The notes under the pieces were generated by a model. That model was not told the DNA's origin, did not search any database, and worked only from the letters and a program-made list of their open reading frames with translations. Shown piece after piece: positions 1 through 64,000 of a DNA stretch of 64,000 bases (the first letter of the stretch is position 1; each line of letters starts with the position of its first letter). Origin of the DNA: Candidatus Kapaibacterium sp. (GTDB lineage Bacteria; Bacteroidota; Ignavibacteria; Kapaibacteriales; UBA2268); assembly GCA_963664875.1 (NCBI GenBank), contig OY761611.1, positions 2,368,001 through 2,432,000 of the forward strand. Reading direction: 5' to 3'. Both the position numbers and the translations under genes were made by a program.

Positions 1-2965
1 GTAAGTCAGAAGATAAAGAAAATTCTCCCTCTTCTCCTTCAGTCATTTCAACTTTAATGCTGTCAATTTTTACTGTGTAATTGCCAACAGATTTTAAAGT
101 AAAAGTACGATTCTTTACTTTGCCGGTATCTATACTTCCATAGTCTATATTATCGTAATTCAAGTCTAATGCTCTTACAGCATCAGCAGGTTTGTATGCA
201 AAATCTGTGGAAGTGATATAATTACCTACGCTCCATAATCTTGCTGAGTATGGACTTGAAACTAAAGTAGCTAATTCGCTTTGGTAAAATCTGCCGTTTA
301 ATATTCTTGTAAAAGATTGTGCATAGTTTTCTGTAGCCATTATTTCGCCATTTTTCCCGAAAACAAGAATCTGGTTAGACTCAGCAGGCACTGCTACATC
401 AATTGGTGTAATAGAATTAGCAGTTAGATTGTAAACTTGCTTATTCCATGTCTTGCCACCATCTAAAGTGCTTGCAATATAGTTCACATCAGAATCAGAT
501 TTTTCACGATAGATAGCTATACCGGTATTTGGAGTGTCAAAAGCGAGGTAAGTTACAACTCCACCTGTATGTAATGTGTAGGCTAACCAATCGCGACCTT
601 TGTTTTTGGAAACATAAACTCTACCTTTTGTAGTACCAAAATAACAGTTATCTCCATTTATATAAGTACACTGCACAAGTCCTGTCTCACCGTTAAGAGG
701 AGTTGGAGAATTTCTATGTGTCCATGTATCTCCACCGTCTAATGTAGTTGCTATACCCCATGAGCCATTCTGCGGGTCACCAATAAATATACCATCATCA
801 ACACTCCAGAAGTGAATTCCATTTATAAATGTAGAATGAGAAGTAACATTTTCCTCAGTCCAAGTGCTGCCTTTTGTTGATGTTTTATATATTTTGGTTG
901 TACCGTTGCTTGCACTTGCTGCAAGATATGCCGTAGTAGATGAAGCTGCTGCCGCCGCATAAACAGGCGTAGATAACTGACCCGATTCCCAACCGCTATT
1001 GTTCGAACCTGATATAAAATAACCATAATAACCGTACAAAGAGCCTACGAGCCAAAATGACTGAGCATCAGCAGATGCTATGTCGTGCCATGTAGCAGTA
1101 GATTGCAAAGGAGTTGTAGTTACAACATTGAAGTTATGGTTAGATTCTATGTCTATTTGCAATTTAAGTAGTTGATAATTGATATAATTATCGGCTTCAA
1201 ATTTCACCAATAACTGTACAAAACCATCGAACCAAGGGTTTGACTTATCTAAAGTAATATTTGTAGATATTTCTTCTTCGAGATGAGGTCTAATGTCAGG
1301 TAAATTGAAAGTAGTTTGGCTTACACTTAGATAGTTTTCAAGAGGTATAAGTTCTACTTTTGTGTTAGTAGATTTTGCCAAATAGTTATGTATCTTGAAT
1401 GTAATTGGCTGAGTTTGCATATCTGTAAAAACAAAATCAGAGGAGTTTCCTTTGACTTCTGTAACTTCCAAACCAGGCATACGGTTTGGTCCGTCACTTA
1501 AACTTGGATTGGTAAGTAAAGCTTTTTCTGCATCAGCTAATCCGAAGAAAACGGATTGCAAATCAGGATTGATTACATTCGCAGATGTGCCTCTGATTTG
1601 ATGTATTATTTGCTTAGGTGTCCAATCAATATGCTGTGCTTTGATTAAACCGGCAAGCCCTGCTATTATAGGAGAAGCCATTGAGGTTCCGCTTTTTTTA
1701 GAGTAACCTCCACCTAACTGAGTTGCCAAAATATCATCACCAGGTGCATAAACAGTTACTTCTCTTCCGTAGTTAGTGAAAGATGCAACTTTTTTTCCTT
1801 GTCTTGTGGCACCAACATTAAGCACATTGTCGTAATTAGATGGGTATGTAGGGTTTAAATCAGTAAAAGTTGACTCATTACCTGATGCAACTACAACAAG
1901 AGAACCATTTTCAGTTGCAAAATTGATAACATCTTGTTCGTAGGCACTTCCACCAAGTCCACCCCAAGAGCAGTTGATTATGTCAGCATCTACTGATGCA
2001 GCATAAGCAATACCTTCATAACCTCTGTAAATACCACCACTTGAGTTATCTAATCCACATTTCACAGGAATTATAGCACAATTAAATCCCGGAGAAGCTA
2101 CACCAAGATCATTATTAGTGGCTGCTGCTGCACAGCCTGCCACGTGAGTGCCATGGTCATTACCTGTGGTTGGAGGAGTTGGGTTGTTATCTTCCTGCCA
2201 CTGGCCTGCATTCATTTGTTGAGAGGTAGTGTTGCCTACCAAATCCCAACCGTAAATATCATCAATTTTACCGTTATTGTCGTTGTCAAGACCGTCTCCT
2301 GCTATTTCGTTAGGATTAGTCCAGATTTTATCTGCGAGGTCTTCGTGGTGTCTTTCTGTGCCCGAATCAACTATTGCAATAGTTACACCCGCATCACCTT
2401 TCTGAATGTTCCATGCCGCTTCCAAATTCATCTCAGCGATTGCATATTGTTCGGAAATTCGGGGGTCGTTGGGAGTATAAAATACTTCACGTTTATAAAC
2501 AGGTGAAGCATATTCAATTTGCGGGTTATTCATGAGCTCTCTACATACATCAAACGGATCTATTGGTGCAGAGTAATATATTTCATGTATATTGGATACT
2601 TTGCTCTCGTTGCTTATAGATTTTGCAGCATAAGAGGCTATCGGAGAAGCAATATTGCTTATACTCAAATCCTGAATCGAAGTCTGAATCATACCGTCAG
2701 GAAATGATTTAGAACCGTCGAGTTTGCCGTAATCTGACTTTGTTTTGATGATAATCACATTTGATAAGTATTGGTCAGATTTTCGTTCGATTGTAAATGT
2801 TCTTGAAGGTAAAACAGTACCATCATTTAGTACAACTTTTTTACTTCGTATCATAAACTTTTCTGCTTCGCTATCAGCAGTTTTACCCGGCAAAACTGCT
2901 TGGGCAGTAGAAAAGCCGAAGATTAGCAGCAAGACTGCCAACCTTATATGGTGAAATAATTTCAT
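1..2965 (-). CDS. Secreted S8 (subtilisin-like) serine peptidase with Asp-box/BNR propeller and Ig-like domains; 3' end runs off the window
   Basis: Manual translation of segments (absent from ORF track): signal peptide MKLFHHIRLAVLLLIFGFSTAQA, triad motifs IAIVDSGT, DHGTHVAG and SGTSMASP, Asp-box repeats TLDGGDTW, SKNKGRDW and TLDGGKTW. Confidence 0.9.
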   Translation of the reverse strand, partial: MKLFHHIRLAVLLLIFGFSTAQAVLPGKTADSEAEKFMIRSKKVVLNDGTVLPSRTFTIERKSDQYLSNVIIIKTKSDYGKLDGSKSFPDGMIQTSIQDLSISNIASPIASYAAKSISNESKVSNIHEIYYSAPIDPFDVCRELMNNPQIEYASPVYKREVFYTPNDPRISEQYAIAEMNLEAAWNIQKGDAGVTIAIVDSGTERHHEDLADKIWTNPNEIAGDGLDNDNNGKIDDIYGWDLVGNTTSQQMNAGQWQEDNNPTPPTTGNDHGTHVAGCAAAATNNDLGVASPGFNCAIIPVKCGLDNSSGGIYRGYEGIAYAASVDADIINCSWGGLGGSAYEQDVINFATENGSLVVVASGNESTFTDLNPTYPSNYDNVLNVGATRQGKKVASFTNYGREVTVYAPGDDILATQLGGGYSKKSGTSMASPIIAGLAGLIKAQHIDWTPKQIIHQIRGTSANVINPDLQSVFFGLADAEKALLTNPSLSDGPNRMPGLEVTEVKGNSSDFVFTDMQTQPITFKIHNYLAKSTNTKVELIPLENYLSVSQTTFNLPDIRPHLEEEISTNITLDKSNPWFDGFVQLLVKFEADNYINYQLLKLQIDIESNHNFNVVTTTPLQSTATWHDIASADAQSFWLVGSLYGYYGYFISGSNNSGWESGQLSTPVYAAAAASSTTAYLAASASNGTTKIYKTSTKGSTWTEENVTSHSTFINGIHFWSVDDGIFIGDPQNGSWGIATTLDGGDTWTHRNSPTPLNGETGLVQCTYINGDNCYFGTTKGRVYVSKNKGRDWLAYTLHTGGVVTYLAFDTPNTGIAIYREKSDSDVNYIASTLDGGKTWNKQVYNLTANSITPIDVAVPAESNQILVFGKNGEIMATENYAQSFTRILNGRFYQSELATLVSSPYSARLWSVGNYITSTDFAYKPADAVRALDLNYDNIDYGSIDTGKVKNRTFTLKSVGNYTVKIDSIKVEMTEGEEGEFSLSSDL

Positions 2966-3009
2966 CACGCACCCCTAAATATATACATATAAATACTTGT
3001 CTTAATATA

Positions 3010-5067
3010 CTAAAATTCTTGTATTATTATAATCTCGTAGCCTCTAAATTTATTGCCACATAAAATTATACTATGCGAAGTTCCGAGTGAAAACTTAATA
3101 TCATCTACCTGTTTGATTGGTTTGATAAAGTTTTCGTTTCTTGCTTCGTTAATCAGGTAATTTGTCATTTGGTCATAAAATCTGAAAACAAATGACTGAG
3201 GAATACTGTCAGTTTTGATTTTATCAGTTTGCTGATAATTTATATCTATAGCAAGGAAGTCAGTTTCACTTAGATCTTTTTCTATTTTGCTTACATCTGT
3301 TACTGACAAAGTCTCTATATCAGAAGCAGCATGGATAGCTCTAAGGTTAAATTTATCGTAACTTGTATCTATTTTGTTATATTCGAGACTGAAAATATCA
3401 ATATTGTCCTTATCGCCTGCTGCTAAAACTAAATAACGTTTTCCTGCTTGAACATCAAAATTGTAATCCTTCCCGGAAAAGCTGAAAGTATGTTTGCCGG
3501 ATTTGATTGATGTACCTATTGACCCAGTGTAATTCATCGGTGCATTGATTAGCTGGTTGTCAAGATTAACTGTAGTATTGCCGATTCCTGCACAGGCATG
3601 TATAAGTTGAACAAATGCACTTTCTTCTGCCGGGCTAAGTATTTTATTAGTTTCGCCTTGCTCTATTAAATACACAGCATTTGTTGATTCCGTTACAGGA
3701 ATAATTGCAATAATATATTCTTTATCTGCTTCAAGCTTCAAATTATTGATATTAAGGAGTTTAGCAGGCTCTGTCGGATAAAACACATTGATCGGTACGA
3801 CACCCGGCTTAATATAAACTCTTTTTGATAATTCTCCATATCTGAGTCTATCAGCAAGTACAGTACCTGATTCCATCTCGTAAATAGGGTTTCCACTTGC
3901 ATCTTGTTTTGTTATAAAAGAGACTGCACCCTGAGAAACTGTAATAATTTCTTTGTTGTAGTCTCCATTGATTACCCGGACAGCAGCACTACCCTCAAAT
4001 TTTGAATAATCATGGTCAGTAATCGGAGGAATAATTACATGATTGGATGCTATTTTATCTTTCGAATCAAGCACTGCAAATGAGTAATCTGAAAGAACTT
4101 CCAAAGATATATCTGTTTCTTCTGTCAAATTGCCGTTGAAATATGTTCCAAGAACATCATCGTCAAGTGAGTTACAAGCTGATACCGGAACATAGTCTCC
4201 TATATTTATCGATGCCAAATTGGAGGCAATTATCTCGTCAGGATTCTTTTGGAAAGAAATGCTTTCTCGAGAGAAGTTTATTGGTCTTAGATATGTAATT
4301 TTATCTTCAATTTTTTTAGGATAGCTCAGAGCACTCATCGAATGATCTAATTCGTCGAGCATCATTACAGCTTCTTCCCCATTTTCGCCATCTGTTATGT
4401 AAATAGTATATTGACCGCGAGCTTTCAGAGAGTCTAATTGATAAAGTCCAATAGTCTCTTCGTCTGACAGAACGGTTCGGATTACAGAAATCGCAATTGA
4501 ACCTGCCCTTACTCCCTTCATTGAGCTTATCTGTCTGTAATTTACATTGCTTACAATTTCACTTCCGTTAGGACATCCAAAACGCAAAGTGTATCTTCTT
4601 GTTGTATCGGGGTTAGCATTGAAAAGTCTTACATACGCCAAAGGGTCATTTGCAACTATGGTTTTTGAAGTATTATAAACAACGAGAGTATCAACTGCCT
4701 TTGAGACTGCTTCGCCCTTTTTAGTAGGCAATGCAACAAAATTGTATGTAAGATTACGCGAAAACTTATAGATTTTTTCCTTTTGAAGTTCAAAATTTCC
4801 ATTTAGTTTTACGCCCATAAAAGCAGAATCTTTAGGCGGATTTATTGCTTCGATAATCCCCTTATAATCAGCCGGCAGACTCTCTTCGTTGTCAAATGTA
4901 AGAGTTCTGGGCTGGCCGTCCGAAGCAAAATTGAAAAATCTGACATAGATTGTACCCACCTGCGAAGGTGGAGTAATCAAATCTGGGTCTTCTTTTGCAC
5001 AATTAGCTAAAAGAACTGCAAGCATAGCGAATAGAAATATTTTTAGAGTTTTCAAAGGTCTTACCAT
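3010..5067 (-). CDS. Lipoprotein with repeated DUF4397-like domains
   Basis: Lipobox LANC; repeated VRFFNF/VRLFNA/VRVING/LRAIHAA module starts. Confidence 0.65.
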   Translation of the reverse strand: MVRPLKTLKIFLFAMLAVLLANCAKEDPDLITPPSQVGTIYVRFFNFASDGQPRTLTFDNEESLPADYKGIIEAINPPKDSAFMGVKLNGNFELQKEKIYKFSRNLTYNFVALPTKKGEAVSKAVDTLVVYNTSKTIVANDPLAYVRLFNANPDTTRRYTLRFGCPNGSEIVSNVNYRQISSMKGVRAGSIAISVIRTVLSDEETIGLYQLDSLKARGQYTIYITDGENGEEAVMMLDELDHSMSALSYPKKIEDKITYLRPINFSRESISFQKNPDEIIASNLASINIGDYVPVSACNSLDDDVLGTYFNGNLTEETDISLEVLSDYSFAVLDSKDKIASNHVIIPPITDHDYSKFEGSAAVRVINGDYNKEIITVSQGAVSFITKQDASGNPIYEMESGTVLADRLRYGELSKRVYIKPGVVPINVFYPTEPAKLLNINNLKLEADKEYIIAIIPVTESTNAVYLIEQGETNKILSPAEESAFVQLIHACAGIGNTTVNLDNQLINAPMNYTGSIGTSIKSGKHTFSFSGKDYNFDVQAGKRYLVLAAGDKDNIDIFSLEYNKIDTSYDKFNLRAIHAASDIETLSVTDVSKIEKDLSETDFLAIDINYQQTDKIKTDSIPQSFVFRFYDQMTNYLINEARNENFIKPIKQVDDIKFSLGTSHSIILCGNKFRGYEIIIIQEF

Positions 5068-5187
5068 TTAATAAATCAAACAAAATTGCAAAAAGGCACT
5101 TTGCATAGAAGATAATATTAATCAAATTAAAAGAAAAATTCAAATAATATAATAGCAAATTATATTTATACTATTATTCTTTTTGCG

Positions 5188-5195
5188 TACCTTTG
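5188..5195 (+). promoter_or_regulatory. Bacteroidota-type -7 promoter element (TACCTTTG) for prfA
   Basis: Matches TAnnTTTG, 35 nt upstream of the ATG. Confidence 0.5.
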
Positions 5196-5230
5196 TACTT
5201 TGTTATAAAACACAGATTTGGATAAGTTCG

Positions 5231-6319
5231 ATGAGAGAGAAACTTAAATCAGTTCTTGAACGCTACGAAAAAGTTACTCAAATGCTAAATGACCCCGATG
5301 TGGTCAGCGATATGAAAAAAATGCGCGACACTTCGGTCGAATATAAACAGCTCACACCTGTGGCAGAAGCCGCAAAAAAATTCCTGAAAATGTGCGATGA
5401 TTATGATAACAATAAAGAGCTTATGCGTGATAGTTCTGTAGAAAAAGAACTGCGCGAAATGGCTGAAATGGAAAATCATGATCTTTCAGGCGATATTGAA
5501 AAAATGGAAGAAGAGTTACGTATCTTGCTCATACCTAAAGATCCTAACGATTTGAAAAACTGTATAGTCGAGCTTAGAGCCGGCACAGGTGGCGACGAAG
5601 CCGGAATATTTGCCGGAGACTTATTTAGGATGTACCAAAGATATGCAGACCAAAACGGATATAAAATCGATTTGATTGACTATCAGGAAAGCGAAAGAGG
5701 CGGATATAAAGAGGTAACTTTCTCTATAAACGGCGAATCTGTCTATGGTAATCTCAAATTTGAAAGTGGAGTCCACAGAGTTCAGCGTGTGCCTGAAACT
5801 GAAGCCAGCGGAAGAGTGCATACCTCTGCTGCTACTGTTGCTATTCTGCCGGAAGCCGAAGATATTGATGTTCAAATAAAAGACGAAGATTTGCAGATTG
5901 ATAGATTTAGAGCAGGTGGTGCAGGTGGTCAGAACGTAAATAAAGTAGAAACTGCAATCAGAATCACTCATATTCCTACAGGTACTGTAGTTGCTTGCCA
6001 GGACGAACGCTCTCAGTTGAAAAATCTTGAAAAAGCAATGAAAGTTCTTCGCTCAAGACTTTATGAAGTTGAGCTTGCTAAACAGCAGGAAGCTATTTCT
6101 TCTAACAGAAAATCTATGGTAAAAACAGGCGATCGTTCTGAAAAAATCAGGACTTATAACTATCCGCAAAATAGAGTAACTGACCACAGATTAGAAGGTG
6201 ATTCAAAAAATTATCCTTTACGTGAAATCATGGAAGGTGGTTTGAGAATTGTTATCGAAAACTTGCAGATAGCTGAGCGAACTGCTATGCTAAATCAGGG
6301 CATCGCTGATAAGAGCTAA
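5231..6319 (+). CDS. prfA: Peptide chain release factor 1
   Basis: GGQ motif, RF1-type PET tripeptide (RVPETE), IRTYNYPQNRVTDHR; ATG 5231 preferred to upstream TTG. Confidence 0.97.
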   Translation: MREKLKSVLERYEKVTQMLNDPDVVSDMKKMRDTSVEYKQLTPVAEAAKKFLKMCDDYDNNKELMRDSSVEKELREMAEMENHDLSGDIEKMEEELRILLIPKDPNDLKNCIVELRAGTGGDEAGIFAGDLFRMYQRYADQNGYKIDLIDYQESERGGYKEVTFSINGESVYGNLKFESGVHRVQRVPETEASGRVHTSAATVAILPEAEDIDVQIKDEDLQIDRFRAGGAGGQNVNKVETAIRITHIPTGTVVACQDERSQLKNLEKAMKVLRSRLYEVELAKQQEAISSNRKSMVKTGDRSEKIRTYNYPQNRVTDHRLEGDSKNYPLREIMEGGLRIVIENLQIAERTAMLNQGIADKS

Positions 6320-6428
6320 TATGTCCTTAGCCTTGATATTCTAATAATATATTGCAATTATTTTTATTTATAATCGAATAGAGCTATATTAGTGCTTGTT
6401 ATCACTCAAATCTAAGATAGAACAAATT

Positions 6429-6869
6429 ATGAAAATATCAGTTGCCTCCGATCATGCCGGTTTTGAATTGAAAGAAACTATTTCAGCCTGGCTAAAAGAA
6501 TTAGAACATCAAGTATTAGATTTTGGTGCTTTTTCGACTGAATCTGTTGATTACCCGGATTATGCCTTCCCTGCTGCTGAAGCAGTTGCTGCAGGAGTTG
6601 CCGATTTTGGTATCATCATCTGCGGATCAGGGCAGGGTATGACGATGACTGCTAACAAAGTTACAGGCATAAGAGCTGCTCTTTGCTACAATACTGAGAT
6701 AGCTTCGCTTGCCCGTCAGCACAACAACGCTAATGTGCTAACTATGGGAGCACGTTTTACGGAGCCTGAGTTAGCTAAAGAAATCGTGCAAGTCTTCCTT
6801 GAAACAGAATTTGAAGGTGGCAGACACATGATTAGAGTTGAAAAAATTCACTCTCTAACCGGCTGGTAG
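6429..6869 (+). CDS. rpiB: Ribose-5-phosphate isomerase B
   Basis: SDHAG, DYPD, ICGSGQG, ARQHNNAN, FEGGRH. Confidence 0.96.
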   Translation: MKISVASDHAGFELKETISAWLKELEHQVLDFGAFSTESVDYPDYAFPAAEAVAAGVADFGIIICGSGQGMTMTANKVTGIRAALCYNTEIASLARQHNNANVLTMGARFTEPELAKEIVQVFLETEFEGGRHMIRVEKIHSLTGW

Positions 6870-6900
6870 ATTCTTTAGATTATAAGACATATTTTTAAAT

Positions 6901-6940
6901 AAAAAACCTTTTCGGATATCAAACCTCGAAAAGGTTTTTT
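6901..6940. terminator. Bidirectional intrinsic terminator
   Basis: AAAAAACCTTTTCG...CGAAAAGGTTTTTT between convergent rpiB and hslU. Confidence 0.8.
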
Positions 6941-7002
6941 GCTTAATGCCGAGAATTATGATAACACATCAGTTGAGTTCCCTAAAACCTTGATATATGA
7001 AA

Positions 7003-7037
7003 CAAAGGCATACACTTTTCCCAAATGTATGCCTTTG
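7003..7037 (-). terminator. Hairpin downstream of hslU
   Basis: CAAAGGCATACA...TGTATGCCTTTG. Confidence 0.65.
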
Positions 7038-7073
7038 ATTGTATCTATTATTTACATATATAGTACTTATATA

Positions 7074-8480
7074 TTATAAGATATATCTACTCATATCCTG
7101 ATTTTTGATGATTGTATTCAGATTGTCCCGAACAACTTCAGCATTGATTTTAACATCATTACTTTGAATGTTATCAGGTGCATTGAATAATGTTTCTTCG
7201 AGTAGAGTGGACATTATAGTGTGTAGCCTCCTGGCTCCGATATTTGTAATCTCTGCATTAACCTGAGCAGCAAGTTTTGCTATCTCTTTGATAGCTGACT
7301 CATCGAAATCAAGTTCGATATCTTCAGTTTTTGCCAAAGCCTGGTATTGTTTTATCAGTGCATTCTGAGGTATAGTAAGAATTTTAACAAAATCCTCTTC
7401 AGTCAGACTGTTTAGCTCAACACGAATCGGGAAGCGCCCCTGCAATTCCGGAACTAAGTCAGAAGGCTTAGAAACATGGAAAGCACCTGATGCAATAAAT
7501 AGAACGTGGTCAGTTTTCAAAGCACCATATTTGGTATTCACAGTAGAGCCTTCCACTATTGGAAGAAGATCTCTCTGCACACCTTCGCGAGAAACTTCCG
7601 GACCACTGCCTTTTGAGTTTTTTGAGGCTACTTTGTCTATCTCATCTATGAAGATAATGCCTGTATTTTCTGCTCTGCGGAGAGCTTCCTGCACTACAGC
7701 ATCCATATCAATAAGCTTTTCAGCTTCTTCTTTTTGTAGCACTTTCATAGCATCTTTTACTTTGAGCTTACGTTTTTTCTTTTTCTTAGGGATGATGCTG
7801 CCAAATAAATCCTGTAAATTCATCCCCATTTCGTCCATACCAATTGGACCAAGCACCTGCATATTCGGGCCACCATCTACGGTAACGTCCATTTCTATTT
7901 CTCTCTCGTCTAATACGCCGTTACGTATCATTTGTCTGAATTTATCGCGGGTACGGCTGTTTTCTTCTTCTTCGTTTTCGTCAGTATTGTCAAAAGAAGG
8001 AGATTTTTTAACAGGAGGTATCAAAATATCTAAAACTTTGTTTTCAGCAGCTTCCTTTGCCAATTCCCTTTTCTTCTCAGTTTCTTCTTCTTTTACGATA
8101 GCAACAGCCCTTTCGGCAAGATCACGAATCATAGACTCTACATCTCTACCTACATAACCAACTTCTGTGAACTTAGTTGCTTCCACTTTTACAAAAGGAG
8201 CATTTACTAATTTTGCCAGTCTTCTTGCTATTTCTGTTTTACCTACACCGGTTGGGCCTATCATAATGATATTATTTGGCATAATTTCATCTTTAATATC
8301 GCCTTCCACATTTTGGCGACGCCACCTATTTCTTAGAGCAATAGCTACAGCTTTTTTTGCTTCTTTCTGCCCTATAACATATTTATCTAACTCTGCAACA
8401 ATCTGACGAGGGGTAAGTCCGCCGTTTTTGTCAGATTTTGCAGGTAAATGATTTTCTTGTACTTTTATATCCTGTTCCAT
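7074..8480 (-). CDS. hslU: ATP-dependent protease ATPase subunit HslU
   Basis: [36 protein letters not shown]. Confidence 0.98.
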
Positions 8481-8495
8481 AGCTTTCCTGTTTGA

Positions 8496-9047
8496 TTATA
8501 ATTCTTCTACAACAATATTCTGGTTAGTGTAGATGCAGATGTCCCCTGCGATTTTAAGTGATTCTTCCACAATCTCTTTAGCAGAAAGATTAGAATGTTT
8601 ATTTAATGCTCTGGCAGCAGACAAAGCGTAAGAGCCGCCCGAACCAATAGCGATGATATTATCATCAGGTTCGATGACGTCACCGGTTCCACTGATAAGA
8701 AGGGCAGTGTCTTTATCCATGACTACCATCATAGCTTCTAACTTACGCAAAAAGCGGTCAGTTCTCCAATCTTTCGCAAGATCGATAGATGCTCTGAGAA
8801 GATGTCCGTTATGAGATTCCAATTTCTCTTCAAATCTTTCGAGAAGTGTGAAAGCATCGGCAGTTGCACCTGCAAAGCCAACCATAATCCTGTCGTTGTA
8901 AAGTCTTCTGACTTTCTTAGTGCCGTGTTTCATAACGGTATGCCCGAAAGAAACCTGTCCGTCTGCCCCGAGAGCCGCCTTTCCGTCTTTAATCACGCCG
9001 ATAACAGTAGTCGAACGCACTTCAGGGTAATTTTTCTTTTTGCTCAT
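8496..9047 (-). CDS. hslV: ATP-dependent protease peptidase subunit HslV
   Basis: Short propeptide then TTV, DGQV, AIGSGG, ICIYTN. Confidence 0.98.
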
Positions 9048-9421
9048 TTTTCCTTATCCATTAATCTTAAAAAAAGCGAATACGTCTTCAATAACTTATA
9101 TGTGTGTTATATATTTTAGAGATAAATCATGCAGTTTCAAATACAAACATAGATAATCCAATCTGCTATACCTGCAATAAGATACAAATATAAAAAGATA
9201 GTACAATCTTACCTAATTTGCATTGCAAAAATATTCAACACGAATCATAGCATAAGATACGAGAAAATTTGTGAATAGTTATGTAGGCTGTTTAAGATGT
9301 GCATGATGCAATAGATAAACCCCGATTTGTCATTAGAACTCAAAAATACTTGCAACTTCCTCTTTTAGCAAGAAGAATTCAATTCGTAAATATAAGAAAA
9401 ACTTACAAATTGTATCTCTAA

Positions 9422-10104
9422 ACAAGGGAAAGGTTGCTGAGCTGAGAGTTTATGCCGAGCAGAGTCGAGGCAAAGCATAACCCCTTGCCAAGAAACAAGA
9501 TAACTACATATATTGGTTTTCAAATGACATTTTCCATCTAACTAATTGTAAGGAAGTAGTTGTTAGAATGAAAGACAACGATATGAAGAAAATTTTATTA
9601 TTTTAAAACATATTGAGTTTATTAGTTGACGTTGTAGTCGAATAATGTAGGTTATTAAGAATATATTTTCAGCCTGAAAGGCTGATAGATAATAGCCCAT
9701 GGCAGCGCCATGGGAAGGTTGCAAGTATTGAGTAAACAGAGCCCTGTAAGGGCGGCAAGACTTTTCTATACAGGTGATATAAATAAGAAAATGGTGTTAC
9801 ATTTTCCATTTCTTTTTCTTTTTTTGCGATAAAAAAGAAAAAGAAACGGAAACCAAAGAAAAAGAAAAAAGAACGCTTTGTCTCCTCACCTCATATAGTG
9901 TTTAAGCGTAAGATGCGTATCCAATTAAGGAATTACTGAAAACAAATGTCTATATTATGGAGTGCTGATGCAATATATAGGCAATACACGGACTATTTAC
10001 AATGATATCATATATATTTTTTCGACTAAATGATATTTATAAAGAAAAATATAGACAAACAGTTAGCTCCTTTTTGCCACAAACGCAAGTTTGTATTAGG
10101 GATT
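9422..10104 (+). repeat. Dispersed ~690-bp non-coding element, copy 1 (composite of REP-like hairpins)
   Basis: Colinear, high-identity match to 48262-48956; hairpins at 9670-9684, 9696-9714 and 9741-9753. Confidence 0.92.
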
Positions 10105-10152
10105 TGGGATAAAATCAAATTATGAACTATTTACGAGTAAGAAAATTCTATG

Positions 10153-10192
10153 AAAAAACAAAGGCTGTCGCTTTTGAGGAGACAGCCTTTGT
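10153..10192 (-). terminator. Intrinsic terminator of the glgA operon
   Basis: ACAAAGGCTGTC...GACAGCCTTTGT with U-tract on the minus strand. Confidence 0.75.
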
Positions 10193-10221
10193 CGGAAAAT
10201 AAGTTATGTGCTTATAAAAGC

Positions 10222-11472
10222 TTAATACTCTCGCTTAAATGGCTTGAACCATGTCTCGCCTATGCTGAAATTGAAAGTAAGCTTGGTGAAGTATTCTTTG
10301 AGAAGAGCGTTGTCTGATGTACCTCGCATACCTGCTGTAACAGAAGCATCAATGACTGCGGTTCCGGGTAAAGGCAATTTCATACCATAAGAAGCATAAT
10401 ATTCTTTGATTGCATTGCCATTGATTTCATAGTATAAATCTTTGATTCCAACCCCAAACCTATAAGAAACTCTATCTAAGTAATCAGCAAGAATACTCTT
10501 ATTCCCTACTCTCTCTATACCAAAAGAAACTCTCCATGAGTTGTCATATTTGAAATCAAGATTGCCGGCTCTGTAAGTGAAATCAGTATAATTCTGCAAT
10601 TCAAAATCAGCACACATAATAAATTTGCCTGTAACGTAAGACAAACCAATGCCAAAGCGGTTAGGTACTACCGAAGTGTAAGACATTTTGTAAGTAGTGT
10701 CCAGATCCGAATCGCTAATAGTGACCGGAGTATAATCTTTAGTTTCATTATTGATGTCAAGTGTTGGATTTTTCTCAAAAAACGCACCTACATATAATGT
10801 GCGATTCCAGTTGAAAGCAGCACCAAATTTGAATCCGGCACCTTCAAAATCGTCTTTGGAGCCTCGCACTCTATAGTAAGTGTCCTCGTTAAAAAGGGTA
10901 GTGGTGTTTGTATAATCTGCCTTGCCAAACAGTGCAAAAGCCTGAGCACCAAGAGTGAGGTTGTCAGTAATGTGCATTGAATAGCCAAGATGTATTTTAG
11001 ACAAACCTCCTTTACCGTCAAAAATATTCTTTCCTTTGAGAGTGTCATCATCTATGGGATGAGCTATAGGAGAGGAAATAGAATAATTTATAGACGAATA
11101 TGGTTCTAAACCGAAAGTAAAAGCAGCACCAAGAGTTGTATCTATCATGAATAAACCATTCAAGCCGGTAATTTTACCGTTATTTTGATACTGAGTTTCC
11201 TGATTATCAGATTTGACAATATGCTGATTAAAATTGTAACCAATCTGCATTCTTGTAAGCTCCGAAAAGCTCCACATTGCCGGGTTAGTAGGGTTAATGC
11301 CATGACCGGATGGGAATGCTATTGAGGTTTGAGCCAAACCGTCGTAAACAGCACCATAAGTCTTATTTATATCTCCAAATCCAAACACGGAGTAATTAGA
11401 ACCACCTTGAGAGTAAAGCTCAGAAGAGGCGAGGAGAAGGCAGAAGAAAAATATAATTCTTAACTTAGTCAT
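10222..11472 (-). CDS. Outer membrane beta-barrel protein (FadL/PorV-like)
   Basis: Signal peptide, SNYSVFGFG and NPTNPA motifs, amphipathic strands, C-terminal ETWF. Confidence 0.7.
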   Translation of the reverse strand: MTKLRIIFFFCLLLASSELYSQGGSNYSVFGFGDINKTYGAVYDGLAQTSIAFPSGHGINPTNPAMWSFSELTRMQIGYNFNQHIVKSDNQETQYQNNGKITGLNGLFMIDTTLGAAFTFGLEPYSSINYSISSPIAHPIDDDTLKGKNIFDGKGGLSKIHLGYSMHITDNLTLGAQAFALFGKADYTNTTTLFNEDTYYRVRGSKDDFEGAGFKFGAAFNWNRTLYVGAFFEKNPTLDINNETKDYTPVTISDSDLDTTYKMSYTSVVPNRFGIGLSYVTGKFIMCADFELQNYTDFTYRAGNLDFKYDNSWRVSFGIERVGNKSILADYLDRVSYRFGVGIKDLYYEINGNAIKEYYASYGMKLPLPGTAVIDASVTAGMRGTSDNALLKEYFTKLTFNFSIGETWFKPFKREY

Positions 11473-11477
11473 ATTTA

Positions 11478-12731
11478 TTATTTCCCGCCTTTATCTACAA
11501 TCATGGAATATACTATTTTAAATTTTGGTCGTTTTTCGGGATCTACAGCATCCGTTCCGTAAAATCTCAATCTGTCAAGCTTTATGCCTGCATTACCGGA
11601 GCGGTTAATAGCGAGTTCTATAGTACCCAATCCTCCTGCAGCTTTTATATTTTCTACAGCCTGTTGCATGAAATCAAGTTTAAATACTCCATTTTCATCA
11701 CTTGTGAAATAGTAGCTCAAAAGAGTAGAATCTTTCTTTCTAAAATTTGCAGCAATGATAGAGTCTTTAGGGAAATTTCCGAGATCTGAGTTTTCAAGAT
11801 CAAGAGTAAATTCAAGATATGATTTGTGAACTCCTGCTCTTTCAGGGATACTTCTTACATCTATTTCCATTTCTGCCAAGATTTCTGCATTTAGCATCAA
11901 AGAAAAGCCACTGTCTGATTTATCATCAATGTCAACCATCGAAGCATCAATATTAGATTTTGTTGTGATGGTGTCAAGTCTGCCGTCTTTGTGGTCGTAA
12001 ATAATTTCGAGTTCCGGATATCCGGTTATTTCATCATTACCAGTAAGCTGACCTGTAAAACTGCTGATATGGTTTGAATTGTCACCGGGTGCAAGCAAAA
12101 GCCCCCAATTTGTAAGGGTTTTAGTAGTGTCTCGATCATCTTCTGCGAGCCATCTAAGGTAGTCCTTTTTGAACTGATCAGTAGTAAGATCTATCTCTAT
12201 GCGAGCCATAGTGTCTTGTAAAGGAATATCTATCTCAGCAGTCTGAGTAATTTTTCCGTCAGAGTAATCTATTATCTGATTTCCTGTGAAAACAGAATCC
12301 CAGGTTAGATCAAATGTCCATAATTTATTCATTTGATAAACTTTGAAACTTTGCATTGTGTTAGCAGAGTCTCCAAAGACATATCTGTAAGGAGTCAGCT
12401 TTAGCTTGATGGAGTGAATGTCTTCTTCTTTGATAAAACTAAGCAAACTATCCGGTAAGCCCCCATCAAATCTAAGAATAGAAGCTGCTCTGACACCATT
12501 GGCTTTTCCTACAAAAAAAGCTTTGTTATTGACCTGTAAAGTAGGTTTGAAAACAGACTCTAATGATGCAAGGATACCGTCGGTCTCACTGCTGAGGTTG
12601 TGGAACGACAGCGTGTCGTTTACCAAAGAGTACCCAACCGGAGTTGGTTCATCATTGCATGAAAAAAGAAACAAAGACATAGCTGACAGAAGTGCAGCAG
12701 CTATAATTTTATGCGTTTTGCAGAAGATCAT
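11478..12731 (-). CDS. Lipoprotein, possibly DUF4270-like
   Basis: Lipobox LFSC; position directly after glgA as seen in Bacteroidota; ATG 12731 preferred. Confidence 0.55.
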   Translation of the reverse strand: MIFCKTHKIIAAALLSAMSLFLFSCNDEPTPVGYSLVNDTLSFHNLSSETDGILASLESVFKPTLQVNNKAFFVGKANGVRAASILRFDGGLPDSLLSFIKEEDIHSIKLKLTPYRYVFGDSANTMQSFKVYQMNKLWTFDLTWDSVFTGNQIIDYSDGKITQTAEIDIPLQDTMARIEIDLTTDQFKKDYLRWLAEDDRDTTKTLTNWGLLLAPGDNSNHISSFTGQLTGNDEITGYPELEIIYDHKDGRLDTITTKSNIDASMVDIDDKSDSGFSLMLNAEILAEMEIDVRSIPERAGVHKSYLEFTLDLENSDLGNFPKDSIIAANFRKKDSTLLSYYFTSDENGVFKLDFMQQAVENIKAAGGLGTIELAINRSGNAGIKLDRLRFYGTDAVDPEKRPKFKIVYSMIVDKGGK

Positions 12732-12756
12732 ACTTTCGCCAAACCTTTTCAAATAA

Positions 12757-14226
12757 TTACATTAAAGATTGATATATTTCCACATACTTGTCTATGGACT
12801 TGTTCCAGGAATGATCCTGTTCCATACTTTTGCTGACAAGCTCACGGAATTTGTCTTTATCGGCAAACAATTCAGTTGCTCTTTTCACAGCTTCGACAAG
12901 GCTGTCTTTTGCATACGAATTAAATACGATTGAGTTACCTTTTTCGCTATCTTTATCAACATCAAAAGCTGTTTCTACTATGCCACCTACACCGTGAACG
13001 ATAGGCATAGTACCATACACGATGGAATACATTAAGTTCAGTCCGCATGGTTCAAACTTAGAAGGCATAAGATAAAAATCGCTGCCTGCCTCTACCATGT
13101 GAGCCATTTTTTCGTTGAATTCATCAACAAACTTCATTTTTTCAGGGTATTTTTCTGCAGCAGCTTTTACCAAATCTTTCAGATTGTCGTCGCCTTTGCC
13201 AAGTATCAGCAACTGAATATCCAATTGCATCAATTCATCTATAGATTCTAACAATAACGGAATACCCTTTTGCTCATCGATACGAGTAATCATACCAATC
13301 AGCGGAGTCTTTGGCTTATAGTCAAAATCGGCAAGGTTAATAAGCTCGGCTTTGTTATTTATTTTGTATTCAGCAAAATCATCTTCGTATCTTTTCGGAA
13401 TGCTTTTATCTTTTCTCGGATCCCATGTGCATTTGTCTATGCCATTGAGTATTCCGGTAAAGGCTTCGCCTTTGTCTTTTAGTACTTTATCCAATCCGTT
13501 ATTTAAAGATTTGTCTTTAAGCACTTCAGCTGCATAATTTTCACTAACTGTAGTTACACGGTCTGCAAAAACAATTCCACCTTTCATAAAATTGAATTTA
13601 TTTTTATGTTTGAAGTGGGTCTTGATTTCTTCGGGCATACCTGTTTTATTAAACACAGCTAAAGGTGACTCGCCTTGAGTGGCGAGATTGTGGATAGTAA
13701 AAACAGTTTTGGTATTGACAAATTTATCAGCAAAAACATGATTAACATAAGCAGGAATTAAAGCTGTTTGCCAGCCGTTGCAATGAATGATGTCAGGATA
13801 CCAACCAAGTAACATACAAGTTTCGACTACACTACGATTGAAGAAAATAAAACGTTCAGCATTGTCAGGGTACTCTTCCCAGGTAACCGGATCGTGGTAA
13901 ACGCCTTTTTTTGCATCAAAATAGTTGTAGTTTGTGGTGATATATGCTTGTACTTTATTTCTTGAATTTTGCACAGAAGAAGACTTAACTGTTGCCAGTT
14001 CTTCAACATCTCCCATGGGTATAGGCATATCTTTCAAACGGTTAATCTCGTGAATCCGATTTTTTCTTTCGGAAATTGTACCATACTTTGGCAGCATTAT
14101 TCGAACGTCGTGTCCCAATTCCTTCAAAGCCAGAGGCAGTGAGAAAGCAACATCTCCGATACCACTTTCTTTAGCAAAAGGATATACTTCGCTCGATACG
14201 AAAAGAATACTCAGTGATTTAGCCAT
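12757..14226 (-). CDS. glgA: Glycogen/starch synthase (GT5)
   Basis: SEVYPFAK..GDV, IIHCNGWQT, FTIHN, GILNGID, MPSKFEPCGL. Confidence 0.92.
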   Translation of the reverse strand: MAKSLSILFVSSEVYPFAKESGIGDVAFSLPLALKELGHDVRIMLPKYGTISERKNRIHEINRLKDMPIPMGDVEELATVKSSSVQNSRNKVQAYITTNYNYFDAKKGVYHDPVTWEEYPDNAERFIFFNRSVVETCMLLGWYPDIIHCNGWQTALIPAYVNHVFADKFVNTKTVFTIHNLATQGESPLAVFNKTGMPEEIKTHFKHKNKFNFMKGGIVFADRVTTVSENYAAEVLKDKSLNNGLDKVLKDKGEAFTGILNGIDKCTWDPRKDKSIPKRYEDDFAEYKINNKAELINLADFDYKPKTPLIGMITRIDEQKGIPLLLESIDELMQLDIQLLILGKGDDNLKDLVKAAAEKYPEKMKFVDEFNEKMAHMVEAGSDFYLMPSKFEPCGLNLMYSIVYGTMPIVHGVGGIVETAFDVDKDSEKGNSIVFNSYAKDSLVEAVKRATELFADKDKFRELVSKSMEQDHSWNKSIDKYVEIYQSLM

Positions 14227-14520
14227 ATTGTTTGTTTTGGTTGTTGTAAATTATAGTTACACAATTTGCAAAAATACGGAAAAACTCTTAAATAAGGAAA
14301 TAATACGGACAAATATTAAGTTTTAATTCCATAATTTTTGAAGTATTTAGAGATTTGAGATTTTGCAATTAGTCTTTTTGATTTTATATATTCAGCTAAT
14401 ACTAATTTTAAGCTTTATTCGATTTTATTTCTTATCTTTGGCAAATAGCTATAAAACTCTTAGTATCAGTCTTTTAGCTCGCATTTCGATGTGTCTTTTT
14501 TTAATAAAAGAGATTATCTT

Positions 14521-15606
14521 ATGAAAATAGGCAATACCAACTTTAGAACAATATGGGTAGAAAATAATTTTGATGTCAAAATTATCGACCAAAACTTTCT
14601 TCCATTTTCTTTTGTTATTAAAACTCTTTGCACCGGAGATGACGCATACATAGCCATTGCTGATATGGCTGTTCGTGGAGCTCCTCTTATAGGGGTAACG
14701 GCTGCTTATGGTGTATATCTTTACGCAAAAAGCTTTCTTGGAGCAAATGACTTTATGGAAAAATTGAGCGTTGCTGTCGCTCATCTACAAGAGGCAAGAC
14801 CCACTGCGGTCAATCTCAAATGGGCTGTCGAACGCCAAATAAAGTTATTTGATAATACAAAACCGCAAGAGTTTCTGGTAAGAGAGCTTTTGGCAAATGC
14901 TAATAAAATTGCAGAAGAAGACATAGAAACTAACCGAGCCATTGGTAGCATTGGTTTAGATCTTATCGAAAAGATATATGACGACAAGGGTATAGTCAAT
15001 ATACTAACGCACTGCAATGCAGGTTGGTTAGCCACTGTAGATTATGGCACTGCTACTGCACCAATATATATGGCAAAAGAGCAGGGATTTGATGTGAATG
15101 TTTGGGTAGATGAGACACGACCGAGAAATCAGGGAAGTCGCCTTACTGCTTATGAATTGCTGAACGAAGATATATCCCACTCGGTTATCGCTGATAACAC
15201 AGGTGGTCATTTGATGCAAACCGGAAAGGTAGATATGGTGATTGTCGGTTGTGATAGAGTTGCAGCTAACGGAGATGTTTGCAACAAAATTGGAACCTAT
15301 CTAAAAGCACTGGCAGCATTTGATAATAATATTCCGTTTTATGTGGCTGCTCCAACGAGCACGATTGATTTAAACATCAAATCCGGCAAGGATATTCCAA
15401 TAGAAGAAAGACATGAAGATGAAGTTAAATATGTCGCCGGCTTTTGCGGAAACAAAAATGTAGAAATTCTCGTTTCGCCAAAAGATTCGCCTGCTACTAA
15501 CTATGGATTTGATATTACTCCCGCAAGACTTATCACCGGCCTCATAACAGAAAAGGGTATAATCAGACCTAAGGAAGCAAGTATTTCACGAATAATGGGC
15601 AAATAA
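14521..15606 (+). CDS. mtnA: Methylthioribose-1-phosphate isomerase
   Basis: VRGAPLIG, RPTAVNL, LTHCNAGWLA, DETRPRNQG, NKIGT. Confidence 0.95.
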   Translation: MKIGNTNFRTIWVENNFDVKIIDQNFLPFSFVIKTLCTGDDAYIAIADMAVRGAPLIGVTAAYGVYLYAKSFLGANDFMEKLSVAVAHLQEARPTAVNLKWAVERQIKLFDNTKPQEFLVRELLANANKIAEEDIETNRAIGSIGLDLIEKIYDDKGIVNILTHCNAGWLATVDYGTATAPIYMAKEQGFDVNVWVDETRPRNQGSRLTAYELLNEDISHSVIADNTGGHLMQTGKVDMVIVGCDRVAANGDVCNKIGTYLKALAAFDNNIPFYVAAPTSTIDLNIKSGKDIPIEERHEDEVKYVAGFCGNKNVEILVSPKDSPATNYGFDITPARLITGLITEKGIIRPKEASISRIMGK

Positions 15607-16196
15607 TGGAGCAGGAATCATATATTAAATTTAATTGTGAACATCTGACTAAAGATATTCTGTTCCCTGACGATATAAATGACTTTATTGAACTTGGAAA
15701 AACGTTAAAAGCATTAGGACATATCGGAAAAATTGATGATACTATGGGGTATGGCAATATAAGCTACCGTAGCTCAGACGGCAATATTTATATATCAGCT
15801 TCTACCACGGGCACCTTTGCTAGTTACGAAAAGAAGCATTTTTGCCGCATATTAGATTTCGATATTGAAAGCAATTATTTAAAATCTGAGGGTTTTTTAC
15901 CTGCAAGCTCTGAAACTATGAGCCATATTGCCGCATATCAATCACTAAATGATATCCGCTTTGTTGTGCATATTCATTCAAAGCAGCTTTGGGAAAAGTA
16001 TCTAAATATCGAAATTACTTCCAATATAGGAGTAAAATATGGAACAAAAGAAATGTATTACGAGATAGTTCGTTTACTAAATAGCAATCCGGACAGTAAT
16101 ATGTTGGTTATGGGTGGTCATCAAGACGGTTTAATGTTTTGGCATAAAAATATAGATTCTTTAAAAACGACCTTATTTACATACAATGTTTTGTAA
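15606..16196 (+). CDS. Class II aldolase/adducin family protein
   Basis: GNISYR, ASSETMSH, VHIHS; start overlaps the mtnA stop. Confidence 0.85.
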   Translation: MEQESYIKFNCEHLTKDILFPDDINDFIELGKTLKALGHIGKIDDTMGYGNISYRSSDGNIYISASTTGTFASYEKKHFCRILDFDIESNYLKSEGFLPASSETMSHIAAYQSLNDIRFVVHIHSKQLWEKYLNIEITSNIGVKYGTKEMYYEIVRLLNSNPDSNMLVMGGHQDGLMFWHKNIDSLKTTLFTYNVL

Positions 16197-16267
16197 GAGC
16201 AATATTATTAATTAAAATAGCTTGATTAATTTGCTATTTTTGATAATCCTAACTAAATTAATAGCAG

Positions 16268-19200
16268 ATGCAAAGTTACTCGGAACATATAGTCAAGATT
16301 TTAGTAGTAGAAGATGATCAAACCTTTTCTTTGCTCATACAGAGGCGTTTGGGTAAAGAAAAAAGTACTGTGGATATAGCAAATTCCGGAAAAGATGCTT
16401 TAAACTACCTACGAAAATCTACTCCTCAGCTCATGCTTTTAGATTTGAATCTTGGCGACATGACGGGCTACGATTTGGTACAAATACTAAAAAAAGAAGG
16501 TATTTGTCCAAATTTTGTTTGCATCACAAGCATCGATGACAGAAAGAAAACTGTAGAGATGATGCAGGAAGGTGCTATGGACTTTATTTTTAAAGACCAA
16601 ACATTCTTCGAATTGCTACCTGCAAAAGTTAATCATGCTCTCGAAAAAATAGCTTACAAGACTGAACTTAGCTCAGCAAAAGAGCAATTGGAACAAAGCC
16701 TTGTTAGCTATAAAAATTTGTTTTCTCAATCCCAGGACGCTATATATTTCACTAACCTCAAAGGAAATCTTCTTGATTTCAATGAGAGCTTCGAAAAGTT
16801 ATTCAAATATAGCCGACAAGAGTTGGAAAATATCCATGTAGAAAAACTCTATTACGACAAAGAAGACAGAACTACTTTTATAAAAGAAATCGAAAAAAAC
16901 GGCTCTTTGAAAGAGTACGAAGTAAAACTTGTCGATAAGTTCGGCAATTTGCTTTATTGCCTACTTACTGTTACCCAGCAGGTTCAGGGAGCAGAATATG
17001 TTTATCAGGGAATCATTCATGATATAACAGAAAGGAAAAAGGCTCAGGATGCTTTGGCAGAGTCTAAGCAAAAATATTTCTCTCTTTTTGATAACATGAA
17101 CGAAGGTGCTTCTCTGAATACCCTTGTAAGAGATGCCAATAACACTGTTACAGATTACTTGATTTCTGACGCTAATCCTGCATTTTGCAGCATTTTTGGT
17201 TTTAGGTGCAATGCTGGTTACACAATCAAAGCGAGTGCATTTTTCGGTACGGATAATCCGCCTTTCTTAGATAAATATCTGTCTTTATTCAATTCAGGAA
17301 CTTCTAGTATTTCGTTTGAGCATCACTTTACAAATATTGACCGCTATGTTAGAGTTTCTGCATATAAAACAAGGCAAGACGAATTTGCTGCTATTTTTTC
17401 TGATATTACTGAAAACAAAAAGGCTGAGCTTGCTTTAGCGCAAAGCGAAAACAAATTCAGAAGTATAGTGGAGCAGGCAACAGACGGTATTATTCTTATT
17501 GATGACAAAGGTACTGTGCTCGATTGGAATCAATCTCAGGAAAAGATTACCGGATTAGGCCTCACAACAGTGTTGGGTAATAATCTTTCCAATATCAATC
17601 GCGATTTAGATGAGCTCGCAAAGACAAGCGATGCTGATATTTATAAAAAAGAATTTGATAAAATTCTTGAAATGTACATTTCTAAGTTGAAGGCTGAAGA
17701 AGAACTGTTCTTTGAAGATCCAGATATCTTCCCTAAGTATATTAATGGCAGACATATCAATACAATTCTTTTTCCGGTAGAAACCAAGACGAGCTTGCTT
17801 TTTGGAATACTTACGCGCGACGTTACAGCAGAAAGGAATCTGCAAAACGAGCTATTATATTCTAAAAAACAGTGGGAAAAAAGTTTTGACGCAGTGCCGG
17901 ATCTTATGGCAACATTTACAAATAACTTCTGCATAGATAGGCTTAATCTCTCTATGGCTGACTATCTTGATATTGATATCAATCAGGCAAAAGGAAAGTG
18001 CATATTAAAAATAATTGAAGACAAATACGGTCAGGAAAATGTTCATTTCAAACTTATCAGCCGCATTAAAGATGAGAAAGATTATGTAGCTTCAAATGTG
18101 CGATTGGGCAATTATCTCATATCTACTTCACCATTGTACGACGCAGATAATAACTTTACAGGTTTTGTATATCTCGCCAGAGATATTAGCAGAATTATAC
18201 AAACCGAGCAAGCTTTAAGAAACAGTGAGCAGCGCTACCGTATGCTCATAGAGAATGCTTTCGATGGTATTTATCTTCTAAAAAATAATAAATTCCAATA
18301 TGTAAATAGTAGCTTCTGTACTATCACAGGTTTTACATCAGATGAGTTACTTGGTAGAGATTTCAGCATCTATAATTTGCTTACAGATGAATCTATAGAA
18401 ATCACAGAGCAACGTTTGCAAATGAGATTAGAAAATCTTAATGTATCTAATCCTTACTCTATGCCTCTAAAAAGAAAAGATGGTTCAATATTCCATGCAG
18501 AAATTAGCACAGTTGCCGTAAATAGTGAAGATAGGTTGAATGTGCTTGGCATAGTTAGAGACATTACCGAAAGGAAAAATCTTGAAGATAAAATGCTCAA
18601 TCTAAATAAAGAGCTCGAGCAGAGAGTTGAGGAAAGAACTTCACAGCTTCGTTCTACAATGATTGACTTACAAAATGAGATTGTTATACGTAAGCAAACA
18701 GAAGACAAACTCGTACAGGCAAAAAATGAAATAACCGGTGCTTTCCAACGTGAAAAAGAGCTCAACGATCTGAAAACAAGATTTATTGAAATGATTTCGC
18801 ATGAGTACCGCACACCGCTTACGGTGATACTCTCTTCAACTTATTTAATAGAGCGATATACCGAAAATATTGAAAATCAGGATTTGTTAAATAGCGTAAA
18901 CAGAATCAGAAAAGCTGTCAAAGCAATGACTGATTTACTTGAAAACGTTGTGCTTGTTGGTAAGTTCCAAGAACAAAATCCAAATCTTAATCTTGTTGAT
19001 GTCAATCTTGCAAATATAGCAGAGCAAGTTCGCAATGATGTAGTACTACTCGACAAAGACACTCACATTATAGAGTTCCATATAGAAGACAAGCATGAAT
19101 TTAGCAAATCAGAACCTGCAATGCTCAGACTCATAATGCTCAATCTTCTGACTAATGCTTTGAAATTTACTAAAGCCGGCAATAAAATTACTTTTAGCCT

Positions 19201-19441
19201 CAGAAGCACCAGTACTCAATACATGATAATCATCAAAGATGAAGGCATCGGTATCCCCGAAGATGAAATTGATAAAGTCTTCGAGCCATTTTATCGTGCC
19301 AAAAATGTAGGTGCTATCCAGGGTATCGGTCTGGGACTTTCAATAGTAAAGGGCTGCGTAGATGCACTCGGAGCACAGATGACTATCAGCTCTTCGCTTG
19401 ATAAGGGCACAGGAGTCATGGTTAGCTTTCCAAAAAATTAA
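16268..19441 (+). CDS. Hybrid sensor histidine kinase (N-terminal receiver, multiple PAS, HisKA, HATPase)
   Basis: LVVEDD/LLDL receiver, repeated DITERK PAS ends, SHEYRTPL, NLLTNALKF, DEGIGI, GLGL. Confidence 0.93.
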   Translation: MQSYSEHIVKILVVEDDQTFSLLIQRRLGKEKSTVDIANSGKDALNYLRKSTPQLMLLDLNLGDMTGYDLVQILKKEGICPNFVCITSIDDRKKTVEMMQEGAMDFIFKDQTFFELLPAKVNHALEKIAYKTELSSAKEQLEQSLVSYKNLFSQSQDAIYFTNLKGNLLDFNESFEKLFKYSRQELENIHVEKLYYDKEDRTTFIKEIEKNGSLKEYEVKLVDKFGNLLYCLLTVTQQVQGAEYVYQGIIHDITERKKAQDALAESKQKYFSLFDNMNEGASLNTLVRDANNTVTDYLISDANPAFCSIFGFRCNAGYTIKASAFFGTDNPPFLDKYLSLFNSGTSSISFEHHFTNIDRYVRVSAYKTRQDEFAAIFSDITENKKAELALAQSENKFRSIVEQATDGIILIDDKGTVLDWNQSQEKITGLGLTTVLGNNLSNINRDLDELAKTSDADIYKKEFDKILEMYISKLKAEEELFFEDPDIFPKYINGRHINTILFPVETKTSLLFGILTRDVTAERNLQNELLYSKKQWEKSFDAVPDLMATFTNNFCIDRLNLSMADYLDIDINQAKGKCILKIIEDKYGQENVHFKLISRIKDEKDYVASNVRLGNYLISTSPLYDADNNFTGFVYLARDISRIIQTEQALRNSEQRYRMLIENAFDGIYLLKNNKFQYVNSSFCTITGFTSDELLGRDFSIYNLLTDESIEITEQRLQMRLENLNVSNPYSMPLKRKDGSIFHAEISTVAVNSEDRLNVLGIVRDITERKNLEDKMLNLNKELEQRVEERTSQLRSTMIDLQNEIVIRKQTEDKLVQAKNEITGAFQREKELNDLKTRFIEMISHEYRTPLTVILSSTYLIERYTENIENQDLLNSVNRIRKAVKAMTDLLENVVLVGKFQEQNPNLNLVDVNLANIAEQVRNDVVLLDKDTHIIEFHIEDKHEFSKSEPAMLRLIMLNLLTNALKFTKAGNKITFSLRSTSTQYMIIIKDEGIGIPEDEIDKVFEPFYRAKNVGAIQGIGLGLSIVKGCVDALGAQMTISSSLDKGTGVMVSFPKN

Positions 19442-19578
19442 CCGCCGAATTTGAAAAATTTCCACAATTTACATTATTTAATTTTGACTTGAAAGATTTA
19501 TATGCTAATATTGAGGAAGCGATAAATCTATATAACAGCAATGTATTAACAAGTGCAAAATAAAATTAAGGTGTGTTT

Positions 19579-21123
19579 ATGTACAATCCGCAAGAGCAAT
19601 TTGCTCTATCTAATCCGATTTCGATTATTACAGGGAAAGATCCTAAAGACTTTACCCGTGAGGACTTAATCAAAGTAATCATTGAGAAAAAAATTGAGCG
19701 TGTTGCTTTTCATTATACCGGAATTGACGGTAAAATCAAAGAATTGCGCATACCGATTACTAATCGTCAGCAAGCCGAATCAATACTTACAGACGGCGAA
19801 AGAGTAGATGGTTCATCTTTGTTCAAAGGAATTGTAGATGCAGGCAAATCTGACTTGTATGTTGTGCCTGTTTATAAAAGTGCTTTTTTCAATCCATTTG
19901 TCGAAGGATCTTTGGACTTTATTTGTCGTTTTGTTGATAAAGACGGACAATTAGCAAATTTTGCTCCCGACAATATTCTTCTCAATGCGGTTAATCTTTT
20001 CCGTAAAGAAACAGGAATGGATCTTAAAGCATTAGGTGAGTTGGAATTTTTCTTAATGTACGACAACGAGACAGACTTATTCCCTGCTCAAAAACAAAAA
20101 GGCTACCATGCAGCAGCTCCTTTTGTTAAAACAGGAAAAGTTCTTTCTGAAATGCTTCGCTACATAACTCAGCTTTGTGGTCATGTAAAATATGCTCACC
20201 ATGAAGTTGGCTATATGGACTATGTAGAAAGCGATTTCCCTGAAATTCGTGGCAAAAAAGCAGAACAGGTAGAAGTAGAATTTTTACCAATGCCTATAGA
20301 AGAAATGGCAGACGTTTTGGTTCTTTCTCGCTGGATTATCAGAAATGTAGCTTATCGCCATAATATGACTGCTACTTTTGTGCCTAAACTGGAAAATGGC
20401 CATGCAGGTAATGGTATGCACGTTCATATGTTAGCTTGCAAAGACGGCAAAAATGCTATGGTCGATGCAAACGGAGAACTTTCTGAAGTAGCTAAAACTA
20501 TGATTGGTGGGCTTTGTAACTATGCTCCGAGCATTACTGCTTTTGGAAATACTGTGTCAGCTTCTTACCTTCGTTTGGTGCCTCATCAGGAAGCACCAAC
20601 TAAAGTTTGCTGGTCTGCAATGAACAGAAGTGCACTTATCAGAGTACCTCTTGGCTGGACAAATGTAAATAATCTTGCATCATTGGTAAATCCTCAACAA
20701 GTCGAAAAATCAGAAAAATTTGACAGCAAACAAACTATCGAACTTCGTAGCCCTGACGGTAGCTGCAATACTCACCTGCTTATGGCTGCAATAGCTACTG
20801 CAGTAGAATGGGGATTCGAACATCAGAAAGAAGCTTTGGAACTTGCTGCTGCTTCTCATGTTAAAGTCAATATCCATGACACTAACACAGACGACCTTGC
20901 CGAATTGGCAACAAGCTGTGCAGAATCTGCAGAAATTCTGCTTAAATCACGTGATTTATACGAAAGAAAAGGCATTTTCCCGCCACAGGTTATTTCTAAT
21001 CAGGCTAAAATGTTGCAAAACGAAAACGATAGTGATTTGAATAAGAGACTTATGGCTTTGCCGGACGATGAAAAACTAAAAGAATCAAGAAGAGTAATGC
21101 ATAGAGATATACACAAACACTAA
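19579..21123 (+). CDS. glnA: Glutamine synthetase family protein (type I-like)
   Basis: DGSS, ELEFF, HHEV, GNGMHVH, YLRLVPHQEAP, NRSALIRVP, ELRSPD. Confidence 0.85.
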   Translation: MYNPQEQFALSNPISIITGKDPKDFTREDLIKVIIEKKIERVAFHYTGIDGKIKELRIPITNRQQAESILTDGERVDGSSLFKGIVDAGKSDLYVVPVYKSAFFNPFVEGSLDFICRFVDKDGQLANFAPDNILLNAVNLFRKETGMDLKALGELEFFLMYDNETDLFPAQKQKGYHAAAPFVKTGKVLSEMLRYITQLCGHVKYAHHEVGYMDYVESDFPEIRGKKAEQVEVEFLPMPIEEMADVLVLSRWIIRNVAYRHNMTATFVPKLENGHAGNGMHVHMLACKDGKNAMVDANGELSEVAKTMIGGLCNYAPSITAFGNTVSASYLRLVPHQEAPTKVCWSAMNRSALIRVPLGWTNVNNLASLVNPQQVEKSEKFDSKQTIELRSPDGSCNTHLLMAAIATAVEWGFEHQKEALELAAASHVKVNIHDTNTDDLAELATSCAESAEILLKSRDLYERKGIFPPQVISNQAKMLQNENDSDLNKRLMALPDDEKLKESRRVMHRDIHKH

Positions 21124-21147
21124 GATATTTTACTGTTATTAAATTGT

Positions 21148-21177
21148 GGCTATTCGTAAATGAATAGCCGTTTTTTT
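21148..21177 (+). terminator. Intrinsic terminator
   Basis: GGCTATTC-GTAAAT-GAATAGCC followed by a T-run. Confidence 0.8.
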
Positions 21178-21273
21178 ATTGTTTTTGAGATATTTTAAGA
21201 TATTTGTCAATAAAGTACTCCTTTTTCCGTTTCCTAATTTAAGAAACTGGTAGTATAATAAAAGAATATCACT

Positions 21274-21483
21274 ATGAATCACCTTACTACTCAAAGATAT
21301 TTAGAGCTTTTGGAGCTTTGCCACTCTTTCGAAAAAGACTTCGTAAAGTTCTATGAAAAAGGCAACAAGACTGCCGGCATTAGACTAAGAAAACATATGC
21401 AGACTCTTCGAACTTTCGCTGTGGGTATTCGCAACGAAGTGCAGGAAATGAACATAAAAGAAGAAGAGGAAAACAGCAAATAG
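21274..21483 (+). CDS. Histone H1-like (Hc1 family) small protein
   Basis: DFVKFYEKGNKTAGIRLRKHMQ..R.EVQ resembles the Hc1 N-terminal domain. Confidence 0.75.
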   Translation: MNHLTTQRYLELLELCHSFEKDFVKFYEKGNKTAGIRLRKHMQTLRTFAVGIRNEVQEMNIKEEEENSK

Positions 21484-21590
21484 TCTGTTGATAAAAATAT
21501 TTACACTTACATAAAAAGAGAAGCTATTTCTCTTTTTTTGTTTGTCTTAGACTATTACTCATTTAGTCGGATTTAGCCTCCACATCAATA

Positions 21591-22427
21591 CTAAAAGCTA
21601 ACTTTCCATAGGGGAATATATCCGGAGGTGCTTACTAATTTTTGCCCTTCAGGGCTGAGCACCCAGTCGATAAATTCTTTTATTTCGCCGCTTGGGCTTG
21701 CTATACTGAATAGCCTGAGATATCTGTTTATTGGGTAATTATCAGATATTACGTTTTCAGTTGTGGCTTCTATACCATCTATACTTAAGGCTCTTATGTT
21801 GTTATTGTTTACAGAAAAGCCACCGTAGCCTATTGCATACTTGCTGTCTGCTACCTTTTCAAGTAGTTTTTCCATAGTCGGAGAGTTGGTTACGTTATCG
21901 CAATAATCTAAACCTTTCAGAACATGATTTTTGAAATAGAAGAAAGTTCCTGAATTATTAGGTCTCCCCTGCAATTCAATGCTGTTATTATCTCCGCCGA
22001 GCTCCGACCAATTAGTAATTTCGCAACTATAAATCTTTTTAAGTTGCTCCATAGAAATATTCCGAACAGGATTTTCTTTGTTTACATATATACTCAACGC
22101 ATCTTTGGCTATTAATATGGAAACTCCGACTGTTTGAAATTTATCAGCCAAGCTTTTTACTTCTTCCGGTTTCAACTTATTAGAAGCCATACATAGTTGT
22201 GCTTCACTTTTTAATAATGCATCCACTCCGGCACCGGTGCCTCCTCCTTCAACATAAATGGCTACATGCGGATTGCTTTTCATGTACTCTTTAGCAAGGT
22301 GTTGCATCAAAAAAAGCATAGTGTCCGATCCCTTTATTTTGAATGCAACTGTTTTCTCAGTGAATGTACCACATGAGACACTTAGAAATAAAAAAAGAGC
22401 AAGTGCTGTGAAATATCTATATTTCAT
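21591..22427 (-). CDS. pstS: Phosphate ABC transporter substrate-binding lipoprotein
   Basis: IKGSDTM, GGGTGAG, NWSELGG, SGT, AIGY, YPINRYL. Confidence 0.88.
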   Translation of the reverse strand: MKYRYFTALALFLFLSVSCGTFTEKTVAFKIKGSDTMLFLMQHLAKEYMKSNPHVAIYVEGGGTGAGVDALLKSEAQLCMASNKLKPEEVKSLADKFQTVGVSILIAKDALSIYVNKENPVRNISMEQLKKIYSCEITNWSELGGDNNSIELQGRPNNSGTFFYFKNHVLKGLDYCDNVTNSPTMEKLLEKVADSKYAIGYGGFSVNNNNIRALSIDGIEATTENVISDNYPINRYLRLFSIASPSGEIKEFIDWVLSPEGQKLVSTSGYIPLWKVSF

Positions 22428-24058
22428 TATCTTTTTTCCGCTTTTGTTCTCAAACGTTCGTATTGAAAGGGAACACCTTCATTCCATTTCGGAGTATCTT
22501 TTGCATTCGCAATTTCTTTTATTATCCTATAAATAGCTTCGATATGCTGAAAGCACGCATCATAGCTGATTTTCTGTGTCAAATCATCAAAAGGAGTGTG
22601 ATATCTGTTTTGTCCGTAATCATAAAGAACTTCGATTGCTTCTTCTTTCGATACAGATTTATAGTCAACACCATCCATAGTTAAAAAAGCAGGAATGCCT
22701 GCTGATGCAAAAGCCACCTGATCCGATCGTGTAAAGTTATCCTCAGTTAAAAATTCTTCGGGTACTTCGTCTATTCTCAGCCCCATTTGTCCGAGTGGCT
22801 GCTTTGCAAACTTTGCAATATCGGAAAGCTGTTCGCCTACAAGTACAATGCTGTTAAATTGATCAATAAAAGCAAGTCCGTCTATGTTCAAATTGGCAAC
22901 TGTTTTATAAAGTGGCTTAGCCGGATGGTCTATATAATATTTAGAACCTAAAAGCCCTTTTTCTTCTCCGGTAACAAGCATGAAAATAATAGATCTTTTG
23001 GGAGCAGGATTGAGCTGACTAAATGCTCGGGCAAGTTCTACAAGTGCAGCACAGCCTATGGCGTTATCCATTACTCCGTTGTAAATCGAATCTCCGTTGA
23101 TTGGCTCAGCAATCCCGAGGTGGTCGTAGTGGGCGGTAACTAATACATATTCATCTCTGAGTCTGTAATCACTTCCCTGAACCATGCCTATAATGTTGCT
23201 TGAAACAAAATCTCGCTCTTTGAAATATCCGTTGAAAGATATTTTTCCTGCAAGCTCAAAACTTTTCATACTGTTTTGATAGTGCATTTTGATTATATCT
23301 TCTATGGTATAGCCTGTACCAAGAAAGAGATTCATCCCCCATTGCCCCGGCATAAGGACACTAAATTTACTAGTAACAGAATAGGCAAGTTTTACATCTT
23401 CGAAGCCAAAGCTCTTTTTTACAATATTCAAATTTTGATATTTTTTGTCATCTGGTGCGGGTAAGAGAATAATACCTGCCGCACCGCGTGCGAGAGCAAG
23501 TTTTTCTTTAGCGTCAAAAAAACTGTAAAGAGTATTTGAGGAGCCTGCGAACCATTTATCGTCTTCTGAAAATGGCTCACCCGTAAGCATGACAACTATC
23601 TTTCCTTTTACATCGAGGTCTATATAATCATTGTAGTCATATTCCGGTGCGACTATACCATAGCCTGCGAAAACTAATCCAGTAGGTAAAGGAATATAGG
23701 ATTGCTCTCCGGAATTAAGCATAAAATAGTCCTCTCCGAGAATTAGCCTATGCTTGTCACCGTCGAAATAAAAATCCAACTCCGATTCGTCAAGAGTTTT
23801 AGAAGCGTGCATGGGAATATATTGATAGTATGTATCGTTATAACCGAGTGGTAACAGATTTAGAGCAGAAAGTTCTTCTGCCAGGTACTTTGCAGAAAGA
23901 TTAGCGCCGGTTGAGCCGGTGCCCCTACCTTCGAAGAGGTCGCTTCCCAGAAATTTCAGGTGTCTTTTAAACGAAGTCAGAGATATTGCAGGTTTGTCAT
24001 TTGCAATAACTGATACAGACAAAAATGTCAATAGATATATATAATATATGTATCTCAT
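22427..24058 (-). CDS. M28 family aminopeptidase with PA domain
   Basis: EGRGTG, AHYDHLG, GVMDNA, GEEKGLLGS, RSDQ, YHTPFD. Confidence 0.92.
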   Translation of the reverse strand: MRYIYYIYLLTFLSVSVIANDKPAISLTSFKRHLKFLGSDLFEGRGTGSTGANLSAKYLAEELSALNLLPLGYNDTYYQYIPMHASKTLDESELDFYFDGDKHRLILGEDYFMLNSGEQSYIPLPTGLVFAGYGIVAPEYDYNDYIDLDVKGKIVVMLTGEPFSEDDKWFAGSSNTLYSFFDAKEKLALARGAAGIILLPAPDDKKYQNLNIVKKSFGFEDVKLAYSVTSKFSVLMPGQWGMNLFLGTGYTIEDIIKMHYQNSMKSFELAGKISFNGYFKERDFVSSNIIGMVQGSDYRLRDEYVLVTAHYDHLGIAEPINGDSIYNGVMDNAIGCAALVELARAFSQLNPAPKRSIIFMLVTGEEKGLLGSKYYIDHPAKPLYKTVANLNIDGLAFIDQFNSIVLVGEQLSDIAKFAKQPLGQMGLRIDEVPEEFLTEDNFTRSDQVAFASAGIPAFLTMDGVDYKSVSKEEAIEVLYDYGQNRYHTPFDDLTQKISYDACFQHIEAIYRIIKEIANAKDTPKWNEGVPFQYERLRTKAEKR

Positions 24059-24064
24059 AAGGGT

Positions 24065-24892
24065 CTAATTTAGTCCGGTCATTTTTATGCTCATTTCCCA
24101 TAAAGCCTTAGCCAGTTCTTTATCTTTGGAAAGTTTGGAAGATTTTGCAGGCTTCATTTTGTCAAAATATTCTCCTGTAAACTTATACGCATCTTCACTG
24201 CTTGCCAAATAGACAGAAGTCTCAGCTCCCTTTTCAGGAGATATCAGGAATATACGCATAATTTTTTGTAAAATAGGGTGAAAATTATCGAAAAGACCTG
24301 TATTGACTACTCCGGGCATAAGAGCATTAACTGTTGTGCCTGTGCCGGTAAGCATAGCAGCAAGGTAGCGAGTAAAGAGGACATTCGCCAGCTTGGAATT
24401 TGCATAAGCTTTATTGCCGTTGTAACTTTTAGCATCTTTTGGGTTAAAATCATAAGATCCGTTTAGGTGTAGTCTTGAAGATACATTTATAATTCTTGAG
24501 TTTTCCGTGTGTATTATCAAATCTAAAAGTAGATTAGTAAGCAGGAAATGTGATAAATGATTGACGGCAAAAGTGAGTTCAAAACCTTCTGCACTTTTTT
24601 GATAGTATTTTTCCCAAACTCCGGCATTATTTATTAGGACATCGAGTCTTGGCAAATCCGATTTGATTTGATTTGCAAAATTTCTTACTTCTGCTAAGGA
24701 AGATAAATCAACAAGGTAGTATTCTGCATCACATTCGGGAATAGTATTCCTAAATTCAAATAATGTACTTTCAGCTTTAGCCATGCTTCTTGCTGTAAAT
24801 ATAACACGATAGCCAAATTCAAGCAGCTTTTTTGCGGTTGCTTTACCTATCCCGTTAGTAGCGCCGGTGATTATGCAAATTTTTTTATCCAT
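24065..24892 (-). CDS. SDR family oxidoreductase
   Basis: TGATNGIG, INNAG, YANSK. Confidence 0.93.
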   Translation of the reverse strand: MDKKICIITGATNGIGKATAKKLLEFGYRVIFTARSMAKAESTLFEFRNTIPECDAEYYLVDLSSLAEVRNFANQIKSDLPRLDVLINNAGVWEKYYQKSAEGFELTFAVNHLSHFLLTNLLLDLIIHTENSRIINVSSRLHLNGSYDFNPKDAKSYNGNKAYANSKLANVLFTRYLAAMLTGTGTTVNALMPGVVNTGLFDNFHPILQKIMRIFLISPEKGAETSVYLASSEDAYKFTGEYFDKMKPAKSSKLSKDKELAKALWEMSIKMTGLN

Positions 24893-25279
24893 TTCATTCC
24901 CCTCAAGTCTTAATCCGAACGACGATAAGTTTAAAAGTGAATTGTGTAATGTGTATAATCCAAAAGATAGAACATCAGATATTAAGCTACTTTGCTCTTT
25001 ATTTATGAAGAATATCCAAGCAAATAATTCAATTTTTATCTAAATATCAGTATGTAGGAGTACCTATCTTCCGAAGAAGCAAAAAATAAATTCCGCTTCT
25101 AACATATAATTTTTCTTACTAAATATTTATATTTTTGTATATTGCATTCGACATGGGTTATCATCTAATCAAATACTAATAAAGCATTTGGCATTAAAAT
25201 TGTTTTAGTCAATAATCGTATGACTATTATTTGCAAGATACATCATGTTTTTAAGTTTTCTTATACAAGGAGATTTCCA

Positions 25280-25864
25280 ATGAAAAAACTTTTTGCAGTA
25301 ATCATGGCTATCGTGATTATGTTCGGTGTTTCCGAATTGAAAGCACAAAAAGAAATGAGCAATCCGCAAACAATCGGCGGTCAGCTTGTATTTGCATTTC
25401 CAACCGGCTCATTAGGTGATGCGGTGAATATGGGTATTGGTGTCAATTTCCAATATACCTATTACTTTAGCCCGAAATTCGCGGCTTATGGCTTTGCGGG
25501 ATACCATAGCTATGGTGCCAAAGAATATGCTTGGGGCGATGGAACAAGCACAGGTATCGAATTATCAGCAAGTGTAATTCCTATAGGTGCAGGTGCCTTT
25601 TATCAGGTAGGTCAATGGGGCAAATTATTGCCAATCGTTGGCGGTGAACTTGGTTTGCACATGGGTGAAGTAGAAATGAGCGGTGCAGGTAATGGATATC
25701 TATACTCAGCAAGTGGTAGCCAAACTGATATAGCTTTGGCTTTCTTTGGTGGTGTGTTATATCCTGTGAACAGAGAACTTGCTATGAGAGGCGATTTGAA
25801 ATATACAGCAGCTTCTAACTTTGGCAATTTCAGTATCAACCTCGGTATCATGTACAAAATATAA
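25280..25864 (+). CDS. Small outer membrane beta-barrel protein
   Basis: AGGAG RBS, signal peptide MKKLFAV..., alternating strands, aromatic C-terminus. Confidence 0.75.
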   Translation: MKKLFAVIMAIVIMFGVSELKAQKEMSNPQTIGGQLVFAFPTGSLGDAVNMGIGVNFQYTYYFSPKFAAYGFAGYHSYGAKEYAWGDGTSTGIELSASVIPIGAGAFYQVGQWGKLLPIVGGELGLHMGEVEMSGAGNGYLYSASGSQTDIALAFFGGVLYPVNRELAMRGDLKYTAASNFGNFSINLGIMYKI

Positions 25865-26036
25865 TACCGAATAGTTCAATCTTAAAAAAGCCGCATTAGA
25901 TTATACAAAGTCTTTTGTGGCTTTTTGTTTTTCTTCTTTTGTATCTGCATATCACCAAATTCTCCCTCATCAATAATTAGTGATTACAAACGTGATTTTA
26001 AGAATATAATATATTCTATTTTACGGAGAGATTCAC

Positions 26037-26477
26037 ATGAAAATCAAAGACCTTTTAAAAAACAAAGGCCCTGAAGTATTTACTGTGGGCATTGATAAAT
26101 CTCTAAAAGATGCAATAGCTATCCTTGTTGCAAATAATATTGGCTCATTACTTGTCATCAATGCTGATGGCAAGATTGAAGGAATTTTGACTGAAAGAGA
26201 CATATTGCGTCAGAGTGCAAAAGATCCACACTCCTTCGGAGAAATATCTGTCCGGGAAAGTATGACATCCAATATCATTTTTATCGAAGATGAGGACACT
26301 TTGGAGTATGCTTCGAGTATCATCAGCAATAATAAAATCCGACATTTACCGGTACTAAACAAAAATAAAGTTCTGGTGGGTCTGATTTCCATCGGTGACA
26401 TCAATACTTCCCACGTCAAAATGGTGAAAGCTGAAAATAAATATCTACGTGATTACATCGAAGGTAATGTAAAATAA
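26037..26477 (+). CDS. CBS domain-containing protein
   Basis: GILTERD, IRHLPV, GLISIGD. Confidence 0.9.
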   Translation: MKIKDLLKNKGPEVFTVGIDKSLKDAIAILVANNIGSLLVINADGKIEGILTERDILRQSAKDPHSFGEISVRESMTSNIIFIEDEDTLEYASSIISNNKIRHLPVLNKNKVLVGLISIGDINTSHVKMVKAENKYLRDYIEGNVK

Positions 26478-26554
26478 CAATGCCCTTTTCCTTTGAAAAG
26501 ATAACTTACAAAGAGTAATTTCAAGAATTATTACACTGTACTTTGAGCATTTAT

Positions 26555-27079
26555 ATGAATGATATAATACTAAACATAAACAACAAAGAGTTTAAAGCAG
26601 AATTTGACCCTGACGATTACAGAATTATCCGAATAAACGGTAAGTCATTTGAAATTGAGCTATTAAAGAAATTTGGCAATAATCTATTTACCTTTGCTGT
26701 CAATCAGCAGCTGAAACAGGCTGAGCTTGCAATTGATAATAATAAAAAAGTAGAAATTATCTATGACGGGATGGTTTTCGAAGTTGATGTAAAAGATTCG
26801 ACACAAAAACTCTTAGAAAAATATATCCAAAATTCTTCGCATGGTGCATCTAATGGTCTTAGTAATCTGAAAGCTCCTATGCCGGGGCTTCTTGTGAAGT
26901 ATTTTGTTCACGTAGGAGATTTTGTAAACAAAGGAGATAAGCTTTGTGCTTTGGAAGCCATGAAGATGGAAAATATTATCAAATCCAACATCAGCGGCAC
27001 AGTCAGGAAGCTAAATATCAAAGAAGGCACTCCTATTGAAAAAAATGCGATAATAATGGAATTTGACATCAACGATTAG
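26555..27079 (+). CDS. Biotin carboxyl carrier protein
   Basis: KAPMPG and EAMKMEN biotinylation motif. Confidence 0.92.
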   Translation: MNDIILNINNKEFKAEFDPDDYRIIRINGKSFEIELLKKFGNNLFTFAVNQQLKQAELAIDNNKKVEIIYDGMVFEVDVKDSTQKLLEKYIQNSSHGASNGLSNLKAPMPGLLVKYFVHVGDFVNKGDKLCALEAMKMENIIKSNISGTVRKLNIKEGTPIEKNAIIMEFDIND

Positions 27080-27088
27080 AGTTAAAAT

Positions 27089-28645
27089 ATGGATAAAGTT
27101 ATACTTCAGAAACTTCAATCTTTAGAAGAAATAAAAGAACTATCCTTGCTTGGGGGTGGTCAACAAAGAATAGATTCTCAGCATGCCAAAGGTAAACTCA
27201 CTGCAAGAGAAAGAATCGAATTGCTATGCGACCCCGGTACTTTTAGAGAGCTTGATGCTTTAGCTCACCACCATGCAATTGATTTCGGACAAGATAAAGA
27301 TGTACCGCTGGGCGACGGAGTTGTTACCGGACATGCAGAAATAGGTGGCAAAAAAGTTTATCTTTTCTCTCAGGATTTTACTGTACTTGGAGGCTCCCTA
27401 TCTGAGCAGCATGGAAAGAAGATTTGCAAAATAATGGATCTTGCCTTAAAAAGCGGGTATCCTGTTATTGGGATGAATGATTCCGGTGGAGCCAGAGTGC
27501 AGGAAGGAGTAATTTCGCTCGGTGCCTATGCTGATATATTTCTGAGAAACACATTAGCTTCCGGGGTTGTGCCTCAGATTTCTGTAATTATGGGACCTTG
27601 TGCCGGAGGGGCAGTTTATTCGCCGGCTATTACGGATTTTATTATAATGGTTCGCAAGACTTCGTATATGTTTGTTACCGGACCTAAAGTAGTCAAAACA
27701 GTAACTCACGAAGATTTAACAGCCGAAGAGCTTGGTGGAGCTGAAGTTCATTCAGAAAAAAGCGGAGTGGCTCACTTCATTGCAGAAAATGATATGACTG
27801 CAACCGAAATAGTAAGGAAACTGCTTAGGTTTATTCCGCAAAACAATGCAGAAGAGCCCCCATATATTTCTAATGATGACCCGGCTGACCGAGAAGATGA
27901 GAAATTGAATGGCATAATACCCCCGTCTGCCAATCAACCTTATGATATGAAAGAAATCATCCTCAGCTTGACTGATAATCTTGAATTTCTCGAAGTTCAT
28001 AAGGACTATGCTGCGAACATAATTGTAGGCTTTATGAGAATGGGTGGAAGATCTATCGGAGTTGTTGCCAATCAACCTATGGAAATGGCAGGCGTGCTTG
28101 ATATCAATTCTTCCAAAAAAGCCGGAAGATTTGTAAGGTTTTGTGATGCGTTTAATATTCCTATTTTAACATTGGTAGATGTTCCGGGTTTTATGCCGGG
28201 TGCGGATCAGGAGTGGAATGCTATAATCACTAACGGAGCAAAACTTTTATATGCTTATGCTGAAGCAACAGTGCCAAAGGTAACTCTTATCACACGAAAA
28301 GCTTACGGTGGTGCTTATGATGTAATGAGCAGCAAACACATAAGAGGAGATTTTAACTTCGCTTGGCCAACAGCGGAAATAGCTGTTATGGGAGCAAAAG
28401 GAGCTGTTGAGATAATTTTTAAAAAAGAAATTGAGGCATCTGACAGCCCTGCATCCAAAGAGCAGGAACTTATTGATATGTATAATAATAAGTTTGCAAA
28501 TCCCTACGTTGCTGCTTCCTATGGTTATCTCGATGATGTAATTGAGCCAAAATCTTCTCGGCGAAGATTGATAGAAGCATTTGCGGTTTTGGAAAACAAA
28601 GTAGATAAAAATCCACCTAAAAAACACGGCAATATCCCGCTTTAA
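27089..28645 (+). CDS. pccB: Acyl-CoA (propionyl/methylmalonyl-CoA) carboxyltransferase beta subunit
   Basis: [39 protein letters not shown]. Confidence 0.88.
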
Positions 28646-28774
28646 GCTTTGTGTTTATTAGAAGATAGCAAATTTATTGAAATCATACATATAAAAAAGA
28701 ACAAGGAACTTACCTATATAAGTAAGCTCCTTGTTTTGCTTTATAACCCGTTTAGGAATACATGAGTATAAAGA

Positions 28775-31453
28775 CTAAAGCAATTTTTCTATCGCAGTGA
28801 GTTCAAATTTGGCATCTTCGTAGCGTGGATCTATTCTAATTGCCCACTCAAACATTGTTTTTGCATCTTCCGGCATACCTGCCTTTTTGAAACACATACC
28901 TGCTCCAAAGCAAACTCTTGGGTTATTTGGATTATATTCCAAAGCAGTGGTATAAATTTGATTCGCACCGTCCAGGTCATCCATCTCTAACATAATATCT
29001 GCAGTATGGCAAAGCAAATCATCCAGATACAGCCCAGCAGAACTTAAGTATTTGCTGTCTTTCCAGCTTTCTAGGGCAGGTGTGATAGTTTCAAATGCCT
29101 CTACATATTTTTCATTTATCAGGAAAAGTTTTGACTGCAAATACAAAGTATCAGGATGAGTATTATCTATAGCAGCAGATTTATCGAGATATTCTGCTGT
29201 TTTCTCATATTCTTCATCTTGCATTGAGATAAAAGCAAGTCTGTTTAGCACATGAATTTTGTATTTGTCGCTCAAATCGTCATCTAAAACACTTTTATAT
29301 AGCTCGATTGCTTCGTCGATATTCTCATAATTCATTTCGTTTTCGGCAATACCAACTTTAATATATGAGTCTTCGAGGTCAAAAAGTCTGTTTTGAGCTT
29401 TTGAAGACATATCTGTACCGTATATTTTATCTAATCTGCTAAGCACTTTCAAAGATGCCCTTTTCCAAGTCCAATATTTTCTAGCGGTTGCCGAGGCAAT
29501 GATGCCTCTGCTGATTACCTCTGCCGGATCTTTATGTATTTTTTGCATTATCTCCATCAGGTGCTGTTTGCTTGGTTCTAATACAAAAGCCTCTTCGACT
29601 AAAGCTTGTCCCGCAAAGTTATCGCCCACGGAACGAGGCTCCGCATCGATTAGCCAAGCAAAAGTATCAGAAACGAAATCATCAGTTGCTCCTCCGTTTG
29701 TAACTATTACCGGCAAGCCACAAGCCATAGCTTCTAATGTAGGTAAAGAAAAACCTTCGCCTCTGTAAGGGCAGACAAAAACATTACAGGCTCGATAAAG
29801 CTCTGCTATTGCCGCTTCTGGCATCATTTCATCAATATATATTATTTCAGGAGCATTAGGGTTGTTTTGTAAATCTAAAATTTGCTGCTTAGCAGTCTGA
29901 CCTTTATAGAAAGAATCGCCACCCATGTCTTTAATAACAAGGCATACATCGTCATCAGCAGTAAAAGCTTTAACATAGCTTTCTATTAGTATATCAATGC
30001 CTTTTCGGAAGATAGTACCTCCGACAAAAAGGAATTTAAAATTTTTCTTTGTGTTTAATTTGTATGCTTTCCCCTCCGGTTTGAACAAACTCGGATCGAT
30101 TCCGTTGGGGATTACCTGAACTTTGTCAAAGCTAATTCCGGAATTTATAAACGCCTGACGCGAGTAGTTAGATGGAGTCCAAATTTCATTTGCAGACTTC
30201 ATCGTGTCTGCCATGTCTTTCCTAAGTGAAGTAAACTCCCAAGGTTGCATGATAATCCATTTGGCACCCTTTGGCGGTTCTTGTTTTAGAGGCCATTGAT
30301 GTCTTATCCATGCATACGGCAAATCAGAAACTGCCTTGCTGACTTCAGCTTTAATTCTTATATCATTTTTTGCCAATTTAATATATTTATCGTTCCCCTC
30401 TGGTGCGAACCTGTCATCTTCAAAAGGGATAATTGTGATATTAGCTACTTCTGCATCTATAAGGTTGTTGCAATGTTCTCGGTTAATCAGAGCTAACGAA
30501 TGATATACAAATTGCGAGCCCTCCCAAACAATGTTAAGCTCCAAATCTGTTTCTGCTTCGTCATCATTTACTACTATATCAAAAAGGGCATTGTTGGATT
30601 GTTCCTCTGCTTCTTCGGAGCTAATTTCATCAGATGCTTCTGCTATTTCTGTAATGTTTTCTGTCTGTTCCTCATTTTGATTTTCTTCATTTTCTACAAC
30701 CGTTGTTACAAAAGCTGTAGTTGCTATTGATTCAATTTTTGATAGTAAATCGTTAGCAGATGCAGGGATATTTGTTCCTTTTGGCTCGTCAATATCTAAA
30801 GAAAAATCAAAGTTGGATAATTCATTATTGTCAGCTGTGAGATCTAATTTGAAAGAAAAAGGCTGTTGTTCTTCTTCCTTTTTAGCTATTACAGTCATAT
30901 TTAGATTAATAAACCCCGAAGACTGTGGGAAGTCGTGATCTTCGATAGAAACAATCTCAAAACCTGCTTTTTTCAAATGATTTGTTATGGAGTCATGGTC
31001 GAAGCCTACACAGTGATAATCGCCCGGGTTAGTCTGCCCGCCGAAAATCATATAAGAGGCAATATCTGCATTCCAATCACCCCTAACATAAGCTGCAATC
31101 TGAAGTTTTAGATTAGGGCATCTCACAATCAGTTCGCCTCCCGGCCTCAGCACTCGTGCCCATTCCGATAGTAGTCTGTCCACTTCTCTATGCGAAAAGT
31201 GCTCTAAAATGTCAGAAGCAAGTATAGTATCTACGCTATTGTCGTCGAATTCCAAATTTCTTATATCCATATTGACCACATAAGGATTGTCAGAATAAAG
31301 GTCAATATTGATAAACCCATCTCGGAAGTCTTTGCCACAGCCTAAATTGAGACGTAGTGGATAAGGAAGTACCTTGGGAAGTTCACCGGTAGCCTTATGA
31401 TTTGAAAATCCACCCGGCAAGCTTTCGTCGAATTGCAACCTATTCATAGACAT
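28775..31453 (-). CDS. Fusion of SAM methyltransferase, GT4 glycosyltransferase and TPR repeats
   Basis: LNLGCG and LEH methyltransferase motifs; PYRGEGFSLPTLEAMACG; C-terminal TPRs; start uncertain (GTG 31465 or ATG 31453). Confidence 0.85.
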   Translation of the reverse strand: MSMNRLQFDESLPGGFSNHKATGELPKVLPYPLRLNLGCGKDFRDGFINIDLYSDNPYVVNMDIRNLEFDDNSVDTILASDILEHFSHREVDRLLSEWARVLRPGGELIVRCPNLKLQIAAYVRGDWNADIASYMIFGGQTNPGDYHCVGFDHDSITNHLKKAGFEIVSIEDHDFPQSSGFINLNMTVIAKKEEEQQPFSFKLDLTADNNELSNFDFSLDIDEPKGTNIPASANDLLSKIESIATTAFVTTVVENEENQNEEQTENITEIAEASDEISSEEAEEQSNNALFDIVVNDDEAETDLELNIVWEGSQFVYHSLALINREHCNNLIDAEVANITIIPFEDDRFAPEGNDKYIKLAKNDIRIKAEVSKAVSDLPYAWIRHQWPLKQEPPKGAKWIIMQPWEFTSLRKDMADTMKSANEIWTPSNYSRQAFINSGISFDKVQVIPNGIDPSLFKPEGKAYKLNTKKNFKFLFVGGTIFRKGIDILIESYVKAFTADDDVCLVIKDMGGDSFYKGQTAKQQILDLQNNPNAPEIIYIDEMMPEAAIAELYRACNVFVCPYRGEGFSLPTLEAMACGLPVIVTNGGATDDFVSDTFAWLIDAEPRSVGDNFAGQALVEEAFVLEPSKQHLMEIMQKIHKDPAEVISRGIIASATARKYWTWKRASLKVLSRLDKIYGTDMSSKAQNRLFDLEDSYIKVGIAENEMNYENIDEAIELYKSVLDDDLSDKYKIHVLNRLAFISMQDEEYEKTAEYLDKSAAIDNTHPDTLYLQSKLFLINEKYVEAFETITPALESWKDSKYLSSAGLYLDDLLCHTADIMLEMDDLDGANQIYTTALEYNPNNPRVCFGAGMCFKKAGMPEDAKTMFEWAIRIDPRYEDAKFELTAIEKLL

Positions 31454-31561
31454 AGCTATACTCACTATTATTTATACGTATTAGTATGAAGCTATCAACA
31501 ATAATGCCAATTAGACATATAAAAAACTCTGAGAGGAAATAAAAAAAGAAATGGTAAAACA

Positions 31562-31618
31562 AAACAACAGCCACGTTCCGCATATCTATTGTAACTATGC
31601 AGCAGCGCAGCTGTGTTT
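31562..31618 (-). other. Long imperfect hairpin followed by a U-rich tract (terminator/attenuator-like)
   Basis: Minus strand ACAGCTGCG pairs with CGTGGCTGT, inner TGCATA pairs with TATGCG, followed by TGTTTTGTTTT. Confidence 0.5.
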
Positions 31619-31652
31619 GCTCAGAAGCAAGTTAGAGGTATGTTACTGAGCT

Positions 31653-31745
31653 TTAGCTCTGTCGATGTTCTTCAAAGTAGAGGAACAAGTTTAACGAAAG
31701 AGCTAATGAGGCAATGACGCAAAAATATATTATAAAAATTTCCAT
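31653..31745 (-). CDS. Putative 30-aa single-TM small protein MEIFIIYFCVIASLALSLNLFLYFEEHRQS
   Basis: GGAGG Shine-Dalgarno a few nt before the ATG; hydrophobic core and charged tail. Confidence 0.55.
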   Translation of the reverse strand: MEIFIIYFCVIASLALSLNLFLYFEEHRQS

Positions 31746-31981
31746 ATCGACCCTCCGTTTATGTCCTTACTTATATTGACACTAAGGGGGATAAAAAGTC
31801 TCATTGTTGCAGAAGAAAGCTCTTAAATAGTCAAACTTATAAGGATAAAGAATTGTATAAGTGATATTGTTCAAGATTATTTGGAAAAATATTAAGTAAA
31901 AAATAGATTTTATGTGCAAATGAGCAAAAATATCCTTAAATTTAATATTATATAACAGATAAAAAACAAATTGAGGTAAAA

Positions 31982-34900
31982 ATGCGCAAAATATTATTGC
32001 TCCTTACTTTCATTTTTGCTGCTCCTCTGCTGAATGTTCGTGCAGATGAAGCCTTAGCAAGGAAGTATTTTCTCGAAAATGATTATAAAAATGCTTATCA
32101 GGAATATGAAAAAACTGCCGGCGAATCTTTAGAATCTTTTGTTGCTATCAATAAAATTCGTGAATATCAATTTTTGATGAAGGATCATCTCCCCTATCTA
32201 ATTGAATTATACAAAAAATCCGAAGATCCAAATCCTCTTCTATTTTTCGTAGTCAATTCTGAATTTTTCAGAACTCATTTATTTACAGATGTTGAAGATG
32301 AAATTGAATTTTTAGAAGAATGTTTGGAAGATAAAAGGCTAAATCCTCAAGTAAAAGCATTATTACAAGAGCTAATAAGTGATATGTATCTTCTTGTAAA
32401 TGAGTTTGACAAATCAGAAGAAGCTATAGCTAATTTGGGAACTATTGAAAACTGGGCATTTGTTGGTCCATTTGAAAATATTTCGACTTCAGGATATGAC
32501 AAAAAACACGGACCTGAAAGCAATCCGAAAAAAGATGCTGTATTTGCCGGTAAAAGTGAAATAGATGTCAGATGGTTTAACTATAACGACAAACATCCCG
32601 GCAAATGGATTAGCCTTGCAGGACTATTTGATATAGAGGAAGCTCTGTTTTTTACTCAATCTTTTGTTTATAGTGAGCAAGATCAGGAGGTCGTTTTTGG
32701 TTTAGGCGTGTCCGGATCAGTAAAGTTTTGGGTCAATGACAATTTGATTTTTACAGAGCCAACAGAATATAATAACGGTATGGATACATATCTCTTTACA
32801 GCCAAATTGAATAAAGGATATAACCGAATTCTTATGCAATTAGGAAGCGGAGTAAACGACAAAAACAATTTTCTACTTAGAGTGCTCGATAAAAACCTAA
32901 ATCCAATGCCTAAGTTTAAATCTTCTGCGGAATATCAGGACTATGTAAAAGAAAGCAGCTATAAATCTAAAAAGTTGCCAAATTTTGCCTTGCAATACTA
33001 CGAGCAAAATATTAAAGGTACAGAAAAAGAGCCTGTACTTTTCAATGTACTTGCAGATTTTTATCTGATGAACAATATGAATCTTGAATATAGAAAAAGA
33101 GTTGAAGAACTAATAAGCAAATACCCTGATAACTACAATCTTCTTCAGCTTGATATGAAAAACACTTCTATCAATCCTGATTTGGAAAGTAGTTACCTAG
33201 TAAAAAAAGAAATGCTGAAAGACTCAAAATTTAAAAACAACAGCTCCGCTCTTGCAAGACTCGACGAACTTTTCAAAAAAGAAGATTGGGAGTCGGCTCA
33301 AAAAACAGTGGACTCTTTGGAAAACGAGGGTGCCGGTGATTTCTTCCTTAGTCCTCTAAAAGTGGCTCTAATGGCAAGAAACGAAGAATACAGAAAAATG
33401 GTTGATGAAACCATGGCTATGTACGAAAAATATCCAACTCAGAGATCATCTGTCAAAGGTGCATTCGCTATTTTTAGTTATGACAAAAAATTGCAGGATG
33501 CTGCCTATAAGGTTTACGAAGATTATTTAGATGACTACTACGACTATGAAATGACCTATTCTCTGGCACAATATTATTGGCGAACAGATAGAAGAAACAA
33601 AGCAGAAAAGCTATTTGATAAATTGGACAAATACTCACGAGGCACATACAGCCTTTTAATCAATCTTGGTGACTTTTATAAGCAGCAAGGCAACTTCGAC
33701 AAGGCTCTGACTTACTATTACAGACTATTGGAAAGAGTGCCTTATGTTTCGTCTCTCAATTCAAGAATAGGCGATTGCTACAAAGAACAAAACCAAACCG
33801 ATAGTGCACTCAAATATTATACTATAGCTTTGGAGCAATATCCCGGCGATTTTGACAATAGAACTACTTTGAGAAAACTTAAAAATCAAAAAGAGATATT
33901 CACTAATTTCGAAGAGCCGGATATAGATGCCATTATTGCCAATGCTAAAGGCGCCGACGAATACCCCGACGAAAATGCGATAATTCTTCTTATCGAAAAT
34001 CATGAAGTGTTGTACAAAAGCGGTGCAAGCGAAGAAGTGAGCTATTTCGTAGGCAAACCTCTGACTCAAACAGGTGTTGATATGTTTAAAGAAATCAACC
34101 TTGGATATTCGGAAATAATCAAAGCTGAAGTAATCAAACAAGACGGAAGCCGAGTGCAGGCTGACAAATCGGGCGGCATGGTAGTATTTACCAAATTGGA
34201 ACCGGGTGATGCTATTTATTACAAAACTAAATCATTATCATACTCTGATGGTGCTTTGGCTAAATATTTTGAAACTTCCATATTCTTCAACACATATTTG
34301 CCTCTCGAGGAAGCAAAATTAGCTCTTTTGGTAGAAGACGGAATAGACATCACATACAAAGCTACACAATGTGAATTGAAGCCAGAAATATCTAAAGTTG
34401 AAAATATGACAATGTACAAATGGGCAGCTAAAGGTATGCCTCAGATTGAGTCAGAAACTTTAATGCCGCCTATAAGCGATGTGTGTGCAATGGTGCATGT
34501 TTCTACAGTTAAAGATTGGGATTTTATTTCTAAGTGGTATTACGACGTTTCAAATCCTAAAACAAAATCTACTTTAGATATAGAAAGAAAAGTTCAGGAA
34601 CTATTCGCAGGTAAATCTAATCTTACTGAATTGGAAAAAGCAAAAGTAATATACAAATACATTTCTGACGAAATCAGATATAGCTCTGTACCATTCAGAC
34701 AGAGTGGATTGATACCTCAAAATCCTACAATGACTATAGATGCAAAAATAGGAGACTGCAAAGACGTTTCTGTTCTTTTTGCAGCTCTTGCCAAAGCTGT
34801 TGGATTGGATGCAGAAATAGTATTGGTAAGTGATAGAGAAAACGGCAGAAACGAATTGGCACTACCTTCTATTGGCTTCGAACACGTTATTGGTAAAATT

Positions 34901-35701
34901 ACTATTGACGGCAAAGTTTACTATGTAGAGCTAACTACCGACGTGCTTCCTTTTGGAGCATTCTTCGGTTCTTCTAAAAAATCTTATGGCTTGGAAATCA
35001 GCAACAAACAAAAAAATGAGCTTTTCCAGATTGACCCGGCTACAAGACCTGAAAATGCTATTGTAAGAAATACTAAAGCAAAACTTGATAACGGCAATTT
35101 GATTATTGAGGTTAATTCTACAAAAGTTGGTGGACCGGCTGCTTCTATGCGAGCTTACTATAGAGATCAGACCGAAGAAAATCAGAGGAAGTCTATGGCA
35201 AGAAGCATCAGTGAAGATTATAGCTCGACCGAACTTATAGATCTCAAATTTGATGAAAGCATTCGCGGACTTTCAGATTCTGTAAGTTACTACTACTCAT
35301 ATAAAGTCAAAAAACCATATACAGAAATCAAAAATATGAAAATATTGAGATTCCCTTGGTCAGACATATTGAGTGCAGGTGACATTACCTCTTCGCAAGA
35401 AAGGAAATATCCTCTTGCTCTTTGGCTATACCTCAACCACGACAACGAATATAACAAAGTCGAGTTTGAAATTCCTGATGGCATGAAAGTTTCCGAAATG
35501 CCTGAATCCTTGAAATTGACTTCAGAATACGCTGACTACGAAGTAAAATATCGCTTAGAAGGCAACAGACTTATCGGCGAAAGAACTGTAATCTATAAAA
35601 AAGATTTGGTACCAAATGAAAAGTACCATGAATTCAAAAAATTCTATGATTCTATGGTAGAATCAGACAATAAGCAAATAGCTTTGGAAACAAAGAAATA
35701 G
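31982..35701 (+). CDS. TPR plus DUF3857/transglutaminase-like domain protein
   Basis: Signal peptide, TPR region, IRYSS..F, GDCKD, FEHVI. Confidence 0.8.
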   Translation: MRKILLLLTFIFAAPLLNVRADEALARKYFLENDYKNAYQEYEKTAGESLESFVAINKIREYQFLMKDHLPYLIELYKKSEDPNPLLFFVVNSEFFRTHLFTDVEDEIEFLEECLEDKRLNPQVKALLQELISDMYLLVNEFDKSEEAIANLGTIENWAFVGPFENISTSGYDKKHGPESNPKKDAVFAGKSEIDVRWFNYNDKHPGKWISLAGLFDIEEALFFTQSFVYSEQDQEVVFGLGVSGSVKFWVNDNLIFTEPTEYNNGMDTYLFTAKLNKGYNRILMQLGSGVNDKNNFLLRVLDKNLNPMPKFKSSAEYQDYVKESSYKSKKLPNFALQYYEQNIKGTEKEPVLFNVLADFYLMNNMNLEYRKRVEELISKYPDNYNLLQLDMKNTSINPDLESSYLVKKEMLKDSKFKNNSSALARLDELFKKEDWESAQKTVDSLENEGAGDFFLSPLKVALMARNEEYRKMVDETMAMYEKYPTQRSSVKGAFAIFSYDKKLQDAAYKVYEDYLDDYYDYEMTYSLAQYYWRTDRRNKAEKLFDKLDKYSRGTYSLLINLGDFYKQQGNFDKALTYYYRLLERVPYVSSLNSRIGDCYKEQNQTDSALKYYTIALEQYPGDFDNRTTLRKLKNQKEIFTNFEEPDIDAIIANAKGADEYPDENAIILLIENHEVLYKSGASEEVSYFVGKPLTQTGVDMFKEINLGYSEIIKAEVIKQDGSRVQADKSGGMVVFTKLEPGDAIYYKTKSLSYSDGALAKYFETSIFFNTYLPLEEAKLALLVEDGIDITYKATQCELKPEISKVENMTMYKWAAKGMPQIESETLMPPISDVCAMVHVSTVKDWDFISKWYYDVSNPKTKSTLDIERKVQELFAGKSNLTELEKAKVIYKYISDEIRYSSVPFRQSGLIPQNPTMTIDAKIGDCKDVSVLFAALAKAVGLDAEIVLVSDRENGRNELALPSIGFEHVIGKITIDGKVYYVELTTDVLPFGAFFGSSKKSYGLEISNKQKNELFQIDPATRPENAIVRNTKAKLDNGNLIIEVNSTKVGGPAASMRAYYRDQTEENQRKSMARSISEDYSSTELIDLKFDESIRGLSDSVSYYYSYKVKKPYTEIKNMKILRFPWSDILSAGDITSSQERKYPLALWLYLNHDNEYNKVEFEIPDGMKVSEMPESLKLTSEYADYEVKYRLEGNRLIGERTVIYKKDLVPNEKYHEFKKFYDSMVESDNKQIALETKK

Positions 35702-35726
35702 AGAAAAAAATATAACATCCTAAATC

Positions 35727-35759
35727 AAGCCGGCAGATTTTACAATCGTCGGCTTTTTT
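35727..35759 (+). terminator. Intrinsic terminator
   Basis: AAGCCGGC...GTCGGCTT followed by a T-run. Confidence 0.7.
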
Positions 35760-35859
35760 ATTAGCGTGATTAGATTCCTATGGATAAGGTAATGGAACTT
35801 AAAACATTTTACAAAAAGATACGTAAGTTATATAAAATAATACTCTTTGAAATATTTCC

Positions 35860-35886
35860 TAAAGTTCTTTAAATTAGTGTCGATAA
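35860..35886 (+). promoter_or_regulatory. Sigma-28 (FliA)-like promoter
   Basis: TAAAGTTC-N11-GTCGATAA versus consensus TAAAGTTT-N11-GCCGATAA. Confidence 0.7.
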
Positions 35887-35923
35887 TATTTATAGAGTAA
35901 ATATATATTCTACGGAGCCTGTC

Positions 35924-36169
35924 ATGAACGTAAACTCCATTAACGAGAGGGCAGTGCCGCCACGCGAGGTAATCGAAGAGGAAAAACCACCTGTAACTGT
36001 TCAAAACGAACTTCAAAAAGAAGTTATTGAAGAAAACAAATCAGGGAAAGGCAGCACAGCTAATCAAAATCAAACTTTGTCTGTAATTTCTGCAACTCAA
36101 CCTCAAGAGCAAATACAGCAGACTGCAAAGAACCAGATATCTAAAGGGTATCTAGATGTCAAAGTTTAA
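35924..36169 (+). CDS. Small hypothetical protein, possibly motility-associated (YjfB-like tail)
   Basis: GGAG RBS, own promoter and terminator, C-terminal KGYLDVKV. Confidence 0.6.
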   Translation: MNVNSINERAVPPREVIEEEKPPVTVQNELQKEVIEENKSGKGSTANQNQTLSVISATQPQEQIQQTAKNQISKGYLDVKV

Positions 36170-36209
36170 TATTCAGGAAGAACATGATTATAGGATATAG
36201 TTATCATGG

Positions 36210-36239
36210 CTGCTTCAGGTGCCACCTGAAGCAGTTTTT
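36210..36239 (+). terminator. Intrinsic terminator
   Basis: CTGCTTCAGGT-GCC-ACCTGAAGCAG-TTTTT. Confidence 0.85.
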
Positions 36240-36287
36240 ATTTTGTGCTCGATGAAGATTTCCCTTTAAAATCTGCAACAGGCAAGG

Positions 36288-38633
36288 TTAGATTCGATAA
36301 CGAACTCCTAACTGCATACTGTATCCGAATATTTTCCAACTTCCTTCATCTATCAGATTCAAGAACATTGGATTGAGGTAGGTTTCGTAAAAGACTGAAA
36401 ATCTGTAATCAATATCAGCTTTGAACCCGACTCCGGCAAACAAACCAATATTTAAAGAGCGGAATGATTCTATATCGGTGCTCTCTGTGCGATAATCTCG
36501 ACCTTCAGGGAAAAAGTAATTATCAGGATAAACAATTCGTATTGTCTTATCAAAATTGTTACCCATGGCAAAGTTGATATTTATTCCGCCTAAAAGATAA
36601 AGATATCTTTCCAAATAGTACTCTGTAGCGAATCCCAGCGAAATATGCCAGCTGTTTGGATCTAATTCGGTACTTTGTCTTAATTCAATTTCTTCGTCAC
36701 TGAGAGAGTTTTCAGCAAGAGTTACGATAGTGTCACCTGCTAATAAATATCCCGGGAGAGACTCCACGTTTAAGCGAATAGAGCCGTAGATGTTGCCTGC
36801 GAGTTCTGTGCCGTAAGCAAAGCCAAATCCACCACCAAGTCCCTGAGCGTCTGAAAATGTGCCAGGGGTCATCAGATTGCCCTGAGATGAGAAGTCTGCA
36901 GAATGATTAACAAAAGACATCTTAGCAAAAGCTGCTATATATGAGGTCGGTGTCTCGCAAATAATATCATCACCTTCGTTGATAATATAATCGTATTGAT
37001 TTGTCAATTTGCTCCTTACGTGGCAGATAGTATAAACTGCTTTATTGTTAGACTCATCAGTCGCTGCAAAGACAAGTTTTCCTACGGAATTTTTGTCTAT
37101 GTTTCGAATGATAACCTGAGCCTGCAAGCTACCGGGGTCAAAATCAAGAATTTTTGGGTCAATGTTTTCAGCATACAATATATCGATTCTCTTTAAACCT
37201 GTATCCTCCTCTCTGTCGTCTCTAATTATCAGCTGAGCACCGCTGCTCTCTTTTTTCTTGATAACAGCAACAGGAGCTACTGTATCAGCAATTGGAATAT
37301 ATTCTGTAAATGATTGCCCACCCATTGTGCCGTAGGCATCAAAGGCATGATAGTTATGACCAAAGCCATAGGAATATAGCCCAAAAGGTTCAGAAGCTGA
37401 TATAGTATGTGTACCAAAAGGCACTTCAATACTTGCGATAGAATAGCGACTAATTCCGACAACTTCGAATTTTGTGGAGTCAACCGGAAATCCGTTTAAG
37501 AGTAAAGAACTTATTGCCTGTGTTGGCACAACAACGTTGATGTAGTGATTCCATTCTCCGTTTACAGGAGTTGCAAGTCTGTATTTTTTTAGAAACTGTT
37601 GAGTTGGGCTGATTAGAATCATCATCGGATCGCCCAAGCTGTCTCCGTTATTATAACCCAAAGAATATTGAGAAACTAATACCTGCTTGTTAGAAGTGAG
37701 CAAAACATTCGATTTTGAAGCTCTTTCTATAAACTCACCTGCATTTAACTGGCTTATAAGTTTCGAGTTCTCGTATATTTTAGTATTATTTTGGTCTGCC
37801 ATCACTCTGTATCTATATTCGGAACGTCCTTTGAGTTTCCCGACATAAAAGTGCTTTCCCCATGTAGAAATCGGTGGTACCTGTTCGACCAAGTGGTTGC
37901 AGGCTTTAATGTTTTCAGGAACATACGCACATTGGTGTCCGCTGAAAACAGAGATGTTTTTAGTTGCAGATATCTTTGTTCCTGTAAAATCACATTTCCT
38001 CGATGAAAGGTGGTCTTGCTTTGCTGCCACCTGATACACGTCGCCTTTATTAAGCACAACACGCATGATTTCGCCCGGTTTGACACCTGCGGAGGTTTCT
38101 ACTTCAGGTACTATAGTTACGACTGTATTGTCTTCTGTGGCTACCACAGCGAACTGAGCCATCAGCTCCAACCCGTATCCATAGCACATCACTCTATAAT
38201 CCTTGCCGAGTACTTCCGTCGGCAAAGCAAGATAAGTGTCAGTAGTTTGGTAACGTGTGCTTAGACCATAAACCTGAATTGGTGTATCAGATTTTATATG
38301 AACGGCTCTGTCTTCTTCAACAATCTCAGAGCTTCTAATTTCTGCAAGAGGAGGTACTTTGACACTTTCTATGGTGCCTGCATTTACAAACAGCTTTTTT
38401 TTGAAATTGATACTTGTTATTTCGATTTCAACATTTGCATCTTTATCACCGGAAATAAATAGCTCAAGATTTAAAATATTCGACTTTTTCCCCGGCTCAA
38501 TTTTGTAATTACGAATAAAGCAAAGCCAGAATTCAGTACCTTTAGGGCTTTTATTTATCGCCATTTCGTCGTAGGCAACTAATGCATTTGAAGTTGTTAT
38601 CAATAACAATATAATAAGAATAAGCTGTTTCAA
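36288..38633 (-). CDS. IgGFc-binding N-terminal domain protein with C-terminal beta-barrel
   Basis: GTEFWLCF, DTYLALPTEVLGKDY, HLVEQVPP..WG, GDPMM; C-terminal QLGVRYRI. Confidence 0.75.
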   Translation of the reverse strand: MKQLILIILLLITTSNALVAYDEMAINKSPKGTEFWLCFIRNYKIEPGKKSNILNLELFISGDKDANVEIEITSINFKKKLFVNAGTIESVKVPPLAEIRSSEIVEEDRAVHIKSDTPIQVYGLSTRYQTTDTYLALPTEVLGKDYRVMCYGYGLELMAQFAVVATEDNTVVTIVPEVETSAGVKPGEIMRVVLNKGDVYQVAAKQDHLSSRKCDFTGTKISATKNISVFSGHQCAYVPENIKACNHLVEQVPPISTWGKHFYVGKLKGRSEYRYRVMADQNNTKIYENSKLISQLNAGEFIERASKSNVLLTSNKQVLVSQYSLGYNNGDSLGDPMMILISPTQQFLKKYRLATPVNGEWNHYINVVVPTQAISSLLLNGFPVDSTKFEVVGISRYSIASIEVPFGTHTISASEPFGLYSYGFGHNYHAFDAYGTMGGQSFTEYIPIADTVAPVAVIKKKESSGAQLIIRDDREEDTGLKRIDILYAENIDPKILDFDPGSLQAQVIIRNIDKNSVGKLVFAATDESNNKAVYTICHVRSKLTNQYDYIINEGDDIICETPTSYIAAFAKMSFVNHSADFSSQGNLMTPGTFSDAQGLGGGFGFAYGTELAGNIYGSIRLNVESLPGYLLAGDTIVTLAENSLSDEEIELRQSTELDPNSWHISLGFATEYYLERYLYLLGGININFAMGNNFDKTIRIVYPDNYFFPEGRDYRTESTDIESFRSLNIGLFAGVGFKADIDYRFSVFYETYLNPMFLNLIDEGSWKIFGYSMQLGVRYRI

Positions 38634-38648
38634 TCTATCACCGACTAA

Positions 38649-39458
38649 CTATTTCATAAATATGAAGTTGGATTTGTATATTTTTTTGCCTGTATCCATA
38701 AAGATGACGTACAAGCCAAGCGGCACAAGGTCTCTATTTGGCATCAACTTTAAAGTATAATTCCCTTTAGGGAGAGTGCCGTCAAAAGTATCAGCTGCAT
38801 TTAGCGAAAAAGAAAATGCCTGCTGATTGCCCGGAATCTTTTGTATAAGTTCTCCGTTTGCGGAATAAATATAAAAAGAAACCTTGCTATCTTCAATCAA
38901 GCCTATATTAAATTCCAAAAATTCTCTAAATGGGTTAGGACGTGCCTGAGATAGGAAAGTTACATCTTTAGGAAGCACTAATTCTTTGAGATTGATAATT
39001 GCCTTCCAAGGGCGGAATCTTTCAGGTTTGTTTCCTGCCACCAGCATTGAAGTTGATTCTATTTTACCGGAAGCCTGTGAGCTTACCAAAGGCTCAATTT
39101 GCAAATAGCAAAGAATATTGGAATTTATGTTTTTGGCTACGCCGGTAATTGTAATTTTTGAATTTTTAAAATCATTGACACTGATATCTTTAGTGTCCAA
39201 ACACTCAAAAGCCGAAGAGTCCGCACAGATAATGTCTTTCACATCAAAAGTGGCTGCACTGTAAGTAATCTCTAATGTAACTTCGCCGCTATCGGAAATC
39301 ACACCATAAACCGGCAGCAAGTAAGTCTGCCCCATTGTGAAAGTGGTATCAGGCACATAAAAAGTATCAGCGTTGGATTTCCCGGACAAAACCACAAAAA
39401 ACATGAATAGAAAAAACAGTACACTATATCTCATATTCTTATTCTCAATATTATTCAT
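38649..39458 (-). CDS. Secreted protein with cohesin-like domain and T9SS-like C-terminal domain
   Basis: Signal peptide (likely start MRYSV at 39434), PNPF...IYSANGE...GLY. Confidence 0.55.
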   Translation of the reverse strand: MNNIENKNMRYSVLFFLFMFFVVLSGKSNADTFYVPDTTFTMGQTYLLPVYGVISDSGEVTLEITYSAATFDVKDIICADSSAFECLDTKDISVNDFKNSKITITGVAKNINSNILCYLQIEPLVSSQASGKIESTSMLVAGNKPERFRPWKAIINLKELVLPKDVTFLSQARPNPFREFLEFNIGLIEDSKVSFYIYSANGELIQKIPGNQQAFSFSLNAADTFDGTLPKGNYTLKLMPNRDLVPLGLYVIFMDTGKKIYKSNFIFMK

Positions 39459-39531
39459 CTACAAAAACAAATATATTAAACAATGTGCAAATAGAATCCA
39501 TTAAAAAGACAGATTGGGCTATCTTATAAAT

Positions 39532-39568
39532 AAAAAACTGCTATTTGTGTTGGATACAAATAGCAGTT
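39532..39568 (-). terminator. Intrinsic terminator
   Basis: AACTGCTATTTGT...ACAAATAGCAGTT. Confidence 0.75.
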
Positions 39569-39599
39569 GAAGATAATTAGCACTAATCAAAGCAAAGCA

Positions 39600-41897
39600 T
39601 TATTTATCTTTGTGCTTATTTTTTTTCTCTACTTTAGCGACTAATTTATTTGCTACTGAAGTAACCCGTACAAGATAGCTTACAATATCTTCTGTGTCAG
39701 AAACCATATTCATAAATAGAATACTACGTCTCATATTTGCACTATTAGATTTGACTCGGTGCAATTGGTTTTTGCTATATTGATTTAGTTCTTCGATAAA
39801 TGCTTCTGCTTCGGAAGTAATATCATTGTAGCTGATATTGTCAATATTTCTGATAAATTTGACACATAAGCTGACAAATTTTTGGAATCTGTCGTTTGCC
39901 TTTTTAAGTTCTGCTATGTGGACATCTTCCAAACTTGCGTGATTGTTGTCAAAATAGTTAAAGTTTTGAACTGTCAGACGACGCAATTTGCTGGTAACGC
40001 TATTAAAAGCAGAAAGCGAATTTGCATAGTCGTAGCCATTATCCAATTCTATATCAGGTATATGTTTCACAGTCCTCAAAATATCAGCAAGGAGAGCATT
40101 GGCGTCCTTTACTAATTTATTAGCATCTTTTTTAGCATCTTTCAGACCTTTCAAATCATAAGTAAATGTAGCCACGACACTTTGTTTGTAAGTATCAGAC
40201 AAACCAAACATCATTTTGCTGATATCAACATAAATATCTTCCATTTGATGCATGATAGAGTCTTTTTCCATTGCTTTCTTGATTTTCTCTTCTGCATCAG
40301 CTTCTTTGTTTTTATGAGCCAATCGAGTACGGTATAAAGCAAATGCTACTAAGCCTGCAAAACCGAATACACCAAATAGACCTGTTGAGAAGATAATTAC
40401 TGAAATTGTAAAAGCAACCAATGTTGCAGAAAAAGCAGTGAAGAACCAGCCACCAATAACGTTAATTACGCCTGACACCCTGTAAACCGCACTTTCTCTT
40501 CCCCATGCTTTATCAGGTAGTGCAGCAGCCATTGCCACTATAAAAGTCACGTAAGTAGTAGAAAGAGGCAATTTGTAGATAGTTGCTATGGAAATCAAAG
40601 CAGCGGAAACCATAGTTATAACAGCAGCTCTGATTAAGTCAAATGCTTCAAGATCACCGGCTTCGTCAGGAACCGGTCTGTAATTTGCCAAATCGAATCG
40701 TTTCTGTACAAACTTTTTCAAAGGAGCGGGAGTTATTGAAGAAATAAAATCAATGACAACTATAGCAATACGAACAACTGCTCTTGCAATAGCATTGGAT
40801 TCAAATCTTTCATATCGGTCATTCTGACTGCCAAGTTTGATTGTAGTCATTGCTACAGTTCTTGCTTTTTTGTTGAAAATTAAAGCCAAAACCATCACCA
40901 TACCGGAGAATAAAAGCATCCATATTGGGGCTGCAACTTTTTCTGTCATCGCTGCCATTGACGCAGTCATTGGGTCTCCGCCTGATGCCTGTGCAATTTG
41001 ATATGCATTGAAACCTGCGAGAGGAGCTCCAATAAAGTTCACCAAGTCATTCGCTGCGAAAGCTAATGCCAAGGCAAATGTACCGACAAGTACGATTACT
41101 CGCAAGATATTTACTTTAGTAAACCAAGATAGCAGTTGAAGAATTATACTCCAGCCAATAAAGCTATAAAGGATAACAAGATCCATATTGTCTTTAATCC
41201 ATGCACCAATATCGCCTTTCATAAACTCGGCACCCTTCACACCTTTGAGTAGGATAAACATTGTGAGTGCAGTCAGAGCCATTGCAGACCAGTAAGGGCC
41301 GTACTTCTTGAATGTTTCTTTATAATTAAATGTAAATAGCATCCTGGAAAGATATTGAATTATCGAGCCAAGTATAAATGCCATTACAATTGATAGCAAA
41401 ATAGCAGAAATGATAGAGAGTACTTTGCCGGAGTGGATATACTGTTCCAACATTGCAAAATTGCCGCCATCTTCGATTATTTTTAACATTGCGACACCCA
41501 TTGAGGAGCCTAATAAACCAAACACGATGGAAACAGTTGTAGAGGTTGGCAGTCCAAATGTGTTAAATAAATCTAGCAATAACACATCTTGATACATTAC
41601 AGATAGGAAGATGATAAGCAGTTCCGGCATGTTAAACATACTCGGGTCAAAAATTCCTTTACGAGCGACTTCCATCATTCCTCCGGACATAAGTACACCA
41701 AGCAAAACGCCCAATGCAGCCATGATAATAATTGTTCTAAATTTTGCTGCTTTCGAACCTATCGCCGAATTGATAAAGTTCACAGCGTCGTTTGCTACAC
41801 CTACCGTCAAATCGACAATAGCTAAAATAGCCAACATAATCAGAATAATTAGTGAAGTATCCACAGAAACCCAACTGAAATTTATGTTACAAAACAC
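39600..41897 (-). CDS. PiT family inorganic phosphate transporter with helical (PhoU-like) C-terminus
   Basis: GVANDAVN, GLPTSTT, FAANDLVN, LPLSTT; start uncertain. Confidence 0.88.
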   Translation of the reverse strand: MFCNINFSWVSVDTSLIILIMLAILAIVDLTVGVANDAVNFINSAIGSKAAKFRTIIIMAALGVLLGVLMSGGMMEVARKGIFDPSMFNMPELLIIFLSVMYQDVLLLDLFNTFGLPTSTTVSIVFGLLGSSMGVAMLKIIEDGGNFAMLEQYIHSGKVLSIISAILLSIVMAFILGSIIQYLSRMLFTFNYKETFKKYGPYWSAMALTALTMFILLKGVKGAEFMKGDIGAWIKDNMDLVILYSFIGWSIILQLLSWFTKVNILRVIVLVGTFALALAFAANDLVNFIGAPLAGFNAYQIAQASGGDPMTASMAAMTEKVAAPIWMLLFSGMVMVLALIFNKKARTVAMTTIKLGSQNDRYERFESNAIARAVVRIAIVVIDFISSITPAPLKKFVQKRFDLANYRPVPDEAGDLEAFDLIRAAVITMVSAALISIATIYKLPLSTTYVTFIVAMAAALPDKAWGRESAVYRVSGVINVIGGWFFTAFSATLVAFTISVIIFSTGLFGVFGFAGLVAFALYRTRLAHKNKEADAEEKIKKAMEKDSIMHQMEDIYVDISKMMFGLSDTYKQSVVATFTYDLKGLKDAKKDANKLVKDANALLADILRTVKHIPDIELDNGYDYANSLSAFNSVTSKLRRLTVQNFNYFDNNHASLEDVHIAELKKANDRFQKFVSLCVKFIRNIDNISYNDITSEAEAFIEELNQYSKNQLHRVKSNSANMRRSILFMNMVSDTEDIVSYLVRVTSVANKLVAKVEKKNKHKDK

Positions 41898-42071
41898 TTA
41901 CGCATATTAAGAAAGTTCAAATATAAGTATTATTAATCCCTTAAGTGTTAAGAAGCCTTAACAGTAAAAAAAAAAACTATACTTTCCTGAAAAAACTAAT
42001 CTTTGGATAAATCCTCAAAATCAGCATTCATGTCAATTATCTTAACTATCAACAATTCTAATTATTTTATA

Positions 42072-43217
42072 TTATATTAACTTTTCAAGTTTATTCATTA
42101 TTTCTGCACTGATTTCATCTGCATAGCAGTACCCTTTACTTGTAAGTTTTAGTAGAGACTGCTCAATTTGGTAGTATCCATCAGGTATTTTGTTCTCAAA
42201 CGCGAAAAGCAGATGATCTTTCAATTCTAATCCAAACCTATTTTCAAATAGATCTAACTTAATTCCTGAAGCTCGTAATTGTAGAAAAAGTACTTCGAAG
42301 AGTTCCTCCGCTTGCCCTGTTTCTTCGTATCCTGCTGTAGGAAGATCTCCTCCGGATAGCAACCGGTTATACTTTCCTAAAGAAGAATAATTCCAGTATC
42401 TCATTTTTCCCAATTTGCCGTGAGCAGAAGGCCCAAAAGCTATATAATCATCACCATACCAATATTTCATGTTATGTCGGCAAATCATATTGTTTTTTGC
42501 ATAGTTCGATACTTCATATTGGCTGTAGCCATTTGTAGTGAGCTTATTTATAGTATGCAGGTATAACTCAGCATCTTTATCTTCTTCTAACTTTGCTATT
42601 TGTCCTTTTTTCCACTGCCTATATAGAGGTGTTCCTTTCTCGTAAATCAAACTATAGGCGGAAATATGGTTTGTATTTAGTTCTATTGCTTTGTTCAGAG
42701 AGTAATCCCAATCAGCTAAAGTTTGTTCCGGCAAAGCAAAAATCAGATCTAAGCTTACATTATCAAATCCTAATTCCATTGCTTTTGAAATAGCTTTGGT
42801 TGCTTCGTCGGAGGAGTGGATTCTTTCTAAAAATTTAAGCTCGGAGTCTCTGAAGGACTGGACTCCAAAGCTTAATCTGTTTATACCTAACTTTTTATAC
42901 TCGGCAAGGTATTCGATGTCAATTGTTCCGGGATTACACTCCAGCGATATTTCGCAATCGGGGGCAAATGTTAAGAATGTGTCAAGACTGTTAAGAGTCT
43001 TCTCCAGATGCCTGGGTTTCATTAGAGAAGGGGTGCCACCTCCGAAAAATAGTGAATCAATTTCAAGATTCCTGTTATATTTGGCAAGCCTCAGCTCTAT
43101 TTCTTTACTAAGATTGTCTATAAATCCGTCAATTCCATCGAGTTTTTCTAATGAATAGAAATCGCAATAGAAACACTTTTTAATGCAAAATGGGAAATGT
43201 ATATATATTCCGGTCAT
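42072..43217 (-). CDS. hemW: Radical SAM heme chaperone HemW
   Basis: IYIHFPFCIKKCFYCDF, GGGTPS, YEVSNYA, HNMKYW; start at MTGIYIH. Confidence 0.9.
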   Translation of the reverse strand: MTGIYIHFPFCIKKCFYCDFYSLEKLDGIDGFIDNLSKEIELRLAKYNRNLEIDSLFFGGGTPSLMKPRHLEKTLNSLDTFLTFAPDCEISLECNPGTIDIEYLAEYKKLGINRLSFGVQSFRDSELKFLERIHSSDEATKAISKAMELGFDNVSLDLIFALPEQTLADWDYSLNKAIELNTNHISAYSLIYEKGTPLYRQWKKGQIAKLEEDKDAELYLHTINKLTTNGYSQYEVSNYAKNNMICRHNMKYWYGDDYIAFGPSAHGKLGKMRYWNYSSLGKYNRLLSGGDLPTAGYEETGQAEELFEVLFLQLRASGIKLDLFENRFGLELKDHLLFAFENKIPDGYYQIEQSLLKLTSKGYCYADEISAEIMNKLEKLI

Positions 43218-43492
43218 AAATATTCCAATTATGTAATTTGGTTTTCGCCTAAGTCTATTTACTATTGACATCAATAAATATTTCAAATCATTGCTTCGAG
43301 TTCGATGCCAAATTAACTTGGAGGCAGTTTTGCCGTTGTAGTTTGCTCTTGTTGCAATAATCAAACCAAAATCTCTACTTTTACTGTCCACAAAGTTACA
43401 AATAAACTCCCTCATCAACACAATCTGCAGCACTATACAATTTTATCATATTACAGTCTAAATACATATAATCAAATTTTGTATCTTTGTGT

Positions 43493-43954
43493 ATGGATAA
43501 TATCAATTTAAAAGAAATAATCGCGGCTTCTATAGTCGAACCTTATTTGGCTGATGTCAGCAAGAGTGTGTCATTACCGGTGATAGAAGAGCCTGCGAAC
43601 GCAGGTGCAAATCTGCCCTTTTTGAACGAAGATCTATTCAAAAAGAGCATGGATTTGAATGACGAGTTTATTCACCAGCCTGCCAATAATTTCATCTTTA
43701 AAGTCAGTGGTGATTCTATGCAGCCTGATATTGAAGATGGTTGCCTTGTTGTGGTCGATACATTAAAAAAGTGTATGAGTGGAAGTATTGTGATTGCTGC
43801 TGTTGATGGCTCTTTAGTTATCAAAAGATATATCGAAGAAAATGGCAGAGCTTATTTGAGATCTTCAAATAGATATTATAGAGATATTCCAATTACAGAG
43901 TTTACGGACTTCCAGATTTGGGGAGTTGTGATTTCTAAACATACGCGGTTATAA
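43493..43954 (+). CDS. S24 family peptidase (UmuD-like)
   Basis: Ala-Gly site (NAG), VSGDSM, VIKR, IWGVV; no HTH domain. Confidence 0.8.
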   Translation: MDNINLKEIIAASIVEPYLADVSKSVSLPVIEEPANAGANLPFLNEDLFKKSMDLNDEFIHQPANNFIFKVSGDSMQPDIEDGCLVVVDTLKKCMSGSIVIAAVDGSLVIKRYIEENGRAYLRSSNRYYRDIPITEFTDFQIWGVVISKHTRL

Positions 43955-43969
43955 AATATAAAGTAAAAT

Positions 43970-44620
43970 ATGCGAATAATAGATTTTAAAAGTAAATATG
44001 ACGCTTGCATAATTCTTAACGCGGACTATCCTGATACGGATTTTTTCGAGAAGATGAATAATGTACCAATCATTGCAGCCGACGGTGCTGCCAATCGTAT
44101 GCTCAAGGAAAAAAGGCATATTGACTATATTATAGGTGATCTCGACAGCCTTGATCATGGCTATGTTTTAGCAGAAAACACAAAGTTGATACAAATCAAA
44201 GATCAGGAAACGAATGATTTTGAAAAAGCTTTAAAATTTTGTATTGATTCTAATTATAGTAATGTAGTAGTTGCCGGATTTCACGGTGGCGAATTGGAAC
44301 ACAGCCTGAACAATTGGAGTGTTTTTGCGAGATTTTCCAAATTGCTTACTCTTTGCATTTTTGACAAAGGCAGGTATGGCTTTGCAGTAAATGAGAGCGT
44401 CCAAATCTTATCATATAAAGGCGAAACAGTGTCACTCATTCCCCAGTGTAAATGTAAGCTCACAAGTTACAATTTGAAATGGAGTCTGAGTAATGAGTAT
44501 TTAGAGATAGGCATAAGAGAAGGAGCAAGGAATGTTTCTTTGTCTGACAGCTTCAGTCTCGATATATTTGAAGGTGAGCTTATAGTTTTTGTAGATGCAA
44601 AACTTCCATATTCTTTGTAA
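43970..44620 (+). CDS. thiN: Thiamine pyrophosphokinase
   Basis: AADGAAN, IGDLDS, DQETNDFEKAL. Confidence 0.9.
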   Translation: MRIIDFKSKYDACIILNADYPDTDFFEKMNNVPIIAADGAANRMLKEKRHIDYIIGDLDSLDHGYVLAENTKLIQIKDQETNDFEKALKFCIDSNYSNVVVAGFHGGELEHSLNNWSVFARFSKLLTLCIFDKGRYGFAVNESVQILSYKGETVSLIPQCKCKLTSYNLKWSLSNEYLEIGIREGARNVSLSDSFSLDIFEGELIVFVDAKLPYSL

Positions 44621-44703
44621 TTGTTATTGAATATTTCTACAAAATGATTTGAATACGAAAGAGCTATGTTTTGTTCAAATTATTTAAAAAAATCTCTCTT
44701 GCT

Positions 44704-45135
44704 TTATCTCACAGGTTCTGTTGACGGAAATTCTGTAGTAATTATAATTTTATCGATATTTTTTACCGCAATAGCTCTTTTTCCGCCAAGTATGCGGGAG
44801 CGCTCCCCAAAAAGACTATCATTTCTAAAATAGAGAGTATTGAAATAGCATTTCATTACTTCGCCGTCTTTTCCGTAAATTTCAAACTGTGTGTTTTTGT
44901 CAGGATAAAGCCAAACTTCGGCACCGTCATCATTGATGCACTTTATTTTTTCTATCTTGTTGGCTAAGTAGCTATTAGTATTGAACATAGACCAGTCCGA
45001 AGATACCTCGTATGCCGGACTATTTACAAGCTGCGATACTAAACTTTCGGTGCTTATACTAAAAGAAACGCAACCGGAAATCAGAAGTGTGATTGCAGCA
45101 ACTAAAGCTATTTTGAAAAATATAGTAAAAGACAT
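44704..45135 (-). CDS. Hypothetical lipoprotein
   Basis: GGAG RBS before ATG 45135; lipobox ISGC. Confidence 0.65.
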   Translation of the reverse strand: MSFTIFFKIALVAAITLLISGCVSFSISTESLVSQLVNSPAYEVSSDWSMFNTNSYLANKIEKIKCINDDGAEVWLYPDKNTQFEIYGKDGEVMKCYFNTLYFRNDSLFGERSRILGGKRAIAVKNIDKIIITTEFPSTEPVR

Positions 45136-45213
45136 ATTTTCTCCGTTTTTTTTAAAAGCTACTTGTGATAGAGCCTTGATTGTTATGTATTGCATGACTG
45201 ATAAATCGGAATA

Positions 45214-46086
45214 TTATTTCTCTTTCAATATTCTCATCTGCAAAATAGAAAAGATAATCAGAATGATAAACAAGGTATAGGCAATTGCCGAGGCATAACC
45301 CATTAAATCAGACTCTTTGAAGGCGTTTTCGTAAACCTGATAAACAAGCGTAGTGGTTGAATGCAGAGGGCCTCCCTTTGTCATAACAAAGACCTCAACA
45401 AAAACCTGAAATGATTTGATGCCGTTTATTATCAGCACGAATACAAGTGTAGGTCGGAGTAGCGGGAAAGTAATCTCCCAAAATTGCCTGATTGGGGAAG
45501 CGCCGTTAAGTTCCGCAGCTTCGTACAAATCATTCGGGATTGTCTGCATACCTGCCAAAAAAAGCACCATATAGTATCCGGAAGCCATCCATATATCCAT
45601 AGCCATAATAGAAAGTAAAGCGCTTGAAGGTTCGGCAAGCCAGCCTCTTTCTGTCCCTGCAAAGCCTAACATCTTTACAATTGCATTTACATATCCGTCT
45701 ATGGAATATAGATTTGTAAAAATCAGAGCTATTACAACCAATGCGGTCACTGAAGGCATGAAATATGCAGCCCGAAAGACTTCTTTGAGTTTTATATATT
45801 TTTTATTTAGAGAATTAGCCATAAAAAGAGCTAAAGCTGTAGTAATTGGTACACTTCCCAGAGTGAATAAACTTGTATTGGAAAGAGCTTTCCAAAAAAG
45901 TTCGTCACTCAGCATATTGGAATAGTTTTCCAATCCTATCCAAATTGCCTCCCCCGTTAATGCATTGTATTCGGTCATACTCATATATGCTGAATAAATC
46001 AGAGGGTATAGCCAAAAGATACTAAATGTCAAAATCCAAGGCAAAAGCATAATAAATGTGTTGATTTTTGACTTCGTGCTGTTCAT
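45214..46086 (-). CDS. Carbohydrate ABC transporter permease
   Basis: WIGLENY, EAA motif LYEAAELNGAS, GYASAIA. Confidence 0.92.
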   Translation of the reverse strand: MNSTKSKINTFIMLLPWILTFSIFWLYPLIYSAYMSMTEYNALTGEAIWIGLENYSNMLSDELFWKALSNTSLFTLGSVPITTALALFMANSLNKKYIKLKEVFRAAYFMPSVTALVVIALIFTNLYSIDGYVNAIVKMLGFAGTERGWLAEPSSALLSIMAMDIWMASGYYMVLFLAGMQTIPNDLYEAAELNGASPIRQFWEITFPLLRPTLVFVLIINGIKSFQVFVEVFVMTKGGPLHSTTTLVYQVYENAFKESDLMGYASAIAYTLFIILIIFSILQMRILKEK

Positions 46087-46682
46087 CAGGTAAAATACTC
46101 CATAAGCATTTTATAAAGTAGCTGCAGAGGCAAACCAACTATGTTATAGTAGCAACCTTCGATTCTATTCACAAAGACTGCTCCAAAATCGTCTTGGATA
46201 CCATAAGCTCCTGCTTTGTCCATAGGGGAGCCGGTTGAAATATAGGCATCTATTTCTTTGTCATTCAGCTGCCTGAAGCTCACTTTTGTTTCTTCATATC
46301 TAATGTCTTCCTTACCGTTAGCACTATCGTAGAGAGCAACACCTGTGTAAACCGTGTGTGTATTCGAACTTAGTTTTTGAAGCATCTTTGCAGCGTCTTT
46401 GCTGTCAGCAGGCTTTTCAAGTATTTCGTTGCCAAGCACCACGATAGTATCTGAGCCAATATACAAGCCTTCTGCATCTCCTGAAGCAGCAGCCTTTGCT
46501 TTCTCTATAGCCAAAGACATTACATATTGCTCAGGTGCAAGGTTGCCATGATTAATTTCTTCAATGCTCGCAGGTTTGACTTCAAATTCGAGTCCAAGCA
46601 TCTCCAGTAAAAACTTCCTTCGTGGAGATTGCGAAGCAAGAACAATTCGCTTATTGATATCTATAATTTGAGTGATATTCAT
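46086..46682 (-). CDS. maf: Maf/YhdE nucleotide pyrophosphatase
   Basis: LASQSPRR, GSDTIV, DKAGAYGIQ, NIVGLP. Confidence 0.94.
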   Translation of the reverse strand: MNITQIIDINKRIVLASQSPRRKFLLEMLGLEFEVKPASIEEINHGNLAPEQYVMSLAIEKAKAAASGDAEGLYIGSDTIVVLGNEILEKPADSKDAAKMLQKLSSNTHTVYTGVALYDSANGKEDIRYEETKVSFRQLNDKEIDAYISTGSPMDKAGAYGIQDDFGAVFVNRIEGCYYNIVGLPLQLLYKMLMEYFT

Positions 46683-46930
46683 CTTTTTATTATTGCTTGA
46701 AAAAAGTAAAGGAGTTATAAGTTTAAAGTATGCCCCGTCAAATACTTGCTTTGGCTTAAGCTAAATAGAACACTTGTAAGCCTAAAATGTGAAGCTGAAA
46801 CACATCTCATAAATAACTATTAGTCCGACGAAGGATAAAAAAGATCTACAATAGCACTTCATACCTATCGTTGATGTCTTCAATCAACGAGAACAAATAG
46901 ATTACTTGAAACTGTATCAGGCATAAGCAG

Positions 46931-47917
46931 TTATTTTACGGCTGCTATCAATTCTTTGATTATATCATTAGTACTAATATTTTCAGCTTCAGCACTAAAG
47001 TTTGTTACAATTCTGTGGCGAAGCACAGAGAAGGCAACTGAATTTATATCATCTATTTCAGGAGAGTATCTGCCTTGTAGTGCAGCTCGCGATTTTGCAC
47101 CCAAAATTAAGTACTGAGAAGCTCTTGGCCCTGCACCATAGCTGAGATAATCCTTAACATAAGCAACATTACTTTCAGATGGTCTTGTCGCCCTGACCAT
47201 TTTAACTGCATATTTAATAACATTGTCAGCTACCGGAACTCTTCTAATTAATTCCTGGTATTCTATAATTTTATTTCCGTCGAGTACTTTTTCTATCTGA
47301 GGTTTATATTCAGCAGTAGTAGAGCGAACTATATTAATTTCTTCTTCTAAAGTAGGATAGTCCAGCCACAAATTGAACATAAACCGGTCGAGCTGTGCTT
47401 CAGGCAAAGGATAAGTTCCTTCCTGCTCTATTGGGTTCTGAGTAGAAAGTACAAAAAACGGCTCTTGTAGCTGATAAGTAGTGCCTGCCGCCGTTACCGC
47501 GTGCTCTTCCATCGCTTCTAAAAGAGCAGATTGAGTCTTTGGCGGTGTTCTGTTTATCTCGTCAGCTAATACGATATTAGAAAAGATAGGACCTTTCACA
47601 AATTTGAAAGTTTTAGCTCCTGTTGCCAAATTGTCCTCTATTACCTCATTACCGGAAATATCTCCGGGCATCAAATCCGGCGTAAACTGAATTCGGCTAA
47701 AATCTAAATCGAGTGTGCGAGACAAAGTCCTGATAAGAAGTGTCTTTGCTAAACCCGGTACGCCAATCAGAAGGCAGTGTCCTTTAGCAAACAAAGAAAT
47801 AAGCAGCTGATCTATTATATCATGCTGTCCGATAATTACTTTTCCAATTTCAGCTTTGACTTTTTTAATTGCAGAAGATAATTCCGCAACAAGTTGAGTA
47901 TCATTTCTTTCCGGCAT
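46931..47917 (-). CDS. MoxR family AAA+ ATPase
   Basis: GVPGLAKT, RIQFTPDLMP, DEINR, QNPIEQEGTYPLPEAQLDRF. Confidence 0.95.
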   Translation of the reverse strand: MPERNDTQLVAELSSAIKKVKAEIGKVIIGQHDIIDQLLISLFAKGHCLLIGVPGLAKTLLIRTLSRTLDLDFSRIQFTPDLMPGDISGNEVIEDNLATGAKTFKFVKGPIFSNIVLADEINRTPPKTQSALLEAMEEHAVTAAGTTYQLQEPFFVLSTQNPIEQEGTYPLPEAQLDRFMFNLWLDYPTLEEEINIVRSTTAEYKPQIEKVLDGNKIIEYQELIRRVPVADNVIKYAVKMVRATRPSESNVAYVKDYLSYGAGPRASQYLILGAKSRAALQGRYSPEIDDINSVAFSVLRHRIVTNFSAEAENISTNDIIKELIAAVK

Positions 47918-48261
47918 CTATTCTCTCTTGTTTTAATTTATATCAATATTTATCATATCTCATTGCAATATCAACCATTAGGGAAATACGGAGCAACTGT
48001 TCTTATGTTGCAGAGTCCAAACTATTTGGATATCAAAGCATTTGATACATATCGCTGATTGTAAATATTGCAGTTTGTAATATACAATCCAATTTTGTCT
48101 TATTCAAATGATTAGAGCTAAAGAACTAGTCAATACAAACGGGAAAGCAATTGTTTAACGGTCATTTATCATCAGGACGCAAAAATACTTATACATTGCT
48201 TTATTTTCCGGGCATAATAAACATCGTATTAATATGTAAATTTTACAATATCAAGCATTGT

Positions 48262-48956
48262 ACAAGGTTAAGGTTGCTGAGCTGAGAGCTTATGCCGAGT
48301 AAAGTCGAGGCAAAGCATAACCCTTGCCTATAAACAAGATAATGACTTGATTGGGTTTTCAAATGACATTTTCCATCTAACTAATTGCAAGAAAGTAGTT
48401 GTTAGAATGAAAGACAACGATATGAAGAAAATTTTTATTATTTTAAACCATATTGAGTTTATTAGTTAAACGTTGCGGTCGAATAATATAGGTTAATAAG
48501 AATATATTTTTAGCCTGAAAGGCTGATAGATAATAGCCCATGGCAGCGCCATGGGACGGTTGCAAGTATTGAGTAAACAGAGCCCTGTAAGGGCGGCAAG
48601 GTTTTCCTATACAGGAGATATAAATAAGAGATTGGTGTTACTTTTTCCATTTCTTTTTCTTTTTTTTGCGATAAAAAAGAAACGGCACTTCGACAAGTTC
48701 AGTGACCTTTGGAAAAAGAAAAAAGAACGCTTTGTCTCCTCTCCTCATATAGTGTTTAAGCGTAAGAAGCACATCCAATTAAGGAATTACTGAAAACAAA
48801 TGTATATATTAAGGAGTGCTGATGCAATATATAGGCAATAGACGGACTATTTACTATGATATCATATATTTTTTCGACTAAATGATATTTATAGAGAAAA
48901 AAATAGACAAACAGTTAGCTCCTTTTTGCCACAAACGCAAGTTTGTATTAGGGATT
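48262..48956 (+). repeat. Dispersed ~690-bp non-coding element, copy 2
   Basis: Colinear match to 9422-10104; hairpins at 48512-48524, 48537-48555 and 48582-48594. Confidence 0.92.
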
Positions 48957-49120
48957 AGGAATTAACCGAGATAAAGACCAATAAGTCTTTTCTAAGATCA
49001 ATAGCGAGTCAAACCTTATATTGCTATTTTGATAATCGAATTCAGGAAAAAATATTAAATTGCCTTATTCGATTACAAAATCTGATGTTTTTACAATAGT
49101 TCACCAAAGGGAAGATAATT

Positions 49121-49942
49121 ATGGAAAAATTTAATTGGATAGAAGCCGGAAGCTATAGCGATATCAGGTATCACAAGATGGAAGGTATCGCAAAAATCAC
49201 AATTAACAGACCTGAAAGAAGAAATGCTTTTAGACCGCAAACTGTAATGCAAATGTCGAAAGCTCTGGAAGATGCAAGAATGGATCCGGAGATTGGTGTA
49301 ATTATTCTCACAGGCGAAGGAGAAAAAGCATTTTGCTCCGGTGGCGACCAAAAAATTCGAGGAGATGCCGGATATAAAGACGATGATGGTGTAATGCATT
49401 TAAATGTTTTAGATTTCCAAAGGCAAATAAGAACCTGCCCTAAACCAATTGTTGCTATGGTCGCAGGATATGCTATCGGGGGTGGACATGTTTTACACAT
49501 GATGTGTGACTTGACTATAAGTGCAGATAATGCTATCTACGGCCAGACAGGTCCGAAAGTAGGTTCCTTTGATGGCGGATATGGAGCCAGCTACATGGCA
49601 AGAATAGTAGGTCAAAAAAAGGCGAGAGAAATATGGTTTCTTTGCAGACAATATGATGCCAAACAAGCTTTAGAAATGGGGCTTGTTAATACAGTTGTTC
49701 CTCTCGATAAATTGGAAGAAGAAACTGTGCAATGGTGCCGCGAGATGCTTGCTAATTCACCTATTGCACTAAGATGCCTAAAAGCTGCTCTCAATGCAGA
49801 CTGCGATGGCCAGGCAGGCCTGCAGGAACTTGCAGGAAATGCGACTATGCTGTTTTACATGTCCGAAGAAGGGCAGGAAGGCAGAAATGCATTTGTAGAA
49901 AAACGTAAACCTGATTTCAGCAAATTTACTCGCCGTCCTTAA
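49121..49942 (+). CDS. menB: 1,4-dihydroxy-2-naphthoyl-CoA synthase
   Basis: [28 protein letters not shown]. Confidence 0.97.
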
Positions 49943-49988
49943 TTATATTTTTTCTGATAATTTTTGACGGGTTAATGATATTATTTAG

Positions 49989-50033
49989 AAAGCTAATTAG
50001 AGTTGTTTTTTATCGAAGACTCTAATTAGCTTT
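49989..50033 (+). terminator. Hairpin after menB
   Basis: AAAGCTAATTAGAGT...ACTCTAATTAGCTTT. Confidence 0.7.
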
Positions 50034-50048
50034 ACTAATATGAAAACC

Positions 50049-50079
50049 AAAAAAAAAGCTGCTCACAAGAGCAGCTTTT
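50049..50079 (-). terminator. Terminator after rplS
   Basis: AAAAGCTGCTC-ACAA-GAGCAGCTTTT with a long A-run. Confidence 0.8.
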
Positions 50080-50095
50080 AGTACAATTTTTGCTT

Positions 50096-50476
50096 TTAGC
50101 TGAGTTTTTGGCGGATTTTCTTTTCGGACATTCCACGTAAGTAGTATAATTTAGAACGACGTACACGACCTTCTCTTACTACTTCTATTTTTTGAATCAT
50201 TGGAGAGAAAAGAGGAAAAATTCTTTCTACACCAACGCCATTAGATACTTTTCTAACGAGGAACGTTTCTTGGATACTTCCGCCGGAACGTGCGATTACG
50301 ATACCTTTGAAATTCTGAATACGTTCTTTTTCACCTTCAACTACACGTACAGAAACGATTACTGTATCGCCGGCTTTGAACTTAGGAATTTCTGCAAAGT
50401 TATCGCCATCTTTTGCTTTGCGTGCTTCAACAGCAGTATTTACCGCCATCTGATTTACATAATCAATAGCATTCAT
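50096..50476 (-). CDS. rplS: 50S ribosomal protein L19
   Basis: [34 protein letters not shown]. Confidence 0.97.
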
Positions 50477-50628
50477 TGTATCCGACTCCCAAAAAATTAC
50501 GAGCTACAAATATAGCTACTATTTATTTCTTAAACAAATTATTTTCAATTATCAAAATTTATTTATCCCCATTCTGCATTGCAGAGGACTACAAATATAG
50601 CAAAATTTTTGATATTTGAATAAATAAT

Positions 50629-53067
50629 TTACATTGGCCACGATACTGAGATCGCCCAGTTAAACCTTCCGCCTGCCTGCTTGCCTATACCCCAGCGGGT
50701 ATCGAATGTTAGGAACACAACGTTGCTTATAAGTACCGGGATTCTGCCCAAGCTGACTCCGACTTCGCTGTATCCGTCTTTCAGCTCTTCAATATTTCCG
50801 AATGTTTGCCAAATTTTTATATCGGAATTTTGATAAAACTGACCGGTCGAGGCAGCTAATATCAAATCTAATCCACGCCCGTCTATCAGCGGCAAGCCAA
50901 GAGCTCGCCACCAAATATCAGTAAAATTGTATCGTGCATGATAGGTCTGAAACGCTTTACTGCTAAATGTTGTTCGTGGTGACGAAACAAAGTTCCCAAA
51001 TTGAGAAAATATGAACATATCTGTTCGCATACGGAACTGATACTGAATAGGCAGATTGTTTGAGCCAATTCCGTGATGCAGTAAAAGCTCGAACTTTTGC
51101 GAAGAGTATCCTGTGTTTACTATTGGTATAGACATAAAAAAGCGTCCCTGAAGTGAGCGGAAAGACTCTCCGCTGCTTGTCTTTTCTCCATAGAGTGCTT
51201 CTATTTCGGCATTGCTGGTGATGCCTCTAGTAAAATTGATAAAGTCGAACTTACCAAACTTAGCTTTGACTTTTGCAGTTCGGTAATGCCCTGGATCGCA
51301 GGCTGTATTTTCTAACCATGGATCTCCATGTACATAATCACCATGCAGCAGTAACGATCGTTCTGTCGATTTTTGGAGAGAAGAATGCATCGAAGAGTTG
51401 ACTTCGCCCCTTAGTTCGAAAAATGTATTCTCGTAGTTAAGTCCTAAAGTCCATCCGTCATTGCGATAATAATCGAAGAAGTCTCTATGAAAAAAAAGTG
51501 CAATCAGTGAATTGGCAAATCTATTGTATCCGTTATTTATCATTATTGCAACATCAGAATATGCCTTAAAGTCAAAATAAAGACTTTTGTATTTTGTATG
51601 GTAGAGGTAATCAGTAAACTGAATATAGCCATAGGGAAGTTTCTGACCGAAGCTGTATGAGCCGTTTAGTCGTAGCTCGTAGTCACGGTATTGAAGTATT
51701 GGAGTAAGTCCGAAAGCAAGAGCATTTACTCTATTGAAATCGAAATAAGGTACCATTTTGCCTTTGAGTCTAAATGGCGAAAATCTCCAATGATCAATGC
51801 TGTCGAGACTGTCGCGCTGCAACTTGGCAGTCAGTTCTCTAAGCTCAATTTCAGTGCGTGCGTGTCGATGCCAAAAATCCAAACCCACGGAATCAGCCAT
51901 AGGCAAATAATCAATAGCAAAATCAGGGCGCTTAAGTTCCTCTTCGTCATACAAAAAGTCTGGCAGTTTATCGTTAAGTTCAACAGCGTCATAGATACTT
52001 ACAGCATGTGCTTCGGTAGTAACATCAACATATTTATACAGCATCTGCACTTTGACTTTTGCTGTAACTTCGAGAAAAGCCCAATGCCAGACTCCCGGTT
52101 TGTATTCTTCATATCTTTGATAAAGGAAAACCTGCTCCAGTAATGGGATTTTGGTTTGCCTTGCCGGTCTGATATCAATTTCAATGATATTAAAATTAGC
52201 ACCTTCTATTTTGACACTGCCTTCCAATGTAGGAAAGACATCGTCTTTGGAGACAATTTCAATTTCGTAAATATAGTTTCCATTGTAAAAAAGTACGTTA
52301 TTGAGCTCGAAATCGTAATGCTCAGACGCGTCTTCTGCAAATGGGGATTTGATATGAAGGCTCATGAAGTCAATATCTTCTGCTCTGATAGTAATAAATT
52401 TCAGCATTTGAAACAAATGCTCTTCTGCATCAAAATCAGCAGTGTTGCGTTGCTTTTTAACTATTTTTTTTTCTATATGCTTATCGTAGTCATAATAGTC
52501 TTCACTAAACTTCTCAGTAACAAATAATCTGTCCAAATCTCTGAATATCGCTTTTTGAGGGGTAGTTATCTTTATGCCTGTTCCCACATTTCTCAGTACG
52601 CCCCAGTCTGTACCTTTAAGATGAAGCCTGAGTTTGGAATAGTTTGAACCTTTAAATGTAGAAATATGCTTTTGAAGTAGTGTGTTTCTGGCAAGCCTCA
52701 TGATTTCGAGCGGGTCGTCAAGATATGTCAAGCTCGTATCGGCTGCTGCCATATTTTGTTTGAGGCTGATAGCAAATGAGCTAACAGACATATCATATAC
52801 CACAATAGTATCGCGATACCCCGGTGAAGTAAATCTTATTCTCGAAAGTCCATTATCTGCCGGAAGTCTGAATTCTCCGTTCATAAGAGAAAATGTTATG
52901 GCTCCGTTTTCTAAATTTTCACATTTAACTCCCGGAAGGGCTAAAGTGTTCCTATTGTCGTAGATTTTACCAAATGCAGCTGTAGGTTCGGTCTCGGCGT
53001 GCAAACTTTGAAAGCAAATAAAAGCTGTCAGCAAGCTAATCAGTATTTGCTCCAAAGGATTTTGCAT
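50629..53067 (-). CDS. Carboxypeptidase-regulatory-like domain / DUF5686-type outer membrane protein
   Basis: N-terminal GKIYD..LPGV..NGEF..SPGY domain; beta-barrel-like C-terminus. Confidence 0.6.
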   Translation of the reverse strand: MQNPLEQILISLLTAFICFQSLHAETEPTAAFGKIYDNRNTLALPGVKCENLENGAITFSLMNGEFRLPADNGLSRIRFTSPGYRDTIVVYDMSVSSFAISLKQNMAAADTSLTYLDDPLEIMRLARNTLLQKHISTFKGSNYSKLRLHLKGTDWGVLRNVGTGIKITTPQKAIFRDLDRLFVTEKFSEDYYDYDKHIEKKIVKKQRNTADFDAEEHLFQMLKFITIRAEDIDFMSLHIKSPFAEDASEHYDFELNNVLFYNGNYIYEIEIVSKDDVFPTLEGSVKIEGANFNIIEIDIRPARQTKIPLLEQVFLYQRYEEYKPGVWHWAFLEVTAKVKVQMLYKYVDVTTEAHAVSIYDAVELNDKLPDFLYDEEELKRPDFAIDYLPMADSVGLDFWHRHARTEIELRELTAKLQRDSLDSIDHWRFSPFRLKGKMVPYFDFNRVNALAFGLTPILQYRDYELRLNGSYSFGQKLPYGYIQFTDYLYHTKYKSLYFDFKAYSDVAIMINNGYNRFANSLIALFFHRDFFDYYRNDGWTLGLNYENTFFELRGEVNSSMHSSLQKSTERSLLLHGDYVHGDPWLENTACDPGHYRTAKVKAKFGKFDFINFTRGITSNAEIEALYGEKTSSGESFRSLQGRFFMSIPIVNTGYSSQKFELLLHHGIGSNNLPIQYQFRMRTDMFIFSQFGNFVSSPRTTFSSKAFQTYHARYNFTDIWWRALGLPLIDGRGLDLILAASTGQFYQNSDIKIWQTFGNIEELKDGYSEVGVSLGRIPVLISNVVFLTFDTRWGIGKQAGGRFNWAISVSWPM

Positions 53068-53212
53068 GATGATTTCCTATAATCATTTACTTAATTAAGC
53101 AGACAAAAAATATAAGAGTATTTTTCAATTTTACCAAAATATACTTTTACATTTCTACGCAAAACTAAATTTGTTTATTTTTGGAAAAGCACATTACTTA
53201 ATTGGATTATTT

Positions 53213-53800
53213 ATGGGAATCTTGCAATATTTCGGCCTTGCATTGCAGAAACTAACTCCTGAAGAGCAGGATATATGCATCAAACTTGGCTTTGATGAGG
53301 AGCTAATGCGTCTATTGAAAACTGAAACGGACAGCCCTTTGGCTATTGAAAATTCTAACTTCATAGCAGCGGTGGTTTCACCTGCCAAACCCGAACAGGC
53401 ATATACAATAATCAAAAACTGCAAAAAACGATTTACAGACAGGTCCATGAGGCTCTTCGCAAATAGTGAAAAAGAAAGCGATACTCGAATTGTCTCATTT
53501 TATTCTGTCAACGAAAGTAATATACTTCAGTTTGCCGGCACTAATGGCAAGACTCAAGAAACAACAACAGAAAAGCTAATGGAATATATTGAAAGTTGGG
53601 AGAAACAATGCGATTTTGTTGTAATGGGTGCAGGCAGTGATTGGCTTCAACTCGAATTTGCAACTATTCCCGAAGATAGCCTTTCTTTTGCACAAGAAGT
53701 ATTTGAAATATGCCCTGATATCGCAGATGAAATAAACTCCGAAGAAAAGCTAATCGAGTCCATAAAACGCAGCAAAATCTTAGGTCTGTGGTGGGATTAA
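53213..53800 (+). CDS. DUF4253-like protein
   Basis: FAQEVFEICPD motif and C-terminal LWWD. Confidence 0.75.
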   Translation: MGILQYFGLALQKLTPEEQDICIKLGFDEELMRLLKTETDSPLAIENSNFIAAVVSPAKPEQAYTIIKNCKKRFTDRSMRLFANSEKESDTRIVSFYSVNESNILQFAGTNGKTQETTTEKLMEYIESWEKQCDFVVMGAGSDWLQLEFATIPEDSLSFAQEVFEICPDIADEINSEEKLIESIKRSKILGLWWD

Positions 53801-53836
53801 ACGGGATGTGCCTTTCAGTGCTCATCCCTGATAGTT
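53798..53836 (+). repeat. 39-bp palindromic direct repeat, copy 1
   Basis: TAAACGGGATGTGCCTTTCAGTGCTCATCCCTGATAGTT, identical to 55898-55936. Confidence 0.9.
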
Positions 53837-54114
53837 TTGTGCGTGGGTTGTCAGATTATAGCGGAATATGTAAATTATGTAATGATAAATTGAAAAGAAT
53901 GATAGTTTACAAATCTCTCTTAACCAGCAACATCAACCAATAGATGCAACAGTTGTTATATTACTAAATTCTTCTTTCTCAAAGTAGGAGTATCATAGTC
54001 AAGACTCCTTCAGGGGTTTCCTCCTAGAGTTGATAGCCGTTTCGGGTACACCAAAAAAAACTCGGCTACAAATACTTATAGTCGAGTTTTATTCAAATTA
54101 TTCTGTCTGAGTAT

Positions 54115-54744
54115 TTAATTTAATTCGTATTTGTAGAGAGTTTCCTCTCTGACAGTTCCGTATTCTTTATCTTCTATGAATCTATAAGCAATACCAATCC
54201 CAGGAATATATTTTTCGATAAACGTATAATTCGGATCATTTGATATAGATTTTAGCTCCCATGCAAAATGAGTTTTCCCATCTAATTCAAAGTTGCTCTT
54301 TTGGACATTATACTTCCTGGAATCAATATAAATAACTCCTTCTTTTTCGATTTTAGTAATAAAAATCGGACTTGCAGATGTGATTGTATGTTCTTCGATA
54401 CCAGAATCAGAAGTAGAATAAACATAATCATTATACTCAAAGAAGTAATTATTGTCAACAAATTCTGTGGTATCGAGAGGATTGACAAAGTACATGGTAA
54501 ATACATTCATTTTACTGCCTTCGTAAGTGTATTCACCTTTTTGCCTAAATGTGATATAGTATTTAGAGATTCTGTCTTGCTCTTCATTTCCGTTATTTTG
54601 ACGCAAATCCATAAACCACTTATTCCCATCGGCTAAAGGCATCAGAGATTCACTCTGCGTGTCATTTGGAGTAATCGGATCATCATCGTCTCCGCAAGAG
54701 ATAATAAAAAGAGAGAGCAATAAAAATAAAGTGAGTTGTTTCAT
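54115..54744 (-). CDS. Hypothetical lipoprotein, paralog A
   Basis: Lipobox IISC; paralogous to 54762-55388. Confidence 0.8.
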   Translation of the reverse strand: MKQLTLFLLLSLFIISCGDDDDPITPNDTQSESLMPLADGNKWFMDLRQNNGNEEQDRISKYYITFRQKGEYTYEGSKMNVFTMYFVNPLDTTEFVDNNYFFEYNDYVYSTSDSGIEEHTITSASPIFITKIEKEGVIYIDSRKYNVQKSNFELDGKTHFAWELKSISNDPNYTFIEKYIPGIGIAYRFIEDKEYGTVREETLYKYELN

Positions 54745-54761
54745 CTTTGATTCCTTTTAGA

Positions 54762-55388
54762 TTAGTGCAATTCATATTTGTAGAGTTTCTGTTCTCTAAT
54801 ATCTCCTGTTTCTTTGTCTTCCCTGTTTTGAAATACCGGCCCAATTCCGGGTACAAAAACAGACCAATCATTATAAGAAGATGTAGAGTCTTTGGTAATC
54901 ATTTCCCATGCTCTGTGAGTTTTCCCATCAAATTCGTATTCTATTTTTTTAACATCGTAAATAGTACCACCTATATTTTGCAGACCTTCCTTATCAATGT
55001 GAGTTGCAAATGCTATAGAGGCACCTATTATTTTACGCATATCTATATCTGTTTGTTCAGCATAATAAGCATAATTGCCAAATTCAAATATTTTACTAAG
55101 CTCATAAGTATCAGTTGTATCATCAACATCAATCATATACAAGCTATACAGAGTAACAGAATTCCCTTCATAAGTATATTTTCCTTTGCTTTTAAAAGTG
55201 TAGTAGAATTCATAGGTCTCATCCGGATTGCTTAAATTATACTCCTGTAGATGCATATACCACTTATTGCCATCAGCAATTGGCCATAGAGACTCACTCT
55301 GCGTGTCAATCGGAGTAATCGGATCATCATCACCTCCGCAAGAGATTATAAAAAGAGAGAGCAATATAAACAGAGCAAGTTGTTTCAT
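54762..55388 (-). CDS. Hypothetical lipoprotein, paralog B
   Basis: Lipobox IISC; shares PxADGNKW, PGIG and LYKYEL with paralog A. Confidence 0.8.
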   Translation of the reverse strand: MKQLALFILLSLFIISCGGDDDPITPIDTQSESLWPIADGNKWYMHLQEYNLSNPDETYEFYYTFKSKGKYTYEGNSVTLYSLYMIDVDDTTDTYELSKIFEFGNYAYYAEQTDIDMRKIIGASIAFATHIDKEGLQNIGGTIYDVKKIEYEFDGKTHRAWEMITKDSTSSYNDWSVFVPGIGPVFQNREDKETGDIREQKLYKYELH

Positions 55389-55897
55389 TTTTGATTCCTT
55401 ATTTTAATATTCAGTATGAATCTATATATTGATACAAAATAGTAATTCATAAAATAATAAACAAATGTATATTATAATAAATACTGCAAAAACTAAGACC
55501 CAAAATCAAAATCCAAGCTAGTGAAAATAAGAAGCTAACTCATAGATTTTCATAATTTAAATATAATGTTTTATCTTATGGCAAAGGACTTAAACATGCC
55601 TTCAAGCAAAGTTCCTGCTTCGCTTAACTCAGTTAATAAATTTGAGGTGGTGGTCTCCATATTGCTTCGAGGGTAAATTCTGATACTGTTTTGAGTCTTT
55701 CAGTCTCTGGGAAATCCTTCAATCTTCTACATTTCCTTCAACATGCCCTTGATAAACTCACGTTAAGCAAGCATCTTCGACTACAAGCACTCACAAGTAC
55801 AAGCACATAAGGAAACTGAGTAAGTAAAGCGAATAGTTTCTGGCGAGCCTCGTTTGGAGGTTTCCGCTCCATAGAAAATAAACATACTGAGCACATA

Positions 55898-55936
55898 TAA
55901 ACGGGATGTGCCTTTCAGTGCTCATCCCTGATAGTT
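55898..55936 (+). repeat. 39-bp palindromic direct repeat, copy 2
   Basis: Identical to 53798-53836, exactly 2100 bp away. Confidence 0.9.
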
Positions 55937-56050
55937 AAATATGTTTTTTATCGAAAGATTTTGATATGATGTAGAAGAATAAAATATCGTTTGTTGTGAT
56001 TTAAGTTTTCATCCAGATATTGATACATCCAAAATATTTGGGTATATATT

Positions 56051-56665
56051 CTACTCTACCTCTTCCAATAGCTCAGAATTATACATTTCGCTTGGGGCTA
56101 TCATCAGAGAGTCGTATGGGATATTTCTGCCATATCGTTCTTTCATGATTTGCTGAACTGTAGGCGAATTCAAATCAAAATCTCTCAGTTTGCGGAGTTT
56201 GCCTATTTCTAATCCGGTTGCTTCTTTGTATATCTTCCAAACATATTCTGAGCAGTACATTTTCTCTTCGTCCATGCTAAACATTATATCATAGGGTTTG
56301 CCGAGGTGGCTTTCTGCAATTTTCTGCATCTTAGCAATAACTTCCGGAGTCAGCACTTCACTTGCATTTTTCAGCCTCATAACCTGGAAGTAAGGCCGAG
56401 CTCCCCTATTCAAATAAGAATTTATTTCTGTAATTTGCACGGGAGAAATGGCTTCGTAAACACGCAACTTACCATCTTTTTCGAGCACGATACCAACATG
56501 ACTGAATTTAGAATTAGTCGCTATGTGTATAGCGTCGCTCTGGTCAGAGGGGAAAGTCTGAAAGATTAAATCTCCGTTCTGTAGTTTTTTGGTATCTATA
56601 GTGCTCGCACATGCAGATAGAATCAGTGCAATAGTAGCAATTAGAGCATATAATTTAGTTCGCAT
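56051..56665 (-). CDS. YiiX/YebB-like permuted papain-like (NlpC/P60) lipoprotein
   Basis: GDLIFQ, SHVGI, GKPYD, YCSEYVWK; lipobox LSAC. Confidence 0.9.
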   Translation of the reverse strand: MRTKLYALIATIALILSACASTIDTKKLQNGDLIFQTFPSDQSDAIHIATNSKFSHVGIVLEKDGKLRVYEAISPVQITEINSYLNRGARPYFQVMRLKNASEVLTPEVIAKMQKIAESHLGKPYDIMFSMDEEKMYCSEYVWKIYKEATGLEIGKLRKLRDFDLNSPTVQQIMKERYGRNIPYDSLMIAPSEMYNSELLEEVE

Positions 56666-56677
56666 GATAGTACCTCT

Positions 56678-57289
56678 TTATTTTACTTCTACTAATAGTT
56701 CAGAATTAAACATATCGCCGGGTGAAATCATCTTTTCATTGTAAGGAATGTTGTTGCCATACCTTTCTTTTAAGATACGTTGTAATGTTTCTGAAGTTAA
56801 GTCAAAATCTTTAAGCGGTCTAAGTTTACCTATTTCTAATCCGGTAGCTTTTTTATAGATTTTCCAGAGATATTCCGAGCAAAACATCTTCGAGTCTGAC
56901 CAATTGAAATACATATCGTAGCCCTTGCCGAGTTCCTTTTTGGCGAGAGATTCCATTTTCTTCAGCACATTATCAGTAATTACTTTATCAGCATTTTTGA
57001 GTCTTTTGACTACATAATCACTACCCTTACCACGGTTGATATAAGTATCAATATCCACAATCTGCACAGGCGAAACTGCTTCATATACAAACAACTCCCC
57101 ATCCTTTTTAAATACCATCCCTACGTGACTATACTTCGATTTAGTTGCCAGCTGAATAGGAACGCTCTGCCTCGACGTTGAAGTTTGGAAAATCAAATCA
57201 CCGCTTTGCAGCTTATCGAGACTAATGTTGTTATTGCTGCAAGCTGTGATGATAAAGAGAGAGATTAAGATATATAAAATATGTTTCAT
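56678..57289 (-). CDS. YiiX/YebB-like permuted papain-like lipoprotein, tandem paralog
   Basis: GDLIFQ, SHVGM, FCSEYLWK; lipobox ITAC. Confidence 0.9.
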   Translation of the reverse strand: MKHILYILISLFIITACSNNNISLDKLQSGDLIFQTSTSRQSVPIQLATKSKYSHVGMVFKKDGELFVYEAVSPVQIVDIDTYINRGKGSDYVVKRLKNADKVITDNVLKKMESLAKKELGKGYDMYFNWSDSKMFCSEYLWKIYKKATGLEIGKLRPLKDFDLTSETLQRILKERYGNNIPYNEKMISPGDMFNSELLVEVK

Positions 57290-57337
57290 GTTATTACCTG
57301 TTGGTTTTGTTTGATTATGTGTTTAGAGCCTGGACTT

Positions 57338-57432
57338 CACCTCGTTCCGCTCGGTAAAAAAACGGGGGATCAGGTGGCGTGTTGTCCACATAGGGCGCTG
57401 CCCTATGCTACTGATTTGAGGCTTTCAGCCTC
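57338..57432. repeat. REP-like hairpin unit A at the 3' end of tnpA
   Basis: CATAGGGCGCTGCCCTATG and GAGGCTTTCAGCCTC hairpins; unit recurs at 57984-58076 and 58215-58306. Confidence 0.88.
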
Positions 57433-57884
57433 TAATCCCATAAATATTTAGGATTATAATCAACATTCAATTTTTTGAGTATTGCCAATAGTTCTTGTTT
57501 GAAATCGAATCTTTTATGATGTTCATTCTGATGGATGATATAGGAACTGATTTCTTCTATTTGTGAAACATGTACCGAAAAAGCACCATATCCGTCTTGC
57601 CAATAAAATGTACTATATTTTTGATTTTTGTCTTTAATCCATTTTGAAGATGATTTTTTAATTTCTTCAACCAACTTTGCAATTGTTAAATTTTTTGATA
57701 ACATACACAGGATATGTACATGATCTCTTTCTCCCCCGATTTTGACCGGATTACATTTTAAATTTTTACAAATTCCACCAATATAATCATGTAATTCATT
57801 TTCAATAGCTACATCAATTAGTTTTTCTCGGTGTTTTGTACTGAAAACGATATGCAGATAGACTTCAGTAAGTGATTGACTCAT
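57432..57884 (-). mobile_element. tnpA: Y1 HUH transposase, IS200/IS605 TnpA-like (REP-associated, RAYT-type)
   Basis: HIVFSTKHR, HUH motif DHVHIL, KKSSSKW, WQDGYGAFSV, YIIHQNEHH; no tnpB; flanked by palindromes. Confidence 0.9.
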
Positions 57885-57911
57885 ATTTGTATTTCCTATA
57901 ATTAGCAATAT

Positions 57912-58306
57912 CAGCCTGAAAGGCTGTAATCAGTAGCACAGGGTGAAGCCCTGTAAGGGCGTAATCCATAAATTAAATTACTACACCTCGCTCTGCTCGG
58001 TAAGAAACGGGGGTGTGGCTGTGTCTCTACCACATAGGGCGTTGCCCTACGCTACTGATTTGAGGCTTTCAGCCTCAATATAATATCTAATACAATTTTT
58101 CTATCTTCAGCCTGAAAGGCTGACATCAGTAGCACAGGGTGAAACCCTGTGACAGAGATTTTCACCCGATTTATATAAGCCCTGTAAGGGCGTAATCCTA
58201 ATCTCAAATCACGACATCTCGCTCCGCTTGGTAAAAATGGGTTTGTGGTGGTGTCCCTTTTACATAGGGCGCTGCCCTATGCTACTGATTTGAGGCTTTC
58301 AGCCTC
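57912..58306. repeat. Two tandem REPIN-like inverted pairs upstream of tnpA
   Basis: Forward units 57912-57967 and 58108-58198 face inverted units 57984-58076 and 58215-58306. Confidence 0.85.
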
Positions 58307-58353
58307 TACTTATCTGTTTTTAGGCTAAAGTTTTTGCATTCATTAGAGTAATC

Positions 58354-58779
58354 CTATATCTTTACTTTTTCAATATTTTCTACACGAAGCCAGTCGTCCA
58401 TGTTGCCGAAATCGGATTTGTCAAAGGAGAAAGGTTCTATTTCCCGGAAATTCTCAATGCTAATCAGGCAAAGGTATCTTTTTCCGGCGAAACGTTTCAT
58501 TAGCTTAGCGTCTAATTGGAGCATGGGTTGCAACTTTTCAACAATTTCTATTGACTCTTCCGGCTCGAGTTTGTTTGTAAATATGGTGTCACTCACTTGA
58601 GACACAGCTTTGACTATTCCATCTCCGTTGTTTTCAGTGAAGTAAAGAGTGTCGCCAATATCAACTCTCTCGTATGGCATTTTTCTGCCCATTGCACCTC
58701 GGATAATCATTGTTTTCTTCCCGGCAATTAGATTATCCAGTTCTTTTGCTTTTTTGTCTAAATAAACTATATGTTCCAT
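58354..58779 (-). CDS. ASCH/PUA-like domain protein
   Basis: LIAGKKTMIIRG...GDTLYF resembles the ASCH GxKxxxxR signature; GGAG RBS. Confidence 0.6.
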   Translation of the reverse strand: MEHIVYLDKKAKELDNLIAGKKTMIIRGAMGRKMPYERVDIGDTLYFTENNGDGIVKAVSQVSDTIFTNKLEPEESIEIVEKLQPMLQLDAKLMKRFAGKRYLCLISIENFREIEPFSFDKSDFGNMDDWLRVENIEKVKI

Positions 58780-59372
58780 GACATCTCCAATATTTCTTTC
58801 ACTTTAAAATACGCTATAATATAGTAAAAGTTTTCAGTTAATTTATATATTATAGACATAAAATATAAGTATGATTAAGTAAAAGTTCTTTCAAGGTTTT
58901 GGTTTTCTGCATAAGGGTCAGGATGTGAGGAATGTTTAGCTTGGTTTAGGCAATTTTTTACGTTCTCTCAGAGTTAATCAGTTCGATATTAAATGATAAA
59001 AGAATATTGAACAAAAAATATCCTTGAAAAGAAAATTATTAACCTATTTTTTAGCAAATATCGCTCATTATTCGTATATTGTTGAGTGTATTATAGGATC
59101 CGTGTATTATCGCTAAATATGTGTTAGTATTGGATTTTACTTTGATTTTATAGGGACTGTCTAAGAAGTAGAAACAGCATTATAACAAGTTAGATAGTGG
59201 TAGTAACCACCGTATTTCGATTCTTTGCTCAAGCTCAGTATATAATTTTGCTTATTTAGAGTCAATCTCGAAGAGAAGAGCAAACAAGATTACTTTTGCA
59301 CACTTCATAACTTTCATGACTTCCCAAAAATGGAAATACTCTTTATATATAAATAAATTCCGAAGGTAAGCT

Positions 59373-61295
59373 ATGTATGACTTCAAGTTTAAACCTTTCG
59401 AGGAAATGACGCCCGAGGACTACGCAAAAGTTGGTTTTAAATCCGGTTTGGAGGTGCACCAGCAGCTTCTTACTGAAAAGAAACTATTTTGCCGTTGCCC
59501 TGCCGGTCATTATAACAATCATAAATACCATGCTGAGATTTTGCGACACATGCGGCCGACTCTTTCAGAGCTCGGTGAATATGACGGCACTGCTTTGATG
59601 GAATTCAAAACCAAAAAGGAAATACTTTATCGCATCAATTACGATACTGTTTGTACTTATGAAATGGATGATACTCCTCCGTTTCAGATTAACGATCAGG
59701 CTCTTGATATTGCTATTGAAATAGGTATGATTTATGACGCTACGATTGTGAATGAACTTCATATAGCAAGAAAGCAATACCTCGATGGATCTATTCCTAC
59801 CGGATTCCAAAGGACAGCTATCACCTGCGTTGGTGGTTCTATTCCATTTAAAGACAGAAAAATCAACCTCATCCAGATGTCTATCGAAGAAGATTCCTGC
59901 CGCGAATTTAGCGATCAGGGACACACTCGTATTTATCTTACTGATAGATTAGGCATGCCACTCATCGAAACTGTAACAGAACCTGAAATGAAAACTCCTC
60001 AGGAAGTTGCTGAAGTAAATGAAATCATCAGACGCATAGCACGCTCTACCGGTCATGTTCGCACAGGTATCGGTGCTGGTCGCCAAGATGTTAACGTTTC
60101 TGTTACAGGTGGAACCCGTATCGAAATCAAAGGTGTTCATAAAATCAAAAATATACCAAGATTGACATATAACGAAGCTATGAGGCAGTGGAATCTCCTT
60201 AGACTTAGAGAAGAGCTTGCCAATCGTGGAGTAACTGAAGAGACTTTCGAAGCAAACTACAAAGATGTAACTAAACATTTACGTAAAACCCGATTCCAAA
60301 TAATCAAAGATGCTATCGATGCCGGGAAAATAGTAAATTGTGTCAGACTAAAGGGCTTTAAAGACTTACTCAAGTGGCAAACTCAGACCGATACTGTCTT
60401 CTCTAAAGAGTTATCTGACAGAGTAAGGGTAATAGCCTGTCTTTCAGAATTACCGAATATAATCCATTCGGACAGTCCATCTGAAAAGCTTTCTTCTTAT
60501 GAATGGAGCTCTTTGAAAAAATCAGTTGGTGCTACCGATAAAGATACAATCGTACTTGTTTGGGGTAGCGAAGAAGATGCGGAAACCGGAGCTAAAGAAA
60601 TTATCATCAGAGCCAAAGAAGCAACTATCGGCATTCCGTCTGAAACAAGACAGGCTCTTATTGACGGAACTACCGGTTTTGAGCGTATTCTCCCCGGCCC
60701 TGAAAGGATGTATCCTGATACGGATCTTCCTCCTAAAACTATTTCAGCTGAAAGATTGCAAAGAATAAAAGACTCTCTGACTGAGCCATATTGGGAAAGA
60801 GAAGCCAAATATTATAGCTTAGGTGTGCCGGAAGATTCTATCAAGTCCTTAGCCATTTCGCCTTTTTCTGCAACTTTCGATAAGATAGTAGCGATGGGAG
60901 TAGATGCAAAACTTGCTGCAGTTGCTTTGACTCAGTTTGTCAAACGTCTAAACAAAAAAGGTTACGAAACAGAATACCTTACTGAGGAGCATTTCCTAAA
61001 TATTTTTGAATTGTTCAAAAGCGGAAAATTAGCTAAAGATGGTATTTATGATGCAATCAAAAGAGCGATAGTTTTAGGAGAAGTATCATCTCATAATTTG
61101 CCTGAAAAATGCTCCGAATCTGAAATGAAAGGCAGAATCAACGAAGCAAAAGAATTGATGAATAAAATACGAATCAAATATCCTGACAAAAAAGGTAAAA
61201 TATTTATGGGCTCTATCATGAAAAAGCTTCGTGGCAGAGTTGATGGAGTTGAAATACTCAAACTTGTTAATGAATTTAAGCCGGAGGAAGTATAA
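59373..61295 (+). CDS. gatE: Glu-tRNA(Gln) amidotransferase subunit GatE
   Basis: GLEVHQQL, KLFC, RPTLSELGEYD, DGSIPTGFQRT, EEDS, DRLGMPLIE, RQDVNVS, central AspRS-like insertion, RMYPDTD. Confidence 0.93.
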   Translation: MYDFKFKPFEEMTPEDYAKVGFKSGLEVHQQLLTEKKLFCRCPAGHYNNHKYHAEILRHMRPTLSELGEYDGTALMEFKTKKEILYRINYDTVCTYEMDDTPPFQINDQALDIAIEIGMIYDATIVNELHIARKQYLDGSIPTGFQRTAITCVGGSIPFKDRKINLIQMSIEEDSCREFSDQGHTRIYLTDRLGMPLIETVTEPEMKTPQEVAEVNEIIRRIARSTGHVRTGIGAGRQDVNVSVTGGTRIEIKGVHKIKNIPRLTYNEAMRQWNLLRLREELANRGVTEETFEANYKDVTKHLRKTRFQIIKDAIDAGKIVNCVRLKGFKDLLKWQTQTDTVFSKELSDRVRVIACLSELPNIIHSDSPSEKLSSYEWSSLKKSVGATDKDTIVLVWGSEEDAETGAKEIIIRAKEATIGIPSETRQALIDGTTGFERILPGPERMYPDTDLPPKTISAERLQRIKDSLTEPYWEREAKYYSLGVPEDSIKSLAISPFSATFDKIVAMGVDAKLAAVALTQFVKRLNKKGYETEYLTEEHFLNIFELFKSGKLAKDGIYDAIKRAIVLGEVSSHNLPEKCSESEMKGRINEAKELMNKIRIKYPDKKGKIFMGSIMKKLRGRVDGVEILKLVNEFKPEEV

Positions 61296-62686
61296 TGTCT
61301 ATGAATGAAGATTATAAAGGCTATCGCGGTGCCGGATTAGAGTTATTGATGAAATACGATGCTCTGATTTGGAGTGATGTCAGATTAAAAACTTCCGACG
61401 AAAGAACTCATATCGGTCTTATCTTGCCAAGAGCTGAGCAGGCTGACGAGTTCCATATTGTTTTGAAACTTCGTACCGGCTATAATATCGGTATCCATGT
61501 TGATAATATACTCAACATCGAAGTAGTTGGCAGAAAAGTAGCTAATTACAAAATTCCTGAGCAGGAATTCCCGTATTCACCTAAAAAGCCAAGAGTCAAA
61601 CTTTTTGGTACCGGCGGTACGATTGCCAGCCGTCTTGATTACAGAACCGGTGCCGTTATCCCTGCATTCTCTCCGGGAGAACTTTACGGTTCTGTGCCTG
61701 AGCTTGCAGATTACTGTAACTTGGAAACCGAAAAACTTTATGGCGTATTCTCTGAAAATATGGGACCTGACCAGTGGATAGGCACTGCTCAGGCTATTGC
61801 AAAAGAAATTGAGCAAGGTGTAAAAGGTATTGTTATCGGTCATGGTACTGACACAATGCACCATACAGCAGCAGCTCTTACATTTATGCTCCAAAACACA
61901 CCTGTTCCGATAGTAATGGTAGGCTCTCAGCGTTCATCTGACAGACCTTCTTCAGATGCGGCTCTTAACCTGATTCACAGTGTAAAAACTGCTGCGGAAT
62001 CTGATATAGCAGAAGTAATGGTTTGTATGTTTGGGCCTACTTCAGATGAATACGGTTTGCTTCATAGAGGTACCAGAGTTAGAAAAATGCACTCTTCCTA
62101 CCGCTCTACTTTCAGAACCATCGGAGATATTCCGCTTGCGATGGTTAACAAAGAGGCTATCAGCCCATTGAGAGAGGATTATTCAAGAAGAAGAAGAGAT
62201 AAAGAATTCAAACTTATTCCTACTTTTGAAAACAAAGTTACTATTGTTTATTACTATCCGAATATGCAGCCGGACATCATCGATGCTTTGATTGATAACG
62301 GCTACAAAGGCATAGTAATAGCAGGCACCGGTCTTGGACACGTTAATAAACCGCTTTACCCGGCGCTAAAACGTGCTCAGGAAAAAGGAGTTCAGGTTTA
62401 CATGACGGTACAGACTCTTTGGGGCTATGTGCAGATGTATGTTTACGAAACAGGCAGGGAGATGATGGAGCTGGGAGTAATTCCTTTAGCAAATATGCTT
62501 CCTGAAGTTGCGTATATCAAACTTGGCTGGGCTTTAGGTCAAACTCAGGATGCAGAAGAAGTCAAAAAACTAATGCTTACTCCTGTCAATGGAGAGATTA
62601 CAGAAAGAGAGCCATCGAATGGCTATCTCGTATATCAGGGTGGCATTCCTGAAGTGGAAGAGTTTATAGCGAAGTTTAGGAAATAA
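61295..62686 (+). CDS. gatD: Glu-tRNA(Gln) amidotransferase subunit GatD (asparaginase-like glutaminase)
   Basis: N-terminal KLRTGYNIG domain, TGGTIASRLDYRTGAV, HGTDTM, GSQRSSDRPSSD, MLPEVAYIKL. Confidence 0.93.
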   Translation: MSMNEDYKGYRGAGLELLMKYDALIWSDVRLKTSDERTHIGLILPRAEQADEFHIVLKLRTGYNIGIHVDNILNIEVVGRKVANYKIPEQEFPYSPKKPRVKLFGTGGTIASRLDYRTGAVIPAFSPGELYGSVPELADYCNLETEKLYGVFSENMGPDQWIGTAQAIAKEIEQGVKGIVIGHGTDTMHHTAAALTFMLQNTPVPIVMVGSQRSSDRPSSDAALNLIHSVKTAAESDIAEVMVCMFGPTSDEYGLLHRGTRVRKMHSSYRSTFRTIGDIPLAMVNKEAISPLREDYSRRRRDKEFKLIPTFENKVTIVYYYPNMQPDIIDALIDNGYKGIVIAGTGLGHVNKPLYPALKRAQEKGVQVYMTVQTLWGYVQMYVYETGREMMELGVIPLANMLPEVAYIKLGWALGQTQDAEEVKKLMLTPVNGEITEREPSNGYLVYQGGIPEVEEFIAKFRK

Positions 62687-62691
62687 TTTAT

Positions 62692-62732
62692 ATTTCTCAA
62701 CCGTGGGGTTTACTTCCCCATGGTTGAGAAAT
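62692..62732 (+). terminator. Strong hairpin after gatD
   Basis: ATTTCTCAACCGTGGGG...CCCCATGGTTGAGAAAT. Confidence 0.8.
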
Positions 62733-63046
62733 TGTTAGGCATTGTTTTCTTTAGATTATTCGAACATCTCACAGCAACATCTCTTACCCTGTTGTCTTGA
62801 CTACTGCTCTTATGTCTATCCGAAATCTTTTTTTATATTTAAAAACCTTCAAAGCAAAAAAAAAAAGTAAATGCGCTTAGTTACATAGAACCAAAAATAC
62901 ATTTACCCCAAAAATGTCATTAGCGATAATCTCTAATGACTGTCATTAGAAAAAAGAAGATATAACATGTTGATAAATAGTGTTTTAGCAGATATTAAAA
63001 AAAGTCTATATTAGGAAAACAGATGTAAGAAAATCTTACGAAAAAT

Positions 63047-64000
63047 ATGGATGTAAAAATTGCTTTTACCGACAAAGAAATTACACCTTGGGCAGGTATT
63101 TCTTTGATGCAAAATATGCTAAAAAAAATGTCTTTTGATCAAATATTAAAAGATTTGGCGTTACCATCACAGGGTTCGAATAGAGGTTACAAACCAGAAC
63201 AACTAATACAACACTTTTTACTGGGTATTTGGTGCGGTGCAAGTTGCTTCGAACATTTAGAAGTAACAAGACATGACAAAGTCATCCAAAATTTGTTTGG
63301 ATGGTCAAAAATGGCTGGAAGCAAAGCATTCCACAGATATTTTAATAAGTTTTCTCAGGCAACAAATCAACAGGTTTTTGATGAGCTTTACACTTGGTTC
63401 TTCAATAATTTTCAGTTTGACAACTACACAATTGACTTTGATTCTACGGTGATAACTCGCTATGGAAATCAGCAGGGTGCTGCAAAAGGTTATAACCCTC
63501 GTAAACCGGGAAGAAATTCACATCACCCTTTGCTTGCATTTGTCTCAGATTGCCGAATGATAGCCAATTGCTGGCTTCGGCCCGGCAATACCGGTGCATC
63601 AAGCAATTTTCTGAGTTTTTTGGAAGATACACTTTATAAGCTTGGTAATAAAAAAGCAGGTTTAATCCGTGCCGACAGCGGATTTTACTCAGACGAAATA
63701 ATGAAATATCTCGAAAGTACCAAACATAATTATATAATAGCAGCAAAGTTTTACAGACCTTTGAAAGTAAAAATTGCCAAACATACAAAATGGTGGCCTA
63801 TAAGTAAAGGTTTAGAAATAGGCGAAACAAGCTACCAATCAGACAACTGGGATGAACCCCGCCGAGTTATAATGATAAGACAGTATGTTCCACAACGTCC
63901 TAAAGCAGTCGGAAAACAATTGAGCTTTTTCGAAGGAGACATGCAATACAAAGATTATCGCTACTCTTGTTTTGTAACAAATTTGGATTTGCCTGCACAA
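63047..64000 (+). mobile_element. IS1380 family DDE transposase, truncated by the window edge
   Basis: Manual translation: MDVKIAFTDKEITPWAG, TIDFDSTVITRYG, KGYNPRKPGRNSHHPL, LRPGN, IRADSGF; left terminal repeat not identified. Confidence 0.88.

Follow-up and report, generated by a model that had tools for sequence, protein, structure and literature searches.

Introduction

HUH enzymes make no target duplication, and the target of IS200/IS605 elements is a tetranucleotide. The IS1111-family elements IS4321 and IS5075 reportedly target the terminal inverted repeats (TIRs) of Tn21. The hallmarks of IS110/IS1111 elements are a fixed position, a fixed orientation and no added bases (PMC11187229, PMC11208160), and the IS1111 group carries sub-terminal inverted repeats of 11–13 bp that lie 7 and 3 bp from the ends (PMC11187229). 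IS1111 targets the Coxiella MITE QMITE2 (PMC10969869), and an IS110-family MITE, MITEPpu9, has been described (PMC12288879). For IS1247, a 5-bp repeat is listed (PMC3281130, Table 2), while Acido-Lenti-1 is among the candidate RNAs reported in PMC2864571.

Here we describe a non-coding repeat of a Candidatus Kapaibacterium sp. that we encountered in a stretch of 64,000 nt (the window, that is, the whole stretch of DNA that was analysed; positions are those of the window unless marked as genome positions), and we compare it with the genomes of four congeners (G001 to G004). As an overall explanation, we consider it reasonably probable that the repeat is a nest of two non-autonomous elements, namely a shell with the ends of an IS1380-family IS and a segment, X, that lies within one of the shell's TIRs.

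Results

Extent and copy number of the repeat

A reading made from the window alone (hereafter the sequence-only reading) had described two colinear copies in the same orientation, roughly 90% identical by eye, that shared no conserved ORF, no TIR and no target duplication. Colinearity and orientation were borne out, with 86% identity over 805 bp when the diverged left part is included and 93% within segment X, and neither copy contained an ORF of at least 100 aa. The left bounds had been set at 9422 and 48262, about 100 bp to the right of the true starts at 9320 and 48159, and for this reason the TIR and the duplication had been missed: the left end of copy 1 matches the TIR of an IS1380-family IS, and ATAAA is found on both sides of this copy. 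At copy 2, 4 of the 5 bases of the duplication match. Nor is the repeat limited to two copies, as BLASTN and a pattern search detected 16 right ends in the closed 3.83-Mb genome, against none for a reversed control pattern.

9320-10108, forward strand: copy 1, 789 bp, flanked by the 5-bp target duplication
9315-9319, forward strand: target duplication, left copy (ATAAA)
10109-10113, forward strand: target duplication, right copy (ATAAA)
48159-48960, forward strand: copy 2, consisting of a decayed outer TIR (6 of 17 positions mismatched), the shell, X (48372-48955) and the tip (48956-48960)

Both ends could be assigned in 11 of the 16 copies, the other five having no assignable left end. A perfect 5-bp duplication was present in 6 of these 11, with a mean of 4.3 of 5 bases matching, and permutation of the flanks of the 11 copies gave p = 0.005 for matches and p = 0.006 for perfect pairs. 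The BLASTN comparison with the whole genome and with relatives, which the sequence-only reading had proposed as a check, thus returned the 16 copies, a sharp common right end and an empty site for copy 1, but the left extents varied. The copy 1 site was empty in all four congeners, where the matches to the flanking genes lie 61–134 bp apart versus approximately 1100 bp here, a comparison that is between species and not at base resolution. The genes flanking copy 2 were not neighbours in any of the four congeners. Four read runs yielded no junction that bypassed the element, or X by itself, and no allele of the shell without X at the locus of copy 1; since contigs are interrupted at these repeats, we draw nothing from this.

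The 16 X copies are confined to the part of the genome that runs from 2.04 Mb over the record end to 0.16 Mb, with none in the interval from 0.16 to 2.04 Mb. In 13 of the 16, the gene next to the shell is oriented towards the element, and no strand bias among the copies was evident by eye.

The outer shell and the resident IS1380-family IS

The genome contains three copies of a 1475-bp IS with the same ends as the element; the copies differ by 0 or 5 bases, and each is flanked by a perfect 5-bp duplication. The 435-aa protein of this IS is an IS1380 transposase (PF13701; NF033539, 271.7 bits against a cut-off of 180), and related ISs of other genomes have the same type of end. The copy of this IS in the window and the shell parts of copy 1 are as follows.

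62907-64000, forward strand: left part of an autonomous IS1380-family IS, which continues to genome position 2432381; 435-aa transposase from 63047; 5-bp duplication
9320-9336, forward strand: outer TIR of the shell, which shares 16 of 17 bases with the right TIR of the IS1380 in this genome
9337-9520, forward strand: body of the MITE shell, IS1380-type by sequence comparison
9421-9490, unstranded: central hairpin of the shell, with a nested palindromic insert that includes the unit at 9454-9471 noticed in the sequence-only reading
9521-9532, forward strand: inner 12 bp (the "box") of the second TIR of the shell, severed from its tip by X
10104-10108, forward strand: 5-bp tip that completes the split TIR; joined to the box, it agrees with the IS1380 left TIR (62907-62923) at 16 of 17 positions

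The outer shell (approximately 215 bp, 9320–9532) is very probably an ordinary IS1380-type MITE. It is multi-copy and has no transposase of its own, and the genome also contains shells of about 174 bp that stand alone, with their ends intact and a central hairpin (e.g., genome 2979449–2979622). A shorter central hairpin without the palindromic insert was seen in other shell copies and in one sequencing run. In a BLAST census we counted 42 loci in the genome with shell arms, 12 of which were near an X right end. Given the shell ends, the duplication and the resident IS, established MITE biology makes it likely that the shell is mobilised in trans by the IS1380 transposase. As a first step, then, the resident transposase would move the short MITE shell into A/T-rich 5-mers. 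The earlier proposal of a non-autonomous element moved in trans holds to this extent, although for the shell the ends and the duplication indicate the DDE transposase of IS1380 and not the HUH TnpA that had been named.

Several further observations concern these repeats. Among close relatives, the outer TIRs of the shells differ at 0.31 per site over positions 1–5, at 0.008 in the box and at 0.12 in the interior, the variation in the outer TIR lying in positions 1, 3, 4 and 5 with position 2 constant. At the left end of this IS1380 clade (including 62907–64000), an 8-bp TIR box occurs three times, the inner two forming a palindrome. A second gene-less MITE family, of approximately 190–290 bp with its own 17-bp terminal repeats and about 75 end matches in the genome, often takes the place of the central hairpin in IS1380 shells and has palindromic cargo of its own; a fused-end hairpin of this family lies at 10160–10190 of the window. 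The ends of the second family look IS1182-like, which is our assumption, as are the family labels given to it and to the other passenger palindromes. In a search for an IS1182 partner, PF05598 was absent from this genome and PF13586 was present in one of the five genus genomes. A 1221-bp DDE IS (7 copies here) and an unrelated IS110 element of G004 have the same short GC-rich palindrome family as their target, and this palindrome family also rides in shells.

Segment X and its junctions

Segment X divides the inner 17-bp TIR exactly 5 bp from the tip and without a duplication, and its excision in silico restored the 17-bp TIR length for both TIR types. The hairpin that the sequence-only reading had placed near the end of the element was confirmed at 10079–10094.

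9533-10103, forward strand: segment X, 571 bp, non-coding, with a conserved 16-nt left end and a conserved right end of about 45 nt
9536-9549, unstranded: left arm of the sub-terminal inverted repeat of X; partner 10055-10068, 11 of 14 positions complementary by eye
9803-9852, unstranded: A/T-rich hairpin module that occurs outside X as well, both in this genome and in congeners
10079-10094, unstranded: 6-bp hairpin near the right end of X, with a variable loop and no compensatory changes

In this genome, all 12 X left ends follow a TIR box. Across five genomes, the 34 copies with both junctions showed a fixed position, a fixed orientation and no added bases. These numbers come from a scripted count of 52 right ends, 34 of them with a left junction, in which at least 3 of the other 18 look like false matches, one copy of this genome was missed and one row was out of register with its class unchanged. 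The interior of X is exchangeable, with versions of 137–150, 274–330 and 488–615 bp across the genus, and the junctions are constant in the five genomes. Complementarity of the sub-terminal repeat reaches 13 of 14 positions in some G002 copies. A 1.65-kb X in G004 contains an IS3-like insertion (family assigned by eye), which we considered as a partner of X and rejected. At two G002 loci, a shell with an intact TIR is fused to the terminal ~60 bp of X; the fusion point is the same base in both, each TIR type is used once, and the IS1380 transposase may have produced them by adjacent deletion.

When 400 other genomes of the class were searched for the X ends, 9 gave a single match each, with 2 mismatches, which equals the control level, and none was multi-copy. 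Searches of viral contigs for the X ends gave 0, 2 unrelated and 0 matches, and searches of plasmids gave none. In the genome collection, the right-end pattern, which includes the tip and is blind to X in other kinds of target, matched in Ca. Kapaibacterium records.

Independent insertion of X or capture of neighbouring DNA

From the sequence comparisons, we think it fairly likely that X is a separately inserted, gene-less element that targets TIRs. In a second step, X would enter an IS1380-type TIR 5 bp inside it, in fixed orientation and repeatedly, whether in left TIRs, right TIRs or both; in a third, shell and X would both gather small palindromic modules, including the three-hairpin repeat (triad) of tnpA, as passengers. 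Shell and X may in addition travel together as one composite, and the similarity of the X copies may be maintained in part by gene conversion.

The reading that we set against independent insertion, and that we regard as distinctly less likely, has a single layer: X and the tip would be neighbouring DNA captured by an IS1380 MITE through an alternative end, the whole would move only as a unit, and X would have been homogenised by conversion. IS1380 members have been described as misreading their ends and taking adjacent DNA along (PMC9330008), and the duplication here does surround the whole composite; capture, however, would be expected to yield variable end points, and the junctions of X are the same in five genomes. 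In favour of capture, the last 7–9 bases of the tip are common to IS1380-type TIRs; against it, the inner TIR is always without exactly its 5-bp tip, which is present again after X. Movement as a unit fits the outer TIRs, which are mostly intact (7 of 10 at conserved positions), and the finding that X lies on the same arm in all 12 full copies of this genome; the 275-bp X copies of G004 likewise have near-identical shells. Against it, X is found at the same base of either or both TIRs and with at least two unrelated shell interiors: near-identical X copies of 137–140 bp occupy either TIR, and at two G004 loci X is present in both TIRs of one shell.

Also at odds with a single layer is the base at the tip, which tracks the type of the inner box and not the outer end. 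The first tip base was C in 1 of 18 copies with a left-type box and in 10 of 16 with a right-type box (34 copies, 5 genomes; Fisher p = 6e-4, which overstates the case because the copies are related and not independent). Uninterrupted ends gave a similar split, with C at this position in 2 of 15 left-type and 19 of 26 right-type ends. Tips are hypervariable in uninterrupted ends too (0.31 versus 0.12 mismatches per site), so that tip differences alone prove little. Inversion of the shell was considered as the source of this covariation and rejected, since the outer tips match their own box type. The tip also resembles the TIR start of related ISs in other genomes, which counts against a separate insertion of X.

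We compared the histories of X and the shells as well. The 12 X copies of this genome were 90–97% alike (mean 93%). For eight shells of one type, similarity over the first 95 bp ranged from 62 to 97% (mean 75%), and X and shell similarity were uncorrelated (r = 0.02). The AU test rejected trees that grouped X according to right-type box (p = 0.0003) and trees that followed three near-identical shells (p = 0.018); a single X clade for the three second-type shells was not rejected (p = 0.15). Much of this mismatch between shell and X could be due to gene conversion between X copies. We infer that it would hardly explain how X joins several end types at the same base with 5 bp of one-sided homology. 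Against independent insertion, none of the 6 TIRs of the three autonomous IS copies held X.

Candidate enzymes for X

Our tentative first candidate, chosen by analogy, is an IS110/IS1111-type RNA-guided recombinase that would have acted on X in trans and would since have been lost from this genome. X works like an IS110/IS1111 element, but we do not file it as a member. Its sub-terminal repeat of 12–14 bp lies 3 nt from one end and approximately 35 nt from the other, which departs from the 7/3-bp geometry of IS1111. No autonomous element with X ends was found in the five genus genomes, three of the congeners being fragmented MAGs. Likewise, no IS110 transposase was found in this genome or in G001–G003, and the seven of G004 differ from X both in their ends and in their target. 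Among 30 IS110 loci of the order (from 21 of 151 genomes), none had X ends.

Next in rank, and in our view unlikely, comes an end-directed side reaction of the IS1380 transposase on X. Such a reaction is possible in that X inserts one duplication length (5 bp) from the tip and has a right end like an inverted TIR box. An HUH TnpA would come third, and some other kind of enzyme is also conceivable. Unlikely as well is that X homes to IS1380 ends by base pairing of DNA or RNA with a borrowed, non-IS110 enzyme, and would thus be a self-guided parasite of MITEs. Positions 10090–10099 of X are complementary to the right-type TIR box 5′ of the insertion point (10 of 11 positions, one bulge), whereas the left-type box, present in 10 of 12 copies here, pairs more weakly with the right end of X. 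This complementarity may be only the relic of an IS1380 end.

Other origins were considered. A Y2 transposase (IS91-type) was found in none of the five genus genomes, and the control genomes gave no match either. Reading X as an attC site or integron cassette was considered from the end motifs and dropped on inspection, and the right end of X was rejected as a transposase C-terminus, there being no upstream ORF in the loci that we read. We also rejected a retro-element or group II intron origin: the 137-bp versions are too short, RT genes occur in only 3 of the 5 genomes, and at least one truncated copy has also lost shell DNA.

The tnpA-associated hairpins

The sequence-only reading had the element built from the hairpins that flank a HUH transposase gene. 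The triad itself was confirmed at 9671–9755, at 48512–48595 and beside tnpA, and the palindrome at 9454–9471 resembles the reverse complement of 57983–58000. The triad nevertheless makes up only about 85 of 789 bp and stands at neither end.

9671-9755, unstranded: three-hairpin tnpA-associated repeat, a passenger within X
57432-57884, reverse strand: IS200-like Y1 tnpA, with triad repeats at 57392-57431, 57913-57960, 58037-58076, 58109-58191 and 58266-58305

The first two hairpins of the triad (9670–9714, reverse strand) match the Rfam family Acido-Lenti-1 (RF01687) with 36.7 bits against a gathering threshold of 37 (E = 1.6e-6), and beside the tnpA of the window the same family scores 24.2 bits. 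The TnpA had been taken for a RAYT or TnpA-REP enzyme. The REP-associated model gave 22.4 bits against a cut-off of 80, while the IS200/IS605 model gave 72.1 against 55, and the Y--Q--HH signature of the protein is that of subclass 1.2 (PMC6006769). The triad of X aligned better to the repeats of two other tnpA paralogues (scores of 86 and 82) than to those of the tnpA in the window (48).

That TnpA moves the whole element, or X, by way of the triad hairpins, as first proposed, seems improbable to us. The enzyme stays a candidate for X in that X inserts without a duplication, which is what an HUH enzyme would do, and Y1 tnpA genes are present in all five genus genomes; yet an X end lies beside none of 14 tnpA loci, and this tnpA has a passenger motif in common with X and not the X ends. 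The triad is internal to X and is missing from the 137–150-bp and 274–330-bp versions with the same ends. Neither strand has constant bases 5′ of the insertion point, in contrast to the IS200/IS605 tetranucleotide target, and the outer ends and the duplication are of IS1380 type. In all four left-truncated X copies the break falls at about 9714–9726, at the foot of the second triad hairpin, where nicking would be possible. The tnpA-type hairpins in X look like passengers.

The truncated copies (genome 156169, 3557349, 3662600 and 3756083) break within ~13 bp of one another at the 3′ foot of hairpin 2 and have different left partners. These breakpoints are the best hint of TnpA or replication acting on the triad.

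Folding and expression

That the element is a large structured non-coding RNA, travelling as cargo and maintained by selection, is most improbable: the folding z-scores (−6.0 and −6.3), the near-threshold Rfam match over 45 nt and the greater uniformity of X compared with the shells would suit it, but both strands fold equally well, like DNA palindromes, the consensus fold of 12 X copies shows 2 two-sided changes versus 58 (plus strand) and 66 (minus strand) broken cells, 15 of 270 cells in the end hairpin are broken and 0 are compensatory, the interior is swapped wholesale between species, and promoter-like sites number 5 versus 4.8 by chance. The covariation count on the 12 X copies thus lends this part of the sequence-only reading no support, and an Rfam search, proposed there as a check, gave no match at the gathering threshold in the window. 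The other 31 sub-threshold Rfam matches were set aside as generic hairpin matches. In one RNA run the flanking genes were covered and the element almost not at all; these were contigs, possibly of another strain, and we counted them as no evidence.

Other features of the window and of the congeners

At 59373–61295, the window encodes a 640-aa GatB-family protein with a weak GAD-domain match, a GatE-like layout in a bacterium. Tandem paralogue pairs occupy 56051–57289 and 54115–55388, namely two C92 permuted papain-like amidases and two ORFs of 208 and 209 aa, and the latter pair lies between the two units of a perfect 39-bp direct repeat (53798 and 55898). In G001, several short contigs contain long reverse-transcriptase ORFs (800–1260 aa), possibly eukaryotic retroelement contamination of the bin.

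Discussion

In nature, X has entered IS1380-type ends about 50 times, always at one base and without a scar, with an enzyme that is not evident in the closed genome. Should X prove IS110-like, IS1380 ends would join the known targets of RNA-guided recombinases, and X would point to an unsampled system; should another enzyme be responsible, X would represent a new route to precise, duplication-free insertion. REP-like hairpins far from tnpA can, moreover, spread as cargo of unrelated elements, and motif sharing with the neighbourhood of a tnpA therefore does not identify the mobiliser.

Our literature search, which had ISfinder, most subscription journals and the supplements of the IS110 papers outside its range, found no account of an element without genes that divides the TIRs of IS1380. 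The triad resembles the Acido-Lenti-1 (RF01687) and TnpA-Y1 subclass 1.2 association, in that it scores just below the Rfam gathering threshold and flanks subclass 1.2 tnpA genes here. It is unlike REP/REPIN-RAYT systems, being in this element a single internal passenger and not an inverted pair that makes up the ends, and under the NCBIfam models the TnpA does not qualify as a RAYT.

Like the transposable modules (TMos) of ISEcp1 and ISPme1, the composite combines an IS1380-type end with a weakly related opposite end, and a 5-bp duplication surrounds the whole. TMos, however, hold a transposase and have variable far ends, whereas in our element identical junctions recur in five species and the inner TIR is tipless. 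The shell shares with IS1380-derived MITEs (IS1247, ISPme1, ISEcp1) its non-coding nature, TIRs that match a resident IS1380, the 5-bp duplication, intergenic location and multiple copies. It differs from them in that one TIR is split by an insert of 137–615 bp and in that the interior of the element is a nest of unrelated palindromic modules.

X differs from IS1111 systems in having no gene, in taking an IS1380-type TIR as its target and in lacking the 7/3-bp geometry, and neither a matching transposase nor a guide RNA was found for it in the five genus genomes and at 30 IS110 loci. In where and how it inserts, X is like IS4321 and IS5075 in the Tn21 TIR, IS1111 in QMITE2, and MITEPpu9: as with these elements, it sits at a fixed spot and in a fixed orientation within the end or repeat of another element, and it does so without added bases (PMC11187229, PMC10969869, PMC12288879).

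Follow-up and report, generated by a model that had tools for sequence, protein, structure and literature searches.

A GatDE-type amidotransferase operon alongside GlnRS in the closed genome of a Candidatus Kapaibacterium bacterium

The window, a stretch of 64,000 nucleotides of a Candidatus Kapaibacterium sp. chromosome (contig OY761611.1, positions 2,368,001 to 2,432,000), encodes a candidate tRNA-dependent amidotransferase of the GatDE type; the predicted architecture of GatE, that of GatD, and their joint encoding all agree with this assignment. The locus is not exceptional on its own, being one member of a large bacterial GatDE group that is already annotated. New here are the nearly constant pairing of bacterial GatE with GlnRS, the missing or decaying state of GatCAB where GatDE is present, and the position of bacterial GatE as a single clade that, among archaea, lies closest to Heimdall-type Asgard proteins. 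It is fairly probable that this GatDE is a working Glu-tRNA(Gln) amidotransferase that took over from GatCAB. The locus consists of the following features:

59000..59149, plus strand: upstream non-coding stretch, possible promoter or leader; the sole flank conserved with same-genus loci
59373..61295, plus strand: gatE, predicted tRNA-dependent kinase/amidotransferase subunit with GatB/E catalytic core, inserted GAD-like domain and YqeY-like tail
61293..61297, plus strand: TAATG junction, read directly; gatE stop and gatD start have one base in common
61295..62686, plus strand: gatD, predicted asparaginase-type glutaminase subunit with GatD-specific N-terminal domain
62692..62732, plus strand: 17-bp hairpin, possible terminator, directly 3' of the gatD stop, with a weak U-tail

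The open reading frames of gatE (640 amino acids) and gatD (463 amino acids) have exactly the coordinates given in a preliminary description of this DNA, and its account of two full-length genes with a TAATG overlap agrees with the letters of the junction, which reads ...GAAGTATAATGTCT..., with the gatE stop TAA at 61293-61295 and the gatD start ATG at 61295-61297. In 79 of the 81 loci compared, gatD comes after gatE on the same strand and lies next to it or overlaps it; the most frequent form of the junction is the overlap of a single base (21 loci).

Against the NCBIfam equivalog models for GatE and GatD, each with its own cut-off, GatE scored 551.8 bits with NF003107 (cut-off 456) and 462.9 bits with TIGR00134 (cut-off 319.55), and GatD scored 522.2 bits with TIGR02153 (cut-off 324) and 519.5 bits with NF003217 (cut-off 310). 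GatB and asparaginase models scored far lower, in keeping with the earlier identification of the pair as true GatE and GatD. A GatB of the GatCAB complex (about 480 amino acids, lacking the insertion) was rejected as the identity of GatE: the best GatB model reached only 155.7 bits (cut-off 338), split over two stretches, and the genome has a true gatB of its own at another locus. A stand-alone type I L-asparaginase (about 330 amino acids, unpaired, lacking the GatD_N domain) was likewise rejected for GatD, which is longer, carries PF18195 and pairs with gatE; GatD models outscored the plain-asparaginase model TIGR00519 on this protein (522 vs. 392 bits). The Pfam domains of GatE are PF02934 (GatB_N, residues 24-461) and PF02637 (GatB_Yqey, 502-634), with the GAD-like insertion PF02938 (311-403) at 22.6 bits, slightly below its cut-off of 23.4; those of GatD are PF18195 (GatD_N, residues 29-78) and both asparaginase domains, PF00710 and PF17763.

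Both subunits aligned over their full length to the solved archaeal GatDE of Pyrococcus abyssi (1ZQ1) and M. thermautotrophicus (2D6F), GatE with E-values of 1e-99 and 4e-94 (residues 16-633 against 1zq1_C, E 9.5e-100) and GatD with 5e-124 and 7e-119 (residues 33-438 against 1zq1_A, E 5.3e-124). The catalytic motifs, previously described as intact, are kept in both: the GatD blocks GTGGTIAS (105), HGTDTM (183), and VRKMH (262) are identical or conservative relative to 1ZQ1_A, and the GatE blocks DGS..GFQRTAI, EED, RQDVNVS, RIEIKGV, and RMYPDTD are identical or near-identical to those of archaeal GatE. Each of the three GatD motifs presumably holds a catalytic residue. The GatD glutaminase is described as relying on a Thr-Lys-Asp triad (excerpt of PMC2330236).

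The host of this operon is a bacterium, as the preliminary description had concluded from the neighboring genes; the genome, close to 'Candidatus Kapaibacterium', is a single closed contig of 3,827,814 bp that carries four bacterial SSU rRNA genes and is rated 100% complete with 1.09% contamination. Reviews, in the excerpts available, treat GatDE as archaea-specific (PMC9499178; PMC2943598; PMC2330236), and among the matches listed (CC-licensed PMC and bioRxiv texts since 2010) none reported GatDE in bacteria, judging by titles and the opening lines of abstracts. The expectation of GatDE in archaea only, in hosts without GlnRS, departs from what was found here, a closed bacterial genome with a GlnRS of 789 bits; this expectation describes the distribution of GatDE and not the enzyme, and is no bar to GatDE membership. 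In a species-level genome collection, 312 loci encode a relative; the bacterial GatE clade includes sequences whose labels name several bacterial phyla, and GenBank already annotates such bacterial proteins as GatE, a circumstance anticipated in the preliminary description. GatE is present in 20 of the 25 genomes of the host's family (5/5 in the genus and 15/20 in the remainder, sampled one per genus) and in 21 of 101 genomes of the class, counts that come from related genomes and not from independent events; other families of the same order had none in 16 genomes. With relatives so widely distributed, the notion of a transfer particular to this lineage finds no support.

The flanks of gatED are non-syntenic even inside the genus. 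The non-coding stretch at 59000-59149 is 72-84% identical to the equivalent position 5' of gatE in three same-genus loci (L020-L022), in which the remaining flanks found no match; a scan for sigma-70-type promoters performed at chance level (16 seen, 12.1 expected). The hairpin downstream of gatD folds with -30.2 kcal/mol (z -7.16; equal folding in 0 of 200 shuffles), and was rejected as a repeated element, with only one copy in the genome. The terminator previously ascribed to the operon is partly borne out by the strength of this hairpin, but its U-tail is weak and a consensus terminator scan made no call at this position.

Mobile elements border the operon on both sides, with an IS200/IS605-type tnpA at 57432-57908 on the upstream side and, from ~62900 on, a copy of IS1380 on the downstream side; in Logan contigs the gatED-bearing piece stops at repeats on both sides. 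Together with the missing synteny, this setting would suit a recent island import or a misassembly at flanks rich in IS elements, a reading that is nevertheless extremely unlikely: the genome is a single closed contig, the operon occurs throughout the genus and in most other genera of the family, its divergence is in line with that of housekeeping genes (dS saturated, ~0.9-1.45), and one Logan contig of 4658 bases covers 58279-62936 with no differences in runs from two studies. The assembly chimera that the preliminary description had named as grounds for dismissal is contradicted by the same closed contig, genus-wide operon, and spanning contig. A joint that skips 58345-63028 appeared in one run, with merely 21 letters on its shorter side, under the reliable level of the tool; RNA runs were absent among the 21 runs listed.

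Within the genus dS is saturated (~0.9-1.45), and the comparison of substitution rates was made on dN. Against four same-genus genomes, dN is 0.025-0.043 for gatD and 0.053-0.072 for gatE, compared to 0.10 for gltX, 0.28-0.32 for the gatA-like gene and 0.42 for gatB; the corresponding amino acid identities among congeners are 94-96% for GatD, 90-92% for GatE, 62-66% for the GatA-like protein, and 48-53% for GatB. No stop codons were found in any gatD or gatE copy examined. Both genes are intact and under strong constraint, with a lower rate of change than that of gltX, an essential gene. A redundant leftover without present function could be imagined in cells where GlnRS, AsnRS and an AsnB-type synthetase meet all known needs; yet the slow change of intact genes, and the retention of the operon by every one of the 20 family genomes with GlnRS, against a decaying gatCAB, make this very unlikely.

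GatE-bearing genomes also encode GlnRS in 20 of 20 cases among 41 relatives, and in 20 of 21 cases in the class sample, where the lone exception has GatB too; GatDE was never observed as the sole Gln-tRNA route in this sample, and the need for it is not obvious. Some amidotransferase is nonetheless retained beside GlnRS across the class: 49 class genomes carry GlnRS, 20 of them with GatE, 26 with only a GatB-type match, and 3 with neither. The GatB encoded elsewhere in the present genome passes its cut-off (369.4 vs. 314.8 bits), the GatA-like protein scores below its own, and GatC was not found in this genome; in same-genus genomes, GatB is split across two frames (G003) and gatA contains a TAA stop (G001). 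The third route to Gln-tRNA(Gln) that had been proposed for this lineage is true only of the gene list, which comprises GlnRS, GatCAB genes, and GatDE; but with a weak GatA-like protein, no GatC, and fast-changing GatB and GatA, GatCAB looks to be decaying in this genome and genus. Among the 41 relatives, GatA is above cut-off in 20 of the 21 genomes that lack GatE; of the 20 genomes with GatE, 2 have an intact GatA, 6 have one below cut-off, and in the other 12 none was found. Since intact, degraded, and absent states occur side by side, the pattern suggests that GatCAB was lost repeatedly after the arrival of GatDE.

All 41 relatives encode a single GluRS each, which is of the bacterial type in the host and orthologous to the GluRS of sister genomes without GlnRS; the latter enzymes must mischarge tRNA-Gln, because those genomes lack GlnRS. 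We take Arg358 of the Thermus thermophilus GluRS to govern discrimination. The aligned residue is Arg in 30 of 30 GluRS, with or without GlnRS in the genome; as a marker of discrimination it was discarded as uninformative, since Arg also occurs in GluRS that must be non-discriminating.

Given that GlnRS already supplies Gln-tRNA, GatDE could have been repurposed toward another aminoacyl-tRNA (for example Asp-tRNA-Asn) or a function outside translation. The near-confinement of GatE to GlnRS-bearing genomes would fit such a change, as would the distance of the bacterial clade from most archaeal GatE (at most 38% identity) and the host tRNA-Gln, most of which lack the archaeal A1-U72 identity pair. 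However, AsnRS was found in 40 of the 41 relatives and the AsnB-type synthetase in 38, both including this genome, regardless of GatE; with both present, there is no need to make Asn on tRNA, and an Asn role for GatDE was rejected for want of genomic support. Further, both subunits pass their equivalog models and retain the tRNA-binding tail and insertion domains; the near-complementary distribution with GatCAB suggests the same job; and no conserved neighbors of gatED were found among the 81 loci, where the next real gene family is common to only 7, which leaves no third gene pointing to another pathway. Repurposing is, on balance, unlikely, and Glu-tRNA(Gln) is the substrate that we infer.

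In an unrooted GatE tree, the bacterial-type sequences (23 rows, support 100/100), the Heimdall-type sequences (11 rows, 100/100), and the other archaea (18 rows, 97/95) are joined at one node. The best archaeal match to the GatE studied here is the Heimdall-type protein P0155 (43% identity, 454 bits), with other archaea at 379 bits or less, and identity to most archaeal GatE is 33-38%. A quick tree rooted with GatB placed the root among the other archaea and joined bacteria with the Heimdall-type sequence (98% SH-aLRT), on an outgroup branch of 6.8 changes per column. As a caveat, unnamed proteins carry taxon labels that depend on the depositors' binning; one sequence labelled 'Thermoplasmata', on a 5.16-Mb contig, falls inside the bacterial clade. 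Judging from these sequences, an archaeal connection of bacterial GatE is likely, and the interdomain transfer suggested in the preliminary description is upheld to the extent that the bacterial clade joins between Heimdall-type Asgard and other archaeal GatE, but an event special to this lineage is not supported.

Old vertical inheritance, in which bacterial GatDE survived in a few bacterial lines from a pre-LUCA GatDE/GatCAB pair and no archaeal transfer took place, would accommodate a bacterial-type GatE that is set apart as a whole by a branch with 100/100 support, where an unrooted tree permits the root, and a clade with sequences labelled from several phyla. This scenario is improbable: with the root on the bacterial stem, Heimdall-type GatE would be the first to branch off among archaea, the tree rooted with GatB places the root elsewhere, albeit with a very long outgroup branch, and the presence of GatE is patchy, both in the class (21/101) and in other families of the order (0/16). 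An old transfer from archaea to bacteria is indicated instead, because the nearest archaeal relatives of the bacterial clade are of the Heimdall type; its direction and age are what we infer from this placement.

Archaeal GatDE is described as recognizing A1-U72 (excerpt of PMC2330236); bacterial GatDE must therefore read the tRNA differently if it uses U1-A72 tRNAs. Inspection of the first pair, as the preliminary description had proposed, gave a divided result: this genome encodes two tRNA-Gln, a tRNA-Gln(UUG) with the archaeal A1-U72 and a tRNA-Gln(CUG) with U1-A72, and the 24 GatE-bearing genomes with data have A1-U72 on tRNA-Gln(UUG) in 11 cases, all in one family, and U1-A72 in 13. For tRNA-Gln(CUG), U1-A72 was found in 21 of 21 genomes read. 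A1-U72 as a hallmark common to GatDE hosts was rejected, with U1-A72 in 7/7 readable GatE-bearing genomes of the wider class, a thin sample in which the search recovered tRNA-Gln in only 15 of 101 genomes; A1-U72 also occurs in one genome with GlnRS and without GatE (G032). An import of tRNA-Gln(CUG) along with GlnRS was rejected as well, with the same tRNA type in three genomes that lack GlnRS (G006, G028, and G038).

Tentatively, GatDE in bacteria may form a variant of its own that works only beside GlnRS, took the place of GatCAB, and can use tRNA-Gln with U1-A72. The tRNA-Gln(UUG) of the family would have switched to the archaeal A1-U72, with two Gln-tRNA routes partly split by isoacceptor, or an Asn-fuelled route would be kept for periods of low free glutamine; this is possible but doubtful. 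In the more probable succession from GatCAB to GatDE, an old archaea-to-bacteria transfer of GatDE would have been followed by its spread among bacteria. The family ancestor would have made Gln-tRNA with one non-discriminating GluRS and GatCAB; one sub-lineage of the family would then have acquired GlnRS and GatDE, with GatCAB afterwards lost or decaying. The single GluRS would still glutamylate at least one tRNA-Gln, and GatDE would perform the former conversion of GatCAB in parallel with GlnRS: GatD would release ammonia from glutamine or asparagine, and GatE would phosphorylate and then amidate the glutamate on tRNA-Gln.

The operon shares with archaeal GatDE (1ZQ1, 2D6F) the two subunits, their domain order, full-length alignment, and motif blocks. 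In contrast, its host is a bacterium with GlnRS, the partner GluRS is of the bacterial type, and the tRNA-Gln of the hosts is mostly U1-A72; its GatE is 33-38% identical to that of most archaea, compared with 43% for the Heimdall type. Bacterial GatCAB catalyzes the same overall reaction, its GatB is a paralogue of GatE, and its distribution in the family is nearly complementary; it differs in having three subunits and an amidase-type glutaminase, GatA, where GatDE has an asparaginase-type enzyme. The GatCAB of Deinococcus, Thermus, and Bdellovibrio is tied to asparagine supply. These bacteria resemble the present host in retaining an amidotransferase despite both direct synthetases, GlnRS and AsnRS, and the abstract that describes this also mentions predicted Asn auxotrophy (PMC4206432); their enzyme is GatCAB, whereas GatDE and an AsnB-type synthetase are found here.

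Archaea are described as lacking GlnRS (excerpt of PMC9499178), and an archaea-only GatDE has been used, in the excerpts available, in arguments on Gln-tRNA formation in LUCA and the two prokaryotic domains (PMC9499178; PMC2943598; PMC2330236). This archaea-only picture is harder to maintain given a large bacterial GatDE clade whose closest relative is of the Asgard type, its almost constant pairing with GlnRS, and the apparent replacement of GatCAB by bacterial GatDE. The finding poses a testable question, the role of a tRNA-dependent amidotransferase in a cell that already has GlnRS; with a closed genome, a constrained and intact operon, a decaying GatCAB, and two tRNA-Gln that differ in their identity pair, this locus is a clean test case.

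The gatE and gatD genes are co-directional and share one base of the TAATG at 61293-61297, common to the gatE stop and the gatD start; they lie among the following features (window coordinates):

56051-57289, minus strand: two tandem genes for YiiX-family permuted papain-like proteins (204 and 203 amino acids), both over the equivalog cut-off
57432-57908, minus strand: single-copy IS200/IS605-type tnpA, 1.5 kb upstream of gatE
58354-58779, minus strand: 141-amino-acid ORF, located between tnpA and gatE
59373-61295, plus strand: gatE, 640 amino acids
61295-62686, plus strand: gatD, 463 amino acids
62900-64000, continuing beyond the window end: IS1380-family element, beginning about 215 bases past the gatD stop, with its transposase ORF from 63047

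The preliminary description had named the proteins GatE and GatD, to be refuted if they grouped with GatB or plain asparaginases, and the model scores bear the naming out. GatE exceeded the equivalog cut-offs of NF003107 (551.8 bits; cut-off 456) and TIGR00134 (462.9; cut-off 319.55), whereas the top GatB model reached 155.7 bits against a cut-off of 338; GatD scored 522.2 bits with TIGR02153 (cut-off 324), above the plain asparaginase models. Pfam domains were as expected, with the GatD-specific N-terminal domain in GatD and, in GatE, a GAD-like insertion of borderline score, and both proteins aligned end to end, with motif blocks conserved, to the solved archaeal GatDE of Pyrococcus abyssi (1ZQ1) and Methanothermobacter thermautotrophicus (2D6F). 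The operon had also been credited with its own terminator; a 17-bp hairpin (z -7.2) does follow the gatD stop, but its U-tail is weak and it was not among the calls of a consensus terminator scan.

The neighbors are bacterial, as originally described: YiiX-type genes, menB and IS elements flank gatED, the IS1380 element being one of three near-identical copies in the host genome; the 141-amino-acid ORF had no match in NCBIfam or Pfam. The host assembly is a single contig of 3,827,814 bp (36% G+C, 64 tRNA genes, four bacterial SSU rRNA genes; completeness 100%, contamination 1.09%). Among Logan contigs from runs of two studies, a 4658-base piece covers 58279-62936 without differences and ends at repeats; in two runs it carries the 141-amino-acid ORF together with gatED. 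This contig and the distribution of GatE in the family contradict an assembly chimera at the flanks, a risk raised at the outset, and likewise a fresh island.

Of 41 related genomes, 19 have a GatE above the cut-off, and a 20th (G014) has it as two contig-end pieces. These 20 cover the whole genus (five genomes) and 15 of the family's 20 other genomes (one per genus); GatE was absent from all 16 genomes of the order's other families. It was also found in 21 of 101 genomes sampled from the class, a sample that partly overlaps the first, some genomes recurring under new handles. Since the sampled genomes are kin, such counts do not represent independent events. The species-level genome collection contains 312 stretches that code for a GatE relative; the best 80 of these are all at least 62% identical, with titles mostly of Kapabacteria, Ignavibacteria or Bacteroidota, and the nearest among them (90-92% identity) bear the title 'Candidatus Kapaibacterium sp.'. 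Many loci at 62-70% identity (L023-L025, L027, L033 and others) come from MAGs titled 'uncultured Hyphomicrobiales', 'Desulfobulbaceae', 'Acidobacteriota', 'Rhodothermaceae' or 'Aminicenantes'; this mixture of phyla reflects either unreliable record titles or recent movement of the operon between phyla. In 79 of 81 loci gatE is followed by gatD on the same strand; besides gatD, no conserved neighbor gene of gatE was found in the 81 loci, and synteny of the gatED flanks was not found even between genomes of the same genus, which indicates that the genomes were rearranged and the two-gene module was retained. In one class genome, glnS and gatE (G110:C45:508058-509644 and G110:C45:511059-512933) lie about 1.4 kb apart on opposite strands of one contig. 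GenBank already carries the name 'Glu-tRNA(Gln) amidotransferase subunit GatE' for proteins of Kapaibacterium and other bacterial MAGs, as the preliminary description had allowed; searches of the openly licensed literature found no paper on bacterial GatDE.

A GatE search of 1.84 billion cluster representatives returned two tiers: full-length matches at 43-52% identity (450-684 bits), and matches at 32-38% identity (at most 379 bits) whose labelled members are archaeal (Thermoprotei, Thorarchaeota, Odinarchaeota, Nanoarchaeia). In the first tier the labels are bacterial ('Deltaproteobacteria bacterium', 'candidate division CSSED10-310') except for P0155, a protein whose 90% cluster contains a Heimdallarchaeota record and whose relatives (60-88% identity) carry the labels Heimdallarchaeota (8), Asgard group (5), Thorarchaeota (1) and Bathyarchaeia (1). 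In an unrooted tree (52 rows, 649 columns, LG+C20+F+G4), bacterial-type GatE (23 rows; support 100/100), Heimdall-type GatE (11 rows; 100/100) and GatE of other archaea (18 rows; 97/95) were each separated by a branch. The bacterial-type clade includes P0392, a GatE encoded on a 5.16-Mb contig; this protein is labelled 'Thermoplasmata archaeon', probably wrongly. The three groups share one node, and a sister relationship between the bacterial and Heimdall types therefore requires a root among the other archaea. Such a root emerged from a quick tree with the host GatB as outgroup, in which P0155 grouped with the bacterial clade (98% SH-aLRT), but the outgroup branch of 6.8 changes per column makes this rooting untrustworthy. 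These GatE relationships are interpreted as a single ancient transfer from an Asgard-like donor, with later spread among bacteria; the rival reading, old vertical descent of bacterial GatDE, turns on the same root. Of the interdomain transfer originally proposed, the archaeal link is likely, with the Heimdall type nearest, but it is not particular to the lineage of the window, as the 20 relatives and 21 class genomes with GatE attest.

The host genome encodes GlnRS (789 bits), AsnRS (483 bits) and one copy of GluRS, and the following GatCAB candidates outside the window:

G000:C1:2015716-2017086: GatB, 369 bits (cut-off 314.8)
G000:C1:647760-649082: GatA-like protein, 376.5 bits, under the cut-off of 481.1

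A search of the host genome for GatC gave no match. GatDE had been suggested as a third route to Gln-tRNA(Gln); GlnRS and GatB do accompany it, but the sub-cut-off GatA and missing GatC match speak against a full set of three. Among the 41 relatives, the genomes with GlnRS are the 20 with GatE and, in addition, only G032, and GatA is over the cut-off in 20 of the 21 that lack GatE. Of the GatE-bearing genomes, two have GatA intact (G023, G024), six have it under the cut-off (G018 and the five of the genus) and 12 gave no GatA match; a GatB-type ORF occurs in eight of the 20 and a fragment in G024. AsnRS (40/41) and an AsnB-type synthetase (38/41) are nearly universal in the relatives; AsnA is rare (2/41). 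In the class sample, GlnRS accompanies GatE in 20 of 21 genomes, the exception (G057) also having GatB; the 49 genomes with GlnRS have GatE (20), GatB-type matches only (26) or neither (3).

The host was compared with its four congeners by amino-acid identity and by dN, used because dS was saturated. Identities are high for GatD (94-96%), GatE (90-92%) and GluRS (86-87%), and lower for the GatA-like protein (62-66%) and GatB (48-53%). The dN values of gatD (0.025-0.043) and gatE (0.053-0.072) lie below that of gltX (about 0.10), and those of gatA-like (0.28-0.32) and gatB (0.42) far above; GatDE is therefore more tightly constrained than an essential synthetase, and GatCAB is drifting. In one congener (G003) gatB is split into two frames by a frameshift, and in another (G001) gatA contains a TAA stop; GatCAB looks to be decaying in the host's genus.

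Archaeal GatDE recognizes the first pair A1-U72, and bacterial GatCAB U1-A72, according to PMC2330236. The tRNA-Gln first pair, proposed as a diagnostic, proved to be of both kinds in the host:

G000:C1:2180355-2180428, outside the window: tRNA-Gln(UUG), archaeal A1-U72, 3-bp D stem
G000:C1:2865100-2865173, outside the window: tRNA-Gln(CUG), bacterial U1-A72, 4-bp D stem, with a body unlike that of the UUG type

The host tRNA-Asn has U1-A72. Across 28 relatives, tRNA-Gln(UUG) has A1-U72 in 12 and U1-A72 in 16. GlnRS is present in each of the 12 and GatE in 11; the remaining one, G032, has GlnRS without either amidotransferase. Of the 16, six have GatE. In the wider class the tRNA was readable in 15 genomes only, all U1-A72, seven with GatE; the 24 GatE-bearing genomes with tRNA-Gln(UUG) data thus divide into 11 with A1-U72 and 13 with U1-A72. 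For the CUG type, U1-A72 was found in each of the 21 genomes read; this type occurs also in three genomes without GlnRS. On this evidence the A1-U72 switch is local to part of the family, and release from the GatCAB requirement fits it as well as adaptation to GatDE does.

In the simplest and most likely account, the family ancestor would have had one non-discriminating GluRS and GatCAB; one sub-lineage would have gained GlnRS and GatDE, after which GatCAB would have become dispensable and subject to loss. GatDE may have been retained because GluRS continues to produce some Glu-tRNA(Gln), which needs conversion; the enzyme's substrate and the behavior of GluRS are inferred here. A sequence test for GluRS discrimination was uninformative: at the position aligned with T. 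thermophilus Arg358, all 30 GluRS compared have Arg, with or without GlnRS in the genome. As GatE almost never occurs without GlnRS, GatDE could serve only some tRNA-Gln, could matter only conditionally, for example with Asn as amide donor, or could have another role. The operon in the window is an ordinary member of a large, already annotated bacterial GatDE clade and is not exceptional alone; what is worth carrying forward is the association with GlnRS, the apparent decay of GatCAB, and the Heimdall type as nearest relative.
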